Part shown: positions 1-64,000 of the stretch, piece after piece
Numbering within the stretch: the first letter of the stretch is position 1
Layout: each line of letters starts with the position of its first letter
Assembly: GCA_965218095.1 (NCBI GenBank)
Contig: OZ244587.1
Coordinates: forward strand, 6,286,490 to 6,350,489
Length of the DNA: 64,000 bases
Source of the DNA: Candidatus Poribacteria bacterium
Lineage (GTDB): Bacteria; Poribacteria; WGA-4E; PCPOR2b
Direction: 5' to 3'
Translations under genes and position numbers: made by a program
Notes under the pieces: generated by a model
What the model was told of the DNA's origin: nothing
The model's database searches: none
What the model saw: only the letters and a program-made list of their open reading frames with translations

Positions 1-171
1 GTGGTAGTTACAGGGACCAATCTCGATCCATGTGTTGGCAACACCGATGATCGGCTTATCCAGATCTTCTGGCTTGAGTCCGTCCTCACCAAACATCAGC
101 ATCGCTCGCGCCGCCGCCCGATCTGGTCCATCTGTAATCGCATAGCTCTGGCGTTTGAGTTCATTTCTCAT
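1..171 (-). CDS. ilvD: Dihydroxy-acid dehydratase, 5' part (runs off window start)
   Basis: Manual translation from ATG 171: MRNELKRQSYAITDGPDRAAARAMLMFGEDGLKPEDLDKPIIGVANTWIEIGPCNYH, the typical IlvD N-terminus with KPIIG and PCN motifs; absent from the ORF track. Confidence 0.9.
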   Translation of the reverse strand, partial: MRNELKRQSYAITDGPDRAAARAMLMFGEDGLKPEDLDKPIIGVANTWIEIGPCNYH

Positions 172-200
172 ATTTTGCTGTATCTCCAATTATGTGTATT

Positions 201-741
201 TCAGTCAATCATACTCAACAAAATCCCTAAAATTTTATCCACATCACCAAGATAATATTCCCCTATGTCAACATAGACGATTTGATCTTCAAGTTTCAGA
301 AATTTCCAAACGTTTCCTGTTGTGACAACACCATAGATTGTAGAAATCCCTTTTTCCCCCTGTTCATTGAACAATTTTGCGGCAACCATTTCCGCGACAC
401 ATCGCCCAATTTCTCTAATGATATTTTTCATTTTTGGCTTCGGCAACAACAATCACCGGTGCTTTGATAAAGAGCTGCTCTGGCGATCGGCTGATGATAA
501 AATCGCACACCCCGGTCAACCCTTTTTCTTTGTCCACATTGAATGGACGTCCAGAAAACAGGCTAATCGAGGGTACTGCCAAGTCTCGGAATTCGAGCAG
601 AATTGGCGCAGCGATCATTTCCGATCGAGATTTTTCGGTGTTGATCGCCAGCGCCAGGGAAGACATTTCTTGCGAGCGTTTGGTCGAGCAGATCGCTGGT
701 TTTGACTCCCTCCACCGTAGAAAACAGATCGTTTGTTTCAT
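201..741 (-). pseudogene. PD-(D/E)XK-fold hypothetical protein, frameshifted near 430
   Basis: ORFs 415..741 (TEKSRSEM..GVCDFII..AEAKNE) and 201..452 (GRCVAEMVAA..YGVVTTGNVWKF) read as consecutive halves of one family; the shift lies in an A-rich run. Confidence 0.65.
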
Positions 742-873
742 CAGTTTGTAATTGAAATGCTTCCTGTGCCTCTAGTCTTGATAAAAATCCGATCGACAGT
801 TGAATATGCTTGAACCTTTCCTGGTTTCAAGAACTTTGTTGGAGACCTACTCAAGCAATACGATACCACTTTG

Positions 874-1353
874 TTATATCGGCTTCACGCGGAACAACGG
901 CTGATCAAACTCAACAGCAGTGGCGTTTTCAACGAGGATCTCAAGGATTTCACACGGAAAGCCCGGTGTAACCGGGTTAAAGATTTTCATCGCTTCAATC
1001 AAGCATAAGGTATCCTCTTCGGAGACGACCGTCCCGACCTCTACATAGAGTGGCTCTTCCGGTGATGGCGACTGATAAAACAAGCCTGGCATCGGCGATC
1101 GAATGATTTCTCCCGCTTCCTGTGGTAGCTGCACGGCTGAAGAGGACACAGAAGACTCTGTTTGCTGTATTTCCGACGAGGATACCGCATTGGTTTGATG
1201 GAGAAAGGAGGAAGGCACGAAATTACCGTCGCGCCGAACCTTCAAGGTAATTTCGCCCTCGTGCAGGTAGACCTCCATCAGATCCCGGTCCTCCATGATT
1301 TCGCAGACTTGCTGGAGCAGATCTATGGCGGATGACGATTTATTTTCGGGCAT
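874..1353 (-). CDS. accB: Acetyl-CoA carboxylase biotin carboxyl carrier protein
   Basis: EAMK biotinylation motif, SPMPG, VEFDQPLF; directly downstream of efp. Confidence 0.95.
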   Translation of the reverse strand: MPENKSSSAIDLLQQVCEIMEDRDLMEVYLHEGEITLKVRRDGNFVPSSFLHQTNAVSSSEIQQTESSVSSSAVQLPQEAGEIIRSPMPGLFYQSPSPEEPLYVEVGTVVSEEDTLCLIEAMKIFNPVTPGFPCEILEILVENATAVEFDQPLFRVKPI

Positions 1354-1356
1354 GGC

Positions 1357-1914
1357 TTAAACCCTCTCTACATACGTTCCTGTGCGGGTATCAACCTTGA
1401 TTGTCGTCCCATTTCCGACAAACAGGGGAACCTGGACAACGCCGCCTGTTTCCAATGTCGCTGGCTTTGACCCGCCGCTAGCGGTATCGCCGCGCACACC
1501 AGGGTCTGTTTCGACAATTTTGAGTTCTACAAATGTCGGCAATTCGATCGTCACTGGCGTATTCCCGTCAACTTTGACCTTAATCGTTTCTCCTTCCTTG
1601 AGAAACTTTAGCCCATCGCTAACAAGATCTTCTGATAGTGCGTGTTGCTCAAAAGTCTCGTTGTCCATAAAATGCAATAGATTTCCATCACTATACATGT
1701 ACTGCATTTCACAATCTTCAAGACGAACGGTTTCGATCGTATCTTTTGAGCGGAACGTCCGATCGATCACCGCTCCATCGGTGACCCGCTTGAGCTTGGT
1801 GCGAGCGAATGCGCCGCCTTTGCCGGGCTTGACATGTTGACAATTCACGATGATGTAAATAACGTTATTGAGCCTGATGACTAAACCATTTCGTAAATCA
1901 TTGAGCGTTGCCAT
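1357..1914 (-). CDS. efp: Translation elongation factor P
   Basis: HVKPGKGGAF, PGVRGDTASGGSKPATLETG, VPLFV, YVERV. Confidence 0.98.
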   Translation of the reverse strand: MATLNDLRNGLVIRLNNVIYIIVNCQHVKPGKGGAFARTKLKRVTDGAVIDRTFRSKDTIETVRLEDCEMQYMYSDGNLLHFMDNETFEQHALSEDLVSDGLKFLKEGETIKVKVDGNTPVTIELPTFVELKIVETDPGVRGDTASGGSKPATLETGGVVQVPLFVGNGTTIKVDTRTGTYVERV

Positions 1915-1988
1915 AAAACTCTCCTTAAATCAATTATAATTTAATAACGTGTGCAAGCCAAACAAACGCCTTCGACATCGAACGGATT

Positions 1989-2792
1989 TTACAAATCGAT
2001 GCCTGTTGCGCCTATAATGAGCATCGTTTTGGGATTTTGTACATACCCAATAATAGAAGCGTTTTTGATGACGACCGAAGAAGGCACAGATAGTTCGACC
2101 TGTCCATTGACTGCTTTGCTGAACTCAATCGTTTCAAATGCCCGCACGACGTTTTCATGTTTTAATGTACGCCCGCTATTTTCGCCGCTTCGAATATGCT
2201 GTGTAATTTCGCGCTCAACCAAAGTGACATGCAATACACTTTGCCCTGGAGCCTTGGACACCTTAAATTCAACGACCACTTTACCGGAGTCAAGCTTTGC
2301 ACGCGGTTTTAATATCACATTGACCCCGTCGTGCGAACGGGATTGCTTCAACGCTGAGTTGATTGCCGAAGTTCCTCGTCTTCGATCGGAACCCACAAAT
2401 GCTTGCGTTCCATTGACAATCATTTGTGGCGTGTAAATCCGTCCTGAATGCGTAACTTGAGCGTATCTTCTTTGACGGTTTGAATAACGGCTATCACTAA
2501 ATGGGTCCTTCCATCCAAGATAATTCCAGTAATCTACATGAAAAGCCAAGGCAAAAATCTGTTGATTTTCTTTACGGGCGCCCTGCTCGATTTCGCTGAG
2601 AAACTTCTCAGCCGGCGGACAACTGGATCACCCTTCTGATGTAAATAATTCCACGACAGCGAATGGGAGTGGCGCTCGTTGAGCGACAGAATTAGAATCG
2701 TTTCTTCCTGACAATTGAGCTTGAGCACTGCCCCACAGAATCAAAAGTAAGAGTAGGCAGGCAATTTGCGAGAACAAACCTTGAATCTTCAT
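1989..2792 (-). CDS. Exported DUF1223-family thioredoxin-fold protein, probable selenoprotein (TGA 2628-2630 = Sec, UxxC)
   Basis: Signal peptide MKIQGL..AQA; VVELFTSEG-TGA-SSCPPAE continues in frame into LAFHVDYWNYLGWKDPF and YTPQMIVNG; the family motif is ELFTSxGCSSCPPA. Confidence 0.85.
2595..2612 (-). promoter_or_regulatory. Putative bacterial SECIS hairpin
   Basis: GCUGAGA-AGUU-UCUCAGC perfect 7-bp stem; loop starts 23 nt after the UGA, with G in loop position 2 followed by U. Confidence 0.65.
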
Positions 2793-2892
2793 TGTTGCTC
2801 CCTCTTTAGTATAAATTGCTACTCTGAGCAAGGCATCTCACCAAACACGGTCACAAAGCCCTCCGCTTCGTTCAGAGTGATATTGCTTTATA

Positions 2893-3090
2893 TCATCTTC
2901 GTTGAGAACTTCGCATCCTGCGGCGGTAAACCACCAACCACATCACTATCGTGGCTGGTTCCGGGAACGAGTCCGCCGTGAAGTTGTTAAAGTTGAAGCC
3001 GCTACCACTTACATAGGAGAGAACAACCTCCTGTCCAATGGCAACTCTATTATCGGTCGAGAAGTCAAAAACGTCATCTCCAAATCTCAT
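2893..3090 (-). pseudogene. Remnant of a PEP-CTERM-type surface protein C-terminus
   Basis: ...FTADSFPEPATIVMWLVVYRRR: PEP motif, shortened hydrophobic stretch, basic tail; no N-terminal part. Confidence 0.4.
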
Positions 3091-3314
3091 TTCCTAGCTC
3101 CAGTAGGATGTTTTTTTAATTTGAAGTTGCTGCAATTACGTTAAGTTATCCTCAATTCCCTTTTTTGCTACACTATTATTTTGGCATAAAAGAGCAGTAA
3201 AGTCAAGAAGGTTAATCAATGTTTAACGGAAAAATGGAGAAATGTCTTTGGAAGCAACTCGTCCTCGATTAGATCGAAACAGCACGCAATTTGGACGACA
3301 GTCGGCAGATTGTG

Positions 3315-4367
3315 CTATTCAATCACCCCACCTCCTAAACAGATTCCACCGTCATAAAATACAGCAAATTGACCCGGCGCAATCCCCGAATCTTTAGTCG
3401 ATATTCTTACAGCCAGGAGTTTTTCATCGATGGTTTCGATCGCGCAGTCATTCAGATAGGGACCATGACGAATTTTAACATGGAGTTCATGCTTCTCAGG
3501 TTTTCCAGAAATCCAGTTTACATCGGCAACAGTAAATTGATTTCTGGCACACCAATCGTGGTAATCCTTATGAGAAACATAAACGATGCTATTTCCCGTG
3601 TCCTTCTTGACCACATACCACGGACCACCGCTTAATCCTAACCCCTGACGCTGACCAATGGTATAGAACCAAAATCCGCGGTGTTGTCCAAGGACAGCCC
3701 CGGATTCCAGTTCGATAATATCTCCTATCTTTTCGCCCAGATGAAATTTGACGAAATCCGGGTGTTTTATTTTTCCCAAAAAACAGATTCCTTGACTGTC
3801 TTTACGGTCTTTATTGGGTAAATCGAACTTTTGAGCCAGCACCCTGACCTCCTTTTTCCACAGATGCCCAATGGGGAAAAGGATTCGGCTTAATTGCGCC
3901 TGGCTTAAACCCAATAAAAAGTAGGTTTGGTCTTTTACCGGATCTGGGGCTCTTTTTAAGACATATTTTCCGTTAGTTTCTTCAACTTGCGCATAATGTC
4001 CCGATGCCACTTTGTCATAACTGTCGTCGATTTTATTCAAGAACTCACCAAATTTTATGCGCTGATTACAGAAAATATCAGGACTTGGTGTACGTCCAGC
4101 CTTCAGTTCATTCAGGGCATAGGTAACGACCTTTTTATGATATTCTGATTGAAGGGAAACAATTTTTAGGGGTACACCTGCCTGTTCACAAATGGCACGG
4201 GCATACTTCAGATCTGTCTCCCACGGGCACTCACCCAGAAAGGCGAGCTCATCCTCTAACCATATTTTGAGGTAAAAAGCCGTGACATCGTGACCTTCTT
4301 CATTTTTGATTAAATGAAGCGCAACGGAGCTATCTACCCCGCCCGAAAGTAAAACAGCTATTTTCAT
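3315..4367 (-). CDS. mnmA: tRNA 2-thiouridylase MnmA
   Basis: SGGVDS, GRTPSPDIFCN, GHYA, KDQTYFL, DSQGICF, PGQFAVFY. Confidence 0.97.
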   Translation of the reverse strand: MKIAVLLSGGVDSSVALHLIKNEEGHDVTAFYLKIWLEDELAFLGECPWETDLKYARAICEQAGVPLKIVSLQSEYHKKVVTYALNELKAGRTPSPDIFCNQRIKFGEFLNKIDDSYDKVASGHYAQVEETNGKYVLKRAPDPVKDQTYFLLGLSQAQLSRILFPIGHLWKKEVRVLAQKFDLPNKDRKDSQGICFLGKIKHPDFVKFHLGEKIGDIIELESGAVLGQHRGFWFYTIGQRQGLGLSGGPWYVVKKDTGNSIVYVSHKDYHDWCARNQFTVADVNWISGKPEKHELHVKIRHGPYLNDCAIETIDEKLLAVRISTKDSGIAPGQFAVFYDGGICLGGGVIE

Positions 4368-4552
4368 GTGAATCACTTCTGAATTTTTGCACTTTGAAGG
4401 GCAGTACCAGGTGGGCAGAAATGACTGCCACTTCTCGGTTATGCCGTTAGAATCGCGGCGATTGCCCTATGTGCGCCGAGCAAGAACGATGGATACAGCA
4501 GAACGTCCACAGCGGACATGATGCGCCCTTGATCTCCGAATACATCCCAAAA

Positions 4553-5002
4553 TCACTCAGTAGATGCCGATTCCCGCAAAATGTGAATCATCGCATCCAA
4601 CGCGAGATCATAACTATACACGCCGAAACCGCCAATCACACCGACAGAGATGGGGGAAACGTAAGAGTAGCAGCGGAAGGACTCACGCGCATAGATATTG
4701 GAAAGATGGATTTCAACGACAGGAAGATGAACAGCGGACAAAGCATCTCGAATCGCGACGCTCGTATGGGTGTAAGCCGCGGGGTTGATCAGAATGCCCT
4801 CCGCCCAATCAATATTGTCGCCAATGACGGAGACAATCTCCCCTTCGTGGTTTGATTGGCAGATCTTGAGTTCAACGTCCCGTTTCGAGGCAATTTCGCG
4901 CAGGTGTAAATTGATGTCCCCCAGCGTTTGATTACCGTAAATTTCGGGTTGACGTTTACCCAAAAGTTGGAGGTTCGGCCCGTGAATCAGTAGAATCTTC
5001 AT
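4553..5002 (-). CDS. aroQ: Type II 3-dehydroquinate dehydratase
   Basis: HGPNLQLLGKRQPEIYG, QSNHEG, INPAAYTHTS, EIHLSN. Confidence 0.97.
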   Translation of the reverse strand: MKILLIHGPNLQLLGKRQPEIYGNQTLGDINLHLREIASKRDVELKICQSNHEGEIVSVIGDNIDWAEGILINPAAYTHTSVAIRDALSAVHLPVVEIHLSNIYARESFRCYSYVSPISVGVIGGFGVYSYDLALDAMIHILRESASTE

Positions 5003-5006
5003 CTTT

Positions 5007-5663
5007 TCAGTCCCCTTGAGCAAAGTCTTTCGGCTTGAATTTAGAATCGTTCATGATTCTTACCATCCTATCATCCCCCAAACCAACAACGAACAGCCTG
5101 TGTTGGTAGGCAAATCGATCCGCCCCTTCATCGAAACTCACTCCTGCCACAGCGGCATAGATCTGTTTTCCTTTATATTCCGGGAAGAATTCCTCAGATC
5201 GCTTGAGTTCATCAAAGAAATCACGAACATCATCAATTTTTAAGGTGGTTTTGACTTCGATAACAACAACGGCATCATCGTTTTTCAAGAGAAGATCGAC
5301 TTCCATCTGCGTACCGTTACGTGGCTGTTTCATTCTCGGACAGCTTCCTGTCACCCCTATTCCTCTTTCCTGAAAAATCCTTACACTACCTGGTTCAACC
5401 AACGCCTCAATCAGTTTTCCCCATTGACTTGTAAAGAGATCAGCAAGCTCCCTGATTTTTTGATCGGTCTCTTTAAAGAGTTCTCGAAGCTTCTGGAAAC
5501 CCACAACCATTTCCTGATGAAGTAGATTCATCCTTTCATCTCTTTCCCGGAGCTCTTTGGCGAGTCTCTCGTCTGTCTCCCGAAACAATTTCCGAATTTC
5601 ATCAAATGATTGTTGTACATCTTGCTGCATGATAGCTATACTCTCCTGAACCTTGGTTGACAT
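5007..5663 (-). CDS. Coiled-coil plus PD-(D/E)XK nuclease-like protein (DUF3782-like)
   Basis: ETD-repeat coiled coil, WGKLIEALV, EVDLL..VVIEVK motif, AVAGV. Confidence 0.7.
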   Translation of the reverse strand: MSTKVQESIAIMQQDVQQSFDEIRKLFRETDERLAKELRERDERMNLLHQEMVVGFQKLRELFKETDQKIRELADLFTSQWGKLIEALVEPGSVRIFQERGIGVTGSCPRMKQPRNGTQMEVDLLLKNDDAVVVIEVKTTLKIDDVRDFFDELKRSEEFFPEYKGKQIYAAVAGVSFDEGADRFAYQHRLFVVGLGDDRMVRIMNDSKFKPKDFAQGD

Positions 5664-5718
5664 TTACTGTCCTCAAACTACTCGCTTGATGCTCGCGTCG
5701 CTTGGATCTACTTCAACT

Positions 5719-6813
5719 TTAGACACTTTTCATGCACCGCGAAATCGCTTTGGTGATTGTTGCATCGGCCACATCGTCGAGGATAACCACTTCACCGATC
5801 CGTGTCGGCAGGATGAGCTGTAACTTCCCGCCCTTTGCCTTCTTGTCGAGGAACATTGTGTCAATGAGTTCCACAGATTGAATCTCTGGCGGAAAATGCA
5901 CAGGGAGCGGCACACGTTGCAAGAGATTTCTTTGCCGTTCCCAATCCGCTGCATCTAGCATGCCCAAATTGACAGCGAGTTGCGCGGCACAGTTCATGCC
6001 GATTGCAACCGCTTCACCGTGTCGGTAGGTGTTGTAATCCGTCAACGTTTCGAGCGCATGACCGAAGGTATGCCCATAGTTCAGTGTCGCCCGTAGTCCG
6101 CTATCTTTCTCATCACTCGCCACGACACGCGCTTTGTCCGCACACGATTGCGCAACAATATCAATTAGGATCGACGCCTCCAAATCAAGGATTTCCTCAA
6201 GATTTGCCTCTATCTGCTCGAACAACGGGGCATCCATAATTACGCCGTGCTTGATAATTTCGACGAGTCCCGACCGAATTTCAGGCGGCGGCAATGTCTG
6301 CAAAGTCGTTACATCAATGAGAACTAATCTGGGTTGATGAAACGCACCGATAAGGTTTTTGCCCTTCGGGTGATTGATCGCCGTTTTGCCGCCAACGCTG
6401 GCATCGACCTGAGCCTGTAACGTCGTTGGGACCTGAACATACGAGATGCCGCGCATATACGTTGCAGCGACGAAGCCGGCGAGGTCTCCAATGACCCCGC
6501 CGCCCAGTGCGATCAGGGTTGAAGCCCTATCCATGCGATAGTCGATTAGTTGATCATGCAGTTTGGCAAACCACTCGAAGGACTTATGTTCCTCACCAGC
6601 AGGAACTTCAACGATACGTGGATCAAATCCAGCCTTCGATAAGCTGCCCAACACCGTTCCACCGTAGCGTTTGCTCACAAATGTGTCGGCAACAATAATC
6701 ACCCTCGGCGATTTTGCTTTCGGCTTTAATAATCCTCCAAGCTGATTCAGGAGACCTTGATCGACAATGATCGGATAGCTATTTTCGCCAAGTTCAACGT
6801 GAATGGATCGCAT
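5719..6813 (-). CDS. aroB: 3-dehydroquinate synthase
   Basis: GGGVIGDLAGFVAATYMRG, VPTTLQAQVDASVGGKT, LNYGHTFGHA, HGEAV. Confidence 0.98.
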   Translation of the reverse strand: MRSIHVELGENSYPIIVDQGLLNQLGGLLKPKAKSPRVIIVADTFVSKRYGGTVLGSLSKAGFDPRIVEVPAGEEHKSFEWFAKLHDQLIDYRMDRASTLIALGGGVIGDLAGFVAATYMRGISYVQVPTTLQAQVDASVGGKTAINHPKGKNLIGAFHQPRLVLIDVTTLQTLPPPEIRSGLVEIIKHGVIMDAPLFEQIEANLEEILDLEASILIDIVAQSCADKARVVASDEKDSGLRATLNYGHTFGHALETLTDYNTYRHGEAVAIGMNCAAQLAVNLGMLDAADWERQRNLLQRVPLPVHFPPEIQSVELIDTMFLDKKAKGGKLQLILPTRIGEVVILDDVADATITKAISRCMKSV

Positions 6814-7312
6814 GCCGGAATACCTCTACAATTTTATCAACGACCTCTTCAATCGATACTCCTGTTGTCGGGATGTCATAATCGGCCCGAGCGTAATATG
6901 GCGCGCGTTCTGTAAGCATCTGCTGAATCTTGCCTAACGGGTCGGGAGCTTGAAGCAGTGGACGGTGGGGTTCATGCCCAACACGTCGCCAAATCTCCTC
7001 TGGCGTCGCTGTTAAGCAGAAGACGACGCTGCTACATTTGAGCATCTCCAGATTGGATCTCCGAAGGACAACGCCGCCACCAGTTGAGATGACGTGATTG
7101 TCTAAAGCTGTCACCTTGCAAATGGCTGCACTCTCTAAATCCCGGAAGTAGGATTCATCGTGTTGAGCGAAGGTCTCAGCGATGGTCATGCCACTGTCAT
7201 GCTTGATTACAGCATCCGTATCAATCAGTGGCATCTCTAGACGTTCAGCAAGTTTCTGCCCAACCGAGGTTTTGCCCGTTCCCATGAAGCCAACCAGGAC
7301 AATGTTCGGCAC
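6794..7312 (-). CDS. aroK: Shikimate kinase (GTG start 7312)
   Basis: GFMGTGKT, DTD, STGGG, RPLL; G-rich SD upstream of the GTG. Confidence 0.95.
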   Translation of the reverse strand: MPNIVLVGFMGTGKTSVGQKLAERLEMPLIDTDAVIKHDSGMTIAETFAQHDESYFRDLESAAICKVTALDNHVISTGGGVVLRRSNLEMLKCSSVVFCLTATPEEIWRRVGHEPHRPLLQAPDPLGKIQQMLTERAPYYARADYDIPTTGVSIEEVVDKIVEVFRHAIHSR

Positions 7313-7584
7313 GTATTCCCCCCTCCCCTGCAAGGGTATTAAGTATACACTTGTTGCGGGAGATTGTAAAGCATTTTCCTCGCTTTTCGTTACTCTATAG
7401 GAGCAGATAGTGTGTCTACCTGAATTTGAGGCAATCGGAGGCACCCCTGAAATCGACTCCCTCCGTTCAAAGGCGTATGAACGCGATTGGTTGGTGTGAG
7501 TGAGCACAAAAGCATACTCAGGAGTCAGAATTACATCCCCAGGCAAGGCCTTTGCCGGCAGATTGGTAAAAAGATACAGCCAAG

Positions 7585-8169
7585 CTAACTCGCCGTTTGA
7601 TGCGCGGCGAGCCTCATCTGATTAGGAACGCTCTCCTTGATTAGCTTGACGAGCTCTTCGCCGTGTGTTTGCACATTCACACTACGATCAATCGCACGGA
7701 TATATCCTACCTTGTCGATGACGAATGTCACACGGCTAGAAGCCTGGATTTCTTCCCTGATACCGCTATAGATTTTGCTGACAGCGAATTCTGTGTCGGC
7801 GAGCAGTGGAAAGCCAAATTGTTCTTGCTCTTGAAACTTCTTATGTGATGCCTCGTCATCAACACTAACGCCCAAAACAACCGTGTCAGTGGCTTGAATC
7901 TGGCTCAACTCATCCCGGAGTGAACGGAGTTCTGCCGTTCAGCCACGGGTGAAGTCTTTGGGGTAAAATGCTAGGACGACATTCTTCTGGCCGAGGTAAT
8001 CGCGCAGGCTATGTTCGACGTGGTTTCCATCGTTCAGTGTGAAATCTGGCGCCGCCATGCCAACTTTCAGTGATTTGAAGACTCCCATCTGTTTCCCCTT
8101 CGCGCTTATGGCGCTGATAGTCGTAAGTGTAACAGCAATCATGATCAATAACATTGAAACGCGTAACAT
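7585..8169 (-). CDS. Exported peroxiredoxin (BCP/AhpE-like), probable selenoprotein (TGA 7939-7941 = peroxidatic Sec)
   Basis: Signal peptide, APDFTL, FYPKDFTRG-TGA-TAELRSLRD in frame into VLGVSVD..FPLLAD..RVTFVIDK; the TGA is at the C of PxxxTxxC. Confidence 0.9.
7903..7925 (-). promoter_or_regulatory. Putative bacterial SECIS hairpin
   Basis: GUUCACUC-CGGGAU-GAGUUGAGC 8-bp stem with one bulged U; loop starts 22 nt after the UGA, with G in loop position 2. Confidence 0.6.
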
Positions 8170-8193
8170 TGTGTGTCTCCTCCAATCTACCTG

Positions 8194-8742
8194 TCATCTG
8201 TTCCCGCCGGTTGAATTTTGCCTTCTTCCCCCAGTTTCGTGCCGATCTTCATCGTTTTCGTTTCCAGGAAACCAAATAGCCTGTAACGTTCCGTTGCGGT
8301 GACCGTAAATTGCAGCGGCATATCCCCATAATAGGTCCTTAAAGTCAGTGTTGACGAAGAAGCGGTAAGTAACCATCTCATGCTTATCTACGGCAATCTT
8401 AGCGAATTGGGGATGCCTTCGTTGCAGATTATTTCCGTCGACCACACCGATTAGCAGCACGCCACTTTGATTATTTTTCACTTTCACTGAAACTGTTTCC
8501 GCATCTGCTGAACCGATATTTTTTATCGAAAATCTGAGATAGAAATCTTCGTTGAGCGGATTTGACCATTCGGTGAACGAGAGCGATCCAAAGCCGTAAA
8601 ATTCACCAGGATCAACGTGGATGTATTTGGAATATTCCGTAAAAGATTGCCATTTGGCTGCGTCAAAGCCATCTGCAAGCACAGTGCTACCGGCCATCAT
8701 GATTGCAGCAGCAACCATAATTAAACAAGTTCTTGCATGCAT
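8194..8742 (-). CDS. Secreted hypothetical protein
   Basis: Signal-peptide-like N-terminus (MHARTCLIMVAAAIMMAGSTVLA), about 182 aa, co-oriented with neighbours. Confidence 0.55.
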   Translation of the reverse strand: MHARTCLIMVAAAIMMAGSTVLADGFDAAKWQSFTEYSKYIHVDPGEFYGFGSLSFTEWSNPLNEDFYLRFSIKNIGSADAETVSVKVKNNQSGVLLIGVVDGNNLQRRHPQFAKIAVDKHEMVTYRFFVNTDFKDLLWGYAAAIYGHRNGTLQAIWFPGNENDEDRHETGGRRQNSTGGNR

Positions 8743-9030
8743 GTTTTCGTTATCCTTTTGTGGCGACGAATGACACACGATATGGAAGATCATTCATCGT
8801 TGCCATACCTCTTTCCCATATAAGCTTTTTGTGGTATTGACTCATCTCCTCCCTGTTGTTCTGCATTTTGCTTCGTTCAACCTCCTGTCTCTGGGCGTTC
8901 ACCGGCGTCGGGTATTGTGTCATTTCCAATGTTCTATGACGGCACAACTTGATAGTCAATCTACTTTCTGGAATTATACCAATCTCCACCGCAACCGTCA
9001 AGATCAGATTTACGCTGGAATACTTCATTA

Positions 9031-9136
9031 TGTCATTCTGAGGCCCCTTCGCTTCGCTCAAGAGCCCAATAGATTAGGATTTCGCTGCGTCAACCTGTCC
9101 TGAACGTAGCGAAAGAAAAAACTTCAGGAAGAATCT
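9031..9136. repeat. REP-like intergenic element (TGTCATTCTGAG...CTTCGCTTCGCTCA...GAAGAATCT type)
   Basis: Characteristic terminal words; a related degenerate copy lies at about 2820-2880. Confidence 0.45.
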
Positions 9137-9142
9137 TAACTC

Positions 9143-10170
9143 CTAGCTCGTTGTCCATGTAAACACAACCTTGCCACTTCGTGAGCTGTCAGCAACCTGG
9201 TAGGCTTCAGCGCCATCTGCAATGATGAACGGATGTGTTACGATTGGTGTAAACGAAAGCTTTCGTCGATCCAGGAAATTGACAAGGTCATAGGATTGCT
9301 GGAGCGGCAAGACGAAAGACCCCATCAGTGTCAATTCCCGATTGATAATCTCGGTTGGATTGATTACGCGCTCGTCATTCCCGATGCCGACAAAAGCAGC
9401 TTTCCCACCACGTCGGAAGCACTTCACGGCATTTATTCGACCCGATGGGCCGCCTGACGCCTCGAAGGCGAGGTCACACCCATCAGCTCCAGCGATGTCA
9501 CGGATAACATTGTGCGTATTCTCTTTCTGTGCGTTAATCCCGACGTCTGCGCCAATCTGTTTTGCCAGATTGACGCGCTCATCAATAACGTCTACGCCGA
9601 TAACGTATCCGCCCATCGCCGTTGCCAGCAGCACGCCGCTCAACCCGACAGGGCCCAGCCCAAAACCGCGAGCGTTGTGTTTCCCGACACATCGAGTTTC
9701 CGCATGGCAGAATAAGCAGTCCCGCCGGCACAGGCAATAAATGCGCCATCGGTGAAGCTCACTGACTTCGGCATGACCACACAGTTGCGCTCATCGGCGA
9801 GCATGAAATCGGCATGTGAACCGTCAATGGGACCACCGTAACCTCTGGTCTCAGGACACCACTGAAAATATCCAGCCGCACAGTGTTTGCAATGCCCACA
9901 GCCACGATAGTGGTTAATGCAAACCCGGTCGCCAACTTTAATGCGGTTCACGCCCTCACTGATTGCCTCAACCACACCACTTGGCTCATGACCGGGGATG
10001 CGATTTTCTCGTCCTTTGAAGTGCTCAGCACTGCGACGATAGATGTGCAGGTCGCTCCCGCAGATGCCCGTTGTTTTCATACGGACAAGCACTTCCCCAA
10101 AGCCCGGTTCCGGATCAGGAAAGTCTTTGACTATTGCTTTTCGATCTCCTAAAAAAACGACCCCTTTCAT
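9143..10170 (-). pseudogene. Zn-dependent alcohol dehydrogenase (MDR), one-base frameshift near 9662
   Basis: GICGSDLH, GHEPSG, CGHCKHC..C; adding one T to a T run restores VFGLGPVGLSG, so this may be an assembly error. Confidence 0.85.
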
Positions 10171-10208
10171 CGAATCTCCTTTTCAAGTTGAGAAGGTTGG
10201 TGAAACTT

Positions 10209-11045
10209 CTACTGTTGCTTTTTCTTCGGCGGTAGAATTCGTCTCTTGATCTGCTGGAATCGAGAAGAATCCCTCCTCAGATTGGATTTGGGCGGCAGGG
10301 CTGCGATTCGCGAACGGACATTGATGATCCGTTCATCAGTCGGCGGATGTGTCGAAAAGATCTGTTCGATTTGAGACGGTTGATTTTTCTGCAATTTGAG
10401 GAGTTTTTCAAAAAATGTCGCTATCCCTTCGGGATGGATGCCCGCGTCGTACATCTCCTGAACGGCGTATTCATCGGCTTCCGTCTCATCGTCACGACTG
10501 TACTTTATTAGCGTTCCCGTTGTGACAATGCCGGCGACTATTTTCTCTATTTGGTTTTGATCTTTTCCTAAGACGAGCTCCACCATCGCCGAAAGCCCGA
10601 GCTGCTTGGTCAACTGCTCGGCGCCGTGCTTCCCAACAACGTGACCAATTTCATGTGCGATTACCCCCGCCAACTCGGACTCAGTTTCCGAAGCGCGAAT
10701 AAGCCCTAGATTGACGTAGAGATAGCCGCCCGGCAGTGCGAAAGCATTTACCACATCTGTATCAACGACCTTGAAGTGGTAGGTGATGCCCTTCCGCTTA
10801 GAATGCTTCGCCAAGTACTGTCCGAGCTCAACGATATACGTGGTAACGACAGGGTCCTGGTAGACCTGGATCTCTTTTTCAATCTGTCCAGAAAAGTTTT
10901 TGCCAAGCTGAATCTCTTCCTGATCGGTAAAGAGGTTGATTTGGCTCACTACGCCGCAGCCGATGAGTCCGCTGACCGTCATGACGAGGAACGCGAGATA
11001 GATAATAGACTTAATTGTTTGAGTAATTGGATAGTATTTTCGCAT
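10209..11045 (-). CDS. M48 family metallopeptidase, lipoprotein-like (BepA/YfgC-like)
   Basis: VNAFALPGG, AHEIGH, YSRDDETEAD, STHP. Confidence 0.92.
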   Translation of the reverse strand: MRKYYPITQTIKSIIYLAFLVMTVSGLIGCGVVSQINLFTDQEEIQLGKNFSGQIEKEIQVYQDPVVTTYIVELGQYLAKHSKRKGITYHFKVVDTDVVNAFALPGGYLYVNLGLIRASETESELAGVIAHEIGHVVGKHGAEQLTKQLGLSAMVELVLGKDQNQIEKIVAGIVTTGTLIKYSRDDETEADEYAVQEMYDAGIHPEGIATFFEKLLKLQKNQPSQIEQIFSTHPPTDERIINVRSRIAALPPKSNLRRDSSRFQQIKRRILPPKKKQQ

Positions 11046-11103
11046 AAGGTTATTCAGAGACTTCTCTTTGCAGTGGATTTTAGATAGGTTTTATCGTAGC
11101 GCC

Positions 11104-11831
11104 TTAATCCTTTGCATCCCATAAGCTGTCAAAAAATGCCTTAAACCATTCCTGTTCACGAGCGCTGTCCAGATCCGCATTGTTTTCCAGATGTTCACGG
11201 CCACGGGGAGGCAATGTCCCAAGATCACGGTTCTTTTCCAACCATTTCCGACATTCGGTTTCCTCGTCACGGAGAGCGTGTGTGCACGCAAGGTTGTACA
11301 CGCCACTTTCTGGCGAAATTTCTTCGGCGCGAAGAAGTTTCTCTTCCGCTTCGGCGAGCAGCCAATCTGCTTCTTCACCGGTCTTGGTCTCCGCCTGGTC
11401 TGGAATGTCAGCAGGCTTGAAATACTGAGAGGTTGCAAAGTCGTATATAGCAGGAAACACTTCGACCATTGCACACGCCCTGGCAACAAGCTAATCAAAA
11501 TTGGTCATCAGGACCGGATCGATGTAGCCTTCCTTCATGAGTTGCGCGATCCTAATATGCGCCCAGTTAAGCTTCGCCTGGTCCACATAGTCAGCGATGA
11601 GGTCCCGTCTTTGCCCCGGCGCAAGTTCAGCTATGCAATTTGCGTACGTTTTTTCTTTTGCCCGATGATATGCCTGGGAAGATTCCTCTTCGATATCAAC
11701 AATATCGTTAGCCGTGGGAATTCCAGCCTTGACGGAACACCCAGCCCCAATCAGCAGGGTACATTTTCGTCCCCGATTTTTACGTTTTTCAGCGTGTCAA
11801 CAATGTCTTCTATCGTTTGTTGTATATCCAA
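11104..11831 (-). pseudogene. Degraded SIR2-like domain plus TPR protein
   Basis: Manual translation 11470-11790: TLLIGAGCSVKAGIPTA..KLNWAHIRIAQLMKEGYIDR..TNFD*, then TPR C-terminus VYNLACTHAL..DLDSAREQEWF; frameshifts, a stop and an internal deletion. Confidence 0.75.
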
Positions 11832-11871
11832 ATATCTCTTTCCTGGTTCAAAATCAGGGATAGTAGATGCC

Positions 11872-13146
11872 TCACCCTTCTGTTAACGACGCCAAAACAC
11901 CGTAGAAAGTCGGGAAGGTTTTGCTCACACAACCCGGATCTTTAATCCGAATCCCCGGCGACTTCAATCCAATCAGCGAAAAACTCATGGCAACGCGGTG
12001 GTCTTGATATGTATCGATTTCCGCCGGCGTGATCTTTGACGGTGAAATTTCGACGCCGTCCTGACGCTCGACAACTGGGACGCCAAGTTTGCGTAGTTCC
12101 GTAACCATTGCGTGGATACGATCTGTCTCCTGATGACGAGTGTGTTCGATATTTCGGATGATCACCTTGCTCTCCGCAAACGGGGCAATCGCGGCAAGGG
12201 TCAACGAGGTGTCAGAGATTGCTTTCATGTCAAGGTCAATTCCTTTGAGGTGATTTGGCCCAATCACTTCTATCCCATCATCGTATCGGTTGACTTGACA
12301 ACCCATCTGTTCTAGCACATCAACAAAATGGAGGTCGCCCTGCGTGGAATCCATACTGATATTGTTCACACGGACACGCCCCCCGGTGATGGCAGCGATG
12401 GCGAAGAAATAGGAGGCGTTGGAAGCGTCAGGCTCGATTGGGTACTCGCGCAGCTGGTAACGTTGTCCACCCTCAACATGAAAGGATTTGTAGTTATCGT
12501 GGGTCACGTCTACGCCGAACGCTTTCATCACTGACATCGTGATGTCAATGTACGGCGTCTTCATTTCTCCGACGACGTCAATCGCCATCCCTTCTTCCGC
12601 ATATGGGGCGACGAGCATCAGCGAGGTCAAGAACTGACTACTTTTGCTGGCGTCCAGTCGAGTTTTCCCACCTTTGAGTCCGTTTGCCCGAACGATTAGC
12701 GGCAGGAAGTCGTTGTCGAATTTTGAACGAACATTGACTCCTAATTGTCTGAGCGCGTCAAGCAAATCAGCGATTGGACGACTACGACGCATCGGCTCGT
12801 CCCCATCAATGAGGTATTCGCCATCGCCAAGCGCGACATAGCTCACAAGCGAGCGTGATGTCGTTCCTGAATTGCCGATGTAAAGTTCAGCGAGATTGAC
12901 GGGAATTTTGCCGCCATTGCCGACAACTTCAAACGTACATCGTTCTTCGTCGGCATCGATCTCAACCTCGAGTTTCCGCAAAGCCTCACACATATAGCGA
13001 GTGTCGTCGCTGAAAAGTGCGCCTGTCAGCCGTGAACGCCCTTCAGCGAGCGCGGCAACCAGCAACGCCCTATTGGTGTAGCTTTTAGAGCCGGGTGCCG
13101 TTACGGTGGCATCAATAGCCTTTTGGACGGGTTGGATTTCGATCAT
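11872..13146 (-). CDS. aroA: 3-phosphoshikimate 1-carboxyvinyltransferase
   Basis: PGSKSYTNR, GNSGTTSR, SSQFLTS, EPDASNA, QETDRI, DHRVAM, KTFP. Confidence 0.98.
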   Translation of the reverse strand: MIEIQPVQKAIDATVTAPGSKSYTNRALLVAALAEGRSRLTGALFSDDTRYMCEALRKLEVEIDADEERCTFEVVGNGGKIPVNLAELYIGNSGTTSRSLVSYVALGDGEYLIDGDEPMRRSRPIADLLDALRQLGVNVRSKFDNDFLPLIVRANGLKGGKTRLDASKSSQFLTSLMLVAPYAEEGMAIDVVGEMKTPYIDITMSVMKAFGVDVTHDNYKSFHVEGGQRYQLREYPIEPDASNASYFFAIAAITGGRVRVNNISMDSTQGDLHFVDVLEQMGCQVNRYDDGIEVIGPNHLKGIDLDMKAISDTSLTLAAIAPFAESKVIIRNIEHTRHQETDRIHAMVTELRKLGVPVVERQDGVEISPSKITPAEIDTYQDHRVAMSFSLIGLKSPGIRIKDPGCVSKTFPTFYGVLASLTEG

Positions 13147-13462
13147 CGACTTTATCGAACTTCCTATCTGCTTTTTCAGGTCCAATATCGTTCTCATATT
13201 CAAGCACAAGTCCGACATCTACGGGTTGAGTTCCACAATACTTTATCCAAGTCATATCATATAACCATTCCCCACGATCGCCTTTGTACTTTTTCGCCAC
13301 ACAAACATAGTAGCCGTTCTTTTTCCCAACACAACGGAGCCGAGTCATAACCCCCTTTGTCCAGGGTTCCGTTGGCGCATTGTACCTGAGATCCAGGTTT
13401 TTTACAGCATACGCCTCAAATGCTTTCAGGGTCGTCTGAACACTTTCGGATACTGTCATCAT
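13112..13462 (-). pseudogene. Truncated hypothetical protein (EWLYDxxW..LVLE, nuclease-like)
   Basis: ORF with EWLYDMTW and VGLVLEYE; its tail runs out of frame into the start of aroA. Confidence 0.4.
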
Positions 13463-13531
13463 ATAAACACACCTTTCATTTTAGTTTAAGATTTGTTACT
13501 CCCCTTTCGGGTAAAAGTCTGATAAGCCCCC

Positions 13532-15082
13532 TTACAGGACATTCCCATTACCGCATCCGTCCCTCAATAATCTCCTTAAAGCAGACCGGGCCTCTATGTT
13601 CCCTCGTTCAGCCGCTTTGCGAAACCACTTAACTGCCTCCACATCGTCCTGAACGACCTGATCACCATTTGCATACATCACACCGAGGTTATACTGTGCC
13701 TCGGCATGTCCTTGTTCAGCCGCTTTACTAAACCAGTTAAACGCCTGTGCATAGTCTTGGTCAACGCCCCTACCATTTGCATATATCCAACCGCGGTGAG
13801 TATACACTTGGCAAAGGTTATTCTGTGCGGTGGTACTACCTTGTTGGACGGCTTGGCTAAACCAGTTGATTGCTTCGTCATAGTCTTGGTCAACACCTAT
13901 GCCATTTGCATACATCACGCCAATGTTATTCTGTGCAGTGGTATCACCTCGTTGAGCGGCTTCTTGATAATGCCAGAACGTTCTCACATTGTTCCGACCA
14001 AAGCCGCCAATGTTATTCTGTGCAGGAATTTGGTTTTGTTCGGTGGCTCTGTAATCCAGCCTAACTGCCTCCACATCGTCCGTATCAATTTGCGGGCTTC
14101 TTGCAGGAGGTACACCAACCCTCGCAGACAGCACACTAAGATTAGCCTGGGCACCGGCGTGTCCTTGTTCAGCCGCTTTTCGATACTATTTGATTGCCTC
14201 CGCATAGTCTTGAGCACCAACGCCTTTGACATATTGATACCTCCAGCCAAGAGTATGCTGTGCATCGGCATACCCCTGTTCAGCGGCTTTGCGACACCAT
14301 TTGAGTGCCTCGCTAGAGTTCTGACTAACACCCCTGCCATGATGATACATCCAACTCAGGTCATATTGGGCTATGGCATGTCCTTGTTCAGCGGCTTTTT
14401 GATACCACTCGACCGCTTTCTCGTCGTTTTGAATAACGCCCCTGCCATTTGCGTAGCACCAGCCACGGATATAGTATTGGGCTGCGTCATCGCCTTGCTC
14501 GGCACGTCGGCGCAACTCCGTTACTTCGTCCGGCTCCGCGTACCGTCTGTGTTCTTCAGCTTCAATCCGTTCTTGATATTCGCGAACAATTTGTGATGCC
14601 GCCCCGCTTGAGTTACCTTTAAGAAATTCGACCATCATCTGCTCGGCAAGCCCCGCATCAGATCCATTTCCCCTGTTTAGAAAGTGTCGAATAAGGGGAA
14701 GGAATTGGTCAAGCGAATCAGGATAAATTTGGAGTTGGCCAAACAACTGAAAAGCCACGTTGTTCCTTTTGTCTGGATTATCCAATTTTGATAGCAGATA
14801 GTCGCAAAATTTACCGTTGAGCCGGTTTAACTGGTCGGTGGTTTGCGTATCAGGTAGAATCGTTTTAAGATTGGTGCTTTCTTCTTTCCCTTTCAAAAGT
14901 GTGTGGTGGTTTCCACAGAGTGTCAAGCCGTTGTCAAGTTCGGTGGCAAATTCAGGATATTTGTTTAACAGTTTGATGTGGTGGACTTCGAGATTCTTAT
15001 TAAATCCACATTGGCGACAAATATTTTCATCACGCTGTTTGACCTCTCGTCTCCACTGTTGATGTGATCTTATCTGTTGCAT
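13532..15082 (-). pseudogene. HNH endonuclease plus Sel1-repeat protein, in-frame TAG at 14186-14188
   Basis: N-terminal CRQCG..EVHHI..NGLTLCGNHH; multiple AAEQG.A.AQ..LG.MY..G.GV repeats; AIK*YRKAAEQG shows Trp to amber, in frame with 13532..14134. Confidence 0.85.
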
Positions 15083-15123
15083 AAGGATTCTCCATTTTAC
15101 TGGTTCAATTAAAAGCTACCTCA

Positions 15124-15935
15124 TTACTGATTCAACTTTGCCCGCAACTCCGCAACCGTCCCCATCCCCTTCGCAGAATTGCAGGTACCACACAACAGCC
15201 ACAAATTCTCAAAACGATCCGTCCCCCCTTACTGCGCGGAATCTTGTGATCAATCGTCAGATTCCGAAACGGGAAGAAAATCTTACAGTCCCTACACAAG
15301 CCCTCTTGCAGTCCAAACAGCGTGTGCTTATGGGTTCAGGCGGGTGGTGTGTCGCCCATGTCGGTCCGCTTCGGATAATCGTCGCGGGCGATAATCTCCT
15401 CGAACAGCCCCTGATCATCCTTGATGCGCTTGACGACCAACTCCGCTGCTTTTGGTGAAATGCCAATACCTACTCACCACCGCTGCAACCAATCCGCCGC
15501 TCCAATTTTTCATCAGAGCGAATAACGATGTTTCCTTTTTGGTATTCCTCCTCCAAGCGTTCTTTGCTCAATCGCCATCCGGATGGATGCGGATTCACGA
15601 ATCCACGCCATTCATAGCAAAGGTTCGGACGATCGCTCATACTTGGTGTCCTCCAAATATGGGTGAAGTCGTTGTAGTACCTATGCTCATTCTCGTCAAT
15701 GTACTTGAATTTCTTCGCGATTTCAGATTCTGTCAGTTGTCTTTCTGGACGCAATGATGCGGATGGAGATGCCGCATAATACAGGAGTATATCAGCGTTG
15801 TTGCCCCACAGTGAACTGCCGTGCTGGGACCCTTTTTGCGTAGACGTTGTACGTTTCCATGTTATCTCATTCCTGAAGTTGCGTATTCCAAAAACGCTAT
15901 CCATCACCAGCTTCAGATAATCAGGAAAATCCTTT
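15124..15935 (-). pseudogene. Degraded amino-DNA methyltransferase with C-terminal HNH domain
   Basis: YLKLVMDSVFGIRNFRNEITWKRT; after a deletion, GISPKAAELVVKR..LFGLQEGLCRDC..LTIDHKIPRSKG..NLWLLCGTCNSAKG, ending at TAA 15124. Confidence 0.8.
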
Positions 15936-15945
15936 AAGCCTGATT

Positions 15946-16890
15946 TTATCCACGCATATACCGCCAATCTGCTGACTCTGTTTTTTCGGCGTCATCTGCC
16001 TCAGAATCGCGCTTGGCTCCATCGACCATCTTGTCCAAGTCTGCCTCTCGTGCTCGCTGGATATCATCCTGATACTTGAAAATGCAGCCGAGTGTTTCAT
16101 CAACGAGGTCTGGATCTAACCCATTCTTACCCAGTGCGATGAGTGCTAACCCCCAATCCAACGTCTCTGCGACTCCCGGTTTTTTGTAGTAATCCCCACC
16201 CCTAAACATCTGCATCAGTTGGCACAATTGTTGAGCGAGCACCTCGTTGATATGTGGGAGCTTGGTTTTAACGATCAACAACTCCCTCTCAACAGAGGGA
16301 TAATCGATCCACTGATAGAGGCATCGACGTTTCAGGGCTTCGTGAATTTCCCGTGTGCGATTTGAGGTCAGCACGACATAAGGGATATGTTTCGCCTGGA
16401 GGGTCCCGATTTCTGGAATAGTGATTTGAAAATCAGATAGAATTTCGAGAAGAAACGCTTCAAATTCGCTATCACTCCGATCCACTTCGTCAATGAGAAG
16501 CACGGGAGGGGCTGCACCATCACTCTGAATGGCTTCGAGGAGTGGACGTTTTAACAGAAATGCCTCGCTGAAGAGGTCCACGCCGATCTGCTCCTTATCG
16601 ACGCCCCGTGCTTCGTCGATCCGCAGTTGAAGAATTTGCTTCGTATAATTCCATTCATACAACGCGCTATTGACATCAAGTCCTTCGTAACACTGCAAAC
16701 GGATGAGCTTGCCCCCTGTCGCACCCGCCAACACTTTCGCAACCTCTGTTTTCCCGACGCCGGGTTCCCCCTCCAGGAAAATTGGTTTTTTCAGGTGATG
16801 CGCTAAGTAAATCGTCGTCGCCAGCGCCCGATCTGTAATGTAATTCTGTTCCGAAAATGCGTTCTGCACTTCTTCGATTGATTCAACCAT
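15946..16890 (-). CDS. MoxR-family AAA+ ATPase, CoxD-like
   Basis: LEGEPGVGKT, RLQCYEGLD, YEWNY, LLIDEVD, TSNRTRE, PGVAETLDW. Confidence 0.9.
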   Translation of the reverse strand: MVESIEEVQNAFSEQNYITDRALATTIYLAHHLKKPIFLEGEPGVGKTEVAKVLAGATGGKLIRLQCYEGLDVNSALYEWNYTKQILQLRIDEARGVDKEQIGVDLFSEAFLLKRPLLEAIQSDGAAPPVLLIDEVDRSDSEFEAFLLEILSDFQITIPEIGTLQAKHIPYVVLTSNRTREIHEALKRRCLYQWIDYPSVERELLIVKTKLPHINEVLAQQLCQLMQMFRGGDYYKKPGVAETLDWGLALIALGKNGLDPDLVDETLGCIFKYQDDIQRAREADLDKMVDGAKRDSEADDAEKTESADWRYMRG

Positions 16891-16974
16891 TTATTGTTCC
16901 TTATATATTTTTGTGATTTTAGGGCTTAGGCATCAGGAATAAGCAAACACCTGATAACCTGATGCCTACCTACT

Positions 16975-17577
16975 TTAATGTGTTGATTCCTGTAATGCCT
17001 GCTCGTAATCTTCCCGATAATCGATGTCCCTCAATACGCGATCCGTATCAACAGTTACATACTGAATGTGATCTGTATATCTTCGGAAAAGCGACCTGAT
17101 ACCCCTACTTTTCTCATCGAGTGCGAGGATATCGGCGACATACTGTCGATTGAAGACAACAGGATGCCCGCGCCGATAGTTATAACTCGGCACTACAATC
17201 CCGGCTGTTGTTTGGGTATATGCGTCAATGACCAGATCAATGAGATCCGACGTGATAAGCGGCAGATCTACCAGTGTCAACGCAAACGCATCAGCGGATT
17301 CTGAAATCGACCGCACACCGCACTGCGCGGAGGTCAGCATTCCCACCTGATAATCAGGGTTGAATGCGATTTTGATCGGTTTATGCTGGATATGTGCTTT
17401 GATCTTGTCCGCTTCATGTCCAACGACAACGATCACCTCAGCGAGTTTCGATCCAAACAGGTTATCGATCACGGTTTCAATAATCGTGCTACCGCCGAAA
17501 GGAAGGAGTTGCTTAGGTTCACCCATGCGGGTAGACAGTCCCGCGGCGAGGATGATGCCTGATATTTTGGGAATCAT
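16975..17577 (-). CDS. MobA/MocA-like nucleotidyltransferase
   Basis: ILAAGLSTRMGEPKQLL, NPDY..GM, RGHPV, DID; true start at ATG 17577. Confidence 0.88.
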   Translation of the reverse strand: MIPKISGIILAAGLSTRMGEPKQLLPFGGSTIIETVIDNLFGSKLAEVIVVVGHEADKIKAHIQHKPIKIAFNPDYQVGMLTSAQCGVRSISESADAFALTLVDLPLITSDLIDLVIDAYTQTTAGIVVPSYNYRRGHPVVFNRQYVADILALDEKSRGIRSLFRRYTDHIQYVTVDTDRVLRDIDYREDYEQALQESTH

Positions 17578-17580
17578 TTG

Positions 17581-17612
17581 CGTAAAACGTGAACGTAAAA
17601 CGTAATGCGTAA
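17581..17612. repeat. Short tandem CGTAAAA/CGTGAA-type repeats
   Basis: cgtaaaacgtgaacgtaaaacgtaatgcgtaa. Confidence 0.5.
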
Positions 17613-17639
17613 GCAAGTTTAAAAAAGTTTGTGCGTTAT

Positions 17640-17862
17640 TTCTGGTCGGATTGTTAGGATATGAAATGAATATGCCCAACATAAAATTACCGATTAACTC
17701 ATCAGAGCCGGCGACGATGACGATCTGTTCCTTATCAACCCCCAACTGTACTGAAAGTTGTATCCGCAGCAGGTCTGAACTTGGGTCCGGGTATCGGTGG
17801 AACTTGAGTTTGGCAATTGTTTCTGCGAGCTCTTGCCGAACCTCCTGTGTATAATCAAACAC
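17640..17862 (-). pseudogene. Remnant of histidinol-phosphate aminotransferase (HisC-like)
   Basis: RYPDP..LR..L..GV..I...GSDELI joined directly to ISYPNNPT (large deletion). Confidence 0.65.
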
Positions 17863-17889
17863 GATGAGATTTATCTTGCCGATCGGATT

Positions 17890-18150
17890 TCAAATCCCTT
17901 GAAGATCACTTTCATATTTTCCTGATGCCCCCCTCTGCTCATGTACGGCAGGAAATCCAACACGGATGCAGTAGGAAATTTTATCGGGATACTTTTCCTT
18001 TGCTTTTTTAAGTGCTTCAAGCGTAGTATTGCCTAAAAACCATTCTCCGGTTTCAGGTTCAATCATTGCTAACATTCCTTTGGCCCTTTTTCACGAGTGA
18101 ACTTTTGCCAGAATTTCCTTAGATGGTCTTTTGACTTTGGGTATTTTCAT
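17890..18150 (-). pseudogene. Small DUF5678-like protein with an internal TGA
   Basis: MKIPKVKRPSKEILAKVHS*KRAKGMLAMIEPETGEWFLG..AKEKYPDK..IRVG. Confidence 0.4.
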
Positions 18151-18197
18151 TTTTTATCCACTCCTTCACACCGGTATGGAGATGCTATAACTTCTCT

Positions 18198-18977
18198 TCA
18201 TAGATTCCACTTTACATTATCCACAGCATTCCGAAAGATCGCCAGACCGTCCCCTTCCTCCGGCAGCTCTTCTCGCGTCCAGCGCGGGTGATTGAATCGT
18301 GAGAGGAAGCGTTCCGGATGGGGCATCATGCCGAAGATCCTGCCAGTGGGGTCGCAAATTCCCGCGATGTGGCGATCCGATCCATTCGGGTTATCGGGGT
18401 ATTTTGGCACATTGCTGTTGGTTGAAGCATAACGAAACACGACCTGTCCATTGAATTCAATCTGATCGAGTACCAATGCTGGTGCCGTGAAACGTCCCTC
18501 CGCATGGGCAACGGGGAGGTAAACACGCGGCTTCAAACCTCGTGTAAAAACGCAGTGACTCTCTTGTGTTTGTAAGTGGATCCAACGGCACTCGAACTTT
18601 GCAGAGGTGTTCATGGCAAGGGTTGACTGCTGCTTGTTTTGCGAATTGAGACGCGGCAGCAAACCGGCTCGCACAAGCACCTGAAAGCCGTTGCAGATGC
18701 CGATAATCAGTTTGCCGTCATCAACAAACATCGTGAGCGGATCGGCGAGTTTGTGCTTCATCTCATTTGCCAGCAGAATGCCAGCGGCAACATCGTCGCC
18801 GTAGGAGAAACCGCCGGGAATCGCCATAATCTGATAGTCCATGAGGCCAACCTTACCGGCAATCAGTTGATTGACATGAATCAATGCCGTCTCTGCCCCC
18901 GCGAGTTGAAAGGCGTGATCTGTTTCATAATCGCAGTTCGTACCTGCGGTGCGAAGGATAAGAACTTTCGGTTTCAT
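18198..18977 (-). CDS. purQ: FGAM synthase glutaminase subunit
   Basis: GTNCD, PGGFSYGD, GICNGFQ, AHAEG, MMPHPER. Confidence 0.97.
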   Translation of the reverse strand: MKPKVLILRTAGTNCDYETDHAFQLAGAETALIHVNQLIAGKVGLMDYQIMAIPGGFSYGDDVAAGILLANEMKHKLADPLTMFVDDGKLIIGICNGFQVLVRAGLLPRLNSQNKQQSTLAMNTSAKFECRWIHLQTQESHCVFTRGLKPRVYLPVAHAEGRFTAPALVLDQIEFNGQVVFRYASTNSNVPKYPDNPNGSDRHIAGICDPTGRIFGMMPHPERFLSRFNHPRWTREELPEEGDGLAIFRNAVDNVKWNL

Positions 18978-19081
18978 TTGAATTGTCTCCTATTCCGTTA
19001 AGATACACTCCACGGTGCCCTTGTCAGCGATTACGTCGTCATCTGGCTGGCGCATGAATCCCTTCCCGATCCCCGTATCTC

Positions 19082-21496
19082 TTACCATCGAAATGTGCCT
19101 TGCCAACTCTCCTTGAGCCGATCAATCGTCGCCTGAATGATCGGCTGCCCATCCATGCCGTTGATGACGAAATCCGTGCCTTCGATTACCGTACCGATGC
19201 AACCGATTGGGACGCCTGTCGTGGACTGCTCAAACGCTTCCTGTTTATCAGACGCGATCTCCACAACGAACCGGCTGTTGGATTCCGAGAAAAGCAGTAC
19301 ATCATCTGCCGTGACCGCTGAGTCACAGGGGGCATTTGGGAGCTCAAGTTGCATACCAAGTCCGCCAGCAAACGCCATTTCCGCCGCAGCCACGCCGATG
19401 CCGCCTTCGGAGCAGTCGTGGCATGAACGAACAAGATCTTGATCGATAGCATGATTCAGTGCGTTCATCGTTTGCTTCCCTTCATCGGGGCGGACAATCG
19501 GCACGCTGTTTCCGATGGAGCCATGAATCGCGTAATAGTGCGATCCGCCAAGCTCAGCATAAGTCCTACCGATGACATAGATCAGGTTCCCCGGCGATTT
19601 CGCGTCCATCGAGACCGCTTTACTCACATCGGGCATGACACAGATTGCAGAGATCAGCAGCGTTGGTGGAATCGCAAGCTGCTCGCCGGTCGTGGTGTCG
19701 CGGTATTCGTTGTAGAGGCTGTCCTTTCCAGAGATGAAGGGCGTGCCGTAGGCGACAGCAATGTCGTAGCATGCCTTCGCCGCACGCACCAATCCGCCGA
19801 GACGGTCTGGTTTGTCGGGATTCCCCCAACTGAAGTTGTCGAGCAGTGCGGTATGCTCAAGATTTCCACCCACAGCAACGACGTTTCGCAAGGCTTCGTC
19901 AATTGCCGTGGATGCGCTGTGATACGGATCAATATCGCCATATTTTGGGTTGATGCCGTTTGCCACAATGACCCCTTTTCGAGAGCCGAGGACAGGAGTC
20001 GTGATACAAGCGTCGCCGGGGCCATCATTCTCGCGTCCGACAAGCGGCTTGAGGACAAGTCCGCCTTGAACTTCGTGGTCATACTGTCGGATGACCCACT
20101 CCTTGCTTGCGACGTTGGGACTTGCGAGGATGCGGCAGAGATCTTCGGTTAGATTAGTAGGGTGGGCACTGCCCACCCTACGAGTGACTCTTGGATCAAA
20201 CTCAGGTTCAGGATGCTGTGGTGGTTCCCAGATCGCTTGTTTCGTGATGCGTGGCAGTCCATTGTGTAGGAAATCCATATCGAGGTCAGCCGCGATTTCC
20301 CCATCGCAGAAGACGCAAAGTTTGTGGGTATCGGTGAACACCCCAAGCACGGTAGTTTCGACCGATTCCGCTTCGCAGAGCATCATCAACTCGTCCAAAT
20401 TCTCAGGCGGCACAGCAATCACCATCCGCTCTTGTGCTTCCGAGAGCCAGATCTCCCACGGTTCTAGTCCTTCGTACTTGAGTGGTATGTTTTCCAGATG
20501 CACCTCTACACCAATTTCCTCGCCCATCTCGCCAACCGCAGAGGAGAATCCGCCGGCACCACAATCCGTGATGTTTCGATAGAGCCGGCGATCTCGGGCT
20601 TGCATCAGGATGTCAACGATTTTCTTCTCCATAATTGGGTTGCCGATCTGCACAACGCTCCCGAGGCTTTCGGAAGTATCGTCCAACTCCAGCGAGGAGA
20701 ACGTTGCCCCGTGGATGCCATCCCGCCCTGTACGCCCGCCGACAGCGACGATCAGATCGCCGGGTTTCACCCACTTATCGCACCGATTCTTTGGAATCAA
20801 GCCGACGTTGCCACAATAGACGAGTGGATTCCCCGTATAACGCGGATCGAACAGAATCGCACCGTTTGCGGTCGGGATACCCATGCGATTGCCGTAGTCG
20901 CGCACGCCTGCGACGACGCCTTTGAAGATGCGCTTCGGATGGAGTGCGCCTTTGGGAAGTTCATCATAACTGAGGTTCGGCAGGCCAAAGCAGAAAACGT
21001 TCGTATTCAGGATGGGTTTTGCGCCAAGCCCCGTGCCGAGCGAATCTCGAATCACCCCGCCGATTCCTGTGCCTGCCCCGCCGTAAGGCTCGATTGCGGA
21101 GGGGTGGTTGTGCGTTTCGACTTTAAAGACGACGTTGTACTGCTCATCAAATTCAATGATGCCTGCGTTGTCGGAAAACACGGAGACGCACCAATCCTTG
21201 TTGATCTCCTGCGTCGCTCGTTGGATGCAGGTTTTGAACAGCCCATCAATGACTTCCGTTTCACGCCCTTTTTCAGCATACTCAATCACGCTCTTAAAGG
21301 TTTTGTGGACGCAGTGCTCTGACCACGTTTGGGCTAACGTTTCAAGCTCAACATCGGTGGGGTTTCTTTGCGATTTGGCAAAATAGGATTGGATCGCCTG
21401 CATTTCAGCAAGGTTCAGCGAGAGTAACCCCTCACGACTGATGTGCATCAGTTCAGCGTCATCAGCGTTTAAGATTGGAATCTGTTTGACGTTCAT
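19082..21496 (-). CDS. purL: FGAM synthase subunit PurL
   Basis: WSEHCVHK, KVETHNHPS, GRDGIHG, DCGAGG, SEAQERM, QYDHEV, HDCSEGG; start at ATG 21496. Confidence 0.97.
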   Translation of the reverse strand: MNVKQIPILNADDAELMHISREGLLSLNLAEMQAIQSYFAKSQRNPTDVELETLAQTWSEHCVHKTFKSVIEYAEKGRETEVIDGLFKTCIQRATQEINKDWCVSVFSDNAGIIEFDEQYNVVFKVETHNHPSAIEPYGGAGTGIGGVIRDSLGTGLGAKPILNTNVFCFGLPNLSYDELPKGALHPKRIFKGVVAGVRDYGNRMGIPTANGAILFDPRYTGNPLVYCGNVGLIPKNRCDKWVKPGDLIVAVGGRTGRDGIHGATFSSLELDDTSESLGSVVQIGNPIMEKKIVDILMQARDRRLYRNITDCGAGGFSSAVGEMGEEIGVEVHLENIPLKYEGLEPWEIWLSEAQERMVIAVPPENLDELMMLCEAESVETTVLGVFTDTHKLCVFCDGEIAADLDMDFLHNGLPRITKQAIWEPPQHPEPEFDPRVTRRVGSAHPTNLTEDLCRILASPNVASKEWVIRQYDHEVQGGLVLKPLVGRENDGPGDACITTPVLGSRKGVIVANGINPKYGDIDPYHSASTAIDEALRNVVAVGGNLEHTALLDNFSWGNPDKPDRLGGLVRAAKACYDIAVAYGTPFISGKDSLYNEYRDTTTGEQLAIPPTLLISAICVMPDVSKAVSMDAKSPGNLIYVIGRTYAELGGSHYYAIHGSIGNSVPIVRPDEGKQTMNALNHAIDQDLVRSCHDCSEGGIGVAAAEMAFAGGLGMQLELPNAPCDSAVTADDVLLFSESNSRFVVEIASDKQEAFEQSTTGVPIGCIGTVIEGTDFVINGMDGQPIIQATIDRLKESWQGTFRW
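20157..20181. repeat. GTAG-type REP palindrome inside the purL coding sequence
   Basis: gtagggtgggca-c-tgcccaccctac, perfect 12-bp arms, translated as RRVGSAHPT. Confidence 0.8.
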
Positions 21497-21600
21497 CGGA
21501 TACCTCAATCGGTGGACGATTAAACAACGTGAAAAGAATAAAAAAACCCCGATGGCCGGGGTAAAAACTTGACGAAAGTGATGAAGTAATTTAATACCAT

Positions 21601-22605
21601 TAGGACTTACACAGCCGATGTACAGAACCTGTGATTTGACCGCATCCTGCATCTTGAACCCCGAATCCGATGCAAAATGCACAGGAGGTTGGGGGATAAT
21701 TAGCTGATTTATGGCGAACCCTATAAATAAGTAGACATTTTCTTATATTGCTGGTATCCTATAGTTATTATGGCCTATTCTTTAGATTTACGCAAACGCG
21801 TCTTAGATTTTATCGTAGCTGGCGGTGGCAAGACCGAAGCGAGCCGCCGTTTTTCCGTCGCCCGCTCAACACTGTATAAGTGGTTGAATGCGCCTGACCC
21901 GCTCAAACGTCAGAAACCAGGGCCCCGTCGCCCGCGAACCCTTGACCCCGATGCGCTGAGAAAACATGTCGCTGATTTTCCAGACCAGACCTACGCCGAG
22001 CGCGCAGCTCATTTTGGTGTGTCAAAGTCTTGTATCGGGTATGGGCTGAAAAATATCGGTTGCACCCGAAAAAAAAGTCTCGGATATAAGGAGCAATGCG
22101 CTGAAAAACGACAAGCGTATCTTCAGCAACTCGCACAAGTGAAAGCCTCTGGTAAGTCTTTTGTTTATGTCGATGAGAGTGGGTTTCGAGACGAAAGTTA
22201 TAGACGTTATGGGTATGCACCCAAAGGGGAAAAAGTCTTTGGACTTATCTCAAGCCAACGCACCCGGACAGCGACACTTATTGCGGCACGGGTGTTCAAA
22301 GGGAGCTGCAAAGCGGTAGATTTCAATGACTGGTTAGCTGAACAGTTATGTCCACGTTTGACTTCAAAACAGGTTGTAATCCTTGATAATGCGCGGCTTC
22401 ACAAAACACCTCGGACCCGAGAGTTGATAGAGGCTTCAGGAGCGAGTCTGATGTTCCTACCGCCTTATTCTCCAGATTACAATCCGATTGAACACGATTT
22501 TGCCAATATCAAGCGATACCGAGAATATCACCCCGAAACCACACTTCACGATATTATTCAAATGTACCATTAATTCTAAGATCTACCATAATTGCGTAAG
22601 TCCTG
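21601..22605. mobile_element. MITE-like element (about 150 bp without its insert) hosting an IS630
   Basis: TIRs taggacttacac / gcgtaagtcctg; 5-bp flanking duplication accat (21596-21600, 22606-22610). Confidence 0.7.
21724..22576 (+). mobile_element. IS630-family element; transposase 21770..22573
   Basis: MAYSLDLRKRV HTH, YVDESGF, ILDNARLH, LPPYSPDYNPIE; TA at 21722-23 and 22577-78 with imperfect IRs ending ACATTT. Confidence 0.9.
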
Positions 22606-22650
22606 ACCATCACAGCTTAACGGGGTTAGGGAATCAATGGATGATTTTTT

Positions 22651-23158
22651 TCAGTTGCAACGCTGATATTGAACCCCTACAATAATCTGCTTCAAGAAGG
22701 CGAACTCTCGAGTTGGAATATCACCCAAACGATCTGCATTTTTGTATTGGTCAACGGTGTCTTGCGTAGTGATGAAAACTCGGAAACGCAGATGCGGATT
22801 TGTAGCGTAGGGCTTGCCCCACAAAGGCAGCGGAGAATGAGTTGGGGCAAGCCCCAACCCATAGCTGCGACATATCATTGACAAAACGATCTGCATTTTT
22901 CTTCAATCTTTCATAATACTTAACAATCGCGGAACACAAGTCCGAAATCGTCCTTCACACATCCGCACTCGTACCATATAGGTCAATGTCATCGTAGGTT
23001 GCTATCACAACATCACTATGTCTCTCAATCACAATTGGAATCGTTTGGCGAAGCTGGTAAGCTGGGTGTCGAAGGTTTTGAATCCAACGAATTTCCGGGG
23101 GTTTGCTTAATTCTGAGCGAATTGTTTCTTGAGTGGTTTGTTCTATGGCAAGCATCAC
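22651..23158 (-). pseudogene. HicB-like small protein, interrupted by a TGA and a 140-bp REP-bearing insert
   Basis: IPIVIE..VIATYDDIDLYG..*..DLCSAIVKYYERLKKNADR|insert|LGDIPTREFAFLKQII; 17-bp direct repeat aaacgatctgcattttt at 22727 and 22884. Confidence 0.6.
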
Positions 23159-23340
23159 GTGACCTCTGGGAACTTGATGTATACGCGGCTCATCTCTTTC
23201 TTCTTTTGACGGGATCGAATCGGGATCTCACGCAGTTTATCCCGATCCCTGGATCGGAACTTGACCTGTAGTATACCTCAAAACGGATTCGAGATCAATC
23301 GAAAACTCACAGGAGTTCAACCTTTCAAAGGCTAGGTTTT

Positions 23341-24621
23341 CTACCCTTCCCGATCCAACGCCCGGTGTCCGATGTCCGTCCGAAAGTGGGATTGCTCAAA
23401 GTGGATCTCCGCAACCCCGTGATACGCCTGTTCAATCGCAGATTTAATGTCACCGGCGAGCGCGGTGACACCTAACACCCGTCCACCGTCCGTGAGGAGG
23501 TCGCCACCTTTTACCTTCGTCGCTGCATGAAAGACGGTCACGCCTTCTAGCACGCTGGCACGATCTAGCCCGGTGATTACCTTGCCCGTTTCGTAATCAT
23601 CGGGATATCCGCCCGACGCCATGACCACACACGCTGCTGCATTGGGTTTCCATTTGCATTCAACCTCATCCAGTGTTCCGTCAATGCACGCTTCTAGCAA
23701 AGGCACAAGATCACTTTCCATGCGCGTCAGCAATACCTGTGCTTCTGGGTCGCCAAGACGACAGTTGAATTCCAACACCTTGGCTCCGGACTCCGTGATC
23801 ATCAAGGCAACATACAGCACACCTTTGAGAGGGCGACCTTCGGCCTGCATTGCTCGAATGGTCGGGTACACAACAGTATTCATCGCCCATTCGCGGAGCT
23901 CAGGCGTTATGACCGGCGCTGGTGAATATGCTCCTATGCCACCGGTGTTTTTCCCTTGATCTCCATTCAAGGCGGGTTTGTGATCTTGCGAACTCACAAA
24001 CGGGAGACAGTGGATGCCGTCTGTCAAGACGGTGAAAGAAGCTTCTTCACCAAATAACGCTTCTTCGATTACAACTTGATCTCCGGCGCCACCGAACACT
24101 CTATCCACCATGATTTCCTGAATGGCTTTAGTTGCTGCATCGAGCGTCAAACCGGGAATTGCGCCTTTGCCTGCGGCGAGCCCATCTGCTTTAACGAAGA
24201 CCGGCGTGTTGAGCTCTTTGAGATAAGCGATTGCCGCATCCGGCTCGTCGAATCTGCGATACGCAGCTGTTGGAATGCCATTTTGGATCATCAACTGCTT
24301 TGCGAAACCCTTGCTTGCTTCAAGGATCGCCGCTTTCCGATCTGGACCAAATGTTCTGAGTCCGCGCTCACGGAAGACATCAACCAAGCCGTTCGCCAGC
24401 GGGTCTTCGGGACCAACCACGGTCAGATCAATCTTTTCGGCTTCCGCAAAGTCAGCAAGTTCCGCGAAGTTGTTTCCCAGAGAAATTGACCGGCATTCGG
24501 CGATTTGCGCGATACCCGAATTCCCCGGCACGCAGTACACCTTTTCGACAAGCGGGCTCTGGGCGATTTTCCACACGATTGTGTGTTCCCTGCCGCCACT
24601 TCCAACGACTAAAACTTTCAT
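23341..24621 (-). CDS. purD: Phosphoribosylamine-glycine ligase
   Basis: VGSGGREH, VGPEDPL, KADGLAAGKG, QDHK, NTGG.GAYSP, RLGDPE, GGRVL. Confidence 0.98.
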   Translation of the reverse strand: MKVLVVGSGGREHTIVWKIAQSPLVEKVYCVPGNSGIAQIAECRSISLGNNFAELADFAEAEKIDLTVVGPEDPLANGLVDVFRERGLRTFGPDRKAAILEASKGFAKQLMIQNGIPTAAYRRFDEPDAAIAYLKELNTPVFVKADGLAAGKGAIPGLTLDAATKAIQEIMVDRVFGGAGDQVVIEEALFGEEASFTVLTDGIHCLPFVSSQDHKPALNGDQGKNTGGIGAYSPAPVITPELREWAMNTVVYPTIRAMQAEGRPLKGVLYVALMITESGAKVLEFNCRLGDPEAQVLLTRMESDLVPLLEACIDGTLDEVECKWKPNAAACVVMASGGYPDDYETGKVITGLDRASVLEGVTVFHAATKVKGGDLLTDGGRVLGVTALAGDIKSAIEQAYHGVAEIHFEQSHFRTDIGHRALDREG

Positions 24622-24989
24622 TTATTCCTCCTTTATTCCGTTAAGGTATTGCTTTTGCTATGATTAACCTACGCCATTTACTCGCGTGAAAAGTTTCAAC
24701 CGTTTCGGTAAAAAAACGTCTAAACTGATATTCAACCATTTTCCATCCTCTATGTCTACCATCTGCTCACAATTATTTCCCCAGTTGACGTGTGTGGGGA
24801 AAATAACGGCGAGACATAGCTTGGACGCAGGTACAAGCGACGCTGATATATCCACATTGGGCAAAAACAGCATCTAAATTGGCGGATTGAGCAACCGAGC
24901 AAATCTGGCGGCGGGCAGGAGCCTTCCATCCACCATACCAGTTTTTCCGACAACGCACGATAATTTGAAATCCGCAATCTGCGTTTGAG

Positions 24990-25787
24990 TTACCAATCGC
25001 GCACGTAGCCGGCAGTCCAGCCGCCGTCTACGACCAAGACAGCTCCGTTAATATAGCTTGCTTCCGGCGACGCCAAAAATAGCACGGCGTGCGCCATCTC
25101 TTCTGGTTCGCCCGGTCGCCCCAGCGGGATGTGCGATAGCAGGCTCGCCGCGTTTTCAGTATAGGCGCCATCTGGGCTATAGAACAGCGCTTCAGTACCG
25201 CGAGTCAGGGTAGACCCCGGCGCGACAGCGTTGACGAGAATGCCCTGCGGCCCCAATTCCAGTGCCATTGACCGGGTTAAATTGGCAACACCTGCCTTGG
25301 CAGCAACGTAGGCGCTCTGCAACCGCAAGGGCACCAGGCCGGCGATGGAACTGATATTGACGATGCGTCCCCCGTTAGCGTTGTTCAGCATCGTGGGGAT
25401 AATCGCACGGCTGGTCACAAAGACCCCGGTCAAGTCAACTTGCAGGATGCTACGCCAATCTTCCAGCAAGTATTCATGGATTGGCACACGGTCACTGCGG
25501 GTATTGATGCCGGCATTGTTGACCAGTATGTCAATCCGTCCAAGGTGGACCATGACCTGCTCGGCAACATGCTCCATTTGCGCCGCGTCGGATACATCGC
25601 CCTCCAGCGACAAGCACTGCGTACCACCTTCGACGACCTCACGTGCAGCCTGCTCGCCGGCTTCAGCGTCAATATCTACGATGACGACATGGGCGTCGTT
25701 ATCGGCTAACGCCTGCACGATGGCGCGTCCAATGCCGTGTGCGCCGCCGGTGACGATGGCGACCTGCTCATTCAGGTTCACTCTCAT
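24990..25787 (-). CDS. SDR oxidoreductase
   Basis: TGGAHGIG, NNAG, YVAAK, VDGG. Confidence 0.92.
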   Translation of the reverse strand: MRVNLNEQVAIVTGGAHGIGRAIVQALADNDAHVVIVDIDAEAGEQAAREVVEGGTQCLSLEGDVSDAAQMEHVAEQVMVHLGRIDILVNNAGINTRSDRVPIHEYLLEDWRSILQVDLTGVFVTSRAIIPTMLNNANGGRIVNISSIAGLVPLRLQSAYVAAKAGVANLTRSMALELGPQGILVNAVAPGSTLTRGTEALFYSPDGAYTENAASLLSHIPLGRPGEPEEMAHAVLFLASPEASYINGAVLVVDGGWTAGYVRDW

Positions 25788-25825
25788 CGGCAATCTAATC
25801 CTTCTACTGCCATGTCCTGAAACCT

Positions 25826-26060
25826 CTATTTTTCTGTGAGTGTCCAGGAGCCATCCCAGTCCTCCGGGGGAGGCTCCCTGAGAAAATCGCCACAACGGCC
25901 TAAGTGTAATAATGCCGCCATGTTGTTCCGGTCGATTTCCAGGACTTTGCCAAACTCAAGCACCGCCTGGGTAAATTGGCGATTCTGGTAATACTCCCGC
26001 CCCTTTTCATAGTGATACCAATTTCGGGTAGTTTCTTGGAAGTCTAATAGACCGCAGCGA
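25826..26060 (-). pseudogene. C-terminal remnant of an adenylate/guanylate cyclase (TPR-like tail)
   Basis: Manual translation: YEKGREYYQNRQFTQAVLEF..LHLGRC..PPPEDWDGSWTLTEK*, a typical cyclase C-terminus. Confidence 0.6.
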
Positions 26061-26343
26061 AGAATCTCCTTGTTAACTCAATTCGTATCAGCTTTTGGTC
26101 GGTGGTCATCGTCTTAAGTGCGACAATATGGTATGAGCGGGGGGTTACACTTTGTGAGAGCCGGGATTATTGGCTGTGATGGATTGGCAAAAATTAAAAT
26201 TTGACACGAATGCCCAATTTTTTATAACATCATTGAACTTTGCCCTGTTTCATGTTATTTTATATGTCGTACTGAGATTTGTCAAGTTGTTTTGGAATTC
26301 ACTATCCTTTCTTTTTCTTTCATCTTCTGAATCAAAGCTAGTT

Positions 26344-27452
26344 GAGGGGTGTGCATAGTAGTTCATTGGAAAACAGCCGCCATATGAGAGATATTGCGAG
26401 CAGGTAACTTCCATATGGCATTGGCAATCATAGCCACTTGCACTGATAACACCCCGATAGCTAAACAACAGCGTACATTGAAAAACCCCTTGACCGGTAA
26501 CTGCTTCTGTTGAGGAGTGGTGCCTATCACTTTAGCAATCAAGTCAAACAACGGTTCAACCGAACTGCGACGTTTGCTTAAACAGAGACGCTGCTTGGGT
26601 TGGTTGATAAATCGATGATACGCCTTGGCAAACCGTCCCTTTGTCCATCTAAGTGCCGGGGTAATCAAAGCGACTTGTGCCTTCGCCCAACGACGGATAC
26701 GGTCTGCTTGGGTATAGGCATCATCGGCAGTGAGTGTCTGCGGTGAAAGTTGTGTCAGAATCTCAGACGCTTTAGCATCTATCGCCCAACTTTCGGAGAC
26801 CGACGCACGGTGCACAGTTATCAGTGTTGGGAACGCACCTTGTGTGCAGATAATGTGAAGTCCGTAGCCATAGACCCAGCCATGATAACCACTCTTGCTC
26901 CACGTGGCATCGGTGTCGAGGTTGCGTAGATGTTTAGGTACTTTTCCTGCTTTGCGGTCAGTTTGATGCCAGACGGGTCCTCGTGCCTTAAATAAACTTT
27001 TGTCGGCTACCAGATGAGCCAAGTTGAATTGTTGGGACAAGTCAGTGGCATACTGACCGATAAACAATACAAATGCCTCTATCACTTCATATAATGCCTT
27101 ATAGCGACGTGCAATCGTGGTTCGATGAGGGGGCTGTTGCCACCCCAGCATTTGTAACACTTCTGGGTGATTGATTAGCCACCGCCATTGCGTTTTGAAG
27201 CCATAGATGCCGTGAAACTGCATCAACATGAAGAAAATGATAAACGAGGTGGTTGAATATGTCAATGGTTTTGCGTGTGTGACACCTGGTTTGTCAATAC
27301 GGTGTTGCATAAACTGCTCAAAGAGTTGCATAATAAGAGTGACATAATCAGCCAACATTGGTCTTTGTACCATATTGGGGCTCCTTTTGCTATGATAACA
27401 ATAGGAAACCCTTTTGGCTTGATTATGTCAACTATATTTATGCACACCCCTC
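26344..27452 (-). mobile_element. 1109-bp IS with DDE transposase (26363..27373), copy 1
   Basis: TIR gaggggtgtgcata / tatgcacacccctc; 8-bp TSD agctagtt; DTDATW..GWVYGYGLH, ADDAY, RSSVEPLF. Confidence 0.92.
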
Positions 27453-27512
27453 AGCTAGTTGGAATATCTGAAAGGAAATGGATGGCAATGAATTTCTTTT
27501 TAAGGAGTTGAA

Positions 27513-28439
27513 ATGGGTTGGAAAGAAAAACTCCTCTCAGTCGTGCAAAATCAAAACAGCCCTTCAAAGTTGCGATTCGATGAGCCACTGCGTAAACACA
27601 CCTACTTTGGAATAGGCGGCGGCGCCGCAGCGTATCTTGAAGTGAGCACAATCGACGAATTGGCGAGCGTGGCACAACTAAAAAAACGTTGGAACGTGCC
27701 AGGTGCCATCATTGGTCGAGGATCGAACATGCTCGTCAGCGATGCAGGCTACCCTGGGATTGTTGTCCGACTGATCGGTGAATTTGATCAACTCGAATTT
27801 GACGGGAACTGTGTTCACACAGGCGCAGGCGTTTCCCTGCCAAGATTGTCGAAAACGGTAGCGCGTCACGGACTGAGCGGCGTCGAGTTTGCGCTCGGCA
27901 TTCCGGGGTCTGTCGGCGGGGCGTTGATTATGAACGCAGGCGCATGGAGCAGCAGCTTCGGAGATCTGGCCGAGTGCGTTCAGGTGATGACAGACAAAGG
28001 AAAGTTAGTCAATCTCAGCCACGATGACGCAAAGTTTGGTTACCGTCATAGTGGACTGAGCAGCTACTTTTGCGTCACGCGGGCTATGCTCAATCTGATC
28101 CCCGGTGATGTAGAGGAAATTACCAATCGCATGCAGAATTTCTACAACAAGAAAATCACGAGTCAACCGTTTGCGGAGGAAAACGCGGGGTGCATATTCA
28201 AGAACCCACCCGGTCATTCTGCCGGGAAACTGATCGATGAATGTGGCCTGAAAGGATATCGGATTGGCGGGGCAGAGGTGTCCAAAATTCACGGCAACTT
28301 TATCCTCAACCTCGACAATGCAACTGCCCAAAATGTGTTAGATCTCGTGCGCCATATTCAGACTCAGGTCAAGCGTGAGAAGGACGTTGATCTGGAGATG
28401 GAGGTCAAACTGCTAGGTTTTGAATATGAAACCGCATAA
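27513..28439 (+). CDS. murB: UDP-N-acetylenolpyruvoylglucosamine reductase
   Basis: IGRGSN, GIPGSVGGALIMNAGA, FGYRHS, AGCIFKNP, HGNFI. Confidence 0.97.
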   Translation: MGWKEKLLSVVQNQNSPSKLRFDEPLRKHTYFGIGGGAAAYLEVSTIDELASVAQLKKRWNVPGAIIGRGSNMLVSDAGYPGIVVRLIGEFDQLEFDGNCVHTGAGVSLPRLSKTVARHGLSGVEFALGIPGSVGGALIMNAGAWSSSFGDLAECVQVMTDKGKLVNLSHDDAKFGYRHSGLSSYFCVTRAMLNLIPGDVEEITNRMQNFYNKKITSQPFAEENAGCIFKNPPGHSAGKLIDECGLKGYRIGGAEVSKIHGNFILNLDNATAQNVLDLVRHIQTQVKREKDVDLEMEVKLLGFEYETA

Positions 28440-28502
28440 AAACTAAAACTTGTCCTTTTTCAAAGGTGTGATTTGCTTATGAGGTCACCTTTTTTCGGAA
28501 AA

Positions 28503-28826
28503 ATGCCTAGAATATTTCGATTTTTACGCTTTCTTTACCACCTGCCAAATTTCGTAAAACTGGCTTGGCGGCTATTCTGGGATCCGCGCATCCCAATCTA
28601 TCGTAAAGCAATCCTCGTGGTATTTGGGATGCTCGCTATCGCCTTGGCGGTGGCTTACTTTTACCTTCCCTTCGATGCAATTCCCGATTTTCTCCCCATT
28701 GGACGAGGTGACGATCTACTCATCGGAATGTTCTTGATTTTGGTCCCTGGTGCTTGGCTTTTTATCAAACTTTCCCCCAAACATGTCGTGCGGGAGCATG
28801 TTGATCGGATCGCAGGGGGGAATTGA
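28503..28826 (+). CDS. DUF1232/YkvA-like membrane protein
   Basis: DPRIP..K..YFYLPFDAIPDFLPIGRGDD. Confidence 0.8.
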   Translation: MPRIFRFLRFLYHLPNFVKLAWRLFWDPRIPIYRKAILVVFGMLAIALAVAYFYLPFDAIPDFLPIGRGDDLLIGMFLILVPGAWLFIKLSPKHVVREHVDRIAGGN

Positions 28827-28971
28827 AGAGCACAAGTTGTCAAATCTCTTTGGAAATTTCTAAAGCAATTGGCTCATTCTGTTAAGGCGAAAGCAAATTG
28901 GTGATTTGTAATTTATCCCTTCGTGTCTCGATCGACATTTTGCTTTTCCTTGTTCCAAACTACGAGAATCG

Positions 28972-29658
28972 CTAGAAAACTGCCTGGGCCTGTTCTATCA
29001 GCCAATTTAGCTTCCGCGGATCGCGGACCCCTTTCGCAGACTCAACCCCCGAACAGAGATCGACGCCATAAGGACGGACGGTTTCAATCGCCGCCCTGAC
29101 ATTCTCAGAACGAATACCGCCGGACAAGAACGTTGGAACTTTACAAGCCTGGATGAGTTGGGAAGCAAAGCGCCAATCACTGGTCTTGCCAGTGCCGCCA
29201 AATCGGGCTTTTCCCTTGCTGAAATCCGCGGTGTCAAACAGGAGTGCATCCGCACCCGCGTCGATATACGCTCCCATTTGCGCGAAGATAGTTTTGACAT
29301 CAACACGCTGATCGCCATCTGCTGGCAGAAACAGCGACTTCCAAATCTTACACGATAGAAACCGCCTGAGTCTTGCCACTTCAGCAGGGGACTCGTGCCC
29401 GAGCAACTGAATTGCAAACGGCTGAATCTGCACTGCTGCCTGTCGCACCCATTCTGTCGGGCGATTAAACACGAGCACAACGGTTGGAATTGGCGTCTGT
29501 CGCGCGATCTCGGCAGCGTGATCAATCAGAACAGATCGCTCTGAAAAAGGGACTTTGACGACGACGCCGGAGTAATCCGCTCCGGCGTCTGCTGCCATCT
29601 GTGCGTCGGTGACGCTAGTTGTGCCACAGATCTTGACCTTGCAATAATTTCTTGTCAT
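28972..29658 (-). CDS. trpF: Phosphoribosylanthranilate isomerase
   Basis: VKICG, IQLLG.E, LLFD, GGTG..DW, LSGG, GVDLCSGVE. Confidence 0.9.
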   Translation of the reverse strand: MTRNYCKVKICGTTSVTDAQMAADAGADYSGVVVKVPFSERSVLIDHAAEIARQTPIPTVVLVFNRPTEWVRQAAVQIQPFAIQLLGHESPAEVARLRRFLSCKIWKSLFLPADGDQRVDVKTIFAQMGAYIDAGADALLFDTADFSKGKARFGGTGKTSDWRFASQLIQACKVPTFLSGGIRSENVRAAIETVRPYGVDLCSGVESAKGVRDPRKLNWLIEQAQAVF

Positions 29659-29816
29659 ACAAATTTGTTCCGAGAGTAGAGCGGGTACGATTTTATCGGA
29701 CGAGCATTGCCAGTGCTTGCCTCCTGCGTAGCGGGGGCCGTTTGGAACCAGCTAGCAGCAGGCTTTACTTTAGTGTTTCTCCCCGATAGATTGGGATGCA
29801 GGCATATATGTCATTA

Positions 29817-30185
29817 TTACTCGTCCTTAAGAAAAACCGTCTGCCGATCCGCGGATGAATAGCAAATCACCATCGTTACGGGCTGCCAACCGGTATTGAC
29901 GGCGTTGTGTTTCATGCCTTGCGGGATGCGTAACACCATCCCTTCTTTCAAGGGGAAAACCTCGTCACCAAGTTGGTGATCGCACTGCCCCGAAAGTACG
30001 TAAATCAGTTCCTCGCAGTTAGGGTGGTAGTGGAGCGGATTACCCTCGCCGGCATTGAGGTAAACAACCCCGAAGGTCATTTCCGCCTCCGGATCGATCT
30101 GGTCGTTGCAGAGCCACTTAATTGCGCCCCAAGGGAATTGGAGTGCTTCACCTTCGTTAACGTTAGTAATTGTTGCTGAACTCAT
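29817..30185 (-). CDS. Cupin domain protein
   Basis: HYHPNCEELIYVLSG..IPQGMKHNAVN. Confidence 0.88.
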   Translation of the reverse strand: MSSATITNVNEGEALQFPWGAIKWLCNDQIDPEAEMTFGVVYLNAGEGNPLHYHPNCEELIYVLSGQCDHQLGDEVFPLKEGMVLRIPQGMKHNAVNTGWQPVTMVICYSSADRQTVFLKDE

Positions 30186-30225
30186 GATACCTCCTTAAAA
30201 ACGTGATGCGTGATTTGTTGATTCG

Positions 30226-30975
30226 TTAGATTTCGAGCGTCTCTCGCATGTATCGACAACTCATTGTAACGCTCTCTTTCGGTGTTTTATCCGTCCAATC
30301 CTGTTCGACTGTCAGCCACTCGGCGCTAATCCCTTCGACGACTTTCATAATCCCTGCCCAATCGAGGATGCCGTGTCCAACTTCTCCGAAGGAGCCATCC
30401 GAATTCATGTCCTTGAAGTGGAGATAGGCAACACGGTCTGCATATTGCTCCAGAAAAGCAGCAGGGTTTTCACCGCCATGCTTGACCCAATAGGTGTCCA
30501 CACAGGCGTGAACGAACTCCGGATCAGTCGATTCAAAAAGCGTGACGAGTCCAGTTGTCCCGCCGAAATCCTTGAATTCCCAACTGTGATTGTGATAACA
30601 GAACTTGATTCCCACATCGTTACAGCGACGCCCAACTTCGTTGAAGATCTCTGCCGCGCGCTGGTAGTCCTCAAGGGTATCGTTTCCACCAACACCAGAG
30701 ACCATCAAGTAACGGCAGTCCATCGCGTCGGTGAATTTAATCATCTCATCGAACTGCTCAAGACTGCCATAACCTGTATGGACGCCGGCCAATTCCAAAT
30801 TGTGCGATGCCAGCAGCACCTTCGTTTCATCGATTGAATGGCTACCTTCACTGAGATTTCCAGCTTCTATCCCACCGTACCCCACGTCCGAAATCTCGGC
30901 GAGGACGCCGGAGAGATCTTCACTGGAACGGGAGCCGTAGATAATTAACTGACAACCAATCTTATACTTGTTCAT
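30226..30975 (-). CDS. Sugar phosphate isomerase/epimerase (xylose isomerase-like TIM barrel)
   Basis: YHNHSWEF, DTYW, HFKD, VEQD. Confidence 0.9.
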   Translation of the reverse strand: MNKYKIGCQLIIYGSRSSEDLSGVLAEISDVGYGGIEAGNLSEGSHSIDETKVLLASHNLELAGVHTGYGSLEQFDEMIKFTDAMDCRYLMVSGVGGNDTLEDYQRAAEIFNEVGRRCNDVGIKFCYHNHSWEFKDFGGTTGLVTLFESTDPEFVHACVDTYWVKHGGENPAAFLEQYADRVAYLHFKDMNSDGSFGEVGHGILDWAGIMKVVEGISAEWLTVEQDWTDKTPKESVTMSCRYMRETLEI

Positions 30976-31043
30976 TGCAAACCTTGGGAAGTAGAATATT
31001 GAGTCGTGAAACGTGAGAGTATGAATTCTCAAGGAGCTTTTCT

Positions 31044-31310
31044 ATGAACATCGATATATCAGAAGACATCTTGCTTACGCAACTCAAAAGACTTGTTGAT
31101 CGGACGAGCGAGCAATTGCAATGGGGGAACCTGACATTGTGGGAAACTCTTGATCTCATTCAACAGACGCAGGTTCAAGCAGAAGAACTGATACCGGATC
31201 AGATGGAATTGTATCAGCGCATCTATGGCGCACGTTTTCGACGCTTACTCGAACAGTTTGTCATACCAAAAGAGTCGGAAGCTCGGTTCAACTGGCATAA
31301 ACCGTACTGA
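31044..31310 (+). CDS. Small conserved hypothetical protein
   Basis: AAGGAG SD; LxxLVD..LIPDQMELYQRIYGARFRRLLEQF helical protein. Confidence 0.6.
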   Translation: MNIDISEDILLTQLKRLVDRTSEQLQWGNLTLWETLDLIQQTQVQAEELIPDQMELYQRIYGARFRRLLEQFVIPKESEARFNWHKPY

Positions 31311-31367
31311 CTCGCTCGAACCTTGCCAATGCTTTGAACCTTGAAGTAGTGATCTCACCCGGATCCT

Positions 31368-32975
31368 CTATGGATTCACCGCCGACACCTCTTCGCCATC
31401 CTTGAGAGTATGCTGCCCGGCAATGACCACCTGCTCGCCTTCAGAGAGCCCGCTTGTAATTTCGACATTGCTACCTTCAGTCAAACCGAACTCGATCTGC
31501 CGGCGCTTGCCGTGTCCATCTGCAACCACAAAAACGGTCTGGACGTTTTTGACGCTATCTTCAATCACCGCAGAACGCGGAATTAGTATGGCGTTTTCGT
31601 GGATCTCCACCGGGATGCTGACCTTCGCAAACATGCCCGGCTTCAAGCGCAGGTCTGCGTTGTCGATTGTGATTTCGAGTTTCGCGGATCTGCTTGTCCG
31701 GTCAAGGGTGGGACTGACGTGAGAGATTTTTCCAGAGACGGGCTGCGGCGCCGCATCTACCTGAATCCACGCCGAATCGCCGCGTCTCACCTTGCCCAGG
31801 TCTGATTCAATTACGCTGACGACTGCTTTCACCGCGTCCATATCCACAATCTCGAAAATCGGCGTGGTCGGCACAGCCATGCCTCCCAAATCTAGAGCGC
31901 GCATGGACACGACGCCGGCAATTGGCGCGGTGACCCTCGCGTCCGCCAACCGTTTTTGAGCGAGATTAAGCGCGGCTTCGGCTTGCGCCACAGTAGTTTC
32001 CGCCGAAGTGATTTCCGCTTCCCAGCTTCTGGCCGTTTTTAACGCTTCCGCAGCCTCTAACACCGCGCGAGCTGCCATCACCTGAGCCTCGGCCAACTTC
32101 CTATCTTTCTCCCACGTTTTCGTGTCTGCTTGAGCATAAGCAAGTTTGAACGCCGCTTCAGCGCCCGCGACCTGCGCTTCCAGCGCGCGGATGTCTTCCT
32201 CACGCGCCCCGTTTTCAATGAGGCGCATCTGTTCACGTGCGACCTCGTATTGGGCTTTGGCGACATCTAATTGGGTTTCGGCGGCTTCAATCGACTGCTC
32301 GCTGACTGCATTATTTTCAAACAGCTTTTTCATGCGGTTATAGTTGCTTTTGGCGTTGGCAAGGTTCGCATTCGCCTGATTGACGGCAGCTTCGGCTTGT
32401 CTCCGATCTTCGTCCCTCGCTCCTCGCTTGATTTTTTCCAAATTCGCCTTGAGCGATTGAAGTCCGGCTTTCGCCTGCTCAAGCTGTGAAATCGTGCGGG
32501 TTTCGGCGAGCTCTTCTACCTGACGAAACGAAGCCACGGCAGATGCAAGCTGCGCCTGCGCCTGGTAGATCTGCGATCTGATGCGAACCTCGGCTAACTT
32601 TTGCGCCTGATCAAAAGTGGTATCCGCGGCTTGATACGCCGCCTCCGCTTGGCGCACTTGAAGTTCCAATTCTTCATGCTCAATGACTACCAACGTTTGG
32701 CCTTTTTCGACCCGATCACCTTCATCAACGTTCATCTTGATGATTTTTCCGGCAACTTCCGGAAAAACTGTCACCTGTGAATCGGCTTCAATCGTGCCAG
32801 AAAATTGTAGTTCAGATCGGATCTCTCCACGTGAGGCTTTAATCACCTCCACCACCTTGACCGTTGAAGCCACAGCTACCGTCTCACTTTCTCGCTTTTT
32901 GGTGGTGAATCTAATGAAAACAATTCCGATGATAACGATCAGAATAATTATTGCGATAATCCAAGGTCTTCTCAC
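31368..32975 (-). CDS. Efflux membrane fusion protein with long coiled coil
   Basis: N-terminal TM, VDEGDRVEKGQ, APIAGVV, LKPGMFA, GLSEGEQVV. Confidence 0.92.
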   Translation of the reverse strand: MRRPWIIAIIILIVIIGIVFIRFTTKKRESETVAVASTVKVVEVIKASRGEIRSELQFSGTIEADSQVTVFPEVAGKIIKMNVDEGDRVEKGQTLVVIEHEELELQVRQAEAAYQAADTTFDQAQKLAEVRIRSQIYQAQAQLASAVASFRQVEELAETRTISQLEQAKAGLQSLKANLEKIKRGARDEDRRQAEAAVNQANANLANAKSNYNRMKKLFENNAVSEQSIEAAETQLDVAKAQYEVAREQMRLIENGAREEDIRALEAQVAGAEAAFKLAYAQADTKTWEKDRKLAEAQVMAARAVLEAAEALKTARSWEAEITSAETTVAQAEAALNLAQKRLADARVTAPIAGVVSMRALDLGGMAVPTTPIFEIVDMDAVKAVVSVIESDLGKVRRGDSAWIQVDAAPQPVSGKISHVSPTLDRTSRSAKLEITIDNADLRLKPGMFAKVSIPVEIHENAILIPRSAVIEDSVKNVQTVFVVADGHGKRRQIEFGLTEGSNVEITSGLSEGEQVVIAGQHTLKDGEEVSAVNP

Positions 32976-32992
32976 TTTTTAATCTCCATAAC

Positions 32993-34393
32993 CTAATTTT
33001 GTAGTTTTTGCCCGATAGCCTTTTCCAATTGGGCGAGTCCGATGGCATAATCGTGCAAGGATTGGAGACGATTGACTTCTGCCTGCGATAGGGCAAGTTG
33101 AGCGTCGGTGAGCTCAACGCTGGTAATCATCCCGTTTTCATAGCGTAAGTTCGCAATCCGCACGCTCTCTTGGGCTTGCTCAACCGTTTCCTTCTGGACC
33201 TCGATTAACGCCTTTGCCTCAAGCAGGTTCAGATAGGCAGACCTGACCTCAAACTCAATAGTGTCCGCTACTTGTTGCTTTCCAAGCTGTGTCCGCTTCA
33301 ATCCGGATTCGGCTTGCTGCACCGCAGCTCGTGTTGCAAAGCCATCGAAGATTGGGAAGTTGAGCGCAAAACCGAGGTTCCAGATGCGATTCATCTTCTC
33401 AAGCCTTTCATTTCCTTCGATCTGATAGTTTGTAAAAAAGGAGAGGTCAGGACGATTCCCAGTCTTGGCGACATCAACCTGTTTTTTCGCGGCTTGCTCG
33501 TTGAATTCAAATTGCTGCATCTCGGGCCGGTTTTCCATCCCCCTTTGAATTAAGGAATTAAGGCCAAGTTCGATTGATAAACGGTCTAAACTGCCTTTAA
33601 CTACTACCGCCTCTGCCAGATCAATATTCAGTACATTTTTATAAGTATCCTTGGCGATTCGTGCCTGATTCTTGGCGCGAATAAGATTCGACCTCGCATT
33701 GGCTAACAGCACCTCCGCCCGCAGGACATCAAAGTTGGTTGAAGCGCCCGCCTCAAAGAAGTTTTGAGCAATCTGCAACTGTTTCTCAACAAGATCGACC
33801 GTTTGTTGGGAGACCTTTACGAACTCCATCGCAAGGAGAATATTGTAAAAGGCTTCAGAAACGTCAAGCACAAGCCCGTTGTAAGCCGCAGCCAATTCTC
33901 TCCTGGCAGCCTCCAAACTCGATTTTGCACTCTGATAGTTATTATAGTAACGCCCCCAGGCAAAGATCGATTGTCTCAGGCTCAACTCCGCTTGAAGGTT
34001 ATGATGCGCCCCAAATTCCAATTCAATGACATCCAACGCCGTGCCAGCGTCGTCGGCACCCGTATCGGGGGGAGGCGGCATATTTCCTCCTGCGCCCGGC
34101 GGGCCAAATGCCCCGCTTGCCTCAAGAACGGATTTCGGGAGATCTTTGGCATATCGATAACTACTAGTGAGCGAGACATTTGGCAACAGCACAGCACGTG
34201 CAGAATGCACCTGTGCTTCCGCAGATTTCACCCGTTCCTGGATTGTTTGGATCGAGAGATTGGTTTGTCGGGCGATTTCAATGCTGCCTTCCAGTGTCAG
34301 AACTATTGGCTCTTGAGCCGATACCGTGCAATTCCAACAAACTAACAAGAGTATCCCGACGAAGATATATTGTCGAGTTTTTGACAAATACAT
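32993..34393 (-). CDS. TolC-family outer membrane protein
   Basis: Signal peptide, two OEP repeats, FPIFDG, EVRSAY, YENG. Confidence 0.92.
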   Translation of the reverse strand: MYLSKTRQYIFVGILLLVCWNCTVSAQEPIVLTLEGSIEIARQTNLSIQTIQERVKSAEAQVHSARAVLLPNVSLTSSYRYAKDLPKSVLEASGAFGPPGAGGNMPPPPDTGADDAGTALDVIELEFGAHHNLQAELSLRQSIFAWGRYYNNYQSAKSSLEAARRELAAAYNGLVLDVSEAFYNILLAMEFVKVSQQTVDLVEKQLQIAQNFFEAGASTNFDVLRAEVLLANARSNLIRAKNQARIAKDTYKNVLNIDLAEAVVVKGSLDRLSIELGLNSLIQRGMENRPEMQQFEFNEQAAKKQVDVAKTGNRPDLSFFTNYQIEGNERLEKMNRIWNLGFALNFPIFDGFATRAAVQQAESGLKRTQLGKQQVADTIEFEVRSAYLNLLEAKALIEVQKETVEQAQESVRIANLRYENGMITSVELTDAQLALSQAEVNRLQSLHDYAIGLAQLEKAIGQKLQN

Positions 34394-34447
34394 TCAATTC
34401 CTCCGAATTAATAATAGGCCAAAGGGTTGAGTTTGCCTGCCATTCGC

Positions 34448-34702
34448 CTATGCCACCTTATGCGCGGCTCGCACGGTTGTTGCCCGCACGACGACACCCC
34501 CCAAAGACACTGAAGACTCCATGATGCCAACAACTCGCGACTTGTGCTGTTCTGCGGTGATGTCGAGGTAAAATGTGCTTAATGCTGGCGCTTTCAACGC
34601 CCTTCCCAGACCGTCCACAAGGCAGACCAGGAAGATCAGTGGGAACGATGTCAAAAACGTCAGGCCAGCGTAGAATGCTGTGTTGAGCAGCGTTTCGATC
34701 AT
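34448..34702 (-). pseudogene. MFS transporter fragment
   Basis: Hydrophobic segment, GLGRAL.APAL..DIT..HKSRVVGI. Confidence 0.45.
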
Positions 34703-35071
34703 GATTATCGGCCTGCGACCACCGCCACAAGATTTGCGCGCGGCACTTCTCTTTTGAGGGCATTGAGATGACTGACCACGACGAGAGAGTTATTAACAAC
34801 CACCCCCTATTTTGTAGGAACAACAAGCCAAGGTTGTTACGGTAAAGATGTTTCGGGGAGGGAACGTCAAGGTGGGAGTTTCAATCTGTAAATTCGGAGT
34901 GCAAAACATGTTTTGCCACATCGCTACAAGACAGGTTCTGCACTCCTGAATAAATAATCCGAATTTTCTTTAGATTGCTTAACTTGTAAATCCTCGAAGT
35001 GGCGAAAGAATCAGTTTAGAGCGGATATGCCAAGAGGCACGTTTACAAATCAAAGATGCAGGTTCCGTCGT

Positions 35072-36967
35072 CTAATATCTCAGAATAGCGCTCCACTCAC
35101 CAACAGCCCAAAGGGTTCCGTCTTTGGATTGGGTAATGTCGGTCAGGGTGCTCTGGGTAGGACTTTGCTCGGCGAGCCATGTCACGCCGCCATCTGTGGT
35201 GTGCAGGATGGTTCCATTCTCTCCAACAACCCAGCCTTGTTTATCGTCAATGAAGCACACACCTTTTAATTCGCTGTCTGTTGGGGGCTCTTGCCGAGTC
35301 CATGTGGCGCCGCCATCTTTTGTCCCATAAATCGCGCCCCCAGACCCGGAGATCCAAGCGGTTTGGGCATCTAAGGCAAAAACGGTGTTTAAATCCTCTG
35401 GTCCCGCCGACTGAACGGACCACGTTTGTCCACCATCAGCCGTTTTGATAACAGCTCCGCCTTGTCCAACAATCCAACCCACTTTATCGTCGGCAAAATA
35501 GACGCCAAACAGGTTGCTGAAAGCAACCATCGGATCCCCGGCATCCTGCCCTATCCATGTTTCTCCACTATCGCTCGTATGCAAAATCTTGCCAACTTCG
35601 CCAACCCCCCAGCCGTGTTGAGGGGTTGGAAAGTGGAGATCATAAAATCCAAGGGCGCCTTTCCAAATCGACATCTGATCAAACTGAATCCGTTTAACCT
35701 TACCATGTCCTTCATCCGTCGGATCGCTGACACTCTGCCAAACATCTCCTCCGCTACCAGTCTCGATTAAGGTGCCGTTACTCCCAACGATGTAGCCTTT
35801 ATTCTCATCAACGAAACCGATACCGAAAAGCTCAAACACGTTGTTGCTGTCTTGCGGTTGCCACGTCTGTCCACCATCACTGGTGTGCAAAACAGCTCCG
35901 GATAAACCAACAGCCCACCCCAGCTTATCATTATAGAAGTAAACTTTCTGTAAATGGGTGTTAATTGAAACAACTTCCCACGATGCACCACTATCTTGGC
36001 TATGCAGAATGGTTGCGAATTGTCCCACGGCCCACGCCTCCTGCGGGGTGACAAATTGGATGGCGGTCAGTCGGGTCGCAACAGGTCTCGGGTCAAGCGC
36101 CGTCCAATTTGCTCCGCCATCAGTCGTTCTCAAAATGGCACCAAACTCTGCTGATGCGAGCCCGAGGTTGGCGTCGATAAAATGAATGCCCCAGATGGGT
36201 TCGGGCATGCCGTTGGAGTAAGGCACATTGCTCTCTTGAGTTTCCCATGTTTCTCCGCCATCGGCTGTGTGAACAAGTACGCCATTGCCGCCGCATGACC
36301 AACCCTCCTGGTCATTGAGCATAAAAAGACCGTCGAGCGTGGCAGCAGAGTTGGTCCTTTGGGATTTCCAAGTTTGCCCACCATCCGTGGTATGGAGCAT
36401 CGTACCACCGCCTCCCGATGCCCAACCGACTTGAGGAGTTGTGAAGCGAATGTCTGTGATCTCGTTATTCGTACCGGTCTTTTGTGGCGTCCAGGTGGCG
36501 CCGCCATTTGTGGTATGAATGAGAATCCCACCATCGCCGCCGGCCCAACCGTTTTTGTCATCGGCAAAAAAGATGGCCGACAACACGGCGCGTGTGCCAG
36601 TGGTGAGCTTCATCCATGTTGCGCCGCCATCTACCGTTTTCAACACTGTACCGTTATCGCCGGCAATCCAGCCGGTTGTAGGATTGATAAACCGCACCTG
36701 GTGGAAATCCATTTTGAAGGGAAATGGTTGATTTGGCTGGTTTTCCCAGGTCTTCCCACCGTCGCTTGTATGCAGAATTGTCGATTGAGAACCGACAGCC
36801 CAGCCGTGCTGCTGGTCGACGAAGTAGACATCTAATAGTAGAGTTTTCCACTCGGATTCGTGGATAGATGTCCAGATTCTCTCTGATGAAAAGGTGTTCG
36901 CCACAGAGATAAGTAACAGCCCAATCACGACTAAGAAACTGGTACCCCACTGCTTATGGATTGTCAT
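35072..36967 (-). CDS. Secreted YCF48/BNR (Asp-box) repeat beta-propeller protein
   Basis: More than 12 repeats of GW.VG..G.ILHT.DGG.TW; signal peptide; start at ATG 36967. Confidence 0.9.
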   Translation of the reverse strand: MTIHKQWGTSFLVVIGLLLISVANTFSSERIWTSIHESEWKTLLLDVYFVDQQHGWAVGSQSTILHTSDGGKTWENQPNQPFPFKMDFHQVRFINPTTGWIAGDNGTVLKTVDGGATWMKLTTGTRAVLSAIFFADDKNGWAGGDGGILIHTTNGGATWTPQKTGTNNEITDIRFTTPQVGWASGGGGTMLHTTDGGQTWKSQRTNSAATLDGLFMLNDQEGWSCGGNGVLVHTADGGETWETQESNVPYSNGMPEPIWGIHFIDANLGLASAEFGAILRTTDGGANWTALDPRPVATRLTAIQFVTPQEAWAVGQFATILHSQDSGASWEVVSINTHLQKVYFYNDKLGWAVGLSGAVLHTSDGGQTWQPQDSNNVFELFGIGFVDENKGYIVGSNGTLIETGSGGDVWQSVSDPTDEGHGKVKRIQFDQMSIWKGALGFYDLHFPTPQHGWGVGEVGKILHTSDSGETWIGQDAGDPMVAFSNLFGVYFADDKVGWIVGQGGAVIKTADGGQTWSVQSAGPEDLNTVFALDAQTAWISGSGGAIYGTKDGGATWTRQEPPTDSELKGVCFIDDKQGWVVGENGTILHTTDGGVTWLAEQSPTQSTLTDITQSKDGTLWAVGEWSAILRY

Positions 36968-37091
36968 TAGTTCCTCCTGGTGTAAGATTTTTGTTCCTTG
37001 TGAAAACAGACATATTATACAACGATCGGCTAACACCGTCAAGCAGTTGTTTACTGAAGTCACGGTAAAAAACGCTCTAAATGTAATGGGA

Positions 37092-38042
37092 CCGGTTGAA
37101 ACTTTTCACACTAGGTTCTGTTGACATTTGAGTATAAGGTTGTGGCATAATAGAAGAATGATGCCAATAACCTTACCCGATGACCAATGGAAAAAGATAT
37201 ACTCGTTTCTTCTAACTTGTCCCAACATCTATGTTGGCAACGAAGCGACAACACGCCGCTTTATCGAAGCGGTTCTCTGGGCGACCCGTAGCGGGGCTCA
37301 ATGGCGGATTCTGCCAGACACCTATGGTAAATGGAACACCCTCTATAAGCGTTTTGCTCGGTGGTGCGACAAAGGGGGCTTCACACAGATGCACCCCCAC
37401 TTCGCCGCCGACCCCGATATCGAGTCGCTTATTGTGGACAGTACAATCATTCGAGCGCACCCGTCTGCGGCGGGCACCTTAAAAAGCTGGCGCCTTAAAA
37501 AAAAGGGTGGCACTGAAAACCAAGCGTTAGGTCGCTCTCGCGGGGGATTCAGTACAAAAATTCACATCACAGTTGACGGCCTGGGTAATCCCCTAAGAAT
37601 ACATCTGACGCCCGGTCAAAGAAACGACATAGCGGAAGCAGAAGCGTTGATACTTGGATATAAAAGCGAGTATGTGATTGGAGACAAGGGATATGACTCC
37701 GACAGTTTTATCGCTGTTATTGAGGCGAATGGAGCGATTGCGGTGATACCGCCCAAAAGTCATCGTGTGGATCAAAGAGATTACGACAAACATCTGTACA
37801 AAGAGAGACATCGGGTTGAATGTTTCATTAACAAGATAAAATGGTATCGCCGCATCTTCTCTCGGTTCGAGAAGTTAGCTATCCGTTATTTTGGATTTCT
37901 CAGCTTTGTCTCCACTCTTATATGGCTCCCTTGAAATGTCAACAGAACCTAGTAAATGGCGTAGGTTAATCATAGCAAAAGTAATACAATGGAAGCCGAA
38001 AAAGTTTGTATTGCTTTTGCATCTGTTAAAAGTTTCAACCGG
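37092..38042. mobile_element. Small MITE-like element (about 110 bp without its insert) hosting IS5 copy 1
   Basis: 15-bp perfect inverted ends ccggttgaaactttt / aaaagtttcaaccgg; a similar end occurs at about 24688-24703. Confidence 0.5.
37111..37952 (+). mobile_element. IS5-family element copy 1; single fused transposase ORF 37158..37934
   Basis: Ends ctaggttctgttgacattt / aaatgtcaacagaacctag; GAQWR.LP.YG.W, IVDST, GRSRGG.STKIH, GDKGYD, YKERH.VE. Confidence 0.95.
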
Positions 38043-38187
38043 CTTAACCACAAATGCCGATAAACACAGATCTTCTCAATTTTCACCGTAGCATGAGAAA
38101 TTTCTCATGATTGCCAGTCGCTACCACGGATCCGCGCGATTTCTTGGTGGTCAGAGAAACGGAGAAGTCACGCCAATCCCATGCAGG

Positions 38188-39180
38188 TTACGGAACCTCA
38201 ACGCCTTCAAAAACCTTGTTGATGATCTGTTCAGAAGTAATCTCCTCCGCTTCCGCTTCGTAGCTGGCGATGACACGGTGTCTGAGAACATCCATACCAA
38301 CCGCGTGAACATCTTCCGGCGTCACATAACCACGGCGGCGGAGGAAGGCGTGGGCTTTGGCAGCCATAGCGAGGAAGATCGTCGCCCGCGGGGATGCCCC
38401 GTATTCGATAAGATCTGTGAGATCGTCCAATTGGTACTTCGCTGGTTCACGAGTGGCACAGACAAGATCAACGATATAGTTTTCAATCTTCTGGTCCATG
38501 TAGATCTCACGAGCGGTTGTACGGAGTTGAATAATCTCCTGGGGGGATATGACCGGTTGAATCGGCTGGATTTCTTCGCGTGTCATTCGCCGCAAGATGG
38601 CGAGTTCTTCCGTGCGTGAGGGATATGCCACTCGTAATTTGAGCATGAACCGATCCACCTGTGCCTCTGGCAGCGGGTAGGTTCCTTCCTGCTCAATTGG
38701 ATTTTGGGTCGCTAAGACGAGGAATGGATCATCGAGAGGATAGGTTTCATCGCCAATCGTGACCTGGACTTCTTGCATGGCTTCAAGGAGTGCGCTTTGG
38801 ACTTTGGCGGGAGCCCGATTGATTTCGTCTGCAAGAATAAGGTTGGCAAAAATGGGACCCTTTTTGACATAAAAGTCGCCCGATCGTTGATTATAGATTT
38901 GCGTCCCGATCAGATCAGCGGGCAGGAGGTCAGGAGTGAATTGGAGGCGTTTGAAAGAGACGGCAATCGTTTGGGAAAGGGTTTGAACGGCGGTCGTTTT
39001 GGCGAGGCCGGGCACGCCTTCTAAGAGGATATGACCGTTGCAGAGCAATCCGATAAACAACCGCTCAATCATATATTGCTGTCCGATGATGACTTTGCGA
39101 ATCTCCTCAAAAAACGCGTCAACGAAGGCGCTCTCCGCCTGAATCTGCTCGTTCAACGCTGTAAGATCATATCCTTGCAT
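38188..39180 (-). CDS. MoxR-family AAA+ ATPase
   Basis: LEGVPGLAKT, RLQFTPDLLPAD, ADEINR, ATQNPIEQEGTYPLPEAQVDRF, GASPRA. Confidence 0.95.
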   Translation of the reverse strand: MQGYDLTALNEQIQAESAFVDAFFEEIRKVIIGQQYMIERLFIGLLCNGHILLEGVPGLAKTTAVQTLSQTIAVSFKRLQFTPDLLPADLIGTQIYNQRSGDFYVKKGPIFANLILADEINRAPAKVQSALLEAMQEVQVTIGDETYPLDDPFLVLATQNPIEQEGTYPLPEAQVDRFMLKLRVAYPSRTEELAILRRMTREEIQPIQPVISPQEIIQLRTTAREIYMDQKIENYIVDLVCATREPAKYQLDDLTDLIEYGASPRATIFLAMAAKAHAFLRRRGYVTPEDVHAVGMDVLRHRVIASYEAEAEEITSEQIINKVFEGVEVP

Positions 39181-39926
39181 GTTTATCTAAGACAAGAATG
39201 ATTTCAATGCGGATGGCAAATTCTTCTTTACCATCTTTATGTCTTGTATTTGCTTCGGCAACCTCATACCAAACATCACTCATCTTCTGCTCTCATCTGT
39301 GTGCGTCGGTCAATGGTGATATGGGGTTTCAGCCGTGGCATCTTATCCGTCCGGATTTTTACCTTTTGTGAAAACAATATCTTTTGCTGATATATCGGTG
39401 AGAAGATAGCTCGCCATATACGAGGCTCGGGCTCTGGTTTACTTGGCTGTTCGTCTTTAGGTTTACCTGGACTTTTTTTCTCGTTTATCCCATTTTTTAA
39501 CAGATGGCAGTTCAATTTCGGCTTCTTGGTCAATTCCATGAGGCATCTTTAAGGTCTCCCTGTGATTTTTTTCAATGATGGCAAAAGAATGATACACGAC
39601 AGATTGTGGGGTAAATTTCCAAGTAACCGTTCAAGTCCAAAACGAAGAGGGATCCAGATACAATCCATACCACCTGGACGCTTACATTTCCAATCCGCCT
39701 GGAGTGCGATGCAGATTGGCAACTCCGAAGGATCGGAGCAGGTTCTGCGCCACGATGAGATTTACGACCTTCTGTATCATCCTTTTGCGGTTACTGTTTT
39801 TTTCGGTGACAGATGCTTTGGCACGAAAACGATTGCCAGATACCGCACCCCATTCTTCCTTCCCTTCCAACTGCTTTGCTTCCTTGCGCCTGAGCCCTCA
39901 CTCTGGGCGAACACCGAGGTTCAGCC

Positions 39927-40706
39927 TTAAAACCTCCTCCTGTAATGCTCATAGATTTCGCTGTTTTCATCCACTTCTTCTTCAGATTCATCCGTTTCAA
40001 CAGGCGCCACAGCAATTTGGTTTTCGAGAAACTCCTCTGCCGTCTGATAAATCCGATCAAGTTCTGAACAGGAAGGGCGATGGCGTGAAAAGTGAATCAT
40101 ATCGCACATCCGGAGAATCTCACCAACGTGATCTGTAACGCTATCGGTGAGCTCATCGGGGAGCGCCAATAAGATTTGTCCGGTTGTCGCATCTAAGATC
40201 TTGATCTGATATTTTTCTCCCACATAACGTTTGATAATCATCGCGATCAACCCGTAGTATTCCTGGATGCGGTCCGCTTCACGCAGCGACAACACTTGCT
40301 CCAGATCTTTGAGTGAGATCGACTCAAGCGTATACGCCTCTCGCTCCGAAGGGGGCTCTTGTTCGGCCCTCCTTTCGGATCGGCCGGGCCAAGATGCCCT
40401 GCGGGAAGTGACAGGTGATGGAGAAGGGGGCATATACGTAGACTGCGATACATCCCACTTTGTGGGTGTCTTTCGCAGCAAAAAGAAGCGAGCAAAGTGA
40501 GCCTTGTTCCGGCGCAGCAAGACATAAACAACGCCCCCGATGACAATCACAAGCAACATCAGGATAAACACGCCGACAATTGCGTTTATGAGTCCTGAAC
40601 CGGATTCATTCCCGTTGGAGCCGTTGCTGGCTGCAAATAGGGCAGCGGTGTCCAAAGTGAATTGGACAAATACTGATACCGAAGTCAAATTGATTATTCG
40701 TCGCAC
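39927..40706 (-). CDS. Membrane protein of MoxR/Bat-type loci (DUF4381/BatD-like C-terminus)
   Basis: Single TM, then EYY..I..IIKRY..TT..L..CDMIHF..P motif; upstream of the MoxR gene. Confidence 0.55.
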   Translation of the reverse strand: MRRIINLTSVSVFVQFTLDTAALFAASNGSNGNESGSGLINAIVGVFILMLLVIVIGGVVYVLLRRNKAHFARFFLLRKTPTKWDVSQSTYMPPSPSPVTSRRASWPGRSERRAEQEPPSEREAYTLESISLKDLEQVLSLREADRIQEYYGLIAMIIKRYVGEKYQIKILDATTGQILLALPDELTDSVTDHVGEILRMCDMIHFSRHRPSCSELDRIYQTAEEFLENQIAVAPVETDESEEEVDENSEIYEHYRRRF

Positions 40707-42121
40707 AAGTCGTATTCCTTGATCTTTCTGAAAATTGTTCGTTTTGAAATCCCCAAGATCTTCGAGGCTTTGGCTTTATTATTTCCGGCATACTGGAGTG
40801 TCGTCCGAATGGCTTCCTTCTCAATCTCTGCTAATGACATTCCGACTTCAAAATGCAATCGTGATGAAAGCGATGCTGCCATGCTCGTATCTGTAGCCGC
40901 TGGCGCGGAGAAGATAATGGGGGAACTTGCCCCGGTGGATGCCAAGATATGTTCTGGGATATCATTAAGATCGAACTCTGAACGATTCGACATAATGACC
41001 ATGCCCTCAATGCAGTTCTTTAACTCTCGGACATTCCCTGGCCAGTCATACTTCATCAACGTCCGCATGGCGCGAGAGATCATGCTCCTGGTCATTTTCC
41101 GGTTTTCCCGACAAAACTCCTCTGTAAATACTTTGACCAAGAGTGGAATATCCTCCCGACGCTCGCGAAGAGGTGGTAAGGTAATCCGAATGACGTTCAA
41201 CCGATCGTAAAGATCGACCAGAAACCTCCCACTTTCCACCGCCTCCTCGAGATCGTGATTCGTTGCGCAAATCACACGAACATCAACCTCGATTGCTTCA
41301 TTCCCACCGACTCGTTCAAACTCCCTTTCGGCAAGCACACGCAAGAGCCTGGCCTGGTTTGAAAGACTTAACTGGCCCACCTCATCGAGGAACAACGTGC
41401 CCCCGTGAGCCGCTTCAAAGCGCCCTTTTCGCGTATGATAAGCTCCGGTGAATGCCCCTCGCTCATGTCCAAAAAGTTCCGATTCTGCAAGGCTTTCGTT
41501 CAATGTGGCGCCATTAAAAACAACAAGTTGCCCTCGGACCAAACTTCGGAGATGGATAGCACGAGCAACCAATTCTTTCCCGGTACCGCGTTCCCCGCGG
41601 ATCATGACGGTGGCTTTCGTCGGGGCAACTTGCGCGATGAGTTCTCGAATCTCCTGGATTTTCTGCGAGTGCCCTGTCAGTTGGATGAGCCCCACCTTCT
41701 CATCAATCTGGGATTGTAGCTGACGGTTTTCCAGGGTGAGACGCTGTTTTTCGAGTATCCTGCGGAGGACAGCTGTGAGTCGGGTGGGGTGAATCGGTTT
41801 ATGGAGAAAATCACTTGCGCCACTGTGAACCATGGCTTTGATGCCAATATCTGTCTCCAGGACGTTAGGCATCGCGATGAAGATCACGCCGACATCAGGG
41901 CTTCGATCATGAGCCGCTTCAAGGAGCTTCAGTCCATCAATTCGCGCCTCCTTGAGTGGAGCAATCAAAACATCAATATTCAGGCGTTCGATACGATCTA
42001 ACGCCTCGTACATCGTGCGAGTGGCAAGGACGTGTAGCCCTTCGCTCTCAAGTGCAAGGCAAATTGTTTCACGCTGTCGCTGATCGGGCTCAACAACGAG
42101 AATAGTCGTTTGGTTGTTCAT
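40694..42121 (-). CDS. Sigma-54 dependent NtrC-family regulator with atypical receiver domain
   Basis: GERGTGKE, ESELFGHERGAFTGA, LFLDE, WPGNVREL, Fis HTH. Confidence 0.95.
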   Translation of the reverse strand: MNNQTTILVVEPDQRQRETICLALESEGLHVLATRTMYEALDRIERLNIDVLIAPLKEARIDGLKLLEAAHDRSPDVGVIFIAMPNVLETDIGIKAMVHSGASDFLHKPIHPTRLTAVLRRILEKQRLTLENRQLQSQIDEKVGLIQLTGHSQKIQEIRELIAQVAPTKATVMIRGERGTGKELVARAIHLRSLVRGQLVVFNGATLNESLAESELFGHERGAFTGAYHTRKGRFEAAHGGTLFLDEVGQLSLSNQARLLRVLAEREFERVGGNEAIEVDVRVICATNHDLEEAVESGRFLVDLYDRLNVIRITLPPLRERREDIPLLVKVFTEEFCRENRKMTRSMISRAMRTLMKYDWPGNVRELKNCIEGMVIMSNRSEFDLNDIPEHILASTGASSPIIFSAPAATDTSMAASLSSRLHFEVGMSLAEIEKEAIRTTLQYAGNNKAKASKILGISKRTIFRKIKEYDLCDE

Positions 42122-42125
42122 CTTT

Positions 42126-43406
42126 CTAACTCAATTTCTGCCTGACAATTTGACTGACCACCGAATTGTCCGCTTTGCCTCTCCGTTGTGGAACGAGTTT
42201 TCCCATGACTTTGCCCATATCTCGCACCGATGTCGCTCCTAACACCTCGATCGCCTGTACGACAGCGGCTTCGATTTCTGCCTCTGAAAGTTGGGCGGGG
42301 AGAAATTCTTGCAGTATCTTGATCTGTTCCGCTTCAGCTTCAACGAGGTCATCGCGGTTCGATTTGTGCAACTGTTCTAGGTTCTGTTGACATTTGAGTA
42401 TAAGGTTGTGGCATAATAGAAGAATGATGCCAATAACCTTACCCGATGACCAATGGAATAAGATATACTCGTTTCTTCTAACTTGTCCCAACATCTATGT
42501 TGGCAACGAAGCTGCTACACGCCGCTTTATCGAAGCGGTTCTCTAGGCAACCCGTAGCGGTGCTCAATGGAGACTTCTGCCAGACACCTATGGTAAATCG
42601 AACACCCTCTATAAGCGTTTTGCTCGGTGGTGCGACAAAGGGGGCTTCACACAGATACACCACCACTTTGCCGCCGACCCCGATATTGAGTCGCTTATTG
42701 TGGACAGTACAATCATTCGAGCGCACCCGTCTGCGGCGGGCACCTTAAAAAGCTGGCGCCTTAAAAAAAAGGGTGGCACTGAAAACCAAGCGTTAGGTCG
42801 CTCTCGCGGGGGATTCAGTACAAAAATTCACATCACAGTTGACGGCTAGGTAATCCACTAAGAATACATCTGACACCCGGTCAAAGAAACGACATAGCGG
42901 AAGCAGAAGCGTTGATACTTGGATATAAAAGCGAGTATGTGATTGGAGACAAGGGATATGACTCCGACAATTTTATCGCGGTTATTGAGGCGAATGGAGC
43001 GATTGCGGTGATACCGCCAAAAAGTCATCGTGTGGATCAAAGAGATTACGACAAACATCTGTACAAAGAGAGACATCTGGTTGAATGTTTCATTAACAAG
43101 ATAAAATGGTATCGCCGCATCTTCTCTCGGTTCGAGAAGTTAGCTATCCGTTATTTTGGATTTCTCAGCTTTGTCGCCACTCTTATATGGCTCCGTTGAA
43201 ATGTCAACAGAACCTAGTGCATCCTTCCGTTTCTTGATTTGGCTGGCGATCGCCTCTAACACACCATCATCGTCGAACTCAACCCGATCATTAATCTCCT
43301 TATCCCGGATGTCGCCGCGTACCATGCGAATCACAGACAGGCGATTTTTGTCCTTCGCCTTCATCGCCCGCTTCATCTCGTCATTCAATCGTTCTTTGAG
43401 CCCCAC
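42126..43406 (-). pseudogene. yqeY: GatB/YqeY protein interrupted by IS5 copy 2
   Basis: Removing the IS at CTAG rejoins IKKRKDAL|EQLHKSNRDDL..FLPAQLSEAE..DMGKVMG. Confidence 0.9.
42377..43217 (+). mobile_element. IS5-family element copy 2, inactive transposase
   Basis: Same ends as copy 1; TGG to TAG near 42544 and further lesions. Confidence 0.93.
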
Positions 43407-43542
43407 AGAAATCCCTCATTTCTCTATGTGATTGCCAAAATTTGATAAAATAATACCCCATCTCTCTAGCATCGTCAAGCGGAAAAATGGGGCAATAAAC
43501 CTTGCAATAACGGGATTTGTTTGGCGTAGTGGGCAGAGAGAC

Positions 43543-43571
43543 CCTTGAAAAGGTTTGGAACCTTTTCAAGG
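43543..43571. repeat. REP-like palindrome (family also at 56222..56254 and 63277..63311)
   Basis: ccttgaaaaggtt-tgg-aaccttttcaagg; related hairpins agacttgacaggttt..aaacctatcaggtct and aaaccttgcgaaagtt..aaccttcgcaaggttt. Confidence 0.55.
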
Positions 43572-43574
43572 ATA

Positions 43575-44400
43575 CTAGGTTCTGTTGACATTTGAGTATA
43601 AGGTTGTGGCATAATAGAAGAATGACGCCAATAACCTTACCTGATGAACAATGGAATAAGATATACCGGTTTCTTCTTAGCTGTCTCACCATCTATGTTG
43701 GCAACGAAGCTGCTACACGCTGCTTCGTCGAAGCCGTCCTGTGGGTGACTCGTAGCGGCGCTCAATGGAGACTTCTACCAGACACCTATGGCAAATGGAA
43801 CACCCGCTACAAGCGGTTTGCTCGATGGTGCGACAAAGGTATCTTCACACAGATGCACCACCACTTCGCCTCTGACCCCGATATCGAGTCGCTTATTGTG
43901 GACAGTACCATCTGCCGCGCTCACCCGTCTGCGGCGGGCGCCTTAAAAAAAACGGTGGCACTGAAAACCAAGCATTAGGTCGCTCTCGGGGCGGTTTCAG
44001 CACAAAAATTCACATCACAGTTGACGGACTAGGCAATCCCCTAAGAATTCATCTGACACCCGGTCAGAGACATGACATAACTGAGGCGGAAGGGTTGATA
44101 ATCGGATATAACAGTGAATATGTGATTGGAGACAAGGGGTACGATTCGGACGCTTTTATCGCGGTTATTGAGGCGAATGGAGCGATTGCAGTGATACCGC
44201 CAAAAAGTCATCGTGTTGACCAAAGAACGTATGACAAACACTTATACAAAGAGAGACATCGGGTTGAATGTTTCATCAACAAGATAAAATGGTATCGTCG
44301 TATCTTCTCTCGGTTTGAGAAGCTAGCTGTCCGTTATTTTGGATTTCTCAGCTTTGTCTCCACTCTTATATGGCTCCCTTGAAATGTCAACAGAACCTAG
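43575..44400 (+). mobile_element. IS5-family element copy 3, orfA/orfB with probable -1 frameshift
   Basis: Same ends, 826 bp; A8 run at about 43945 between ORFs 43622..43978 and ..44382. Confidence 0.93.
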
Positions 44401-44807
44401 CACAAGTCGTTAATTATTAAAAAGTAATGACTGTAGAGATTAGGTTCTGTTGACATTTCATCGTAACCAGATAATCACAGCAACGAAACTCAGAAACCCC
44501 AAATAGCGACCCGCCAACTTATCAAAACAACTGAAGATACGCCTATAGTGCTTGATTTTGTTGATGAAGCATTCCACCCGATGTCTCTCTCGGTACAGAT
44601 GCGTATCATAGTCTCGTGACTCACGGCGGTTGATACGGGGACGAATCACTGGCTCTGCACCCATACGGGTTATCAACTGCACCAATGAATCCGCGTCATA
44701 CGCTGAGTCGGCTATCACATACTCACTGCTATACCCTTCTGCACAAGTCATGGCGTGGCGTTGTCTAGCCGTCAGCGCAAAACGTAACGCATTTATAAAT
44801 AATTGGC

Positions 44808-44836
44808 TTGCAGATTCTTTGAATATGTGATATTAT
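44808..44836 (+). promoter_or_regulatory. Sigma70-like promoter in the left IR, facing the cargo
   Basis: TTGCAG-17 nt-TATTAT with extended -10 TG. Confidence 0.6.
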
Positions 44837-44920
44837 TGGGGTGTTACAAGCCTGTGATTCTGAAGTTTATTAAATCGTTGGCTTGTTTTACCTTTCCTCG
44901 CCAAAGTAAAGGACACCCCA

Positions 44921-45361
44921 ATGAGTGATTTTCTTAGTGTAGTAGCGGATATACTCATTATCATTGCTGCTGGAAAGTTCATTTGGAAACACATTCCCAG
45001 TAGTGACGATTTGTATAGTATCAGAAAGTCCTTCATAGACTTCAGAGATGAAGCAAAACAACTGAAAGAAGAAGTCGTCAATTTAAGAAGGGTAGAGCTT
45101 ACCAACATCGCAGAGAATCTGAAAACTAGAGATGCAACTGCGAAGAAAACCGTACCTGTTGAAGATATTGACAAGAAACTTGATTCTTTTCAACAGTCAG
45201 TAACGAGAATGGACAGGTACATGACAACTACCCTTGCAACTCATGTAGCAGTCATCAAGTCAATAGATAGTATAGAGGGGCGTTATGCCCAAATGGAGGA
45301 ACGATTTGGGCAAACCGAAACAACCCTCCGAAATGTTGCTAGAAGATTGCACATGAGATAG
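44921..45361 (+). CDS. IS1595 passenger: N-terminal TM plus coiled-coil protein (146 aa)
   Basis: AAGGA SD; hydrophobic residues about 4-22; heptad-rich remainder. Confidence 0.7.
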   Translation: MSDFLSVVADILIIIAAGKFIWKHIPSSDDLYSIRKSFIDFRDEAKQLKEEVVNLRRVELTNIAENLKTRDATAKKTVPVEDIDKKLDSFQQSVTRMDRYMTTTLATHVAVIKSIDSIEGRYAQMEERFGQTETTLRNVARRLHMR

Positions 45362-45426
45362 ACATAAAACAGGCGAGGGGGTGTTATAGCACCCCCACCG
45401 CCACAACATGGCAAAGGAGACCCCCC

Positions 45427-45606
45427 ATGCCACGCATCAAATACATCAAGTCTTACAGGCGTAAAGACGGCACGCTTGTAAGTCCACATATACGGACAAC
45501 TGCTGATAACACCCTCTGCATCACGACTTATTCCAATGAAAGGAGGGATTATCGTGTTTATAAAAATACGCAAAACCTTTACGTTTATCGTACTCAAAAT
45601 CGCTAA
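45427..45606 (+). CDS. IS1595 passenger: 59-aa basic protein with YxRKDGTxVxxHxR motif
   Basis: AAGGAGA SD; MPRIKYIKSYRRKDGTLVSPHIRTTADN..; below the ORF-track length cutoff. Confidence 0.6.
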   Translation: MPRIKYIKSYRRKDGTLVSPHIRTTADNTLCITTYSNERRDYRVYKNTQNLYVYRTQNR

Positions 45607-45664
45607 ACGTAAGGGTAATCAAACGCCGTATAGCAGTCCTTATACGGCTACGCCTAAGCAATAA
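45554..45664 (+). CDS. Possible 36-aa cationic peptide overlapping the 59-aa ORF
   Basis: Perfect AAGGAGG at 45540-46, GTG 7 nt later: MFIKIRKTFTFIVLKIAKRKGNQTPYSSPYTATPKQ. Confidence 0.35.
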   Translation: MFIKIRKTFTFIVLKIAKRKGNQTPYSSPYTATPKQ

Positions 45665-45780
45665 CTCTTAGGCAATATCAGGGGGTGCTACACAAAGCAC
45701 TCCCTGATATTTTGTTGCTAGAGTGTCCGGCTCCCACCGGACACTCCCTTATGGGAAAACCTCTGAAAATATGACTCAGA
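45625..45780. ncRNA. Candidate structured RNA: consecutive hairpins in the IS1595 cargo
   Basis: Stems at 45625-48 (8 bp), 45652-73 (7 bp), 45674-711 (16 bp), 45721-46 (10 bp), 45762-80 (5 bp). Confidence 0.5.
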
Positions 45781-45795
45781 AAGGAGGCAGATGTT

Positions 45796-45990
45796 ATGTC
45801 ATCACAAAGGAAGGTGGATATTCAACGTGTTAAAGAACATCTACAAAAACATGCTGATAAAACCCACCGAATTGAAGAGAGGTTATTTACCTCTACTGCA
45901 ACCGTAGAAGATTTAAGAGTTGCAATTCAGTTACTTAAAAATGACTACACACTAATTACAACCATTTTCAAAAGGTTGGAAATAGTGTAA
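45796..45990 (+). CDS. IS1595 passenger: 64-aa helical protein
   Basis: AAGGAGG SD; bracketed by a 14-bp inverted repeat (45752-65 / 46013-26). Confidence 0.6.
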   Translation: MSSQRKVDIQRVKEHLQKHADKTHRIEERLFTSTATVEDLRVAIQLLKNDYTLITTIFKRLEIV

Positions 45991-46028
45991 TCTAATCCTT
46001 CTATGGAGTCTCCAGAGGTTTTCCCACC

Positions 46029-46910
46029 CTACACAAAGCATTCCCTGATAAACTTCTTGAAGATGTTCCGGTTCTTCCGGTTGTTGTACTTGTAACACGC
46101 CTCAGCGATGTAGAGCGAAACATGCTTGTAGTGGTGATGTGTACCATGAAACGCACGTTTCACCAGCGACCAGAACCCTTCAATCGTGTTTGTGTGGGTA
46201 TTACCGTCCACGTACTGCCAGTTCTTGTGTCTGATGACATGGTGAGGCATGAGCCCATCAACCGCCTCATACGATGAGAACTCATCTGTCATTAGAACTG
46301 AATCCTTCGGCTTCTCAATAACGCCTTTGATGAACCCCAAAACGCCCTTACGACTCAAACTCGTAGCCACACGCGCCACAACATTCCCAGCCCGTTCAAC
46401 AGCACCGATAACGGGCGTTTTCTTCGTGCCTCTACCTCGCTTGCTCGGTGGAGGCAAGTTCCCGTCCTTGTCTTTTCGTCGTCGGGGCTTACCGCCCACG
46501 TAGGTTTCATCGCATTCAATAATTCCTCTCAGTAAAACCTTGCCCTTTCTACCCATCTCAGACCTGATTCGTTTCATCATGAACCAAGCTGAGGGTTGCG
46601 TTAAGTCCAAATGACGAGCCATTTGACAACTTGATAGGCTTTTCTTCGCATCGTTCATTAACAGGATAGCCATAAACCACTTCTGAAGTGGAATCTGTGT
46701 TCCTTGAAATATCGTTCCCTGTAACACATTGAAACTTGACTTACAAGTATGGCAATTCCAACGACCAATTATGCTAGCTTCATTCTTCGGTGCAACCTTT
46801 TTACTTTCGCAATATGGACACTCAGGTTTGCCACCCCAGCGGATAGTTTCTAAGTGTTTAATACAACTCTCTTGGTCAGAAAATCGTTCTACAGCATCAA
46901 ACAAGTTCAT
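46029..46910 (-). CDS. IS1595-family transposase
   Basis: RWG..CPYC..C..C zinc ribbon, IECDETYVGG, MTDE, HTNTIEGFWS, YIAE..YKYN. Confidence 0.95.
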   Translation of the reverse strand: MNLFDAVERFSDQESCIKHLETIRWGGKPECPYCESKKVAPKNEASIIGRWNCHTCKSSFNVLQGTIFQGTQIPLQKWFMAILLMNDAKKSLSSCQMARHLDLTQPSAWFMMKRIRSEMGRKGKVLLRGIIECDETYVGGKPRRRKDKDGNLPPPSKRGRGTKKTPVIGAVERAGNVVARVATSLSRKGVLGFIKGVIEKPKDSVLMTDEFSSYEAVDGLMPHHVIRHKNWQYVDGNTHTNTIEGFWSLVKRAFHGTHHHYKHVSLYIAEACYKYNNRKNRNIFKKFIRECFV

Positions 46911-46949
46911 TCATCTCAACTCCTTTATTCATAAGGGTTTGATGCCTAT

Positions 46950-46978
46950 ATTGTATCAAATTTACACAAAACTTGCAA
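46950..46978 (-). promoter_or_regulatory. Sigma70-like promoter in the right IR, facing the transposase
   Basis: TTGCAA-17 nt-TACAAT with extended -10 TG. Confidence 0.6.
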
Positions 46979-47470
46979 GCCTAAACCTTATAAGCGCGAA
47001 ACGTAATGGATTGCCTAAGCCATCAACCGTGATGTGAATTTTGGTTGAAAATCCACCCACACTACGTCCGAGTGCCTGTGAGGCTTGACCGCCACTTGTT
47101 TTCAAACCCCCTGCAGCACAGGGGTGAGCGCGGCAGATGGTACTGTCACCATATCTAGGTCGTTGACAAAGTGTTGATGCAGCCGTTGGAAGATGCCTTT
47201 ATCGCACCAGCAAGCGAATTGTTTATAGACGCTGTTCCAACTGCCGTACTCTTTTGGTAGGAGTCGCCATTGACTACCACTACGAGTTATCCAAAGCACT
47301 GCTTGGACAAAACGTTTTAAGTTCGCTTGCTGTCCGGTGTAGACATCGGAACAGGTTTGCAGGAATGCTGCTATTTTTGACCATTGATTATCGGATAAGG
47401 TAAGTGTTGACATATCGTTATTATGCCATGAATGTCAACACGTCCTAGCTAAATATTTTTCCGCGATGTA

Positions 47471-48216
47471 CTATCCACGACCAATGTAAAGCTGATTGAC
47501 AGGCATCACAATCGCTTCAAGCATGTTGACGTGCGGTGCATGTTGACGTGCGGTGGTAGAGTCGCTATGAGAACCACGGCTTGTGCGAGTTCATCCACCT
47601 GCATCATCGGCTCAGACGGGGACTCTTGACGATCGCTGACGCGCTCGACAAGCGTATTGCCCGGATGCAAACAACTGGCGACAATTCCGTGTCGGCGTCC
47701 CTCCAAAGCGGTCACCTGGGTCAACCCCCAGATGCCAAATTTGCTCGCGCTATAAAGCGCAGAGTTCAGTCGGACCCGCTGTGCCGAGATACTGCCGATG
47801 TTGATGATGCGTCCCCCACCTTGCTTCTTCATAATGCGCATCGCGGCACGGGTACAGAGGAAAGGCCCTCGAAGATTGACGGCAATCACGTTGTCCCACG
47901 CCTCCGTCGAGAGCTCATCCAGCGGTCCCCCATCGAAGGCGCCAGAGTTGTTGACCAGAATATCCACCCGGTTGAAGCGTTCCATCGTGCGTTCAAACAG
48001 CGCTTCAATCTGTGCTTCATCGGTGACATCGGTCGGTATAGTGAGTACCGTTGCGCCGTTTGCCCTTAATTCTTCAGCCGTTTGATTCAATTCTTCGACC
48101 CCGCGTGCCGCTAATACGACGCTCGCGCCTTCAGCGGCGAGCCCCCGTGCGATCCCTTTGCCAATTCCCCTGTTACCTCCTGTGATGATAGCAACTTTAC
48201 CATCTAACTTGCCCAT
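47471..48216 (-). pseudogene. SDR oxidoreductase, C-terminus frameshifted by a 17-bp tandem duplication
   Basis: TGGNRGIG, YSASK; gcatgttgacgtgcggt twice (47521-47554); removing one copy gives ..PPHVNMLEAIVMPVNQLYIGRG*. Confidence 0.85.
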
Positions 48217-48273
48217 CGGATTCTCCTTTCATTTTACGCAGGCGTTTCGTTGATGATTGACGATGATTGGTTG

Positions 48274-48981
48274 TCAATTCGTTGATTCGTTGACTTGCAG
48301 CCACTCTGTCAGCTTGCTATATGTTTGAGGCGCGAGGATTCTTTCCCCCGCGAGGTCCATCCCAAACAGGTGATCACGCAGCAGTTGCAATTCCGCGAGC
48401 GTATCCACATCATACCACGGCGGTAGCAGCCCCAATTGTGCCTTGACAGATTCGATTTTCCCAAGCGTCTGTCGGAAGACGACATCGGTGCTCCATGTGA
48501 TTTCTTCAAAGATGGTAGGAATCAACAACGACGCCCTGTGCTTTGAAAAGCCAATCAGGTAGTAGCCACCGTCCACACTGGGACCGATGACGACATCGCG
48601 CGATTCTAGCAGATTGAGCGCAAGTTTGACATACTGAATCGGCAGCGTCGGGCTATCTGACCCCACGAATAGGAATTTCGTATAGTTCTGATCGCATGCC
48701 CAACGCGCAGCAGTGATCAGGCGTTCCCCGAGATCTATGCCTTTTTGGGGAATATAAATCAGATCTTTGCCAATCAAGATTTTCAAAGCACTCAGGCTTT
48801 CGGGCGGCGTATAGGCGATTACGCGGCGAGCCGTGGGGATGCCAGAGAGGGCATTGCACCAATCGATGAGAAAGGCTTGATACAGTGACGCTGCCTGCTC
48901 TGGCGAGAGATGAGGAATCAGGCGGGTTTTAACTTGACCGGGAACAGGGTTTTTGACAAAGACAATGATGCAAGCTGCCAC
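48274..48981 (-). CDS. DUF2064 / TIGR04282-like glycosyltransferase-fold protein
   Basis: FVKNPVPGQVKTRL, Q.G.DLGER, GSDSP, GPSVDGGYYLIG, WST, YDVD. Confidence 0.88.
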   Translation of the reverse strand: MAACIIVFVKNPVPGQVKTRLIPHLSPEQAASLYQAFLIDWCNALSGIPTARRVIAYTPPESLSALKILIGKDLIYIPQKGIDLGERLITAARWACDQNYTKFLFVGSDSPTLPIQYVKLALNLLESRDVVIGPSVDGGYYLIGFSKHRASLLIPTIFEEITWSTDVVFRQTLGKIESVKAQLGLLPPWYDVDTLAELQLLRDHLFGMDLAGERILAPQTYSKLTEWLQVNESTN

Positions 48982-49003
48982 ATTTCACCCCTTGGTTGTG
49001 TAT

Positions 49004-50029
49004 CTATAGAAAAGTCGGGTCTAATTCCGGATCAGCGTCCACCCCGCTCGACGTGGGAGGGGAAAGGTGTGCAGATCGCAAATTCAGCAATTCCCGTTGG
49101 CTCGACTGGTGTTGTGTCCAAGTGATCGCAATCACAATACAGGCAATAATGATAGCCAGAAGGGCTATCAGACTGCCGTTGAGCGTTCCATTACTGATGT
49201 CGATTCGGTATTTTGCAACAAATCCAGTGGCGGCGGCAAGTAATGCCAGTGTCAGACTTGCGTACCACGGTAAATGGAGGATTACCCCTACCAGTGAAAC
49301 CAACGACACCCATAGACTGAACTTGGCGAGGTTGCTGATAAGGGCATCGGTGGCGCCGGTTGAATCCGGATCATTTGCGGAAGCAGACGTGCTTTGTTTT
49401 CGGTTACGACGACGAGGCGGACGCACTTCACGATAGGTGGATTCGACCAAACGAATAAATTCCGCCATCAATTTTCCTTGTTTGAGCCACCGAAAAAGGG
49501 TAGGATATTCATGCCTGATGAGGATGGAGAATTCTTGACGTTGAGCGCTAAAATCGGTAAACTCTTCCCAGCACCCTTCTTCGACCATATAATACGGTTC
49601 TGCCCCGACTTGCAGTTCGTAACCCTGTTCGACATGATGAACGATTTTGCCAATACCTTCGCGTTCGGCAATCGTGATTTCCTTTACTGCTGTCGGTGTC
49701 GCTTTGGGGAGTTTATCTTCCAACTCAAAATCCTGATTTCGTTCTGCGTGGCTATTGCTCGCCTCATGTCCACGCTGATTTTCATATTCGTTATTCGTTA
49801 CAGCCAGACCGGTTCGACTCACGATTTCTAAGGCTTCAATTTGGTCCTCAGGGGCAACGAAGAGGATAATTTGACGTTGTCTCTCAGAATCACGTTTGTA
49901 GTCGGGACGACAACGCATCTGCTGACTGTCAAGTGCTGCCTGAATCAACTTCGCTTCCCACTCATCTGTTGTACGACAGATTTCGACCCAATCACTGGTG
50001 CTGAAAAGTAAATCTGTATTTTGAGCCAC
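49004..50029 (-). CDS. Membrane protein, DUF2007-like N-terminus and DUF4190-like C-terminus
   Basis: EWEAKLIQAALDS N-terminus; three C-terminal hydrophobic segments with I..S.G.L.G..IA. Confidence 0.6.
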   Translation of the reverse strand: MAQNTDLLFSTSDWVEICRTTDEWEAKLIQAALDSQQMRCRPDYKRDSERQRQIILFVAPEDQIEALEIVSRTGLAVTNNEYENQRGHEASNSHAERNQDFELEDKLPKATPTAVKEITIAEREGIGKIVHHVEQGYELQVGAEPYYMVEEGCWEEFTDFSAQRQEFSILIRHEYPTLFRWLKQGKLMAEFIRLVESTYREVRPPRRRNRKQSTSASANDPDSTGATDALISNLAKFSLWVSLVSLVGVILHLPWYASLTLALLAAATGFVAKYRIDISNGTLNGSLIALLAIIIACIVIAITWTQHQSSQRELLNLRSAHLSPPTSSGVDADPELDPTFL

Positions 50030-50385
50030 GATTCCCCCTTAAATATCTGTCGCTATGCCCATCCGATTGTGGGTTGAAATTTTACCATGAGCAGATAGCC
50101 TTTGTCAACGAGTCCATTGAGTTCTCCGGCGGTCTGCCTCTCAATTGGGGTGTTTTCATGAAGAAAAGTTCTGTCCGAAGCTATCACCGATTCTGCGTTT
50201 TACGCGCCCTGGCATACGGTAAATCTTAAAGCCTGTTTGAAAAGTCCAGCGAAACCCTTCGGAAGGTTCATTTTGGGATGGGTTCGTCGAAAAATTTGAC
50301 CATTTCATGCCCAAAACCGTAGCAGATCAGGTTTGCAACCCCAATCAGAGATCAGGGTTGGCGAAGCAATGACGACGCAGGGGGC

Positions 50386-50985
50386 TCACCGCTGATTTAG
50401 CGCCTGCTGCAATTCGTGCGTCGATCCTGCGAGCGTTCCGCGCAAGTAACGCACGGGGTTATCCACACGTCGGTTTGGCGGCGGCTCATTGGCAAGCGCA
50501 ATTTTCAGGTTGACGAGGATGGGGCCTTCCTGTTCTAAAATCGATGGCAGCCAATCATCAAGGGTGTCCGGCTGGTCAAATTCATAGCATTGCTCAAAGC
50601 CGGCCCCATGCGCAATGGTCGTAAAATTGAAAGGTTTTCCGCCAGGAATCGGCTGATTCCCCGTCACCTCATACAATCCGTTCTCACATACAAAGAGGTA
50701 GTAGTTGTGTGCAGATTTCTTCAATCCTGCGACAGTTGCCAGTGTTCCCAAACACATCAACATACTACCATCACCGTTGAGAACGAGCACTTTCTTGTCC
50801 GGTCTTGCCAGCGCAATGCCCAATGCGAAGTCCGCTGCATGCCCCATTGCGCTCCCAACAGAAGCGTAATCCAACGGATGATCTGAAATCTTTCCCCAGG
50901 GTGCAGCCGTCCCCATTGTCGTAATGACAATTTCATCGGTGCGGTGCTTCGCAATGATTTTCAGACACTCCTCTTTATTAAGCAT
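50386..50985 (-). CDS. TPP-binding decarboxylase beta subunit (sulfo-/phosphonopyruvate decarboxylase-like)
   Basis: SAMG..LGIALA.P, GDGSMLM, ENGLYEVTG. Confidence 0.85.
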   Translation of the reverse strand: MLNKEECLKIIAKHRTDEIVITTMGTAAPWGKISDHPLDYASVGSAMGHAADFALGIALARPDKKVLVLNGDGSMLMCLGTLATVAGLKKSAHNYYLFVCENGLYEVTGNQPIPGGKPFNFTTIAHGAGFEQCYEFDQPDTLDDWLPSILEQEGPILVNLKIALANEPPPNRRVDNPVRYLRGTLAGSTHELQQALNQR

Positions 50986-51090
50986 ATTTGACTCCTCCTG
51001 CGCGTTTCACAATTATAATGCGTGATGCGTCCTGAAATAATTCATCCCCTTCCTTCTCTTCCCTCTCACTTTCTTATTTTTGTCTATTCC

Positions 51091-52362
51091 TCACTTTCCT
51101 GGTGTTTGTGGTAAGAATCTGATTATTGGAGGCGTTTGGATTTTTGTCGCTGTCGCCTGAACGTACTGCTCAAACTCTTCCTTCGTTTGTATCCCAACTT
51201 CTCCTTCCCCCCAAACTGAGGAAAATCGGTAGACAATTTCACCGTGTTTATCCGGGGTCATCAACACCGTGTAACCCGCTTTTGAATCCGGCGCAACCGA
51301 ATCTTGAAATGAATCAAACTGAGCCACTGGATAAATAACGCCGAAGCCAACCTGGGCTGATGCCGTCCCTTGTTCATCCCAGGTCCATAGCCAGCCTTCT
51401 TCCTCATTTTTGACCGGGGCTACGCCACGACTCGGGATGCCGATAGCAATCCGATATTGATCGCCCAAACCCTGTGCTTCGATACGATGTTCTCCGGATC
51501 GATGTCCCGCATAGATCGAAAATGTCGACGTTAAAGAGATCGTCACAGGTGACTGCAAGACCAAATCTGGTATGATTCGTTGCACAATGGATCGAACGGG
51601 GCCATCGGCAAGAACCCGCACATACTCCCTTTGACCATCAAAGGGAATCCGCCGTTGACTATCGGTATCCCAAACCATGAATCCGCCTTCACCAATCAAC
51701 CCATCCGCTGTGGTGAGTGGCATCATAATCGCGCTGGGGGCATCCGATGGCGCTGTGAGTTGGTGAACGTATCGGTCGATAAATAGCCCCTTCGTTCTCT
51801 TTCCATAAGCGCGGATTGAACCATCAGGCTGAAAACGATAGGCAATGAACTCCGATTCAAGTGCAGCGAAGCCTCCCAACTCCGGAAATACCCCTGCCCG
51901 CGTGCGCCTGGCAAACCCAAGTGTGATGGCCATCTGGTTGTTGGATGAATATCGGATTGCAATTTCCTTTGTCTCATGGGACTCAAGATCCACAAGAAAA
52001 GCCAGTTGATCTTTCTGCCCGTCATAGTTTGTGTCATCCACCTGGCTGGGGATTTCACGCGGCGGTTGGCCGGAGACGACCAGATAGGCGTCAAACGAAA
52101 AATCGGATGCAATCTGCTTCAGTTCAGCGAGAGACAACACAATCGGCACATTATCACGCTGGATTGGTAAGGTATTCTGTATAGTCAACCGGATCTGCGG
52201 GATGTCGCGATTGTCGCCAGGTGAGGTGCAGCCAACCAGATGCAATGTACACAGGAGAAACACGCCCAAACAATAAAGCGGGAGAGCAGTCTTGAGATTA
52301 TAAAGAACCCCTTTTTTGCGTAGTCTCCACTGTTTTTTTGAATTGATGAACAAATAAATCAA
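51091..52362 (-). CDS. DUF4861-like lipoprotein (start uncertain)
   Basis: Lipobox LVGC; IPSQVDD...DG..D.L.F, LES..AYR, YGKR, ADGPVRS. Confidence 0.7.
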   Translation of the reverse strand: MIYLFINSKKQWRLRKKGVLYNLKTALPLYCLGVFLLCTLHLVGCTSPGDNRDIPQIRLTIQNTLPIQRDNVPIVLSLAELKQIASDFSFDAYLVVSGQPPREIPSQVDDTNYDGQKDQLAFLVDLESHETKEIAIRYSSNNQMAITLGFARRTRAGVFPELGGFAALESEFIAYRFQPDGSIRAYGKRTKGLFIDRYVHQLTAPSDAPSAIMMPLTTADGLIGEGGFMVWDTDSQRRIPFDGQREYVRVLADGPVRSIVQRIIPDLVLQSPVTISLTSTFSIYAGHRSGEHRIEAQGLGDQYRIAIGIPSRGVAPVKNEEEGWLWTWDEQGTASAQVGFGVIYPVAQFDSFQDSVAPDSKAGYTVLMTPDKHGEIVYRFSSVWGEGEVGIQTKEEFEQYVQATATKIQTPPIIRFLPQTPGK

Positions 52363-52683
52363 ACTAAATGTCTCCTAAAATATGAGGATTTAATCAAAAT
52401 TTCAAACTGATCGTGTAAATCATCCTATCATAAGTCGTAGGGATTGCCAACTGAAAAATCAGCATATAGATGGTAGAATATACTCCGGATCGCAATCTCA
52501 TAAATCGTTGCTGACGGATGGGATGCGCTGTATTTCTAAATTGATATTGGGGATGGTGTACTATCACTACATGCGTGGTGCGCTCGGTGGTCGTGCTTTC
52601 ATCAGCCGAGAACGTATTGCGTAGGATGCTTCACATTTCACGCATCCCCTTTATAACTTGGGAATTATTTCTGCCGTGCAGCA

Positions 52684-54791
52684 CTACTTCCCCACTAGGA
52701 GGAATTTGAGGTCTGCTTCAAAGACGGATTTATCTCTGTAACCGACATACTCCTTCTGAATTCTTCCTTCCTTATTGATAACCCAAGTTGCTAGTAATTG
52801 AAAATCCATGGGTTTTCCGTTAAAGTAGAGGTAATCCAAACCATAATACCTCAAAGGAGAAACCAAAGGAGAAACCCATGGACATCCAAATTGCAACCAT
52901 TTTCTATCTCTGTGACAAGCTCTTAGAAGCACTCAACTCAAAACCACACCCACAAACGCAGATGTCTGATGCCGAAGTCATGACCACCGGCATCGTCGCT
53001 GCGTTGTTCTTCGGGGCAAACTTGCAAACCACTTGTGACTTTCTAAAGACTCATGGCTATATACCCAAGATGCTTTCAAAAAGTCGATTCAACCGACGAC
53101 TTCATCGAATTAAACCGATGTTCACCACATTGTTCAAAATCTTGGGACGAAGCTATGTGCAACTTAATCAACAGAAAATCTATGCACTGGATACCATACC
53201 AATTGCTGTTTGTTCCGCATTCGTCGGTCAAAAATCTATACCGATAAGGCATATCGAGGCTATCAAGCGTCCAAACGTCGGTATTTCTATGGCTTGAAAG
53301 TTCATCTGCTAGTGACTGCGAGTCGACACCCTGTTGAATTTTTTGTGACCCCAGCCAGTACAGGGGACGTTGAAGGGTTACAGTGGTTTGACTTCGACTT
53401 GCCACCGGGCTATGGTGACAAAGCATACAATAATTATGAGATAGAAGATATTGTTACATCAGTCGGAGTCGAATTAAAGCCAGTACGCAAGAAGAATTCC
53501 AAGCGGCTGTATCCACCATGGGAGACCTACTTGGCTAATTACCATCGTAAGTCTGTTGAGACGGCTGGCAGTTTGATTAACAAACTGCTTCCACGTTCAA
53601 TCCATGCAGTAACGCGACACGGATTTGAATTGAAAGTGGTCTTGTTTGTATTGGCTAGCAGTATCAATCAGCTCTGAGTTCACTCACATATTCGATGAAT
53701 AGGTCGCAACTTGGGTTATTGATAAGAAAAGTGGTGGGAATGGAAGGGACGCCACCGTAACGTTGGATGACGCGCTGATTGCTCATTAGGATGGGATAGT
53801 TAATCCGGTGCTGTTCGGCGAAAGACTTGACAACCTCAACGCCTTCTCAATCCACGGAGATACCCACCACTTCAAATCCTTGGTCTTTATACTGCTCGTA
53901 AAGTGTGATGAAATGCGGAATCTCTTTTACACAAGGTGGGCACCACGTCGCCCAGAAGTCGAGGAGGATGGCTTTCTTCTTGAAGTCAGACAACGAGACC
54001 AACTTCCCTTCAAGGTCAGTCAACGTGAACGCTGGCGCAGGCCGACCCACCAACAACTCAGGGGGCCTGCCAAGCGGTGGGGCAGTGGGAGCGCTCGGAA
54101 TATGCTGTCTGGATTCTTCAGGCTGTCGTTCTTCAGCAGTGTTCAGCTCTGTCTCAGGAAAACCGGTCTTCTGAATGACCTGCTCTGCTACATAGATAGG
54201 CGCTTCAAATCTCAATGCAAGCGCAATAGCATCACTGGAGCGGGCATCAATCTCCAGCGTCTTGCCATTGGATTTCAGATTGATTCGTCCGAAATAGGTT
54301 GAATCTTCGATGGTATGTACATAAACCGCATCAACTGTCGCGTTGAGATGCTCGATGATGTTTTTCATGAGATCATGCGTCATTGGACGAGGCGGCGCTT
54401 TGCCCTGGAGCTTCCACTGAATCGCGAGGGCTTCTGGTTGTCCAATCCATATTGGCAACATATATTTCGGATTGCCTTCTTTCTCTTTCAAAAGGATAAT
54501 CAGTGTCCCAGTATCCGCATCAGTAGAGATGAGTGCAACTTCAACTTCAACCACTTTGTCTTTGAAGTCAGACAGGGGGGCTATCTTTCGCTCAAGGGCA
54601 GCCAATGTGAACGCCGGCGCAGCTTGCCTTGAGCGAAACGAAGCAGGCGTGGATGACGGCGCCACCACATAATGAACGCTTCTGTGTTTGTTCGGGATAA
54701 GTTCTTGAGTCATTTCAAAACAGCCGGTGCAAAGCATGAACGCAGTAATGGATAGGCAAACGAACGCCACAAGCTTAAATGTCGTGTGCAT
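52684..54791 (-). pseudogene. Lipoprotein fusion of DUF151 bifunctional nuclease and TlpA thioredoxin, broken by a TGA (53847) and IS982
   Basis: LPIWIG..EA, RPMTHDL, DARSSDAIALA; DFWATWCPPC; the frame continues past the TGA to PTTFLIN|IS|KEGRI. Confidence 0.88.
52781..53716 (+). mobile_element. IS982-family element, frameshifted transposase 52878..53677
   Basis: IR acccaagttgc / gcaacttgggt; 8-bp TSD tattgata; SDAEV, SRFNRR, YFYGLKVHL, GDKAY, RKSVET. Confidence 0.92.
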
Positions 54792-54950
54792 TGTTCCACT
54801 TCCTCCGTTCAACAGAGATTTTATCGTGCCTCTTTTCGCTTTCATTTTTCTCAAACTCCTTCCAGCTTCCTTTCTCTATTTTACCACATCTTTATGTTTT
54901 ACTCAATATGACTTCTATAACAAAAAAGATAAAAAAGTCATCAACAAACT

Positions 54951-56059
54951 GAGGGGTGTGCATAGTAGTTCATTGGAAAACAGCCGCCATATGAGAGATA
55001 TTGCGAGCAGGTAACTTCCATATGGCATTGGCAATCATAGCCACTTGCACTGATAACACCCCGATAGCTAAACAACAGCGTACATTGAAAAACCCCTTGA
55101 CCGGTAACTGCTTCTGTTGAGGAGTGGTGCCTATCACTTTAGCAATCAAGTCAAACAACGGTTCAACCGAACTGCGACGTTTGCTTAAACAGAGACGCTG
55201 CTTGGGTTGGTTGATAAATCGATGATACGCCTTGGCAAACCGTCCCTTTGTCCATCTAAGTGCCGGGGTAATCAAAGCGACTTGTGCTTTCGCCCAACGA
55301 CGGATACGGTCTGCTTGGGTATAGGCATCATCGGCAGTGAGTGTCTGCGGTGAAAGTTGTGTCAGAATCTCAGACGCTTTAGCATCTATCGCCCAACTTT
55401 CGGAGACCGACGCACGGTGCACAGTTATCAGTGTTGGGAACGCACCTTGTGTGCAGATAATGTGAAGTCCGTAGCCATAGACCCAGCCATGATAACCACT
55501 CTTGCTCCACGTGGCATCGGTGTCGAGGTTGCGTAGATGTTTAGGTACTTTTCCTGCTTTGCGGTCAGTTTGATGCCAGACGGGTCCTCGTGCCTTAAAT
55601 AAACTTTTGTCGGCTACCAGATGAGCCAAGTTGAATTGTTGGGACAAGTCAGTGGCATACTGACCGATAAACAATACAAATGCCTCTATCACTTCATATA
55701 ATGCCTTATAGCGACGTGCAATCGTGGTTCGATGAGGGGGCTGTTGCCACCCCAGCATTTGTAACACTTCTGGGTGATTGATTAGCCACCGCCATTGCGT
55801 TTTGAAGCCATAGATGCCGTGAAACTGCATCAACATGAAGAAAATGATAAACGAGGTGGTTGAATATGTCAATGGTTTTGCGTGTGTGACACCTGGTTTG
55901 TCAATACGGTGTTGCATAAACTGCTCAAAGAGTTGCATAATAAGAGTGACATAATCAGCCAACATTGGTCTTTGTACCATATTGGGGCTCCTTTTGCTAT
56001 GATAACAATAGGAAACCCTTTTGGCTTGATTATGTCAACTATATTTATGCACACCCCTC
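54951..56059 (-). mobile_element. 1109-bp DDE IS copy 2 (transposase 54970..55980)
   Basis: Protein identical to 26363..27373; same TIRs; flanks aacaaact/aacaaatt. Confidence 0.92.
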
Positions 56060-56331
56060 AACAAATTGGATCGATTTCTCGTTGTAGTATTGAGCTTTGT
56101 TTTGTTACATTTCCCTAAAGACGAAGCGGACTATGTTGCTCAAGATTCAATCTGGGTTGGCGTGCAGAATTTCCCGCTACTATCGCTTAATCTTTTAAAA
56201 TCGTATGAGGTTTAGGGGGCCAGACTTGACAGGTTTCAAAAACCTATCAGGTCTACTAACTCTGCACAGACTTAAAAAAGGAACCACCATGAAGTGATAA
56301 AACAAATTTATGAAAAGGAGTCACAACATCA

Positions 56332-58461
56332 ATGCACAGGCATTTTATCTCTGTTTTTATCTTTTCGATTTCAATTCCAATCCAACTCTCTGCCCAAGAA
56401 AATCTACTCATCAAAATTCCCGAAAACGCCAATCACCAAATCCGCTTTCTGCAAGCACAATATGGGGTCAAGTTGCGTTATCGCACACCGGATTTCGCCA
56501 TTGTTCAAGCAGATCGGCGTGTATTGCCTGAACTACCCGATGTTCAGGTCCTGGATGAGATCTCTTCCGATTTCAACTATTACATCATCTGGTTCCATTC
56601 AGCAAAAGAGCGGACGACAGTCGAAGGGTATGGGGAGATTTTAGATCAGTTTAGTGGATTTGCACTGCTCAAATTGCATACCAACTTAGAACCGGTTTTG
56701 TTCGACCTGCCGGCACATCACCGCGCTAAACTGCCTGCCGAAATCATCATCCCCGAATTCGATTCCCCCGCGCTTGCCCCGAGCATACGTGCATCACCCC
56801 AGCAGCAGTCAATCATCCGAGGCTTGCTCAATCAAGCGGATGGCTTTCGATGGCTTTGGCAGATTATCGCGCTTGTTGAAAATGAAGATCTGGAACAACC
56901 GGGGAAGTTTTTCCAAAGCCGATACTCCCTCCGGGTACGAGACGCAGTTCAATTTGATGACAAACCGAAGCCCGACCACGCCTGCGATAACGCGGCGGAC
57001 TACATCGCCGAGCAGTTTCGCAGCTACGGTCTGGCGGTCGAATTTAATCCGTTTAACCACCGTCGTCGAGCATTGCTGGGGGATTTGTCGGGGGAATACG
57101 TGATGCGGAATGTCGTCGCCACACTGCCGGGAAAGGGACCAAACAGGAACAAAATCTACCTGATGACAGGACATTACGACAGCATCGCCTCCCAAAGCCC
57201 CGGTTGGGATACGGGTTGGCGGACGTTGCCTGCGCCGGGGGCATCCGATAACGCTTCGGGCATCGCGGAAATGCTGGAAACCGCACGTATTCTCAGCCAG
57301 CAGGATTTTGACTTCACGATTCGATTTATCGCTTTTTCAGGGGAAGAACTGTTTCTATTCGGCAGCAAGCATTACGCCGAATTGGTCCAGGAGCGTGGGG
57401 ATGAGATCGCGGGCGTCTTAAACTTAGATCTCCTCGGCCACGATGAGGACGGAATTTTGGACATCCATGTGCTTGGGGATGAACAGTCGCAGTGGCTCGT
57501 CAACGCTTTTGGCACAGCCGCGGAGCGATACGACATTCCGATCGATTTGCGCAAAAAGAACGATCCGAGCTTCATCTTCAGTGATCACTCTCCATTTTGG
57601 GACATCGGCATTCCTGCTGTGATGGTGGCGGAGGAATCATCCCTTGACGCGCCAGAGGAATCGACAGCATATATCCACGGCCCCGAAGATGATCTCTCGA
57701 AGATCTCGCGGCCGCTGTTAGGTGAGCTCGCCATTCAATTGGCTACAGCGACGCTTGCTGAACTCGCTCGCCCGATCGTGGCGCCCGATAATGTTGATAT
57801 TTTTTGGGAATCGAGAGAAATCAGCATTTCTAACCCGACGCCCGTTAGAGGGAGTGAGATTACGATCAGCGCCAATGTGAAGAACGCAGGCCCCGTCTCT
57901 GTCGCCGGCATCACGATTCAGTTTGTCGTCGGCACCCCTGACGGGCGCTCCGAAGCCCTCTCCGAACAAACCGTAGTGCTCGGTGTCGATCAATCACAAA
58001 CGGTCAGCACCGTCTTTACACCGACGGCGTGGGGGGTATTCACCCTCCGCGCCCTTGCAAACAATGATGCGCGGGTCTTCGAATCGGATTTCGGGAACAA
58101 TCGGATTGAAACCGAGTTGGTGGTGAGGGATAGCCGCGTGGCAATCGAAAACATTGCTGCATATCCGAACCCGATCCGTTTCGGCCAACCGCGGGCTTCC
58201 CTCAAACTGGCTTATGTGCTGAGTCGTGATGCAGAGGTCGTGGTTACCATTTACGACGTTTCCGGTGCGCCGATCTTTGAGCAGACATTTCCTGCGGGAG
58301 ACAACGGTGGGAGATTAGGTGCGAATGATGCGTTCACCTGGGATGGAAGGAAGGGAGTTTTTGACCATGTCGTACCTGGCGTTTACATCTTCCGGATCAC
58401 CGCGACCAATGCGAATGGCGAATCGCAGACGGAAGGGACGAAGGTGGCTGTGATTCGATGA
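56332..58461 (+). CDS. Secreted M28 peptidase with CARDB and FlgD/T9SS-like C-terminal domains
   Basis: NVVATL.G, GHYDS, GASDNASG, GEE, SDH.PFW; ESDFGNN; YPNP..WDGR..PGVYIF. Confidence 0.9.
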   Translation: MHRHFISVFIFSISIPIQLSAQENLLIKIPENANHQIRFLQAQYGVKLRYRTPDFAIVQADRRVLPELPDVQVLDEISSDFNYYIIWFHSAKERTTVEGYGEILDQFSGFALLKLHTNLEPVLFDLPAHHRAKLPAEIIIPEFDSPALAPSIRASPQQQSIIRGLLNQADGFRWLWQIIALVENEDLEQPGKFFQSRYSLRVRDAVQFDDKPKPDHACDNAADYIAEQFRSYGLAVEFNPFNHRRRALLGDLSGEYVMRNVVATLPGKGPNRNKIYLMTGHYDSIASQSPGWDTGWRTLPAPGASDNASGIAEMLETARILSQQDFDFTIRFIAFSGEELFLFGSKHYAELVQERGDEIAGVLNLDLLGHDEDGILDIHVLGDEQSQWLVNAFGTAAERYDIPIDLRKKNDPSFIFSDHSPFWDIGIPAVMVAEESSLDAPEESTAYIHGPEDDLSKISRPLLGELAIQLATATLAELARPIVAPDNVDIFWESREISISNPTPVRGSEITISANVKNAGPVSVAGITIQFVVGTPDGRSEALSEQTVVLGVDQSQTVSTVFTPTAWGVFTLRALANNDARVFESDFGNNRIETELVVRDSRVAIENIAAYPNPIRFGQPRASLKLAYVLSRDAEVVVTIYDVSGAPIFEQTFPAGDNGGRLGANDAFTWDGRKGVFDHVVPGVYIFRITATNANGESQTEGTKVAVIR

Positions 58462-58572
58462 AAGGGGATTTCTAAGTCTGCTAAAGTCATATTGATACAC
58501 TTTCTTCAGTATGCTACCATTTGGCAAACCTTCACCAAGATACACGATCGGATGGCAAAAGGAGTGAGCATC

Positions 58573-59186
58573 ATGGTTCCACAAACATCTGTCGCCCAAA
58601 AACCAATCACATATCCCGAAAGCGATGGAAAGCCGATGGCGGACAATACCAAACAATTTCGCTGGATCGTCACCGTGCAGGGCGGTTAGATGTCACCTTC
58701 GCCGACAGGTCCGATGTGTTCGTCGCTGGCGACCTGCTGTGGTCCCCGGTGGAAGACCGTCCGGATATTCGCCGGGCACCCGATGCGATGGTTGCTGTTG
58801 GGCGTCCGAAGGGAGACCGTGGCTCCTATCGGCAATGGGAGGAGGATGGCGTTGCGCAAATTCCATTTTACACGGAGTACGGTGTGGAGGAGTATTACGT
58901 CTGCGACCCGGACAGCGGTGCGTTGAACAGGTGGCAACGTCATGGGGAGTTTCTGGGGGAAATCGCTCGCATGGAACGCAGGGTCAGTCCGGGTTTAGGG
59001 GTGCGGTTTGAGATTGAGCCGGGGGAACTGATGTTGTACCGTTCTGACAGTGGACGTTTCGCTACCTATCTGGAGTTGAGCGGCCAACGCGACCATGCAC
59101 GACAACGCGCCAATCAAGAGCGGGAACGGGCAGCACGGCTGGCAGTGCAGTTGCGGGTGTTAGGTATCGAACCTCAAGAAGAGTAA
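58573..59186 (+). pseudogene. Uma2/DUF820 endonuclease, frameshift near 58685 and internal deletion
   Basis: YPESDGKPMADNTKQFRWI, VFVAGDLLW.PVE, APD, YGVEEYY; the VFEILSP segment is missing. Confidence 0.85.
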
Positions 59187-59195
59187 ATATTTCCA

Positions 59196-59477
59196 TTGCG
59201 GATTATAAAAAAAACCCCATCTTCGCGAAATCCCCAAAGCAGAGAAAATGCAATATGGAACCTGTTTTCTGCGGTGCAAGAGAAGGTCGCCTATGACGCG
59301 AGCCAATCTCGCAATCGACCGGCAGATACCAGTTCAATTATCAACCATTTGTTCAGAAATTATCAATTGGATGGATTAATCATGCGTTATACCATGGAAG
59401 ATTATCGCCGCGATACTGCTAGAGAATGCCTCCGTACTTTGTCCGCAGTAAAGTCGGCACAGGGGTTCCGATACTAA
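59196..59477 (+). pseudogene. C-terminal remnant of a hypothetical protein
   Basis: NAIWNLFSA..YQLDG..YTMEDYRRD; no credible start. Confidence 0.35.
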
Positions 59478-59563
59478 CACCTATATCCCCATCCCACAAG
59501 AAGGTCAGTCTATTCCACCCAAACGGGACGCCAGCGGGAGTAATAGAAGAAAGAATGAGCCAA

Positions 59564-59599
59564 TAAAAAAAGCAGCCAAATAGTTGGCTGCTTTTTTTA
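59564..59599. terminator. Bidirectional intrinsic terminator
   Basis: A7-gcagccaa-atag-ttggctgc-T7 between convergent genes. Confidence 0.85.
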
Positions 59600-59638
59600 T
59601 GCTCAATAGATGTGACGGTCTGTCTAAACCAGCAGATT

Positions 59639-61111
59639 CTACTCAACCGCCCCGATTTTTGCAGCTTCTGGCGCCCTGGTCGGCAGATTCTGCTTGGCCA
59701 ACTGATCTTCCGGCACATAGCGGGAGTAGTCTGAAATCGAGCCGTGTGTCAGCGAGTAGACCGCAACGTTGGTCATGAAACGATAGACGCCGGGAGAGTA
59801 TTTAACAGAACGGGTCGGCAAACTGACCGATTCCATCGAACACATATAGTCACGGCGCACGAGCAGGACTGAAAGTTTATCACCAACGGAAAAACCTTCA
59901 AGGAAATTCCGCCTGCCTGGTCTAGAACCCCACCAGTAAATGTCGAACCCAACCGGCGGTCCACCCATCTGATAGAAATTGTTGTAGATTTCGTGGTCAT
60001 TGGAAATACGCTCAACCTGATACTCTGGCATCACATATCGCATCTGAGCGAGGAAAATACGAGGCATCGCCTGGACTCCGGGGTCTATGCCGCAATCGTC
60101 AAAGATGAGGAAGCCACCCCTTTCGACCAGATACCGCCGCATTGCGGCAGCTTCTTGCTCGGTAAATCGGGTGTCCAGGTGACCCAACCCCCCGCTCCTA
60201 GTCCTTACTGAGCGAGCGTGTTTCGGATCATGCCCCGTCATGAAGAGTAACGGAGATTTCTGCAGGTTGGCGTCGCTAAACTTCAGCGCACCGCCTTCAA
60301 CGTTCATGTCCGTCCTGATTTTCGTCCGTTCATTGAGCCACTTGGTAAAGGCGTTCAGCGAAGAAGAATCTGCCCACCAGTCAGAGAGGTTGTGACGAAC
60401 ACGGGTGAAGCGGAACACCCCACGAATGTCACGACCTTTGCCAATCACTGTACCACCCGGTTCACCACGCGGCAGCGGCGGCACTTCAACATTACCCAGC
60501 GTGATGTTCTCAACCACATCACTCAAGGCGTCGCGGGTTGCCCCGACATGCTCAACCATCGCAAGCCCCGCCGGACGCTCGAAAGCAACCTTTACCTGCA
60601 CGATACCGCCAATACCACGACCGATGTTCGCCGGCGCAGCGCTTGGAGCTGTCGCAACGGGAGCGGAAAATGCCAGCGCACCTGGCGCATCGGAAACAGG
60701 CAGGTCAGCGTACGTCACCACCTGCGGTACCGGAACATTGGGGTTGACTACCTTCGGAATATTGGGATTGATGGGTGCATCGAGCTTAACAACTTTATTC
60801 GAGAATTCAAGCACCGTCTGCGGTTGGACAGAGGTGGGACGAACAACAGCCGCCGTCGTTACTCTTGGCTGAACTTGAACTTGCTCAACAACAACGGTAC
60901 TTGTGGTTGGAACCGTTGGCTTGACAACAGGCTTGATGACCGGTTTACGCACTTGGGGTTTGGGGGGTTCCTTCGCTTGAAGGACTTCAGCCCCAACGAG
61001 ATCTTTGAACTGCTGTGTCTGGGTGACGAGATATACACCCGCAATAAACGCCGCGATTCCGTGAAGAATCAACGAAGTCATGAAAGCTCCTGAGGTCTTC
61101 TTGGCACTCAT
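59639..61111 (-). CDS. DUF4159-domain protein with N-terminal TM and Pro/Val-rich linker
   Basis: SLILH anchor; P.LFMTGH, RRYL..GGFLIFDDC, H.IY..FY. Confidence 0.8.
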   Translation of the reverse strand: MSAKKTSGAFMTSLILHGIAAFIAGVYLVTQTQQFKDLVGAEVLQAKEPPKPQVRKPVIKPVVKPTVPTTSTVVVEQVQVQPRVTTAAVVRPTSVQPQTVLEFSNKVVKLDAPINPNIPKVVNPNVPVPQVVTYADLPVSDAPGALAFSAPVATAPSAAPANIGRGIGGIVQVKVAFERPAGLAMVEHVGATRDALSDVVENITLGNVEVPPLPRGEPGGTVIGKGRDIRGVFRFTRVRHNLSDWWADSSSLNAFTKWLNERTKIRTDMNVEGGALKFSDANLQKSPLLFMTGHDPKHARSVRTRSGGLGHLDTRFTEQEAAAMRRYLVERGGFLIFDDCGIDPGVQAMPRIFLAQMRYVMPEYQVERISNDHEIYNNFYQMGGPPVGFDIYWWGSRPGRRNFLEGFSVGDKLSVLLVRRDYMCSMESVSLPTRSVKYSPGVYRFMTNVAVYSLTHGSISDYSRYVPEDQLAKQNLPTRAPEAAKIGAVE

Positions 61112-61654
61112 TTGTTACCTCCAACAATTGAATTTAAGTTTGTATTTTGATTGGATAGCCCCTTGCATCATCTCACGTGCTATGCAAACACTTGTGCATC
61201 CTGATGTGCGGATTAAGCGCAATTTATATACCATCATCTCATAACCGGAAAACCCCCAGAAATCAGGGATTCTCTATTGTGGATGGGGCATGCCAATGCC
61301 CAGATCGGTTTAGGGGGCGATCTTGAATTGCACCGTTTGGTGCAAAAACTCTCGGTTTATGGAAGCTACAGACCTAAACACAGAAATCACTGCGCTTTTT
61401 CGAGATTTCTCAACGTTACTAACCTTAATTGTAAGCCAAGAAGTCTATTCGGTCAAGAAAAAATGAAGTGTTGCATAAAATGGAGATGGTGACCGTTGCA
61501 TAGACCGAACGCCGGATTTGACGAGGGTTCTGGGGAGACGAGCCCCTTAGATCGGGGGATACCCCCAAGTTGACATCCGCCTTAAAATCGGAGCTTTAGG
61601 CCTCCGTCAATGAGAACGCGCTGATTGAGTGAAAGGTGACAAATCAGGTATTAT

Positions 61655-62473
61655 CTAATTTAAGCGAGCAATCTGTTGGATCAGAATGCGAATGTTTTTG
61701 ACAATTTCTTCCTGATCTGGTGGCTCATCTGATAAACGGATGTATGCCTTGAAAGCGGACAGGGATTTCGCGTGGGCATTGACCTGGTAGTACAGATAGC
61801 CGAGATCCCGATAGTCTTGTGCAGATTCAGGATCAAGCCATGTAATCCTTTCGCCGGCTCTGACCGCTTTTTCGTACTCTTTTTCCCTGAAGTAGATCTG
61901 TTTCAAGTTTCGTAGCATCCGCGCTAGGATCTGCTTATTCGGGACCGCTTGCAGAAACTGCGGCTGCATCGGTACGGACTCACGGAAAATTTGCGCTAAC
62001 CTCTCGGAGAGCACCTCGTCAGACAAAATGCGTCCGCCCTCGAAGGGATCAATAAAAGTTTCTAAATTCTTGTGTTTGACAATAAAATGCCCAGGGAAAC
62101 CAACACCCACTAATGGCAACCCGATCCGGTTCCCGACTTCCATGTACACAATCGAAAGCGTAATCGGAATGCCAATTTTGCGCTCAAGCACCTCATTGAG
62201 ATAGCTATTCTGTGGATCATAATAATGATCTTGACTGCTGCCCGTAAACCCTAGTTCCTCAAATAGATAGCGGTTCAGGTGGTTGATCTGTTCACGTGTG
62301 TCCGATTCCGGACCAATGTGCGCCTGAAGCTCCACAGCCATCTGAGCCAACTGCTGCAAATAAACCCTAATCTCAAGATCGGGGTAGGCATCTTTGGCAA
62401 TGAGAAGCGCGCTTTCAGCCAGGTCAATCTGATCATTTTCTAATTGCGCGAGCTCGAAAAAAAGCATCCCCAT
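61655..62473 (-). CDS. SirB1/YchA-like transglutaminase-TPR protein
   Basis: YYDPQNSYLNEVL, GIPITLS, GVGFPGHF, IDPF, RMLRNLK, RDLG. Confidence 0.9.
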   Translation of the reverse strand: MGMLFFELAQLENDQIDLAESALLIAKDAYPDLEIRVYLQQLAQMAVELQAHIGPESDTREQINHLNRYLFEELGFTGSSQDHYYDPQNSYLNEVLERKIGIPITLSIVYMEVGNRIGLPLVGVGFPGHFIVKHKNLETFIDPFEGGRILSDEVLSERLAQIFRESVPMQPQFLQAVPNKQILARMLRNLKQIYFREKEYEKAVRAGERITWLDPESAQDYRDLGYLYYQVNAHAKSLSAFKAYIRLSDEPPDQEEIVKNIRILIQQIARLN

Positions 62474-62577
62474 CCATATTTTTCATATCCATCGGCGGAA
62501 ACCAGCGACCTTTGACTTGTAGTCTCCACCTTCTCCTCTCTTCTGCTCAATTTTTTCTTGCGCTTCACCAGTTTTTC

Positions 62578-62606
62578 TTGCGCTTCACCAGTAAGTATGT
62601 TAAAAT
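62578..62606 (+). promoter_or_regulatory. Sigma70-like promoter of tRNA-Ala; -35 region tandemly duplicated
   Basis: TTGCGC-17 nt-TAAAAT; tttttcttgcgcttcaccag occurs twice (62552-62591). Confidence 0.65.
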
Positions 62607-62619
62607 AAACGTATCAAGT

Positions 62620-62692
<73 letters not shown>

Positions 62693-62745
62693 CCTTTTTT
62701 GTGCCCACCGCCTGATTTTCCCTTACCGCCCGGTTTTCCTTCAGA

Positions 62746-63220
62746 CTATTTCTGACTGTTGCTGGTTTTCTGATCTCTTTTCCCTTTTTTCGGGGAGGTG
62801 CCCACACGCCGGGGAGTTAAACCGTTATCTAACACGCCTAAGATTGTTAAATGCAACTGCGCACGTGGCGGTAGAGATCTGATGAGTTCATCCTCAGATT
62901 TCTCAACCTTCTGTTCTTGCTCCAGGCGTTGCTGGCGAAGCTTTTTGAGTGTCTCTCGGATCTCATCATCGGGTGCCATCGTATCTTTAGCAAGCCGATT
63001 CAGGGGACGCAGGTTTTCGATTGCTTGAATCTGTTTTTGACGTTTGAGTTCCCACAGGGCTTTGATCTGCACTTTTTTGTTCTGGCGTCACCCCGAGATC
63101 TGCCAGCGTCATGCTTTCGTCTTCGGTTGTTTTCTCCGTCCTTTGCGCCCACGCAACGAAGCCGAAAATCGTGGTGAATATCAGAAAGGCAAGTATAAGA
63201 CTTATATAAAACTTAGGCAT
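62746..63220 (-). pseudogene. Periplasmic Spy/CpxP-like helical protein, frameshift in an A run near 63075
   Basis: Signal peptide, LGVTPEQK|VQIKALW..; removing one A joins the two ORFs, so this may be an assembly error. Confidence 0.6.
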
Positions 63221-63318
63221 GTTTCACCTCCCAGTCGATTTAATGTTACCTGCCCCCACAAAATTTGGGGGCTCATAAACCTTGCGAAAGTTTAGAACCT
63301 TCGCAAGGTTTTTCTCGC

Positions 63319-63460
63319 TATTTCTGCATAATCATTTTGCGGAATTCTATCTTTTTGCCATTGGCTTCCAGCGTATAGAAAATAGATGCCGCTGGGGTTG
63401 GTACTCCCTTCATCATTTCTGCCATCCCGAGAGGCGGCTTTATTCTTCGCAACATAAGGA
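63319..63460 (-). pseudogene. Remnant of a T9SS-like C-terminal domain
   Basis: NKAA..DGRND.G...SGIYF/YTLEA..RKMIMQK*. Confidence 0.5.
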
Positions 63461-63524
63461 ATCGTAAATAAATAACTCATTGTTTTGGTTGACACTTGAC
63501 GCTTCATCTGGTAGATTTTAGATA

Positions 63525-63795
63525 TGCGAAATCGTGACGTATTCATACTATCCGAACCAAATACAATGCGCTGAAAGATGAGCTTGATGAACGGACTCGA
63601 TGCTTGTGGGGAGTAGCACAGGCCAATGCATCAGGTTTGGGCGGCATAAAAACTGTGTCCTAAGCGACGGGCATGGCAGAAAGTACCCTCCGAATTGGTC
63701 GGCGTGAATTGGAATCCATCTAATTGGAGAGCCGGCCGTGTTACAGAAGGTCGACGGCGGATAAGACGCACCGGAGGCGGGCGCAAGCGCCGGAC
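63525..63795 (+). mobile_element. ISAzo13-family transposase N-terminal remnant
   Basis: KYNALKDELDERTRCLW..GLGGIKTVS*ATG..TLRIGRREL..RIRRTGGGRK. Confidence 0.7.
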
Positions 63796-63799
63796 AACC

Positions 63800-63856
63800 A
63801 AATTGGTCATCGTAAGGTCGTTTCAAACAACAGATGTCCATATACACTCGCATCAT
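63800..63856 (-). pseudogene. 5' stub of a PIN-domain gene
   Basis: MRVYMDICCLKRPYDDQ, truncated at the ISAzo13 remnant. Confidence 0.55.
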
Positions 63857-64000
63857 GCTTCCCTCGCTGGTTCCCCCGCTTTCTTTCCTGTGAATTATGA
63901 TATAATTATAGCAGACGAGGCGATGAAAAACAAGCCCGTGAATTCCTAACATGGAGAAGGCGCATGACTTTTGTAGGCATTGACATTCGGTTGGATCAAG

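Follow-up and report, generated by a model that had tools for sequence, protein, structure and literature searches.

The question raised by this locus is whether a TGA triplet inside a gene of the DUF1223 family, lying at the position where the family encodes the first cysteine of a CxxC motif, ends the protein or is decoded as selenocysteine (Sec). The gene occupies the minus strand near the beginning of the window, by which we mean the whole 64,000-nt stretch of DNA analysed here.

A single reading frame interrupted at the motif cysteine

In the ORF list the locus appears as two minus-strand pieces, 2628..2831 (67 aa, ending in ...PFAVVELFTSEG) and 1989..2549 (186 aa), and in the protein collection the gene is stored as two fragments, P0121 (54 aa) and P0001 (186 aa). 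When 2792..1986 is translated with TGA as U, a single 267-residue frame results, in which the sole TGA is residue 55; the two pieces are thus one frame broken by this codon only, as the preliminary description of the locus had stated. The features of the gene are given below.

2792..1989, minus strand: whole DUF1223 gene, from ATG (2792..2790) to stop codon TAA (1991..1989), with one in-frame TGA; 267 residues if read through
2798..2804, minus strand: Shine-Dalgarno-like GAGGGAG, 5 nt upstream of the ATG, predicted from sequence
2715..2792, minus strand: putative signal peptide or membrane anchor, residues 1-26 (MK, hydrophobic core, AQA-Q); helix 4-25 in the model, with a predicted cleavage site
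2340..2663, minus strand: thioredoxin-fold domain, residues 44-151, predicted from the AlphaFold model and the 2AXO match
2628..2630, minus strand: TGA, the proposed Sec codon (residue 55), which replaces the first Cys of CxxC
2619..2621, minus strand: Cys58 (TGT), putative resolving Cys of UxxC, almost invariant in the alignment
2612..2595, minus strand: SECIS-type hairpin, a 7-bp stem (2612..2606 with 2601..2595) and the apical loop AGUU (2605..2602)
1995..2321, minus strand: C-terminal beta-sandwich, residues 158-266, Omp28-like or Ig-like, predicted from the model, Foldseek and a weak NF033782 match

The motif of the window protein reads ELFTSEG-U-SSCPPA, with the second cysteine (Cys58) intact. 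Its only match in a Pfam search is PF06764 (DUF1223), which covers residues 46-252 and the complete profile (1-202 of 202) with an E-value of 6e-58 and 196.6 bits, the cut-off being 30.7; against NCBIfam nothing rose above the cut-off, the best matches being NF033782 (27 bits) and TIGR00411 (19 bits). The local sequence and the PF06764 match also bear out the earlier placement of the TGA at the first Cys of the family motif ELFTSxGCSSCPPA with the second Cys kept; the ELFTSxGCxxCP motif is accompanied in the window protein by the HVDYW, YTPQ and GENxGR blocks of DUF1223. Among 63 aligned sequences, E48, L49, S52, E53, G54, C55 (U in the window), S57 and P59 are invariant, as are V86, D87, Y88 and W89, Y120, T121, P122 and Q123, and G203, E204 and N205.

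Predicted architecture and mode of action

We have modelled the read-through protein with AlphaFold from a 63-row alignment (pLDDT 89.4, pTM 0.83). In this model U55 sits between a strand (44-51) and a helix (58-74), and the invariant T121-P122 pair could be a cis-Pro loop. A Foldseek search with the model returned the Agrobacterium tumefaciens structure 2AXO (Atu2684) with an E-value of 2.5e-16 and TM-scores of 0.60/0.70, a relationship also found by sequence (E 2e-26, residues 42-243), together with HBP35 (5Y1A, E 3.9e-10) and, more weakly, Omp28 (2R2C) and DipZ C-terminal domains (about 5e-4). PMC3091736 had already assigned DUF1223 to the thioredoxin-like clan.

From the motif and the fold, a mode of action may be proposed. 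The UGA at codon 55 would be decoded as Sec when the downstream hairpin recruits SelB carrying Sec-tRNA(Sec), and the product would be exported or anchored through its predicted N-terminal signal sequence. Sec55 would then act as the nucleophile on a disulfide or sulfenic acid of the substrate, leaving a selenenylsulfide for Cys58 to resolve. An envelope thiol/selenol-disulfide oxidoreductase is most likely the kind of protein that such a motif on such a fold would make.

A SECIS-type hairpin behind the TGA

The preliminary description had reported a perfect 7-bp hairpin with an AGUU loop starting 16 nt downstream of the TGA, and this is what we find at 2612..2595. The hairpin, GCUGAGA-AGUU-UCUCAGC, has its stem starting at the 16th base past the TGA (15 nt between), so that 22 nt separate the TGA from the loop. 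On its own it folds with -11 kcal/mol, a value equalled by 1 of 200 shuffled sequences; within a 64-nt context the fold reaches -25.1 kcal/mol, with a z-score of -2.8. The structure exceeds what chance would give.

The bacterial SECIS model used by bSECISearch, which section 5 of the 2026 review PMC13188914 quotes, allows a loop of 3-9 nt and a stem of 4-16 bp, requires a G among the first two loop bases with G or U after it, and sets a spacing of 16-37 nt and a minimum free energy of -7.5 kcal/mol or lower. The window hairpin satisfies every one of these quoted constraints (a 4-nt loop with G second and U third, 7 bp, 22 nt, -11 kcal/mol).

Sec machinery and other candidate recoded genes of the genome

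The genome, assembled as one contig of 6.35 Mb, was found to contain all four genes of the Sec pathway that the preliminary description had named for a search. These are selA (605.7 bits), selB (353.7 bits), a tRNA-Sec gene (selC) directly behind selB (76.6 bits, and called by ARAGORN as tRNA-SeC with anticodon TCA), and a Sec-type selD (371 bits) which itself has one in-frame TGA. Behind the selD TGA, 17 nt past this codon, there is a hairpin of the same type as that of the DUF1223 gene, the stem again being 7 bp long and the loop AGUU. The selD gene (G000:C1:5448321, minus strand, locus L021, G000 being the window's genome) reads KTCG-U-AAKV around this codon and is a selenoprotein gene in its own right.

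A strict scan of both strands for a TGA followed, at 16-37 nt, by an AGTT loop with 7 of 7 stem pairs gave 37 matches, against 9 to 27 behind other triplets. No more than 3 of the 37 have at least 40 open codons on both sides, and these are selD, an AhpC/TSA gene and the DUF1223 gene; within this genome, then, the read-through frames marked by this hairpin type behind a TGA all belong to redox families and have U at the position of the active-site Cys.

The AhpC/TSA gene (G000:C1:3538764, plus strand; L198:724-1281) reads FWRGQY-U-PKD, matches PF00578 with an E-value of 8e-19 and nothing in NCBIfam above the cut-off, and has its own 7-bp stem with an AGUU loop 16 nt past the TGA. A relaxed scan gave 73 matches, most of them probably due to chance, which include further read-through frames that by eye resemble known selenoproteins, at G000:C1 positions 3662643(-), 1906240(-), 383446(+), 3336357(+), 130914(-), 3498791(-) and 4557714(+). 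Their motifs, again judged by eye, are CSRA-U-HAP (formate dehydrogenase-like), W-U-GFC and TW-U-PLC (thioredoxin-like), IA-U-GGC (heavy-metal-associated), AD-U-GSC, PG-U-NEAGVLG (MoeB-like) and RW-U-IFC. By such motifs the organism may have ten or more selenoprotein genes.

The same genome-wide data bear on a different reading of codon 55, in which the UGA is read as something other than Sec (for example as Cys or Trp by a near-cognate tRNA), or in which translation stops there and restarts to give a CxxC-less protein of 186 residues. No observation of this analysis speaks specifically for such a reading; in general, selenium shortage can lead to cysteine being put in at Sec codons, and an alternative TTG start is available at 2549 for the restart. 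Against these points stand the full Sec machinery and the presence in this genome of a SECIS-type hairpin of selD's type, and in the model a restarted product would have neither the signal peptide nor strand 1 nor the active site. Moreover, this genome uses TGA as an ordinary stop, in fact more often than any other (1,048 of 2,613 long frames), meaning that the codon is not reassigned genome-wide. We consider decoding as another residue, or a restart, improbable, and continue with Sec decoding as the preferred reading.

Sec and Cys forms in other genomes

The DUF1223 family has at least 8,000 homologues. For a census of the codon at the site, 80 metagenome and 80 genome loci were collected with the C-terminal part of the protein as query, and the motif pattern found nothing in 16 of these 160. 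Among 150 motif-bearing genes the codon is TGC in 86, TGT in 62 and TGA in 2, namely the window gene and L042, a metagenome contig. The latter encodes ELFTSQG-U-SSCVPAD and carries the hairpin GCCGACC-AGUU-GGUCGGC in the register of the window hairpin, with 3 of the 7 stem pairs changed on both sides.

We have then searched whole phyla with PF06764, reading through stops, except in the window's own phylum, for which the window protein itself served as query. The results by phylum were as follows.

Window's own phylum: 176 genomes, 2 matching including G000; Sec form in G000, and a Cys form with 36-39% identity in G005
Phylum of the Latescibacterota record: 168 genomes, 13 matching, 13 matches, 4 with '1 TGA'; Sec forms 3 (L189, L190, L191)
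Planctomycetota, the phylum of the Kolteria record: 401 genomes, 38 matching, 40 matches, '1 TGA' in 16 (plus one with 2 TGA); Sec forms 16
Acidobacteriota: 301 genomes, 47 matching, 50 matches, '1 TGA' in 0; Sec forms 0

Besides the window gene, TGA thus occupies the same codon in 20 further DUF1223 genes from at least three phyla, with Cys in 148 genes, and the homologues align TGA with Cys as the preliminary description had expected; no Sec form occurs among the 50 PF06764 matches of the 301 Acidobacteriota genomes. All 5 of the planctomycete Sec-form genomes that were tested had SelB above the cut-off, and both SelB and tRNA-Sec were above it in 3 of 3 Latescibacterota Sec-form genomes.

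A few other genes of the collection are altered in the motif or elsewhere. The fourth Latescibacterota match with '1 TGA' (L216, G300:C106) has CSSW, a TGA 13 codons later and upstream stops, and looks like a decaying Cys form; L215 (G349:C37), in which the motif is missing its N-terminal part and there are 2 TGA codons, looks like a decaying gene. P0007 has CSSS and has lost the second Cys.

Covariation of the hairpin

We have aligned, without gaps, 51 nt around the TGA from the 21 Sec forms including the window (20 distinct sequences). In the helix named above 92.9% of the cells are paired, and 4 of the 7 pairs show compensatory change (13 cells). The covariation score of 0.314, compared with 0.096 after shuffling, was reached by 0 of 500 shuffles, and in slid controls, with the partner moved by 1-3 columns, pairing was 31-51%. 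These shuffle statistics overstate the case, because related genomes are not independent, and an earlier test with 5 Sec forms had been weak (55 of 500 shuffles reached the score), the signal becoming clear only with all 21.

Counted by gene, the stem has 7 of 7 pairs in 14 of the Sec forms, 6 in 4, 5 in 2 and 3 in 1, and 17 of the 21 have an AGUU loop. A bulged alternative whose loop is AGGUU fits the two forms with five pairs; in L211, which has three, the hairpin is shifted. In the same register, one of the 148 Cys forms pairs at all 7 positions and four pair at 6, and AGTT stands at the loop position in 6. The codons of a conserved peptide, A-[ED]-x-[FL]-[LIV]-G, account for part of the pairing, in line with the 5 of 148 Cys forms that have 6-7 pairs. 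The peptide common to the Sec forms is A-[ED]-[EK]-F-[LIV]-G, and compared with the bacterial SECIS consensus, the hairpin sequence of Sec-DUF1223 has the peculiarity that it also dictates this conserved peptide.

Relatives of the window gene and history of the Sec state

In a FastTree tree of 200 rows, the window gene groups with P0002, P0004 and P0086 (74%, 65% and 59% identity), which are N-truncated gene calls that leave the Sec-codon site outside, and the next neighbours of this group are Cys forms. One clade (support 97) unites 15 planctomycete Sec forms and another (91) the three from Latescibacterota, while L042 and L211 stand isolated, so that the Sec forms fall into 5 groups overall. 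By parsimony the Sec/Cys state changes 5 times, at least two of the changes being forced by well-supported branches. Branch support is low (22) around the window's clade, and we therefore claim neither a number nor a direction for the Sec/Cys switches. A single origin of the Sec state was considered and rejected on the 5 tree groups and the two or more forced changes.

The close relative P0122, 60% identical over the first 60 residues, is a Cys form. In a search for N-terminal fragments of P0002, P0004 and P0086 (residues 1-60 as query, shorter proteins, E up to 10), the window's own fragment alone ends in ELFTSEG among the 120 matches listed, and CxxC is present in 119 of these 120.

A remnant of the gene is found at a syntenic locus in G005, a member of the same family. 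There the accB-efp ... aroQ locus (L026, G005:C786) aligns to window positions 882-2099 and 4572-5009 with 77-80% nucleotide identity; the DUF1223 gene is reduced to its last 40 codons, and the rest of it together with mnmA (window about 2100-4571) is absent. This remnant implies that the DUF1223 gene is older than the split of the two genera, and that G005 has since lost most of it.

The TGA in independent assemblies

Four sequencing runs, each from a separate study, supplied Logan contigs that were compared with the window over positions 1900-2900. The TGA at 2628-2630 is unchanged in all four, in agreement with the earlier reading of the codon as TGA and not TGY, and the only differences from the window in these contigs lie at 2514, 2562 and 2579. 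Position 2562 differs in 4 of 4 runs and is synonymous on the gene strand (Q77); position 2579 differs in 2 runs and gives A72T on the gene strand; both changes are outside the hairpin. In the extended 64-nt fold, the change at 2579 turns a G-U pair with the U of the UGA into an A-U pair. One of the four runs spans the whole stretch, is near-identical to it and may be the assembly's own source. Another of the four contigs comes from a metatranscriptome (2451-2815); it shows presence in an RNA library only, which is not the same as proven transcription, and read depth in that run says nothing of the expression level.

These contigs also help to weigh the view that the gene is dead, a nonsense mutation having hit the active-site Cys codon, so that gene callers split a pseudogene in two. 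Callers do indeed split it, into P0121 and P0001, decayed DUF1223 genes exist elsewhere (L215 and L216), and in G005, a genome of the same family, the syntenic gene has shrunk to its final 40 codons. In the window gene, however, the sole interruption falls exactly on the Cys codon, the part downstream of it is 74% identical in protein sequence to P0002, and the contigs of 2 of the 4 runs show one synonymous change and A72T, with no added stops or frameshifts. Furthermore, this same codon is TGA in a further 20 genes spread over at least three phyla, and a covarying hairpin follows it. A pseudogene is, in our judgement, very unlikely. For the idea that the true codon is TGY and the TGA arose in sequencing or assembly, no supporting observation was found. 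It is less credible still, and can practically be dismissed, given that the TGA is kept in 4 of 4 runs even though genuine differences occur at 2514, 2562 and 2579.

On computation from the sequence, the covariation and the genome's machinery, codon 55 would therewith be a Sec codon. We hold it highly probable, for the explanation as a whole, that Sec is inserted at codon 55 through the hairpin and SelB and that the product is an exported protein of a thioredoxin domain plus a beta-sandwich, putatively an envelope oxidoreductase.

Gene neighbourhood and a possible link with MsrA

The window gene lies in a run of same-strand housekeeping genes (1357-1914, 874-1353, 3315-4376, 4553-5023 and 5719-6813, all on the minus strand). 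Pfam identifies efp, a biotin-carrier protein and mnmA among these neighbours, and in the roughly 520 nt between mnmA and the start of the DUF1223 gene there is no recognised gene. Other neighbours, judged by eye from their translations, look like aroQ and aroB. No conserved neighbourhood was found among the Sec-form loci, where the neighbours are LacI and LarA in one case, DUF6772 and GFO/IDH in another, and mnmA and efp in a third. Since the neighbours at the Sec-form loci are unrelated to each other, the context gives no function for the window gene.

Across the wider family, the DUF1223 gene has msrA, the gene for methionine sulfoxide reductase A, directly beside it on its own strand and no more than 1.5 kb away in 13 of 170 loci from several phyla (L037, L045, L072, L100, L129, L148, L149, L155, L171, L175, L183, L185 and L186), and in one protein, P0109, MsrA and DUF1223 are fused, the two domains having no signal peptide between them; msrA is not adjacent to the window gene. 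Because msrA repeatedly adjoins DUF1223 and one fusion exists, MsrA is the sole substrate lead. The adjacency hints at a link between DUF1223 and methionine-sulfoxide repair, which we treat strictly as a lead.

A more far-reaching proposal would be that Sec-DUF1223 is a widespread, overlooked family and the dedicated envelope reductant of MsrA, that it has switched between Sec and Cys several times, and that its SECIS element was carved each time from the same six codons, with the RNA dictating A-[ED]-[EK]-F-[LIV]-G. We regard this full proposal as speculative and rather doubtful. If it were true, the role as MsrA reductant would be the first function for DUF1223.

Relation to known selenoproteins and thioredoxin-fold proteins

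The window protein and the DUF1223 Cys forms, including 2AXO, have in common a full-length match to the profile, the two-domain fold and a hydrophobic N-terminal leader. They differ at the motif, which in 2AXO is VVELFTSQGCASCPPAD, whereas in the window gene the first Cys is replaced by a residue encoded by TGA and a SECIS-type hairpin follows. Other envelope proteins also combine a thioredoxin-like domain with a beta-sandwich, namely HBP35 of Porphyromonas gingivalis (5Y1A) and the C-terminal part of DipZ (2HYX, 5CYY), but these are 10-13% identical, have no Sec and show no sequence kinship to DUF1223.

Selenoproteins with a UxxC motif on a thioredoxin fold are the commonest kind, and some of the catalogued families are periplasmic. 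The earlier designation of the gene as an unusual selenoprotein therefore stands as regards 'selenoprotein' and falls as regards 'unusual', exported members being included in this commonest kind. The secreted thiol oxidoreductase of that description is a proposal drawn from fold and motif. In the catalogued families of Table 1 of PMC13188914 (thioredoxin, DsbA-like, DsbG-like, thiol:disulfide interchange protein and GOS_C), Sec likewise takes the place of the N-terminal Cys of CxxC at the start of helix 1, and many Cys homologues exist; none of the models of these families matches the window protein, and DUF1223 has the extra beta-sandwich. GOS_C was considered as possibly the same family and rejected, as Table 4 of PMC2398784 gives no conserved domain for it and the window protein has no NCBIfam GOS_C match.

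Table 1 of PMC13188914 lists 119 prokaryotic selenoprotein families and subfamilies, four of them from GenBank annotation alone, and PF06764 is absent from that table. DUF1223 is likewise not mentioned as a selenoprotein in the GOS paper (PMC2398784), deep-Sep, BSepDB or the 2016 ISME J survey, whose supplements could still name it, and our search of the literature found no publication naming DUF1223 together with selenoprotein. The earlier suspicion that DUF1223 is not among the classical selenoprotein families accordingly holds for the lists checked, including the 119-family catalogue as given in its Table 1. By computation, the UxxC selenoprotein gene is real; as far as can be told the family is new to the checked lists, while its kind, a thioredoxin-fold UxxC protein made through SelB and SECIS, is well known.

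Implications for the family and its organisms

The understanding of Sec decoding is unchanged by this finding. The 21 aligned hairpins do offer a clean case of an RNA element and a peptide that are co-constrained within the same codons. For annotation, DUF1223 is an added selenoprotein family, and one frequent enough to matter, the Sec form accounting for 16 of the 40 matches (about 40%) in 401 Planctomycetota genomes. Gene callers for which TGA is a stop will break or truncate the other Sec forms as they did the window gene, and the selenoproteomes of Planctomycetota, Latescibacterota and the window's own phylum are undercounted. Finally, the Sec form marks the DUF1223 motif as catalytically redox-active, which is a first functional statement on a family that is also present in plants and fungi.

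Follow-up and report, generated by a model that had tools for sequence, protein, structure and literature searches.

The 2,211-bp element at positions 44788-46998 of the window (the whole 64,000-nucleotide stretch of Candidatus Poribacteria contig OZ244587.1 that was analysed) is probably a transporter insertion sequence (tIS) of the IS1595 family with recent activity, for which we propose a passenger-slot architecture. The host genome is probably that of a sponge symbiont. The preliminary description had singled the element out as the best candidate for an undescribed system, but IS1595 elements with passenger genes already have a name: the tIS are the category of insertion sequences that carry passengers, for which Siguier et al. 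2009 is cited (PMC3129680) and which is also defined in the TnCentral preprint. As in the tIS of the IS1595 family outlined in the relevant passages of these sources, a single DDE transposase with an N-terminal zinc ribbon is accompanied by terminal inverted repeats (IRs) and an 8-bp duplication, and the passengers are unrelated to transposition (Pfam and NCBIfam found no transposition-related domain in them), are enclosed by the repeats and travel along when the element moves. Unlike in the tIS of those passages, the passengers here are orphan small proteins; the kind of element is already known.

Nine copies of an IS1595-family element

BLAST of the element against its own genome returned nine full-length copies, each exactly 2,211 bp long with identical ends, which confirms the exact boundaries that had been read from the window copy. 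Seven copies are identical and the two others differ by one base, located in the transposase gene. The window copy, inserted inside an IS5-family element, is flanked on both sides by the 8-mer AAACGTAA, as previously described; among the nine copies, six have a junction repeat of exactly 8 bp and two one of 9 bp, and one is unclear. [quoted passage not shown] Altogether, this makes at least nine insertions into A+T-rich targets, with a duplication of 8 bp (sometimes 9). Its G+C content is 42.9%, versus 50.0% for the genome. The 25-bp IRs of the first reading are present, but have to be corrected to an imperfect match, with 18 of 25 positions in agreement; relatives have a GGCTTG core in both ends. 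The coordinates of all features are collected in Table 1.

The transposase is intact, as had been stated, and its 293 residues include both Pfam domains expected of the family: DDE_Tnp_IS1595 (PF12762; 1.6e-34, profile positions 2-153 of 153) and Zn_ribbon_IS1595 (PF12760; 3.6e-8, 33.7 bits for a cut-off of 25.4, residues 12-57). It also matches transpos_IS1595 of NCBIfam (NF033547) at 1.4e-53 and 181.9 bits (cut-off 75), and relatives align with it over residues 1-293. The element is placed in the IS1595 family by the IS1595/ISXO2 type of its DDE transposase, the zinc ribbon at the N-terminus of this protein, the terminal IRs and an 8-bp target duplication that is exact in most copies.

Table 1. 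Features of the element and its flanks (positions in the window; z, folding score relative to shuffled sequences)
Feature	Position	Strand	Basis
Left target site duplication, AAACGTAA	44780..44787	.	same 8-mer at 46999-47006; empty-site joint
IRL, distal to transposase	44788..44812	+	comparison with reverse complement of 46974-46998, 18/25; start of all 9 copies
Putative inward-facing passenger promoter, TTGCAG, 17 nt, TATTAT; TG one base before -10	44808..44836	+	by eye
Conserved structured leader (5' UTR)	44837..44920	+	fold z -3.6; 5 variants aligned
p146, N-terminal membrane anchor then three long helices	44921..45361	+	ORF; hydrophobic segment; predicted model
T1, G+C-rich hairpin after p146, no U-tract	45372..45402	+	z -3.3
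p59, small basic protein	45427..45606	+	ORF; net charge +9
Variable 169-nt segment: three hairpins, p59 C-terminus, p36	45508..45676	+	replaced by 110 letters in near-identical variant
p36, possible cationic peptide	45554..45664	+	GTG start, strong ribosome-binding site, net charge +8
Hairpin	45575-45616	+	z -6.6
Hairpin pair	45625-45648 and 45653-45672	+	z -4.7 for the pair
T2, 16-bp hairpin then T-run, intrinsic terminator	45674..45711	+	terminator scan; z -8.3; 4/4 variants
22-nt direct repeat, first copy	45688..45709	+	second copy 46029-46050, the real transposase gene 3' end
H3, G+C-rich hairpin upstream of p64	about 45721..45746	+	z -4.1; only in the 9 copies; no U-tract
p64 module, perfect 14-nt inverted repeat at edges (45752-45765 / 46013-46026)	45752..46026	+	fold of 45665-46035, z -9.7
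p64, two-helix hairpin protein	45796..45990	+	ORF; predicted model
IS1595-family transposase, 293 aa, intact	46029..46910	-	ORF, Pfam, NCBIfam, alignment to relatives
Transposase promoter, -35 hexamer inside IRR	46950..46978	-	promoter scan: TTGCAA, 17 nt, TACAAT, TG before -10
IRR, proximal to transposase	46974..46998	-	IR comparison; copy ends
Right target site duplication	46999..47006	.	equals the 44780-44787 8-mer

Small orphan proteins of the passenger region

The passenger region covers 1.24 kb on the strand opposite the transposase and is identical in all nine copies; the cargo of 1.2 kb reported earlier on that strand does move with the element. All four small ORFs of that report (p146, p59, p36 and p64) were found, each with an AGGA/AGGAG-type ribosome-binding site 7-9 nt upstream. 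A near-identical variant of the element has other sequence in place of the 169-nt segment that encodes the C-terminus of p59 as well as p36; these two are therefore the least secure of the ORFs, p36 being the least secure of all. The proteins are almost without relatives among the billions searched, and none of the four matched a family in Pfam, PADLOC, PHROG or NCBIfam; with no Rfam family either, the earlier statement that the cargo matches no described system holds. No anti-phage system was recognised with the PADLOC 2.0 profiles: p59, p36 and p64 were unmatched, and the best values of p146 (Avs2, 0.0017; JetC, 0.0019) are coiled-coil noise.

The only hydrophobic segment of p146 spans residues 4-22 (KD19 2.11), and the predicted model of the protein is all-helical, at low confidence (pLDDT 58). 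Besides P0001, which is 99% identical, and two chance matches to coiled coils, a search of 1.84 billion representatives gave two relatives of p146 that are real: P0002 (67-69% identity), which is nearly identical over about 80 N-terminal residues and diverged beyond, and P0008 (48%), an 85-aa protein. p59 and p64 have one relative each besides their own sequence. The first 27 residues of p59 are common to the variant protein P0004 and the remainder is encoded in the swapped segment; p36 sits within a 42-aa ORF starting at 45536 and is similar, at its C-terminal end, to the middle part of P0004. p59 and p36 may be the broken remains of one ancestral gene. Finally, the p64 model is a confident one (pLDDT 88; helices 3-31 and 37-61), which gave no match in the PDB at E<=0.001.

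Such extreme orphans, together with p59 and p36 resembling pieces of a single ORF, could be taken as hitch-hiking or decaying DNA that is not under selection for any function, in an element for which transposase, ends and terminators alone are important, and the nine copies are too similar to reveal selection. We consider this unlikely. Indeed, the reading frame of p146 is kept in P0002 in spite of its divergence, all gaps being in-frame, and the four base differences of the p146 gene in the near-identical variant are three synonymous and one non-synonymous. Moreover, P0006 is 89% identical to p64 at equal length, with seven substitutions and no frame break, the p64 model is predicted with confidence, and a strong, properly spaced ribosome-binding site precedes every ORF. 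The numbers are small, and this explanation is therefore weakened rather than refuted.

By its N-terminal membrane helix and its long helices with a break, p146 resembles membrane-anchored coiled-coil proteins of phages (DUF2746 and DUF2730 clusters, i-spanin). In the ESM Atlas phage clusters were found for p146 at 0.90, a value that chance reaches in 4-10 of 100, with a query recognition value below the usual; families of the DUF2746/DUF2730 type gave no match to p146 in Pfam and PHROG. In the i-spanin layout, a membrane-anchored coiled-coil protein is paired with a small outer-membrane lipoprotein. We rejected a phage spanin pair here: p146 agrees with the first half in architecture alone, and neither p59, p36 nor p64 has a signal peptide or a lipobox.

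Promoters, hairpins and the convergent layout

The promoter scan returned a single site, the transposase promoter, to be read as a consensus match and not as proof (the shuffles gave a mean of 4.0). At the opposite end, the putative passenger promoter mirrors the transposase promoter in IRR; it is absent from the scan list, since with 3 of 6 matches in its -35 it falls below the threshold, and its -10 is kept in four of five leader variants. IS1 has a promoter in its left inverted repeat, and its own protein binds the ends. As in IS1, an IR contains part of the transposase promoter, its -35 hexamer, and here the other end has a mirror-image, promoter-like inward site; unlike in IS1, this second promoter would drive passenger genes. 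The leader that follows is conserved in five variants (the element itself, L016, L030 and twice L017, the last three being its closest relatives), with a different ORF behind each, four of the five starting with a hydrophobic segment. An IR-like GGCTTG motif plus its inverse is found in the leader, an IR-like direct repeat joins 44796-44810 and 44871-44885, and the closing stem of the leader ends just before the p146 start codon.

The count of about seven hairpins in the preliminary description proved right: seven are present in the passenger region, all of them real and far more stable than shuffled sequences (z -3.3 to -8.3). T2 and the small hairpin before it are kept in four of four variants, one pair varying between GC, GU and AU; among these four no pair has both sides changed relative to the commonest pair. 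The 3' arm of T2 duplicates the final 22 nt of the transposase gene. The two copies of this repeat (95% identical, spacing 341) bound a 319-nt insert with H3 and p64, and in L030 a hairpin homologous to T2 encloses the real transposase stop codon. L030 also has a hairpin at the same position after gene 1 as T1. Without U-tracts, T1 and H3 are not canonical terminators, and the interval between T2 and the p64 start yielded no promoter for this gene. In the predicted fold, the 14-nt repeat pairs the 5' and 3' UTRs of p64 in the RNA, with more pairs over the ribosome-binding site.

We propose the following architecture. The two ends would carry mirror-image, inward-facing promoters with their -35 hexamers in the IRs. 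The right one would drive the transposase, and the left one, with the conserved structured leader and a ribosome-binding site, a passenger operon made of p146, T1, p59/p36 and T2. Ancestrally, T2 would have overlapped the transposase stop codon and terminated both convergent units, which would have kept either of them from antisense reading into the other. The p64 module would be a later addition, placed exactly at the transposase stop codon with the 22-nt duplication. Two spaces, one from the leader to T2 and one from T2 to the transposase stop, would form the passenger slot, with a content exchanged by recombination among variants. In such a compact convergent gene set the hairpins would therefore be terminators, insulators, and mRNA-end or translation-occluding stems between the two units rather than a separate riboregulator, and we find this explanation adequate.

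The preliminary description had favoured an RNA-regulated module: the hairpins would be riboregulators controlling the small proteins, in a system dedicated to addiction, defence or transposition control. The stability of all seven hairpins, the perfect 14-bp stem that closes the p64 mRNA, together with the further pairs over its ribosome-binding site, the leader stem ending immediately before the p146 start codon and the absence of known families among the passengers are in its favour. Nevertheless, we judge it very unlikely, and this claim was not supported. Only the leader and T2 (with its small neighbouring hairpin) are shared with relatives, and both are ordinary expression signals, compatible with a promoter/UTR and a terminator. 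The remaining hairpins occur only in the nine near-identical copies of the element, and covariation therefore cannot be shown for them; three of the seven even lie in the segment missing from the near-identical variant. Rfam gave nothing above chance, its sole match inside the element being ftsZ-DE at 20.7 bits (gathering threshold 72.2) and E 0.98.

An addiction (toxin-antitoxin) module, stabilising the element, with p146 or p36 as a membrane-active toxin checked by a small partner protein or an antisense RNA and the fold-back of the p64 message as a translation lock, seems to us highly improbable. In the hok mRNA, translation is locked by fold-back. The long-range 5'/3' pairing around p64 is reminiscent of such a lock, p146 has a membrane anchor, p36 is cationic, and the terminator scan found a terminator-like hairpin on the minus strand at 45648-45625. 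However, p64 is a soluble helical hairpin according to its model, and the fold-back therefore encloses a protein unlike a type I toxin; as p36 is not hydrophobic (KD19 0.64), we rejected a type I system of the hok/sok kind. Moreover, no toxin or antitoxin family was matched, p36 is missing from the near-identical variant, and nine active copies of a toxin gene would be a heavy load.

Relatives and exchange of cargo

At none of 80 related loci did tblastn match p146, p59, p42/p36 or p64 at E<=0.1, and the closest relatives have other genes in the same slots. The backbone they share is the left end with the conserved leader, T2 and the transposase, and the passengers between are entirely different, again orphan small membrane proteins. 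In L030, with a transposase 79% identical, the order is IRL, leader, membrane protein gene, hairpin, gene of a 41-aa basic protein, T2 and transposase. The conserved promoter-leader frames the slot of the closest relatives on one side; on the other stands the terminator, which overlapped the stop codon of the transposase. The preliminary description had made its reading depend on cargo and stem covariation in related elements and on transcription of the region, and the outcome is mixed, with no match to the cargo proteins at the 80 loci and other genes in the slots of the closest relatives.

Exchange is also seen closer to the element. The joint of the near-identical variant, from 45507 to 45677 with 110 letters between, occurs in one contig each of X6, X7 and X9, and the own form of the 169-nt segment is found in X5 and X7 as well. 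In a Latescibacterota genome, transposase genes about 90% identical are accompanied by at least five unrelated cargos. Integron gene cassettes are small, swappable ORFs, mostly lacking a promoter of their own; an imperfect palindrome follows each of them, and one fixed promoter at the edge of the array serves them. The passengers are similarly small swappable ORFs with hairpins and one edge promoter (putative here), but no integrase ORF is present in 44000-47800; we rejected a cassette array, and the exchange of cargo is better explained by recombination between element variants.

The passengers could also control transposition. Binding to the ends would fall to the basic p59/p36, and in L030 to the 41-aa protein, and the transposase would be damped, through collision or antisense RNA, by convergent transcription starting at the left promoter. 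The convergent layout with -35 hexamers within the IRs is compatible with this, as are the small and strongly basic second gene both here and in L030 and the extra IR-like GGCTTG motif of the leader with its inverse, a possible transposase binding site. RNA-library contigs from one study, which possibly represent DNA and come with no strand, ends or level, include a stretch of the element and span p146 into the transposase gene (X7, 45087-46789). We nonetheless hold such control to be quite unlikely. The content of the slot is wholly different between elements with transposases 79-80% identical, which is unexpected for an essential regulator, and the relatives L043 and L044 have only 383-452 bp of extra DNA. 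In addition, T2 should halt most read-through, and the contigs have no strand.

More distant relatives, with transposases only 50-62% identical to that of the element, carry defence-type cargo. In a partial census of relatives with Pfam, which covered 36 candidate ORFs, an N6_N4 DNA methylase was found in seven elements, fused to HNH in four; Mrr_cat was matched in one methylase element at 1.8e-5 and weakly in one at 6.9e-4. The defence-type cargo of relatives also includes HSDR_N, SNase and a PycTM-like protein (3.4e-5). Because such genes occupy the slot of some of these relatives, and not because of any match of the passengers themselves, we make the tentative and doubtful suggestion that the N-terminal helix of p146 anchors it in the cytoplasmic membrane, where it assembles as a coiled coil and, with its small partners, might bring the host or the element a benefit at the membrane, for example by excluding or fending off incoming phage or DNA. 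A bolder reading, to which we give little credence, would see the IS1595 lineage as a platform for gene capture and expression across phyla in sponge microbiomes, with p146, p59 and p64 as a compact membrane exclusion, defence or addiction set and p64 silenced by the 5'/3' mRNA clamp until a trigger. If this were true, a fixed promoter-leader and a terminator at the transposase stop would frame slots for unrelated, swapped small genes.

Furuta, Abe & Kobayashi 2010 (PMC2853133) describe, in the relevant parts, transposon-like units that have inverted repeats and 8-bp duplications and carry restriction-modification genes; junctions of 'insertion with long target duplication' are also listed there. 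Comparable to those units are the more distant relatives, where DNA methylase-nuclease fusions occupy the space from the transposase to the far IR, whereas the window element has neither methylase nor nuclease. Its p64 module, bracketed by a 22-nt duplication of the target, is comparable to the junctions of that list, except that here the duplication is located inside an insertion sequence, at the transposase stop codon.

A mobile unit with exact ends

The element is evidently an active transporter IS (tIS) with sharp limits, from an uncultured lineage. A mobile unit with exact ends had been proposed from the sequence, and BLAST against the bacterium's own 6.35-Mb genome bears this out, as nine full-length copies were found there, each 2,211 bp long and each beginning and ending on identical bases. 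Seven of them do not differ at all and the other two have one C>T change in common, within the transposase gene, so that the burst of the element is very recent. At the window copy, the 8-mer AAACGTAA stands at both flanks. Over the nine copies, the repeat at the junctions is exactly 8 bp in six and 9 bp in two (G000:C1:4255180 and 4581981), and one junction has no exact repeat (3216657 of the same contig). The targets are A+T-rich, with 6-8 A/T per 8. The 25-bp inverted repeats at the left (IRL) and right (IRR) ends are indeed present, but they are imperfect, with 18 of 25 positions matching.

The element is inserted within an IS5-family element, whose two halves encode an N-terminal ORF (DUF4096, 2.6e-22) and a C-terminal ORF (DDE_Tnp_1). 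Fourteen other places of the genome hold an uninterrupted IS5-type element across the insertion point, with 96-99% identity to both flanks; this IS5-type element is thus itself highly repeated. Moreover, the empty site was recovered from sequencing runs as a contig that joins 44779 to 46999 with 8 letters shared, in all four runs examined. We showed that this IS1595 transposase element carries its passengers along when it moves. A second IS5-like ORF faces the split one. On the palindromic junction next to it fell three weak Rfam matches (E 0.09-0.19), to models of plant miRNAs and plastid UTRs; most likely these are chance matches on the hairpin between two inverted IS ends.

The transposase, encoded on the minus strand, is intact as first described, with 293 aa and matches to PF12762 (1.6e-34), PF12760 (3.6e-8) and NF033547 (1.4e-53). 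Its best match in a plasmid collection, at 40.7% identity, is annotated merely as 'IS1595 family transposase', so that this collection offers no named IS for it. The G+C content is 42.9% for the element, 33.8% for the p64 gene and 50.0% for the genome. The preliminary description had read the whole as an undescribed, RNA-regulated system. This is not supported, since the element belongs to a known kind, the tIS, for which the ISsaga paper (PMC3129680) cites Siguier et al. 2009. A limited literature search turned up nothing about IS1595 elements of sponge symbionts.

Coordinates of the element, its signals and hairpins, and neighbouring features (z, fold against dinucleotide shuffles)
Feature	Position	Strand	Remarks
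Element, IS1595 family	44788-46998		2,211 bp
IRL mirror promoter site	TTGCAG at 44808, TATTAT at 44831		17 nt between, TG ahead
Leader hairpin	44837-44920		z -3.6
T1 hairpin	45372-45402		z -3.3
Swapped segment	45508-45676		169 nt, 110 other letters in the variant
Unnamed hairpin	45575-45616		z -6.6
Two small hairpins	45625-45648 and 45653-45672		z -4.7 together
T2 hairpin	45674-45711		z -8.3; 16-bp stem, then T-run
H3 hairpin	about 45721-45746		z -4.1
14-nt inverted repeat around p64	45752-45765 / 46013-46026		perfect; p64 RNA fold z -9.7
Transposase promoter	46978-46950		-35 hexamer within IRR
Split IS5-family element, halves	47102-47413 and 44458-44751	-	DUF4096; DDE_Tnp_1
Second IS5-like ORF	44095-44382	+	faces the split IS5 ORF
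Palindromic junction	44376-44464		weak Rfam matches

Orphan passengers, hairpins and a swapped segment

Four small passenger ORFs lie on the plus strand (p146, p59, p36 and p64). Each is preceded, as had been claimed, by a ribosome-binding site (AGGA/AGGAGG, 7-9 nt upstream); the ORFs p59 and p36 themselves are doubtful in their present form. The p146 protein, encoded at 44921-45361, has a single hydrophobic segment (residues 4-22), and its model, of low confidence (pLDDT 58), is all-helical, with helices at 2-24, 29-68, 81-117 and 123-144. p59 has a net charge of +9, and p36, which begins with GTG, one of +8. The p64 model is a confident (pLDDT 88) two-helix hairpin, for which Foldseek returned from the PDB generic helical hairpins and designed proteins, nothing specific, with a best E of 0.38.

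Judged from their sequences, the passenger proteins are extreme orphans. None of the four gave a match beyond noise in Pfam, PADLOC, PHROGs or NCBIfam, and no significant Pfam match appeared among those listed to E<=10 for p59, for its relative P0004 or for the proteins of L030, a locus related via its transposase. P0004 gave no lead in the ESM Atlas (top score 0.83). A word-indexed search of 5.8 billion proteins returned two matches to p146, a near-copy (99%) and P0002 (67%). Exhaustive HMMER over 1.84 billion representatives gave four at E<=0.001, among which the true relatives are P0002 and P0008 (85 aa, 48% over residues 5-73); the other two, proteins of 7,361 and 1,986 aa matching in many stretches, were set aside as coiled-coil noise. 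For p59 the only relative found is P0004, and for p64 it is P0006 (89%). Among 175 other genomes of the phylum, 28 family genomes included, p146 found no match at E<=0.001; a weak match over 52 residues in one family genome (E 0.005, in a search at E<=0.01) was taken as chance. Finally, the p146 alignment gave 388 pattern matches in genome contigs, 231 in metagenome contigs and 56 in viral contigs, none of them confirmed.

Comparison of variants suggests that p146 is probably a real gene. P0002 (142 aa) keeps the frame, with in-frame gaps; its first ~80 residues are nearly identical to those of p146 and the rest is only distantly alike, a mosaic that suggests recombination inside the gene. P0002 is present on seven contigs, one of 5.5 Mb, and is therefore probably multi-copy there too. 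In a near-identical variant of the element, found in sequencing runs, p146 differs by four bases, three of them third-position synonymous changes and the fourth giving D88G, which is the sequence of P0001, the 99% near-copy. Between p64 and P0006, full length is kept over seven substitutions. In the same variant, the swapped segment is replaced by 110 other letters between flanks that are otherwise near-identical, as contigs of three runs show. What is swapped therefore includes p36, the p59 tail and three of the seven hairpins. P0004 has its first 27 residues in common with p59 before a different continuation, and its middle stretch resembles the C-terminal end of p36, so to judge by these likenesses p59 and p36 may represent the halves of a single ancestral protein, small and basic. 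In run X5, two joints (45708 to 46024 and 44896 to 45677, side 42 and 29, 85% likeness) may represent forms without the p64 module or without the p146-p59 block; equally, they may come from other elements, and they carry no weight here.

All of the roughly seven hairpins first reported exist, and all fold much better than dinucleotide shuffles (z -3.3 to -8.3). T2 was also caught by the terminator scan. In the RNA fold of the p64 module, the 14-nt repeat that surrounds the entire gene pairs the 5′ with the 3′ untranslated part, and extra pairs lie over the ribosome-binding site. Rfam gave nothing better than E 0.98 inside the element. None of the sub-modules (leader, p146, T1-p59, inserted segment, H3, p64 module) is repeated independently in the genome: they are confined to the nine copies, with the exception of the leader and T2, which also occur in two decayed relatives. 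The p64 module, present only in the nine copies, is thus not a MITE here. T1 and T2 have a common core, AGGGGGTG, followed after a few bases by CAC and a C-run. Possibly T1 derives from the transposase-end hairpin, as an older copy that has since decayed; passenger genes would then have been added successively at that site.

A probable expression frame shared with the closest relatives

Three loci share the backbone without the element's genes: L030, a 2,227-bp contig whose transposase is 79% identical, and two decayed loci of the same genome, L016, with a frameshifted transposase, and L017, without one. The left end and leader are kept in five variants (the element itself, L017 twice, L016 and L030), each time before a different ORF, and in four of the five this ORF starts with a hydrophobic segment. 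In one of the L017 copies, the -10 and leader stand before a second gene with the inverted repeat missing, which suits the leader as an expression signal. Across the genomes of the phylum, the leader was found only in its own genome, on the L030 contig and as one 33-nt match. A pattern scan of metagenomes with the leader core gave seven loci, which otherwise resemble neither the element nor its proteins and were dismissed as chance matches.

All four variants compared retain T2, with one of its pairs reading GC, GU or AU; L016 and L017 also retain the small hairpin that precedes it. The T2 homologue of L030 surrounds the real transposase stop codon, which points to a simple form of the element: IRL, leader, membrane-protein gene, hairpin, gene for a 41-aa basic protein, T2 over the stop, transposase, IRR. 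Among 44 folded loci of the wider clade, L030 alone has such a hairpin over the transposase stop, so this feature is limited to the element's sub-lineage. In the element, T2 has as its 3′ arm a copy, 22 nt long and identical at 21 of 22 positions, of the true transposase 3′ end; the latter stands 341 nt farther along. The space between the two copies is taken up by H3 and the p64 module, which thus appear to have been inserted later, at the stop codon, with duplication of 22 nt. L016 has another block, of 1.7 kb, between the same two repeats. L016 (3056-4796) and L017 (3244-4178) share a block that encodes a 293-aa protein with signal peptide, coiled coil, membrane segment and repeats, and the L016 block has a copy of an 83-aa ORF on each side, between the duplicated transposase 3′ ends; neither protein matches a known family.

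A promoter scan picked up the transposase promoter, with its -35 hexamer inside IRR. As the ends are inverted repeats, IRL carries a mirror site, recognised by eye below the scan threshold, that faces inward to the leader and p146. The 15 runs listed include four RNA libraries; these come from a single study, are labelled sponge metagenome and held 69-79% of the sampled words. Contigs taken from three of these four and one other run cover the variant element, and they bridge from p146 via T2 and p64 into the transposase gene (X7, 45087-46789; X9, 45053-46352; X6, 45004-46100). These contigs establish presence in RNA libraries only, where DNA carry-over is possible, and they give neither strand, ends nor level.

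The element most likely works as follows. A putative promoter in IRL would drive the leader and a passenger operon from p146 onward, ending at T2, which may originally have served both convergent units; the other stems would mark RNA ends, shield them or hold back translation. There would be two slots, one from leader to T2 and one from T2 to the stop codon, and recombination between variants would exchange their contents, in keeping with the mosaic P0002, the swap of 169 for 110 nt and the turnover of cargo. The anatomy of the element can be read almost base by base. Three features go slightly beyond an ordinary tIS: the slot's conserved expression frame, built from a putative promoter in the inverted repeat, a leader and a terminator that overlaps the transposase stop; the rapid turnover of slot content; and the range of labelled phyla over which the wider clade, often with methylase-nuclease fusions, is spread.

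Cargo of the wider clade and a possible role

The search for transposase relatives found 102 loci, of which 80 were kept. Most of these lie in metagenome-assembled genomes, under the labels Poribacteria, Latescibacterota, Chloroflexota/Caldilineaceae, Nitrosomonadaceae and Alphaproteobacteria. To judge by the nearest of these relatives, the host is most likely a poribacterium, a member of a phylum of sponge symbionts. The cargo is not conserved in these related elements: with p146, p59, p64 and p42 (the longer ORF containing p36) or p36, tblastn at E<=0.1 matched none of the 80 loci. DNA beyond the transposase is the rule among them; among the 44 loci examined for it, 19 could be delimited by inverted repeats and hold 383 to 2,482 bp. 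Copy pairs of related elements also give exact ends and flanking duplications. Slot content turns over fast, even among near-identical elements. In one Latescibacterota genome (L045-L055, L070, L074), transposase genes ~90% identical in DNA are followed, between stop codon and far inverted repeat, by cargos of at least five unrelated kinds. One is a methylase-HNH accompanied by a 96-aa ORF, another a 128-aa membrane protein plus a nested IS; a third consists of ORFs of 108 and 67 aa, a fourth combines a PycTM-like 176-aa protein and a methylase-HNH, and a fifth is an HSDR_N protein.

We ran 36 candidate cargo ORFs against Pfam (18 and then 18 picked from 57). An N6_N4 DNA methylase was found in seven elements (L041, L045, L054, L068, L075, L077 and L092), fused to HNH in four and to Mrr_cat in one (1.8e-5), with a weak Mrr_cat in one more (6.9e-4). 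These single-gene fusions, carried as IS1595 cargo in several phyla, look like one-polypeptide restriction-modification enzymes. Other relatives carry an HSDR_N protein (one element) and a secreted SNase homologue (one element). Furuta et al. 2010 (PMC2853133) report on units that hold restriction-modification genes and have inverted repeats and 8-bp duplications, as well as on insertions that duplicate a long target.

As to the passengers of the element itself, our best guess, a tentative one, is a role in exclusion or defence at the membrane. It draws on the membrane anchor of p146, on its phage look-alikes in the ESM Atlas (0.90, a chance-prone score) and on the defence-type genes that some more distant relatives hold in this slot. 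By its labels, the wider clade spans several phyla, often with methylase-nuclease fusions aboard. If this picture is true, such elements would be small vehicles that move single defence-type or membrane genes among unrelated bacteria sharing a habitat, a sharing that we infer only from the 'Poribacteria' labels and the sponge RNA runs. The orphan passengers and the framed, fast-changing cargo slot merit modest follow-up.

Several related elements carry orphan membrane proteins. Directly after the transposase stop of L054, a 176-aa membrane protein (4887-5417, plus strand) matches the PADLOC PycTM effector model (3.4e-5), in an element with no cyclase gene. Proteins of L048 (128 aa) and L059 (164 aa), which return no PADLOC match, are apparent relatives of it, their N-termini being similar by eye.

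What the first reader, a model, noticed from the sequence alone, without database searches (positions are those of the whole stretch)
45674..46050. Cargo hairpin contains a 22-nt copy of the transposase 3' end, with nested long-range pairing
Seen: ctacacaaagcactccctgata (45688-45709) matches ctacacaaagcattccctgata (46029-46050) at 21/22, and the second copy begins exactly at the transposase stop codon. Inside this, tgggaaaacctctg (45752-65) is the perfect inverse of 46013-26, enclosing the SD and 64-aa ORF. The arm at 45676-89 can therefore pair locally or with the transposase tail. Inference: a two-state RNA switch or a built-in antisense segment against the transposase mRNA, reminiscent of fold-back control in type I toxin mRNAs.
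Basis: partly seen in the sequence, partly recalled or inferred. Interest (0 to 1): 0.8.

Follow-up and report, generated by a model that had tools for sequence, protein, structure and literature searches.

The report
Duplicated transposase tail keeps a terminator hairpin
Inside an active, cargo-carrying insertion sequence of a sponge-symbiont genome, the 22-base copy of the transposase's end is most likely a leftover duplication that preserved an old hairpin when an extra small gene was inserted, not an RNA switch.

Summary
The 21/22 direct repeat (45688-45709 and 46029-46050), the 16-bp hairpin (45674-45711) and the perfect 14-nt inverted repeat (45752-65 and 46013-26) are all present and exceed chance.

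They lie in a 2211-bp IS1595-family element (44788-46998). It has 9 near-identical copies with 8-bp target duplications and three small cargo ORFs opposite the transposase.

In relatives with nothing inserted after the transposase stop codon, the real transposase tail forms this hairpin with the bases just after the stop. Compensatory changes support the stem.

At least three further elements, with different inserts, carry a 29-42-nt tail copy next to the distal arm. Every copy ends exactly at the stop codon.

My reading is that the 22-mer is a duplicated tail that kept the ancestral stem-loop intact when the 64-aa ORF module arrived. In the window that stem-loop now looks like a + strand intrinsic terminator.

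A switch or antisense role is not supported. Folds keep the local hairpin, and in one relative the real tail has drifted without compensation.

The recurrent tail duplication at cargo gain is the more interesting part, and its mechanism is unresolved.

The parts
44788..46998 (.). Complete IS1595-family element (2211 bp) with cargo, inserted in an IS5-family element
   Evidence: 9 full-length copies in the own genome, all 2211 bp. 7 are identical and 2 share one difference at 46368. Imperfect terminal inverted repeats were read by eye.
44780..44787 (.). 8-bp target-site duplication, left copy (right copy at 46999-47006)
   Evidence: 8 of 9 copies have perfect 8-bp flanking repeats and 1 of 9 has 7/8; a joint 44779->46999 (the empty site) is seen in 4 of 4 runs laid.
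44921..45361 (+). Cargo ORF A1, 146 aa. An N-terminal hydrophobic stretch and coiled-coil look are my reading of the translation.
   Evidence: There are only sub-threshold Pfam coiled-coil-type hits. The leader from the left end to its ATG is 87% identical in L025, but the ORF itself is not conserved there.
45427..45606 (+). Cargo ORF A2, 59 aa, basic
   Evidence: Residues 1-28 are 57% identical to a translated stretch beside the transposase in L117/L137.
45652..45673 (+). Small hairpin hpX just upstream of the main hairpin
   Evidence: Predicted in both strand folds. A hairpin with a different stem sequence sits at the same position in L025, and a similar one in L021 and L022.
45674..45711 (+). 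Main hairpin: 16-bp stem, 6-nt loop. Terminator-like on the + strand.
   Evidence: Free energy is -26.2 kcal/mol on + and -23.2 on - (46-nt windows), with z-scores of -7.4 and -6.9.
45688..45709 (+). 22-nt copy of the transposase 3' end (loop plus 3' arm of the hairpin)
   Evidence: 21 of 22 identical to 46029-46050.
45710..45719 (+). T-rich tract following the hairpin
   Evidence: listed as the tail of the terminator-like site.
45721..45746 (+). Second hairpin hp3 (10-bp stem) ahead of the 64-aa ORF
   Evidence: Predicted in the folds of both strands. It weakly resembles the hairpin ahead of the second cargo ORF in L021 and L022 (by eye; blastn did not report it).
45752..45765 (+). 5' arm of the perfect 14-nt inverted repeat
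   Evidence: I5. It pairs with 46013-46026 in the folds of both strands.
45796..45990 (+). Cargo ORF B, 64 aa, hydrophilic, near-orphan
   Evidence: It was found only in the 9 IS copies: 0 of 175 other genomes of the phylum matched. There is one 89%-identical 64-aa protein among 5.8 billion clusters.
46013..46026 (+). 3' arm of the 14-nt inverted repeat, 2 nt from the transposase stop codon
   Evidence: The 14-mer occurs 18 times in the genome, twice in each of the 9 IS copies and nowhere else.
46029..46050 (-). Real transposase tail (last 6 codons, the last two bases of the codon before them, and the stop codon)
46029..46910 (-). IS1595-family transposase, 293 aa
   Evidence: Pfam PF12762 and PF12760, both above their cut-offs.
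46950..46978 (-). Sigma-70-like promoter match upstream of the transposase
   Evidence: It is a consensus match only: 1 site found against a mean of 4.0 in shuffles, so it is not evidence by itself.

Best explanation
The 22-mer is a duplicated piece of the transposase gene's 3' end. In the ancestor of this IS1595 clade, a stem-loop straddled the transposase stop codon. Its proximal arm was the last codons of the transposase, the stop codon lay in the loop, and the distal arm followed at once.

In the window's element, a 319-bp module (45710-46028: T-tract, hp3, and the 64-aa ORF bracketed by the 14-nt repeat) came to lie between the stop codon and the distal arm. The last 22 nt of the gene were duplicated with it. 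The transposase therefore kept its C-terminus, and the distal arm kept a partner right beside it.

The hairpin acts on the cargo-sense (+) strand RNA. Most likely it is the terminator or 3'-end stabiliser of the convergent cargo transcripts, shielding the transposase gene from antisense read-through. The leftover complementarity between the arm and the real tail is a historical by-product.

Shown: the anatomy, the ancestral arrangement in relatives, the compensatory changes, and the recurrence of tail copies. Inferred: the terminator function, the order of events, and how the duplication arose. Candidate origins are an illegitimate join between two related elements followed by trimming of the left-hand transposase down to the hairpin, or template switching or repair at the palindrome.
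For: (1) Ancestral arrangement. The real tail pairs with the bases directly after the stop in L025 (79% transposase identity), L143/L123 (69%) and L142/L119 (60%). These were 3 of 19 distinct relatives at or above 55% identity under a strict criterion. L136 and L137 (66%) show it more weakly.

(2) Alignment of 9 hairpins (4 on tail copies, 5 on real tails). 89.7% of cells are paired and 4 of 13 pairs change on both sides. Shuffles reached these values 3/500 and 5/500 times. Slid controls gave 40-59% paired.

(3) One stem pair is G.U in 8 of 9 sequences and another in 3 of 9. These would be A.C mismatches on the transposase strand. For the tail-copy hairpins, the cargo-sense strand is more stable in 3 of 3 elements, and in the window it is -26.2 against -23.2 kcal/mol.

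(4) Recurrence. Tail copies next to the arm are:
- window: 22 nt, insert 341 nt measured stop to stop;
- L021: 29 nt, 27/29 identical, insert 1765 nt;
- L135: 42 nt, 38/42 identical, insert 407 nt;
- L027: 29 nt, 27/29 identical, insert 577 nt, but with a different kind of stem.
In 4 of 4 the copy ends exactly at the stop codon, and the inserts are unrelated. On a transposase DNA tree these fall in three separate clades, interspersed with uninterrupted forms.

(5) The window's hairpin, with the T-tract that follows the 22-mer, is the strongest of 4 terminator-like sites in the element (16 pairs).

(6) Contigs from sponge runs end with an arm-like sequence directly abutting the real tail (loose ends at 46029 in X5 and 46033 in X7). 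So insert-free relatives exist in nature.
Against: There is no direct evidence of termination or of transcript ends. The RNA-library runs are held only as contigs, and one contig runs straight across the hairpin.

In the uninterrupted relatives the hairpin is followed by coding sequence, not a T-tract. The canonical terminator look is therefore particular to the window's element.

In L136 and L137 the 75-nt window folds better on the transposase strand (-27.5 and -29.1 against -20.6 and -17.6 kcal/mol). That window also holds a second GC-rich hairpin.

Four clade members (L138, L140, L144, L026) have neither a hairpin at the stop nor a tail copy within about 5 kb. The structure is therefore dispensable.

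A simple insertion does not by itself create a 22-42-nt duplication, and I could not identify the mechanism. No relic of a second element's end lies beside the tail copy.

The nine window-type copies are identical and give no variation of their own.
Confidence: 0.6

Rival explanations
1. The stop-codon palindrome is a preferred docking site for cargo. New modules are captured again and again exactly between the stop codon and the distal arm by a hairpin-dependent process. That process could be template switching at a stalled fork, repair after hairpin cleavage, or an unknown recombinase, and it duplicates the tail as its signature.
For: There are at least three phylogenetically separate events with unrelated inserts. 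In 4 of 4 the duplication ends exactly at the stop codon, and all duplications are short (22-42 nt of an 882-nt gene). L021 shows a second insertion-with-duplication pattern: an 83-aa ORF present twice, flanking a 293-aa gene. The left leader is conserved up to the cargo start codon while the cargo differs, which gives the element a slot-like architecture.
Against: No shared motif appears at the inner junctions of the four inserts (read by eye). The duplication lengths differ. L022 shows that a tail copy can be shortened by later deletion, so the short lengths can result from trimming plus selection for the hairpin. Four clade members have sequence after the stop without any tail copy. No recombinase gene lies in the element.
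Confidence: 0.2
2. The 22-mer is a functional antisense segment against the 3' end of the transposase mRNA, or arm 45676-89 toggles between the local partner and the real tail as a two-state RNA switch.
For: The + strand RNA ending at the hairpin carries 21 of 22 bases complementary to the transposase mRNA tail. The arm-to-real-tail duplex is still -22.3 kcal/mol. In the window and L021, the two variable loop positions match each element's own real tail. The 14-bp long-range stem forms in the folds of both strands.
Against: The local hairpin is favoured in every fold and would form first during transcription. In L135 the copy and the real tail differ at 4 of 42 positions, including 2 in the loop, without compensation. 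In L027 they differ at 2 of 29. The uninterrupted relatives explain the complementarity without any trans function. The target is the 3' end, not a ribosome-binding site.
Confidence: 0.1
3. The 22-mer is a neutral scar. The tail copy and hairpin are leftovers of a rearrangement with no present function, and the nine identical copies merely reflect recent transposition.
For: The nine copies differ at one position only, so selection within this genome cannot be read. Some clade members lack the hairpin altogether.
Against: The stem is kept with changes on both sides across lineages of 60-100% transposase identity. In L135 the non-coding copy kept its pairing while the coding tail drifted. That is the opposite of what a neutral scar would show.
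Confidence: 0.1

Closest known systems
IS1595-family insertion sequences with passenger genes ('transporter IS'). The source is Siguier, Gagnevin and Chandler 2009, which I saw only as reference 6 and one describing sentence in PMC3129680 (passages read).
   Same: A DDE transposase with the IS1595-type catalytic domain and an N-terminal zinc ribbon. There are 8-bp target duplications and terminal inverted repeats, plus extra genes unrelated to transposition inside the ends.
   Different: The stop-codon-straddling stem-loop and its duplication at cargo gain are not mentioned in anything I could search. 0 papers held both 'IS1595 family' and 'stem-loop'. The 2009 paper itself was not available to me.
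Rho-independent (intrinsic) terminators between convergent genes
   Same: A GC-containing 16-bp stem, a 6-nt loop and a T-rich tail on the + strand, sitting between convergent cargo and transposase genes.
   Different: The ancestral form has its 3' arm inside the transposase coding sequence and lacks a T-tract. Activity is untested.
Fold-back (5'-3' pairing) control of type I toxin mRNAs such as hok
   Same: A predicted 14-bp pairing joins the leader and the trailer of a small ORF.
   Different: The 64-aa product is hydrophilic, not a small membrane toxin (read by eye). No antisense RNA gene is known here. There are no relatives with which to test covariation.
IS10 RNA-OUT / RNA-IN antisense control of transposase (recalled)
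   Same: A hairpin RNA from the element whose loop and one arm are complementary to the transposase mRNA.
   Different: Here the complementarity is to the last 22 nt of the coding sequence, not to the translation start. It is explained by descent from an overlapping hairpin.

Membership tests
IS1595 family | Transposase with the ISXO2-like DDE domain | tested here: met
   PF12762, E 1.6e-34, 119.6 bits against a cut-off of 27.
IS1595 family | N-terminal zinc-ribbon domain | tested here: met
   PF12760, E 3.6e-08, 33.7 bits against a cut-off of 25.4.
IS1595 family | 8-bp target-site duplication and terminal inverted repeats (family features recalled from ISfinder) | tested here: met
   8 of 9 copies have perfect 8-bp flanking repeats and 1 of 9 has 7/8. 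Imperfect terminal repeats were read by eye.
Intrinsic terminator | Stable stem-loop followed by a T-tract on the transcribed strand | tested here: met
   + strand, 16 pairs, 7 of them G-C, loop of 6, T-rich tail.: -26.2 kcal/mol, z-score -7.4.
Intrinsic terminator | Transcripts end there in the cell | not testable with these tools
   The RNA runs were available as contigs only, which cannot show ends.
Two-state RNA switch | Two mutually exclusive pairings of similar stability, both conserved | tested here: not met
   The local pairing is favoured by 2.7-7.7 kcal/mol in 3 of 3 elements. The alternative is absent from the minimum-energy and centroid folds. It is not conserved in L135.
cis-encoded antisense control of transposase (IS10 type) | Antisense RNA covering the translation start of the transposase mRNA | tested here: not met
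   The complementarity is confined to the last 22 nt including the stop codon.
Type I toxin-antitoxin | Small hydrophobic membrane peptide as the toxin | tested here: not met
   The 64-aa product has no hydrophobic stretch (read by eye) and no Pfam family (best hit E 0.018, below cut-off).
MITE-like insertion bounded by the 14-nt repeats | Further copies in the genome and a target duplication at its ends | tested here: not met
   The 14-mer occurs only inside the 9 IS copies (18 of 18 matches). The flanking bases are not a direct repeat.
Site-specific cassette site (integron attC-like) | A conserved core at both junctions of each insert, and a cognate recombinase | tested here: not met
   The inner junctions of the 4 inserts share no motif and the duplication lengths differ. 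No recombinase ORF lies in the element. The rest of the genome was not searched for one.

The most novel reading that the evidence does not exclude
The palindrome that overlaps the transposase stop codon is a built-in cargo slot. In this clade of IS1595 elements from sponge symbionts, new gene modules are captured repeatedly at that exact point by a hairpin-dependent mechanism that duplicates the transposase tail. A plain insertion sequence thereby becomes a modular gene carrier, and the tail copy may also retain some antisense effect on the transposase.
Probability: 0.15. Interest if true: 0.7.

Novelty: new variant of a known kind. Interest (0 to 1): 0.4.

Why it matters
How insertion sequences pick up passenger genes is poorly understood. 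Here the same footprint recurs in at least three lineages with unrelated inserts: a short copy of the transposase's last codons left beside a conserved hairpin arm. This points either to a hotspot or mechanism for cargo gain, or to strong selection to keep a terminator between convergent cargo and transposase genes.

It also gives annotators a practical marker for recognising cargo boundaries in these elements.

For the claim as first made (an RNA switch), the result is mostly deflationary.

Tried and rejected
Tandem duplication of the A2 unit as the origin of the 64-aa module. The 36-nt, 72% repeat with a 351-nt spacing led me to compare the two ORFs and the two segments. Blastp gave only 8/23 identities (E 0.005 in a one-sequence search). 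Blastn found nothing beyond the 22-mer. Rejected as unsupported.

A third partial copy of the tail at 45742-45752 (10/11). Repeats of this size are common in shuffles, so I treat it as chance.

MITE reading of the 14-nt repeat. Rejected.

Nested-insertion model, in which a second element landed in the first one's transposase tail. It predicts a relic of an inner element end beside the tail copy. None is seen in the window or in L021. It is not excluded if that end was later deleted.

Rfam found only one sub-threshold hit, away from the hairpin (ftsZ-DE, 20.7 bits against a gathering score of 72.2).

The metagenome scan with the transposase returned only relatives at or below 52% identity. These were of no use for the junction.

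The phylum-wide search added no relative closer than the one at 79%. Relatives at 57-59% have different C-termini and no hairpin. A first attempt failed because my length filter was too strict.

Sequencing runs. Four RNA-library runs hold 0.69-0.79 of the sampled words, but all are contigs, so neither transcription nor transcript ends are shown. One low-depth X5 contig (depth 5.84) joins 45708 to 46024, skipping 315 nt, with 'between: not known'. I could not interpret it safely. A variant that replaces 45508-45676 with 110 other letters was seen in X6 and X7, but its letters were not given.

The supplements of papers were not consulted, and no claim here depends on them. The key 2009 paper on the IS1595 family was not in the library, so features described there may overlap with what I report.

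Full report
**What is there.** The stretch lies inside a mobile element. The minus-strand ORF 46029-46910 (293 aa) carries the IS1595-type DDE domain and the matching N-terminal zinc ribbon, both above Pfam's cut-offs. A DNA search of the window's own genome (6.35 Mb, one contig) found 9 full-length copies. All 9 are 2211 bp. 7 are identical and 2 share a single difference at 46368. 8 of 9 are flanked by perfect 8-bp direct repeats and 1 by a 7/8 repeat.

The element therefore spans 44788-46998, and it has split an IS5-family element whose halves lie at 44458-44751 and 47102-47413. The unsplit target is present in contigs of 4 of 4 sponge-derived runs that I laid (joint 44779->46999).

Opposite the transposase, on the + strand, lie three small ORFs: A1 (146 aa), A2 (59 aa) and B (64 aa). 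Each is preceded by a hairpin and a Shine-Dalgarno-like site.

**The observation.** In 300 shuffles of the element, none reached a 14-nt perfect inverted repeat or a 22-nt direct repeat with one mismatch. The second 22-mer does begin at the stop codon.

**What the relatives show.** The transposase has relatives mainly in metagenome-assembled genomes labelled Poribacteria, Latescibacterota and Chloroflexota (80 loci kept of 102). Relatives also occur in genomes of the window's family and phylum.

- *Real tail forms the hairpin.* In the closest relative outside the genome (L025, 79% protein identity), the element is about 1.69 kb. Its left leader is 87% identical to the window's up to the cargo start codon, its cargo ORFs are unrelated, and nothing is inserted after the transposase stop. 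There the real transposase tail pairs with the bases directly after the stop codon.
- *Other lineages.* The same holds in L143/L123 (69%) and L142/L119 (60%), with different stem sequences, and more weakly in L136 and L137 (66%).
- *Covariation test.* In an alignment of these five real-tail hairpins plus four tail-copy hairpins, 89.7% of cells pair and 4 of 13 pairs change on both sides. Shuffles reached these values in 3/500 and 5/500 trials, and sliding the partner gave 40-59% pairing. Nine related sequences are a small sample, and the tool warns that relatedness alone can beat shuffles, so this is supportive but not conclusive.
- *Strand asymmetry.* One stem pair is G.U in 8 of 9 sequences. 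It is a wobble pair on the cargo-sense strand and an A.C mismatch on the transposase strand. The window's hairpin is accordingly stronger on + (-26.2) than on - (-23.2 kcal/mol).

**Tail copies recur.** Besides the window (22 nt, 21/22 identical), I found tail copies lying next to the distal arm in three other transposase-bearing elements:

- L021, a 78%-related broken element in the same genome: 29 nt, 27/29 identical, patchy to about 37 nt.
- L135: 42 nt, 38/42 identical.
- L027: 29 nt, 27/29 identical. Here the copy sits in the loop of a different 10-bp stem.

A transposase-less remnant, L022, has one too.

The DNA between the real stop and the copy's stop measures 341, 1765, 407 and 577 nt and is unrelated among the four. 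In 4 of 4 the copy ends exactly at the stop codon. On a maximum-likelihood tree of the transposase DNA (14 rows; L139 and L141 dropped because my filter found no C-terminal match), the window and L021 are sisters (support 81/99). L135 and L027 sit in other clades, next to elements with real-tail hairpins or with none.

That gives at least three independent events. It may be four, because the window's two copies share one Val codon and stop codon while L021's two copies share another pair.

The pattern is not universal. L138, L140, L144 and L026 have neither a hairpin at the stop nor a tail copy within about 5 kb. Relatives at 57-59% identity have other C-termini.

**How it most likely works.** The simplest reading is that the stem-loop over the stop codon is the old feature, and the 22-mer is what kept it whole when module B arrived.

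In the window the copy is followed by a T-tract that the real tail, being coding sequence, cannot have. The scan lists the site as a + strand terminator with 16 pairs. I infer that it ends or stabilises the cargo transcripts and limits antisense transcription into the transposase gene. That function is not shown.

Folds of 411 nt on either strand keep three elements: the local hairpin, hp3 and the 14-bp long-range stem around ORF B. The arm never pairs with the real tail. Duplex energies favour the local partner on the cargo-sense strand in the window, L021 and L135: -26.5 against -22.6, -21.1 against -18.4, and -24.0 against -16.3 kcal/mol.

In L135 the real tail has taken four synonymous changes that weaken pairing with the arm, while the non-coding copy kept it. 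Selection therefore appears to act on the local hairpin, not on a long-range contact. That is why I rate the switch or antisense idea low. I note that the window and L021 agree with it at two loop positions.

**What remains open.** I cannot say how a 22-42-nt duplication arises with each insert.

- *Fusion and trimming.* A join between two related elements, followed by trimming of the left transposase down to the part needed for the hairpin, is plausible. L022 shows such trimming relative to L021. ORF B has the orientation and the hairpin-plus-ribosome-site layout of the other cargo units.
- *Capture at the palindrome.* A hairpin-provoked template switch or repair event is equally possible, and would make the palindrome a true capture site.
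- *No conserved junction.* No conserved junction motif supports a site-specific recombinase.

The 14-nt repeat is real. It occurs only in the IS copies, and ORF B has just one known homologue (89% identity) and none in 175 other genomes of the phylum. Its role therefore cannot be tested by comparison. Pairing of the mRNA's two ends is the best guess.

**Comparison with what is known.** The element is a member of the IS1595 family of the passenger-carrying kind. PMC3129680 (passages read) describes that kind with reference to Siguier et al. 2009, which I could not read. The hairpin works like an intrinsic terminator between convergent genes.

It fails the tests for several other systems. It is not an IS10-type antisense system, because the complementarity lies at the wrong end of the mRNA. 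It is not a type I toxin module, because the ORF B product is not a membrane peptide. It is not a MITE or an attC-like site (see the membership table).

I found no paper holding both 'IS1595 family' and 'stem-loop'. The listings showed nothing on this feature. These were four text searches of an incomplete library, not proof that the feature is unpublished.

**Verdict.** The feature is best seen as a conserved terminator-like stem-loop rescued by a tail duplication. The recurrent duplication at cargo gain is a modestly novel lead for people who study how insertion sequences acquire genes.

Noticed in passing
window 44788-44920, compared with L025 1551-1693: The left end and leader of the element, up to the first cargo start codon, are 87% identical between the window and L025. 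The cargo ORFs behind the leader are unrelated. L021 and L022 also share parts of this leader. Cargo seems to be exchanged between a conserved leader and the conserved hairpins.
   Followed up: partly
L021 1756-3496 (own genome, G000 5094800-5099600): This is a 78%-related element whose transposase frame is interrupted. Its 1.7-kb cargo lies on the transposase strand: a small ORF (74 aa as listed) whose likely ATG overlaps the transposase stop codon, an 83-aa ORF present twice flanking a 293-aa ORF with internal repeats, and then the tail copy.
   Followed up: partly
window 45427-45664: The 59-aa ORF A2 ends at 45606. A second frame (45536-45664) ends in the same three residues and stop, inside the small hairpin, as the A2 ORFs of L021 and L022. 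RNA-library contigs carry a variant in which 45508-45676 is replaced by 110 other letters. This part of the cargo looks mosaic or frameshifted.
   Followed up: no
window 42858-44751 and 47102-47413: A cluster of IS5-family transposase pieces surrounds the element. Near-identical 95-aa C-terminal ORFs lie at 42912-43199 and 44095-44382, with N-terminal DUF4096-type pieces at 43592-43978 and 47102-47413 (Pfam tested only for the latter). The region is an IS pile-up.
   Followed up: no
L027 about 5894-6500 (transposase orientation): In this 61%-related element the 29-nt tail copy sits in the loop of a perfect 10-bp stem made by the bases on either side of it. It does not itself form the stem. This is a different solution at the same place.
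   Followed up: no
L135 (G027), first 130 nt after the transposase stop: The insert starts with a Shine-Dalgarno-like site and a 37-aa ORF, coiled-coil-like by eye, directly after the stop codon. It also holds an opposite-strand ORF listed as 114 aa (about 70 aa from its likely ATG).
   Followed up: no
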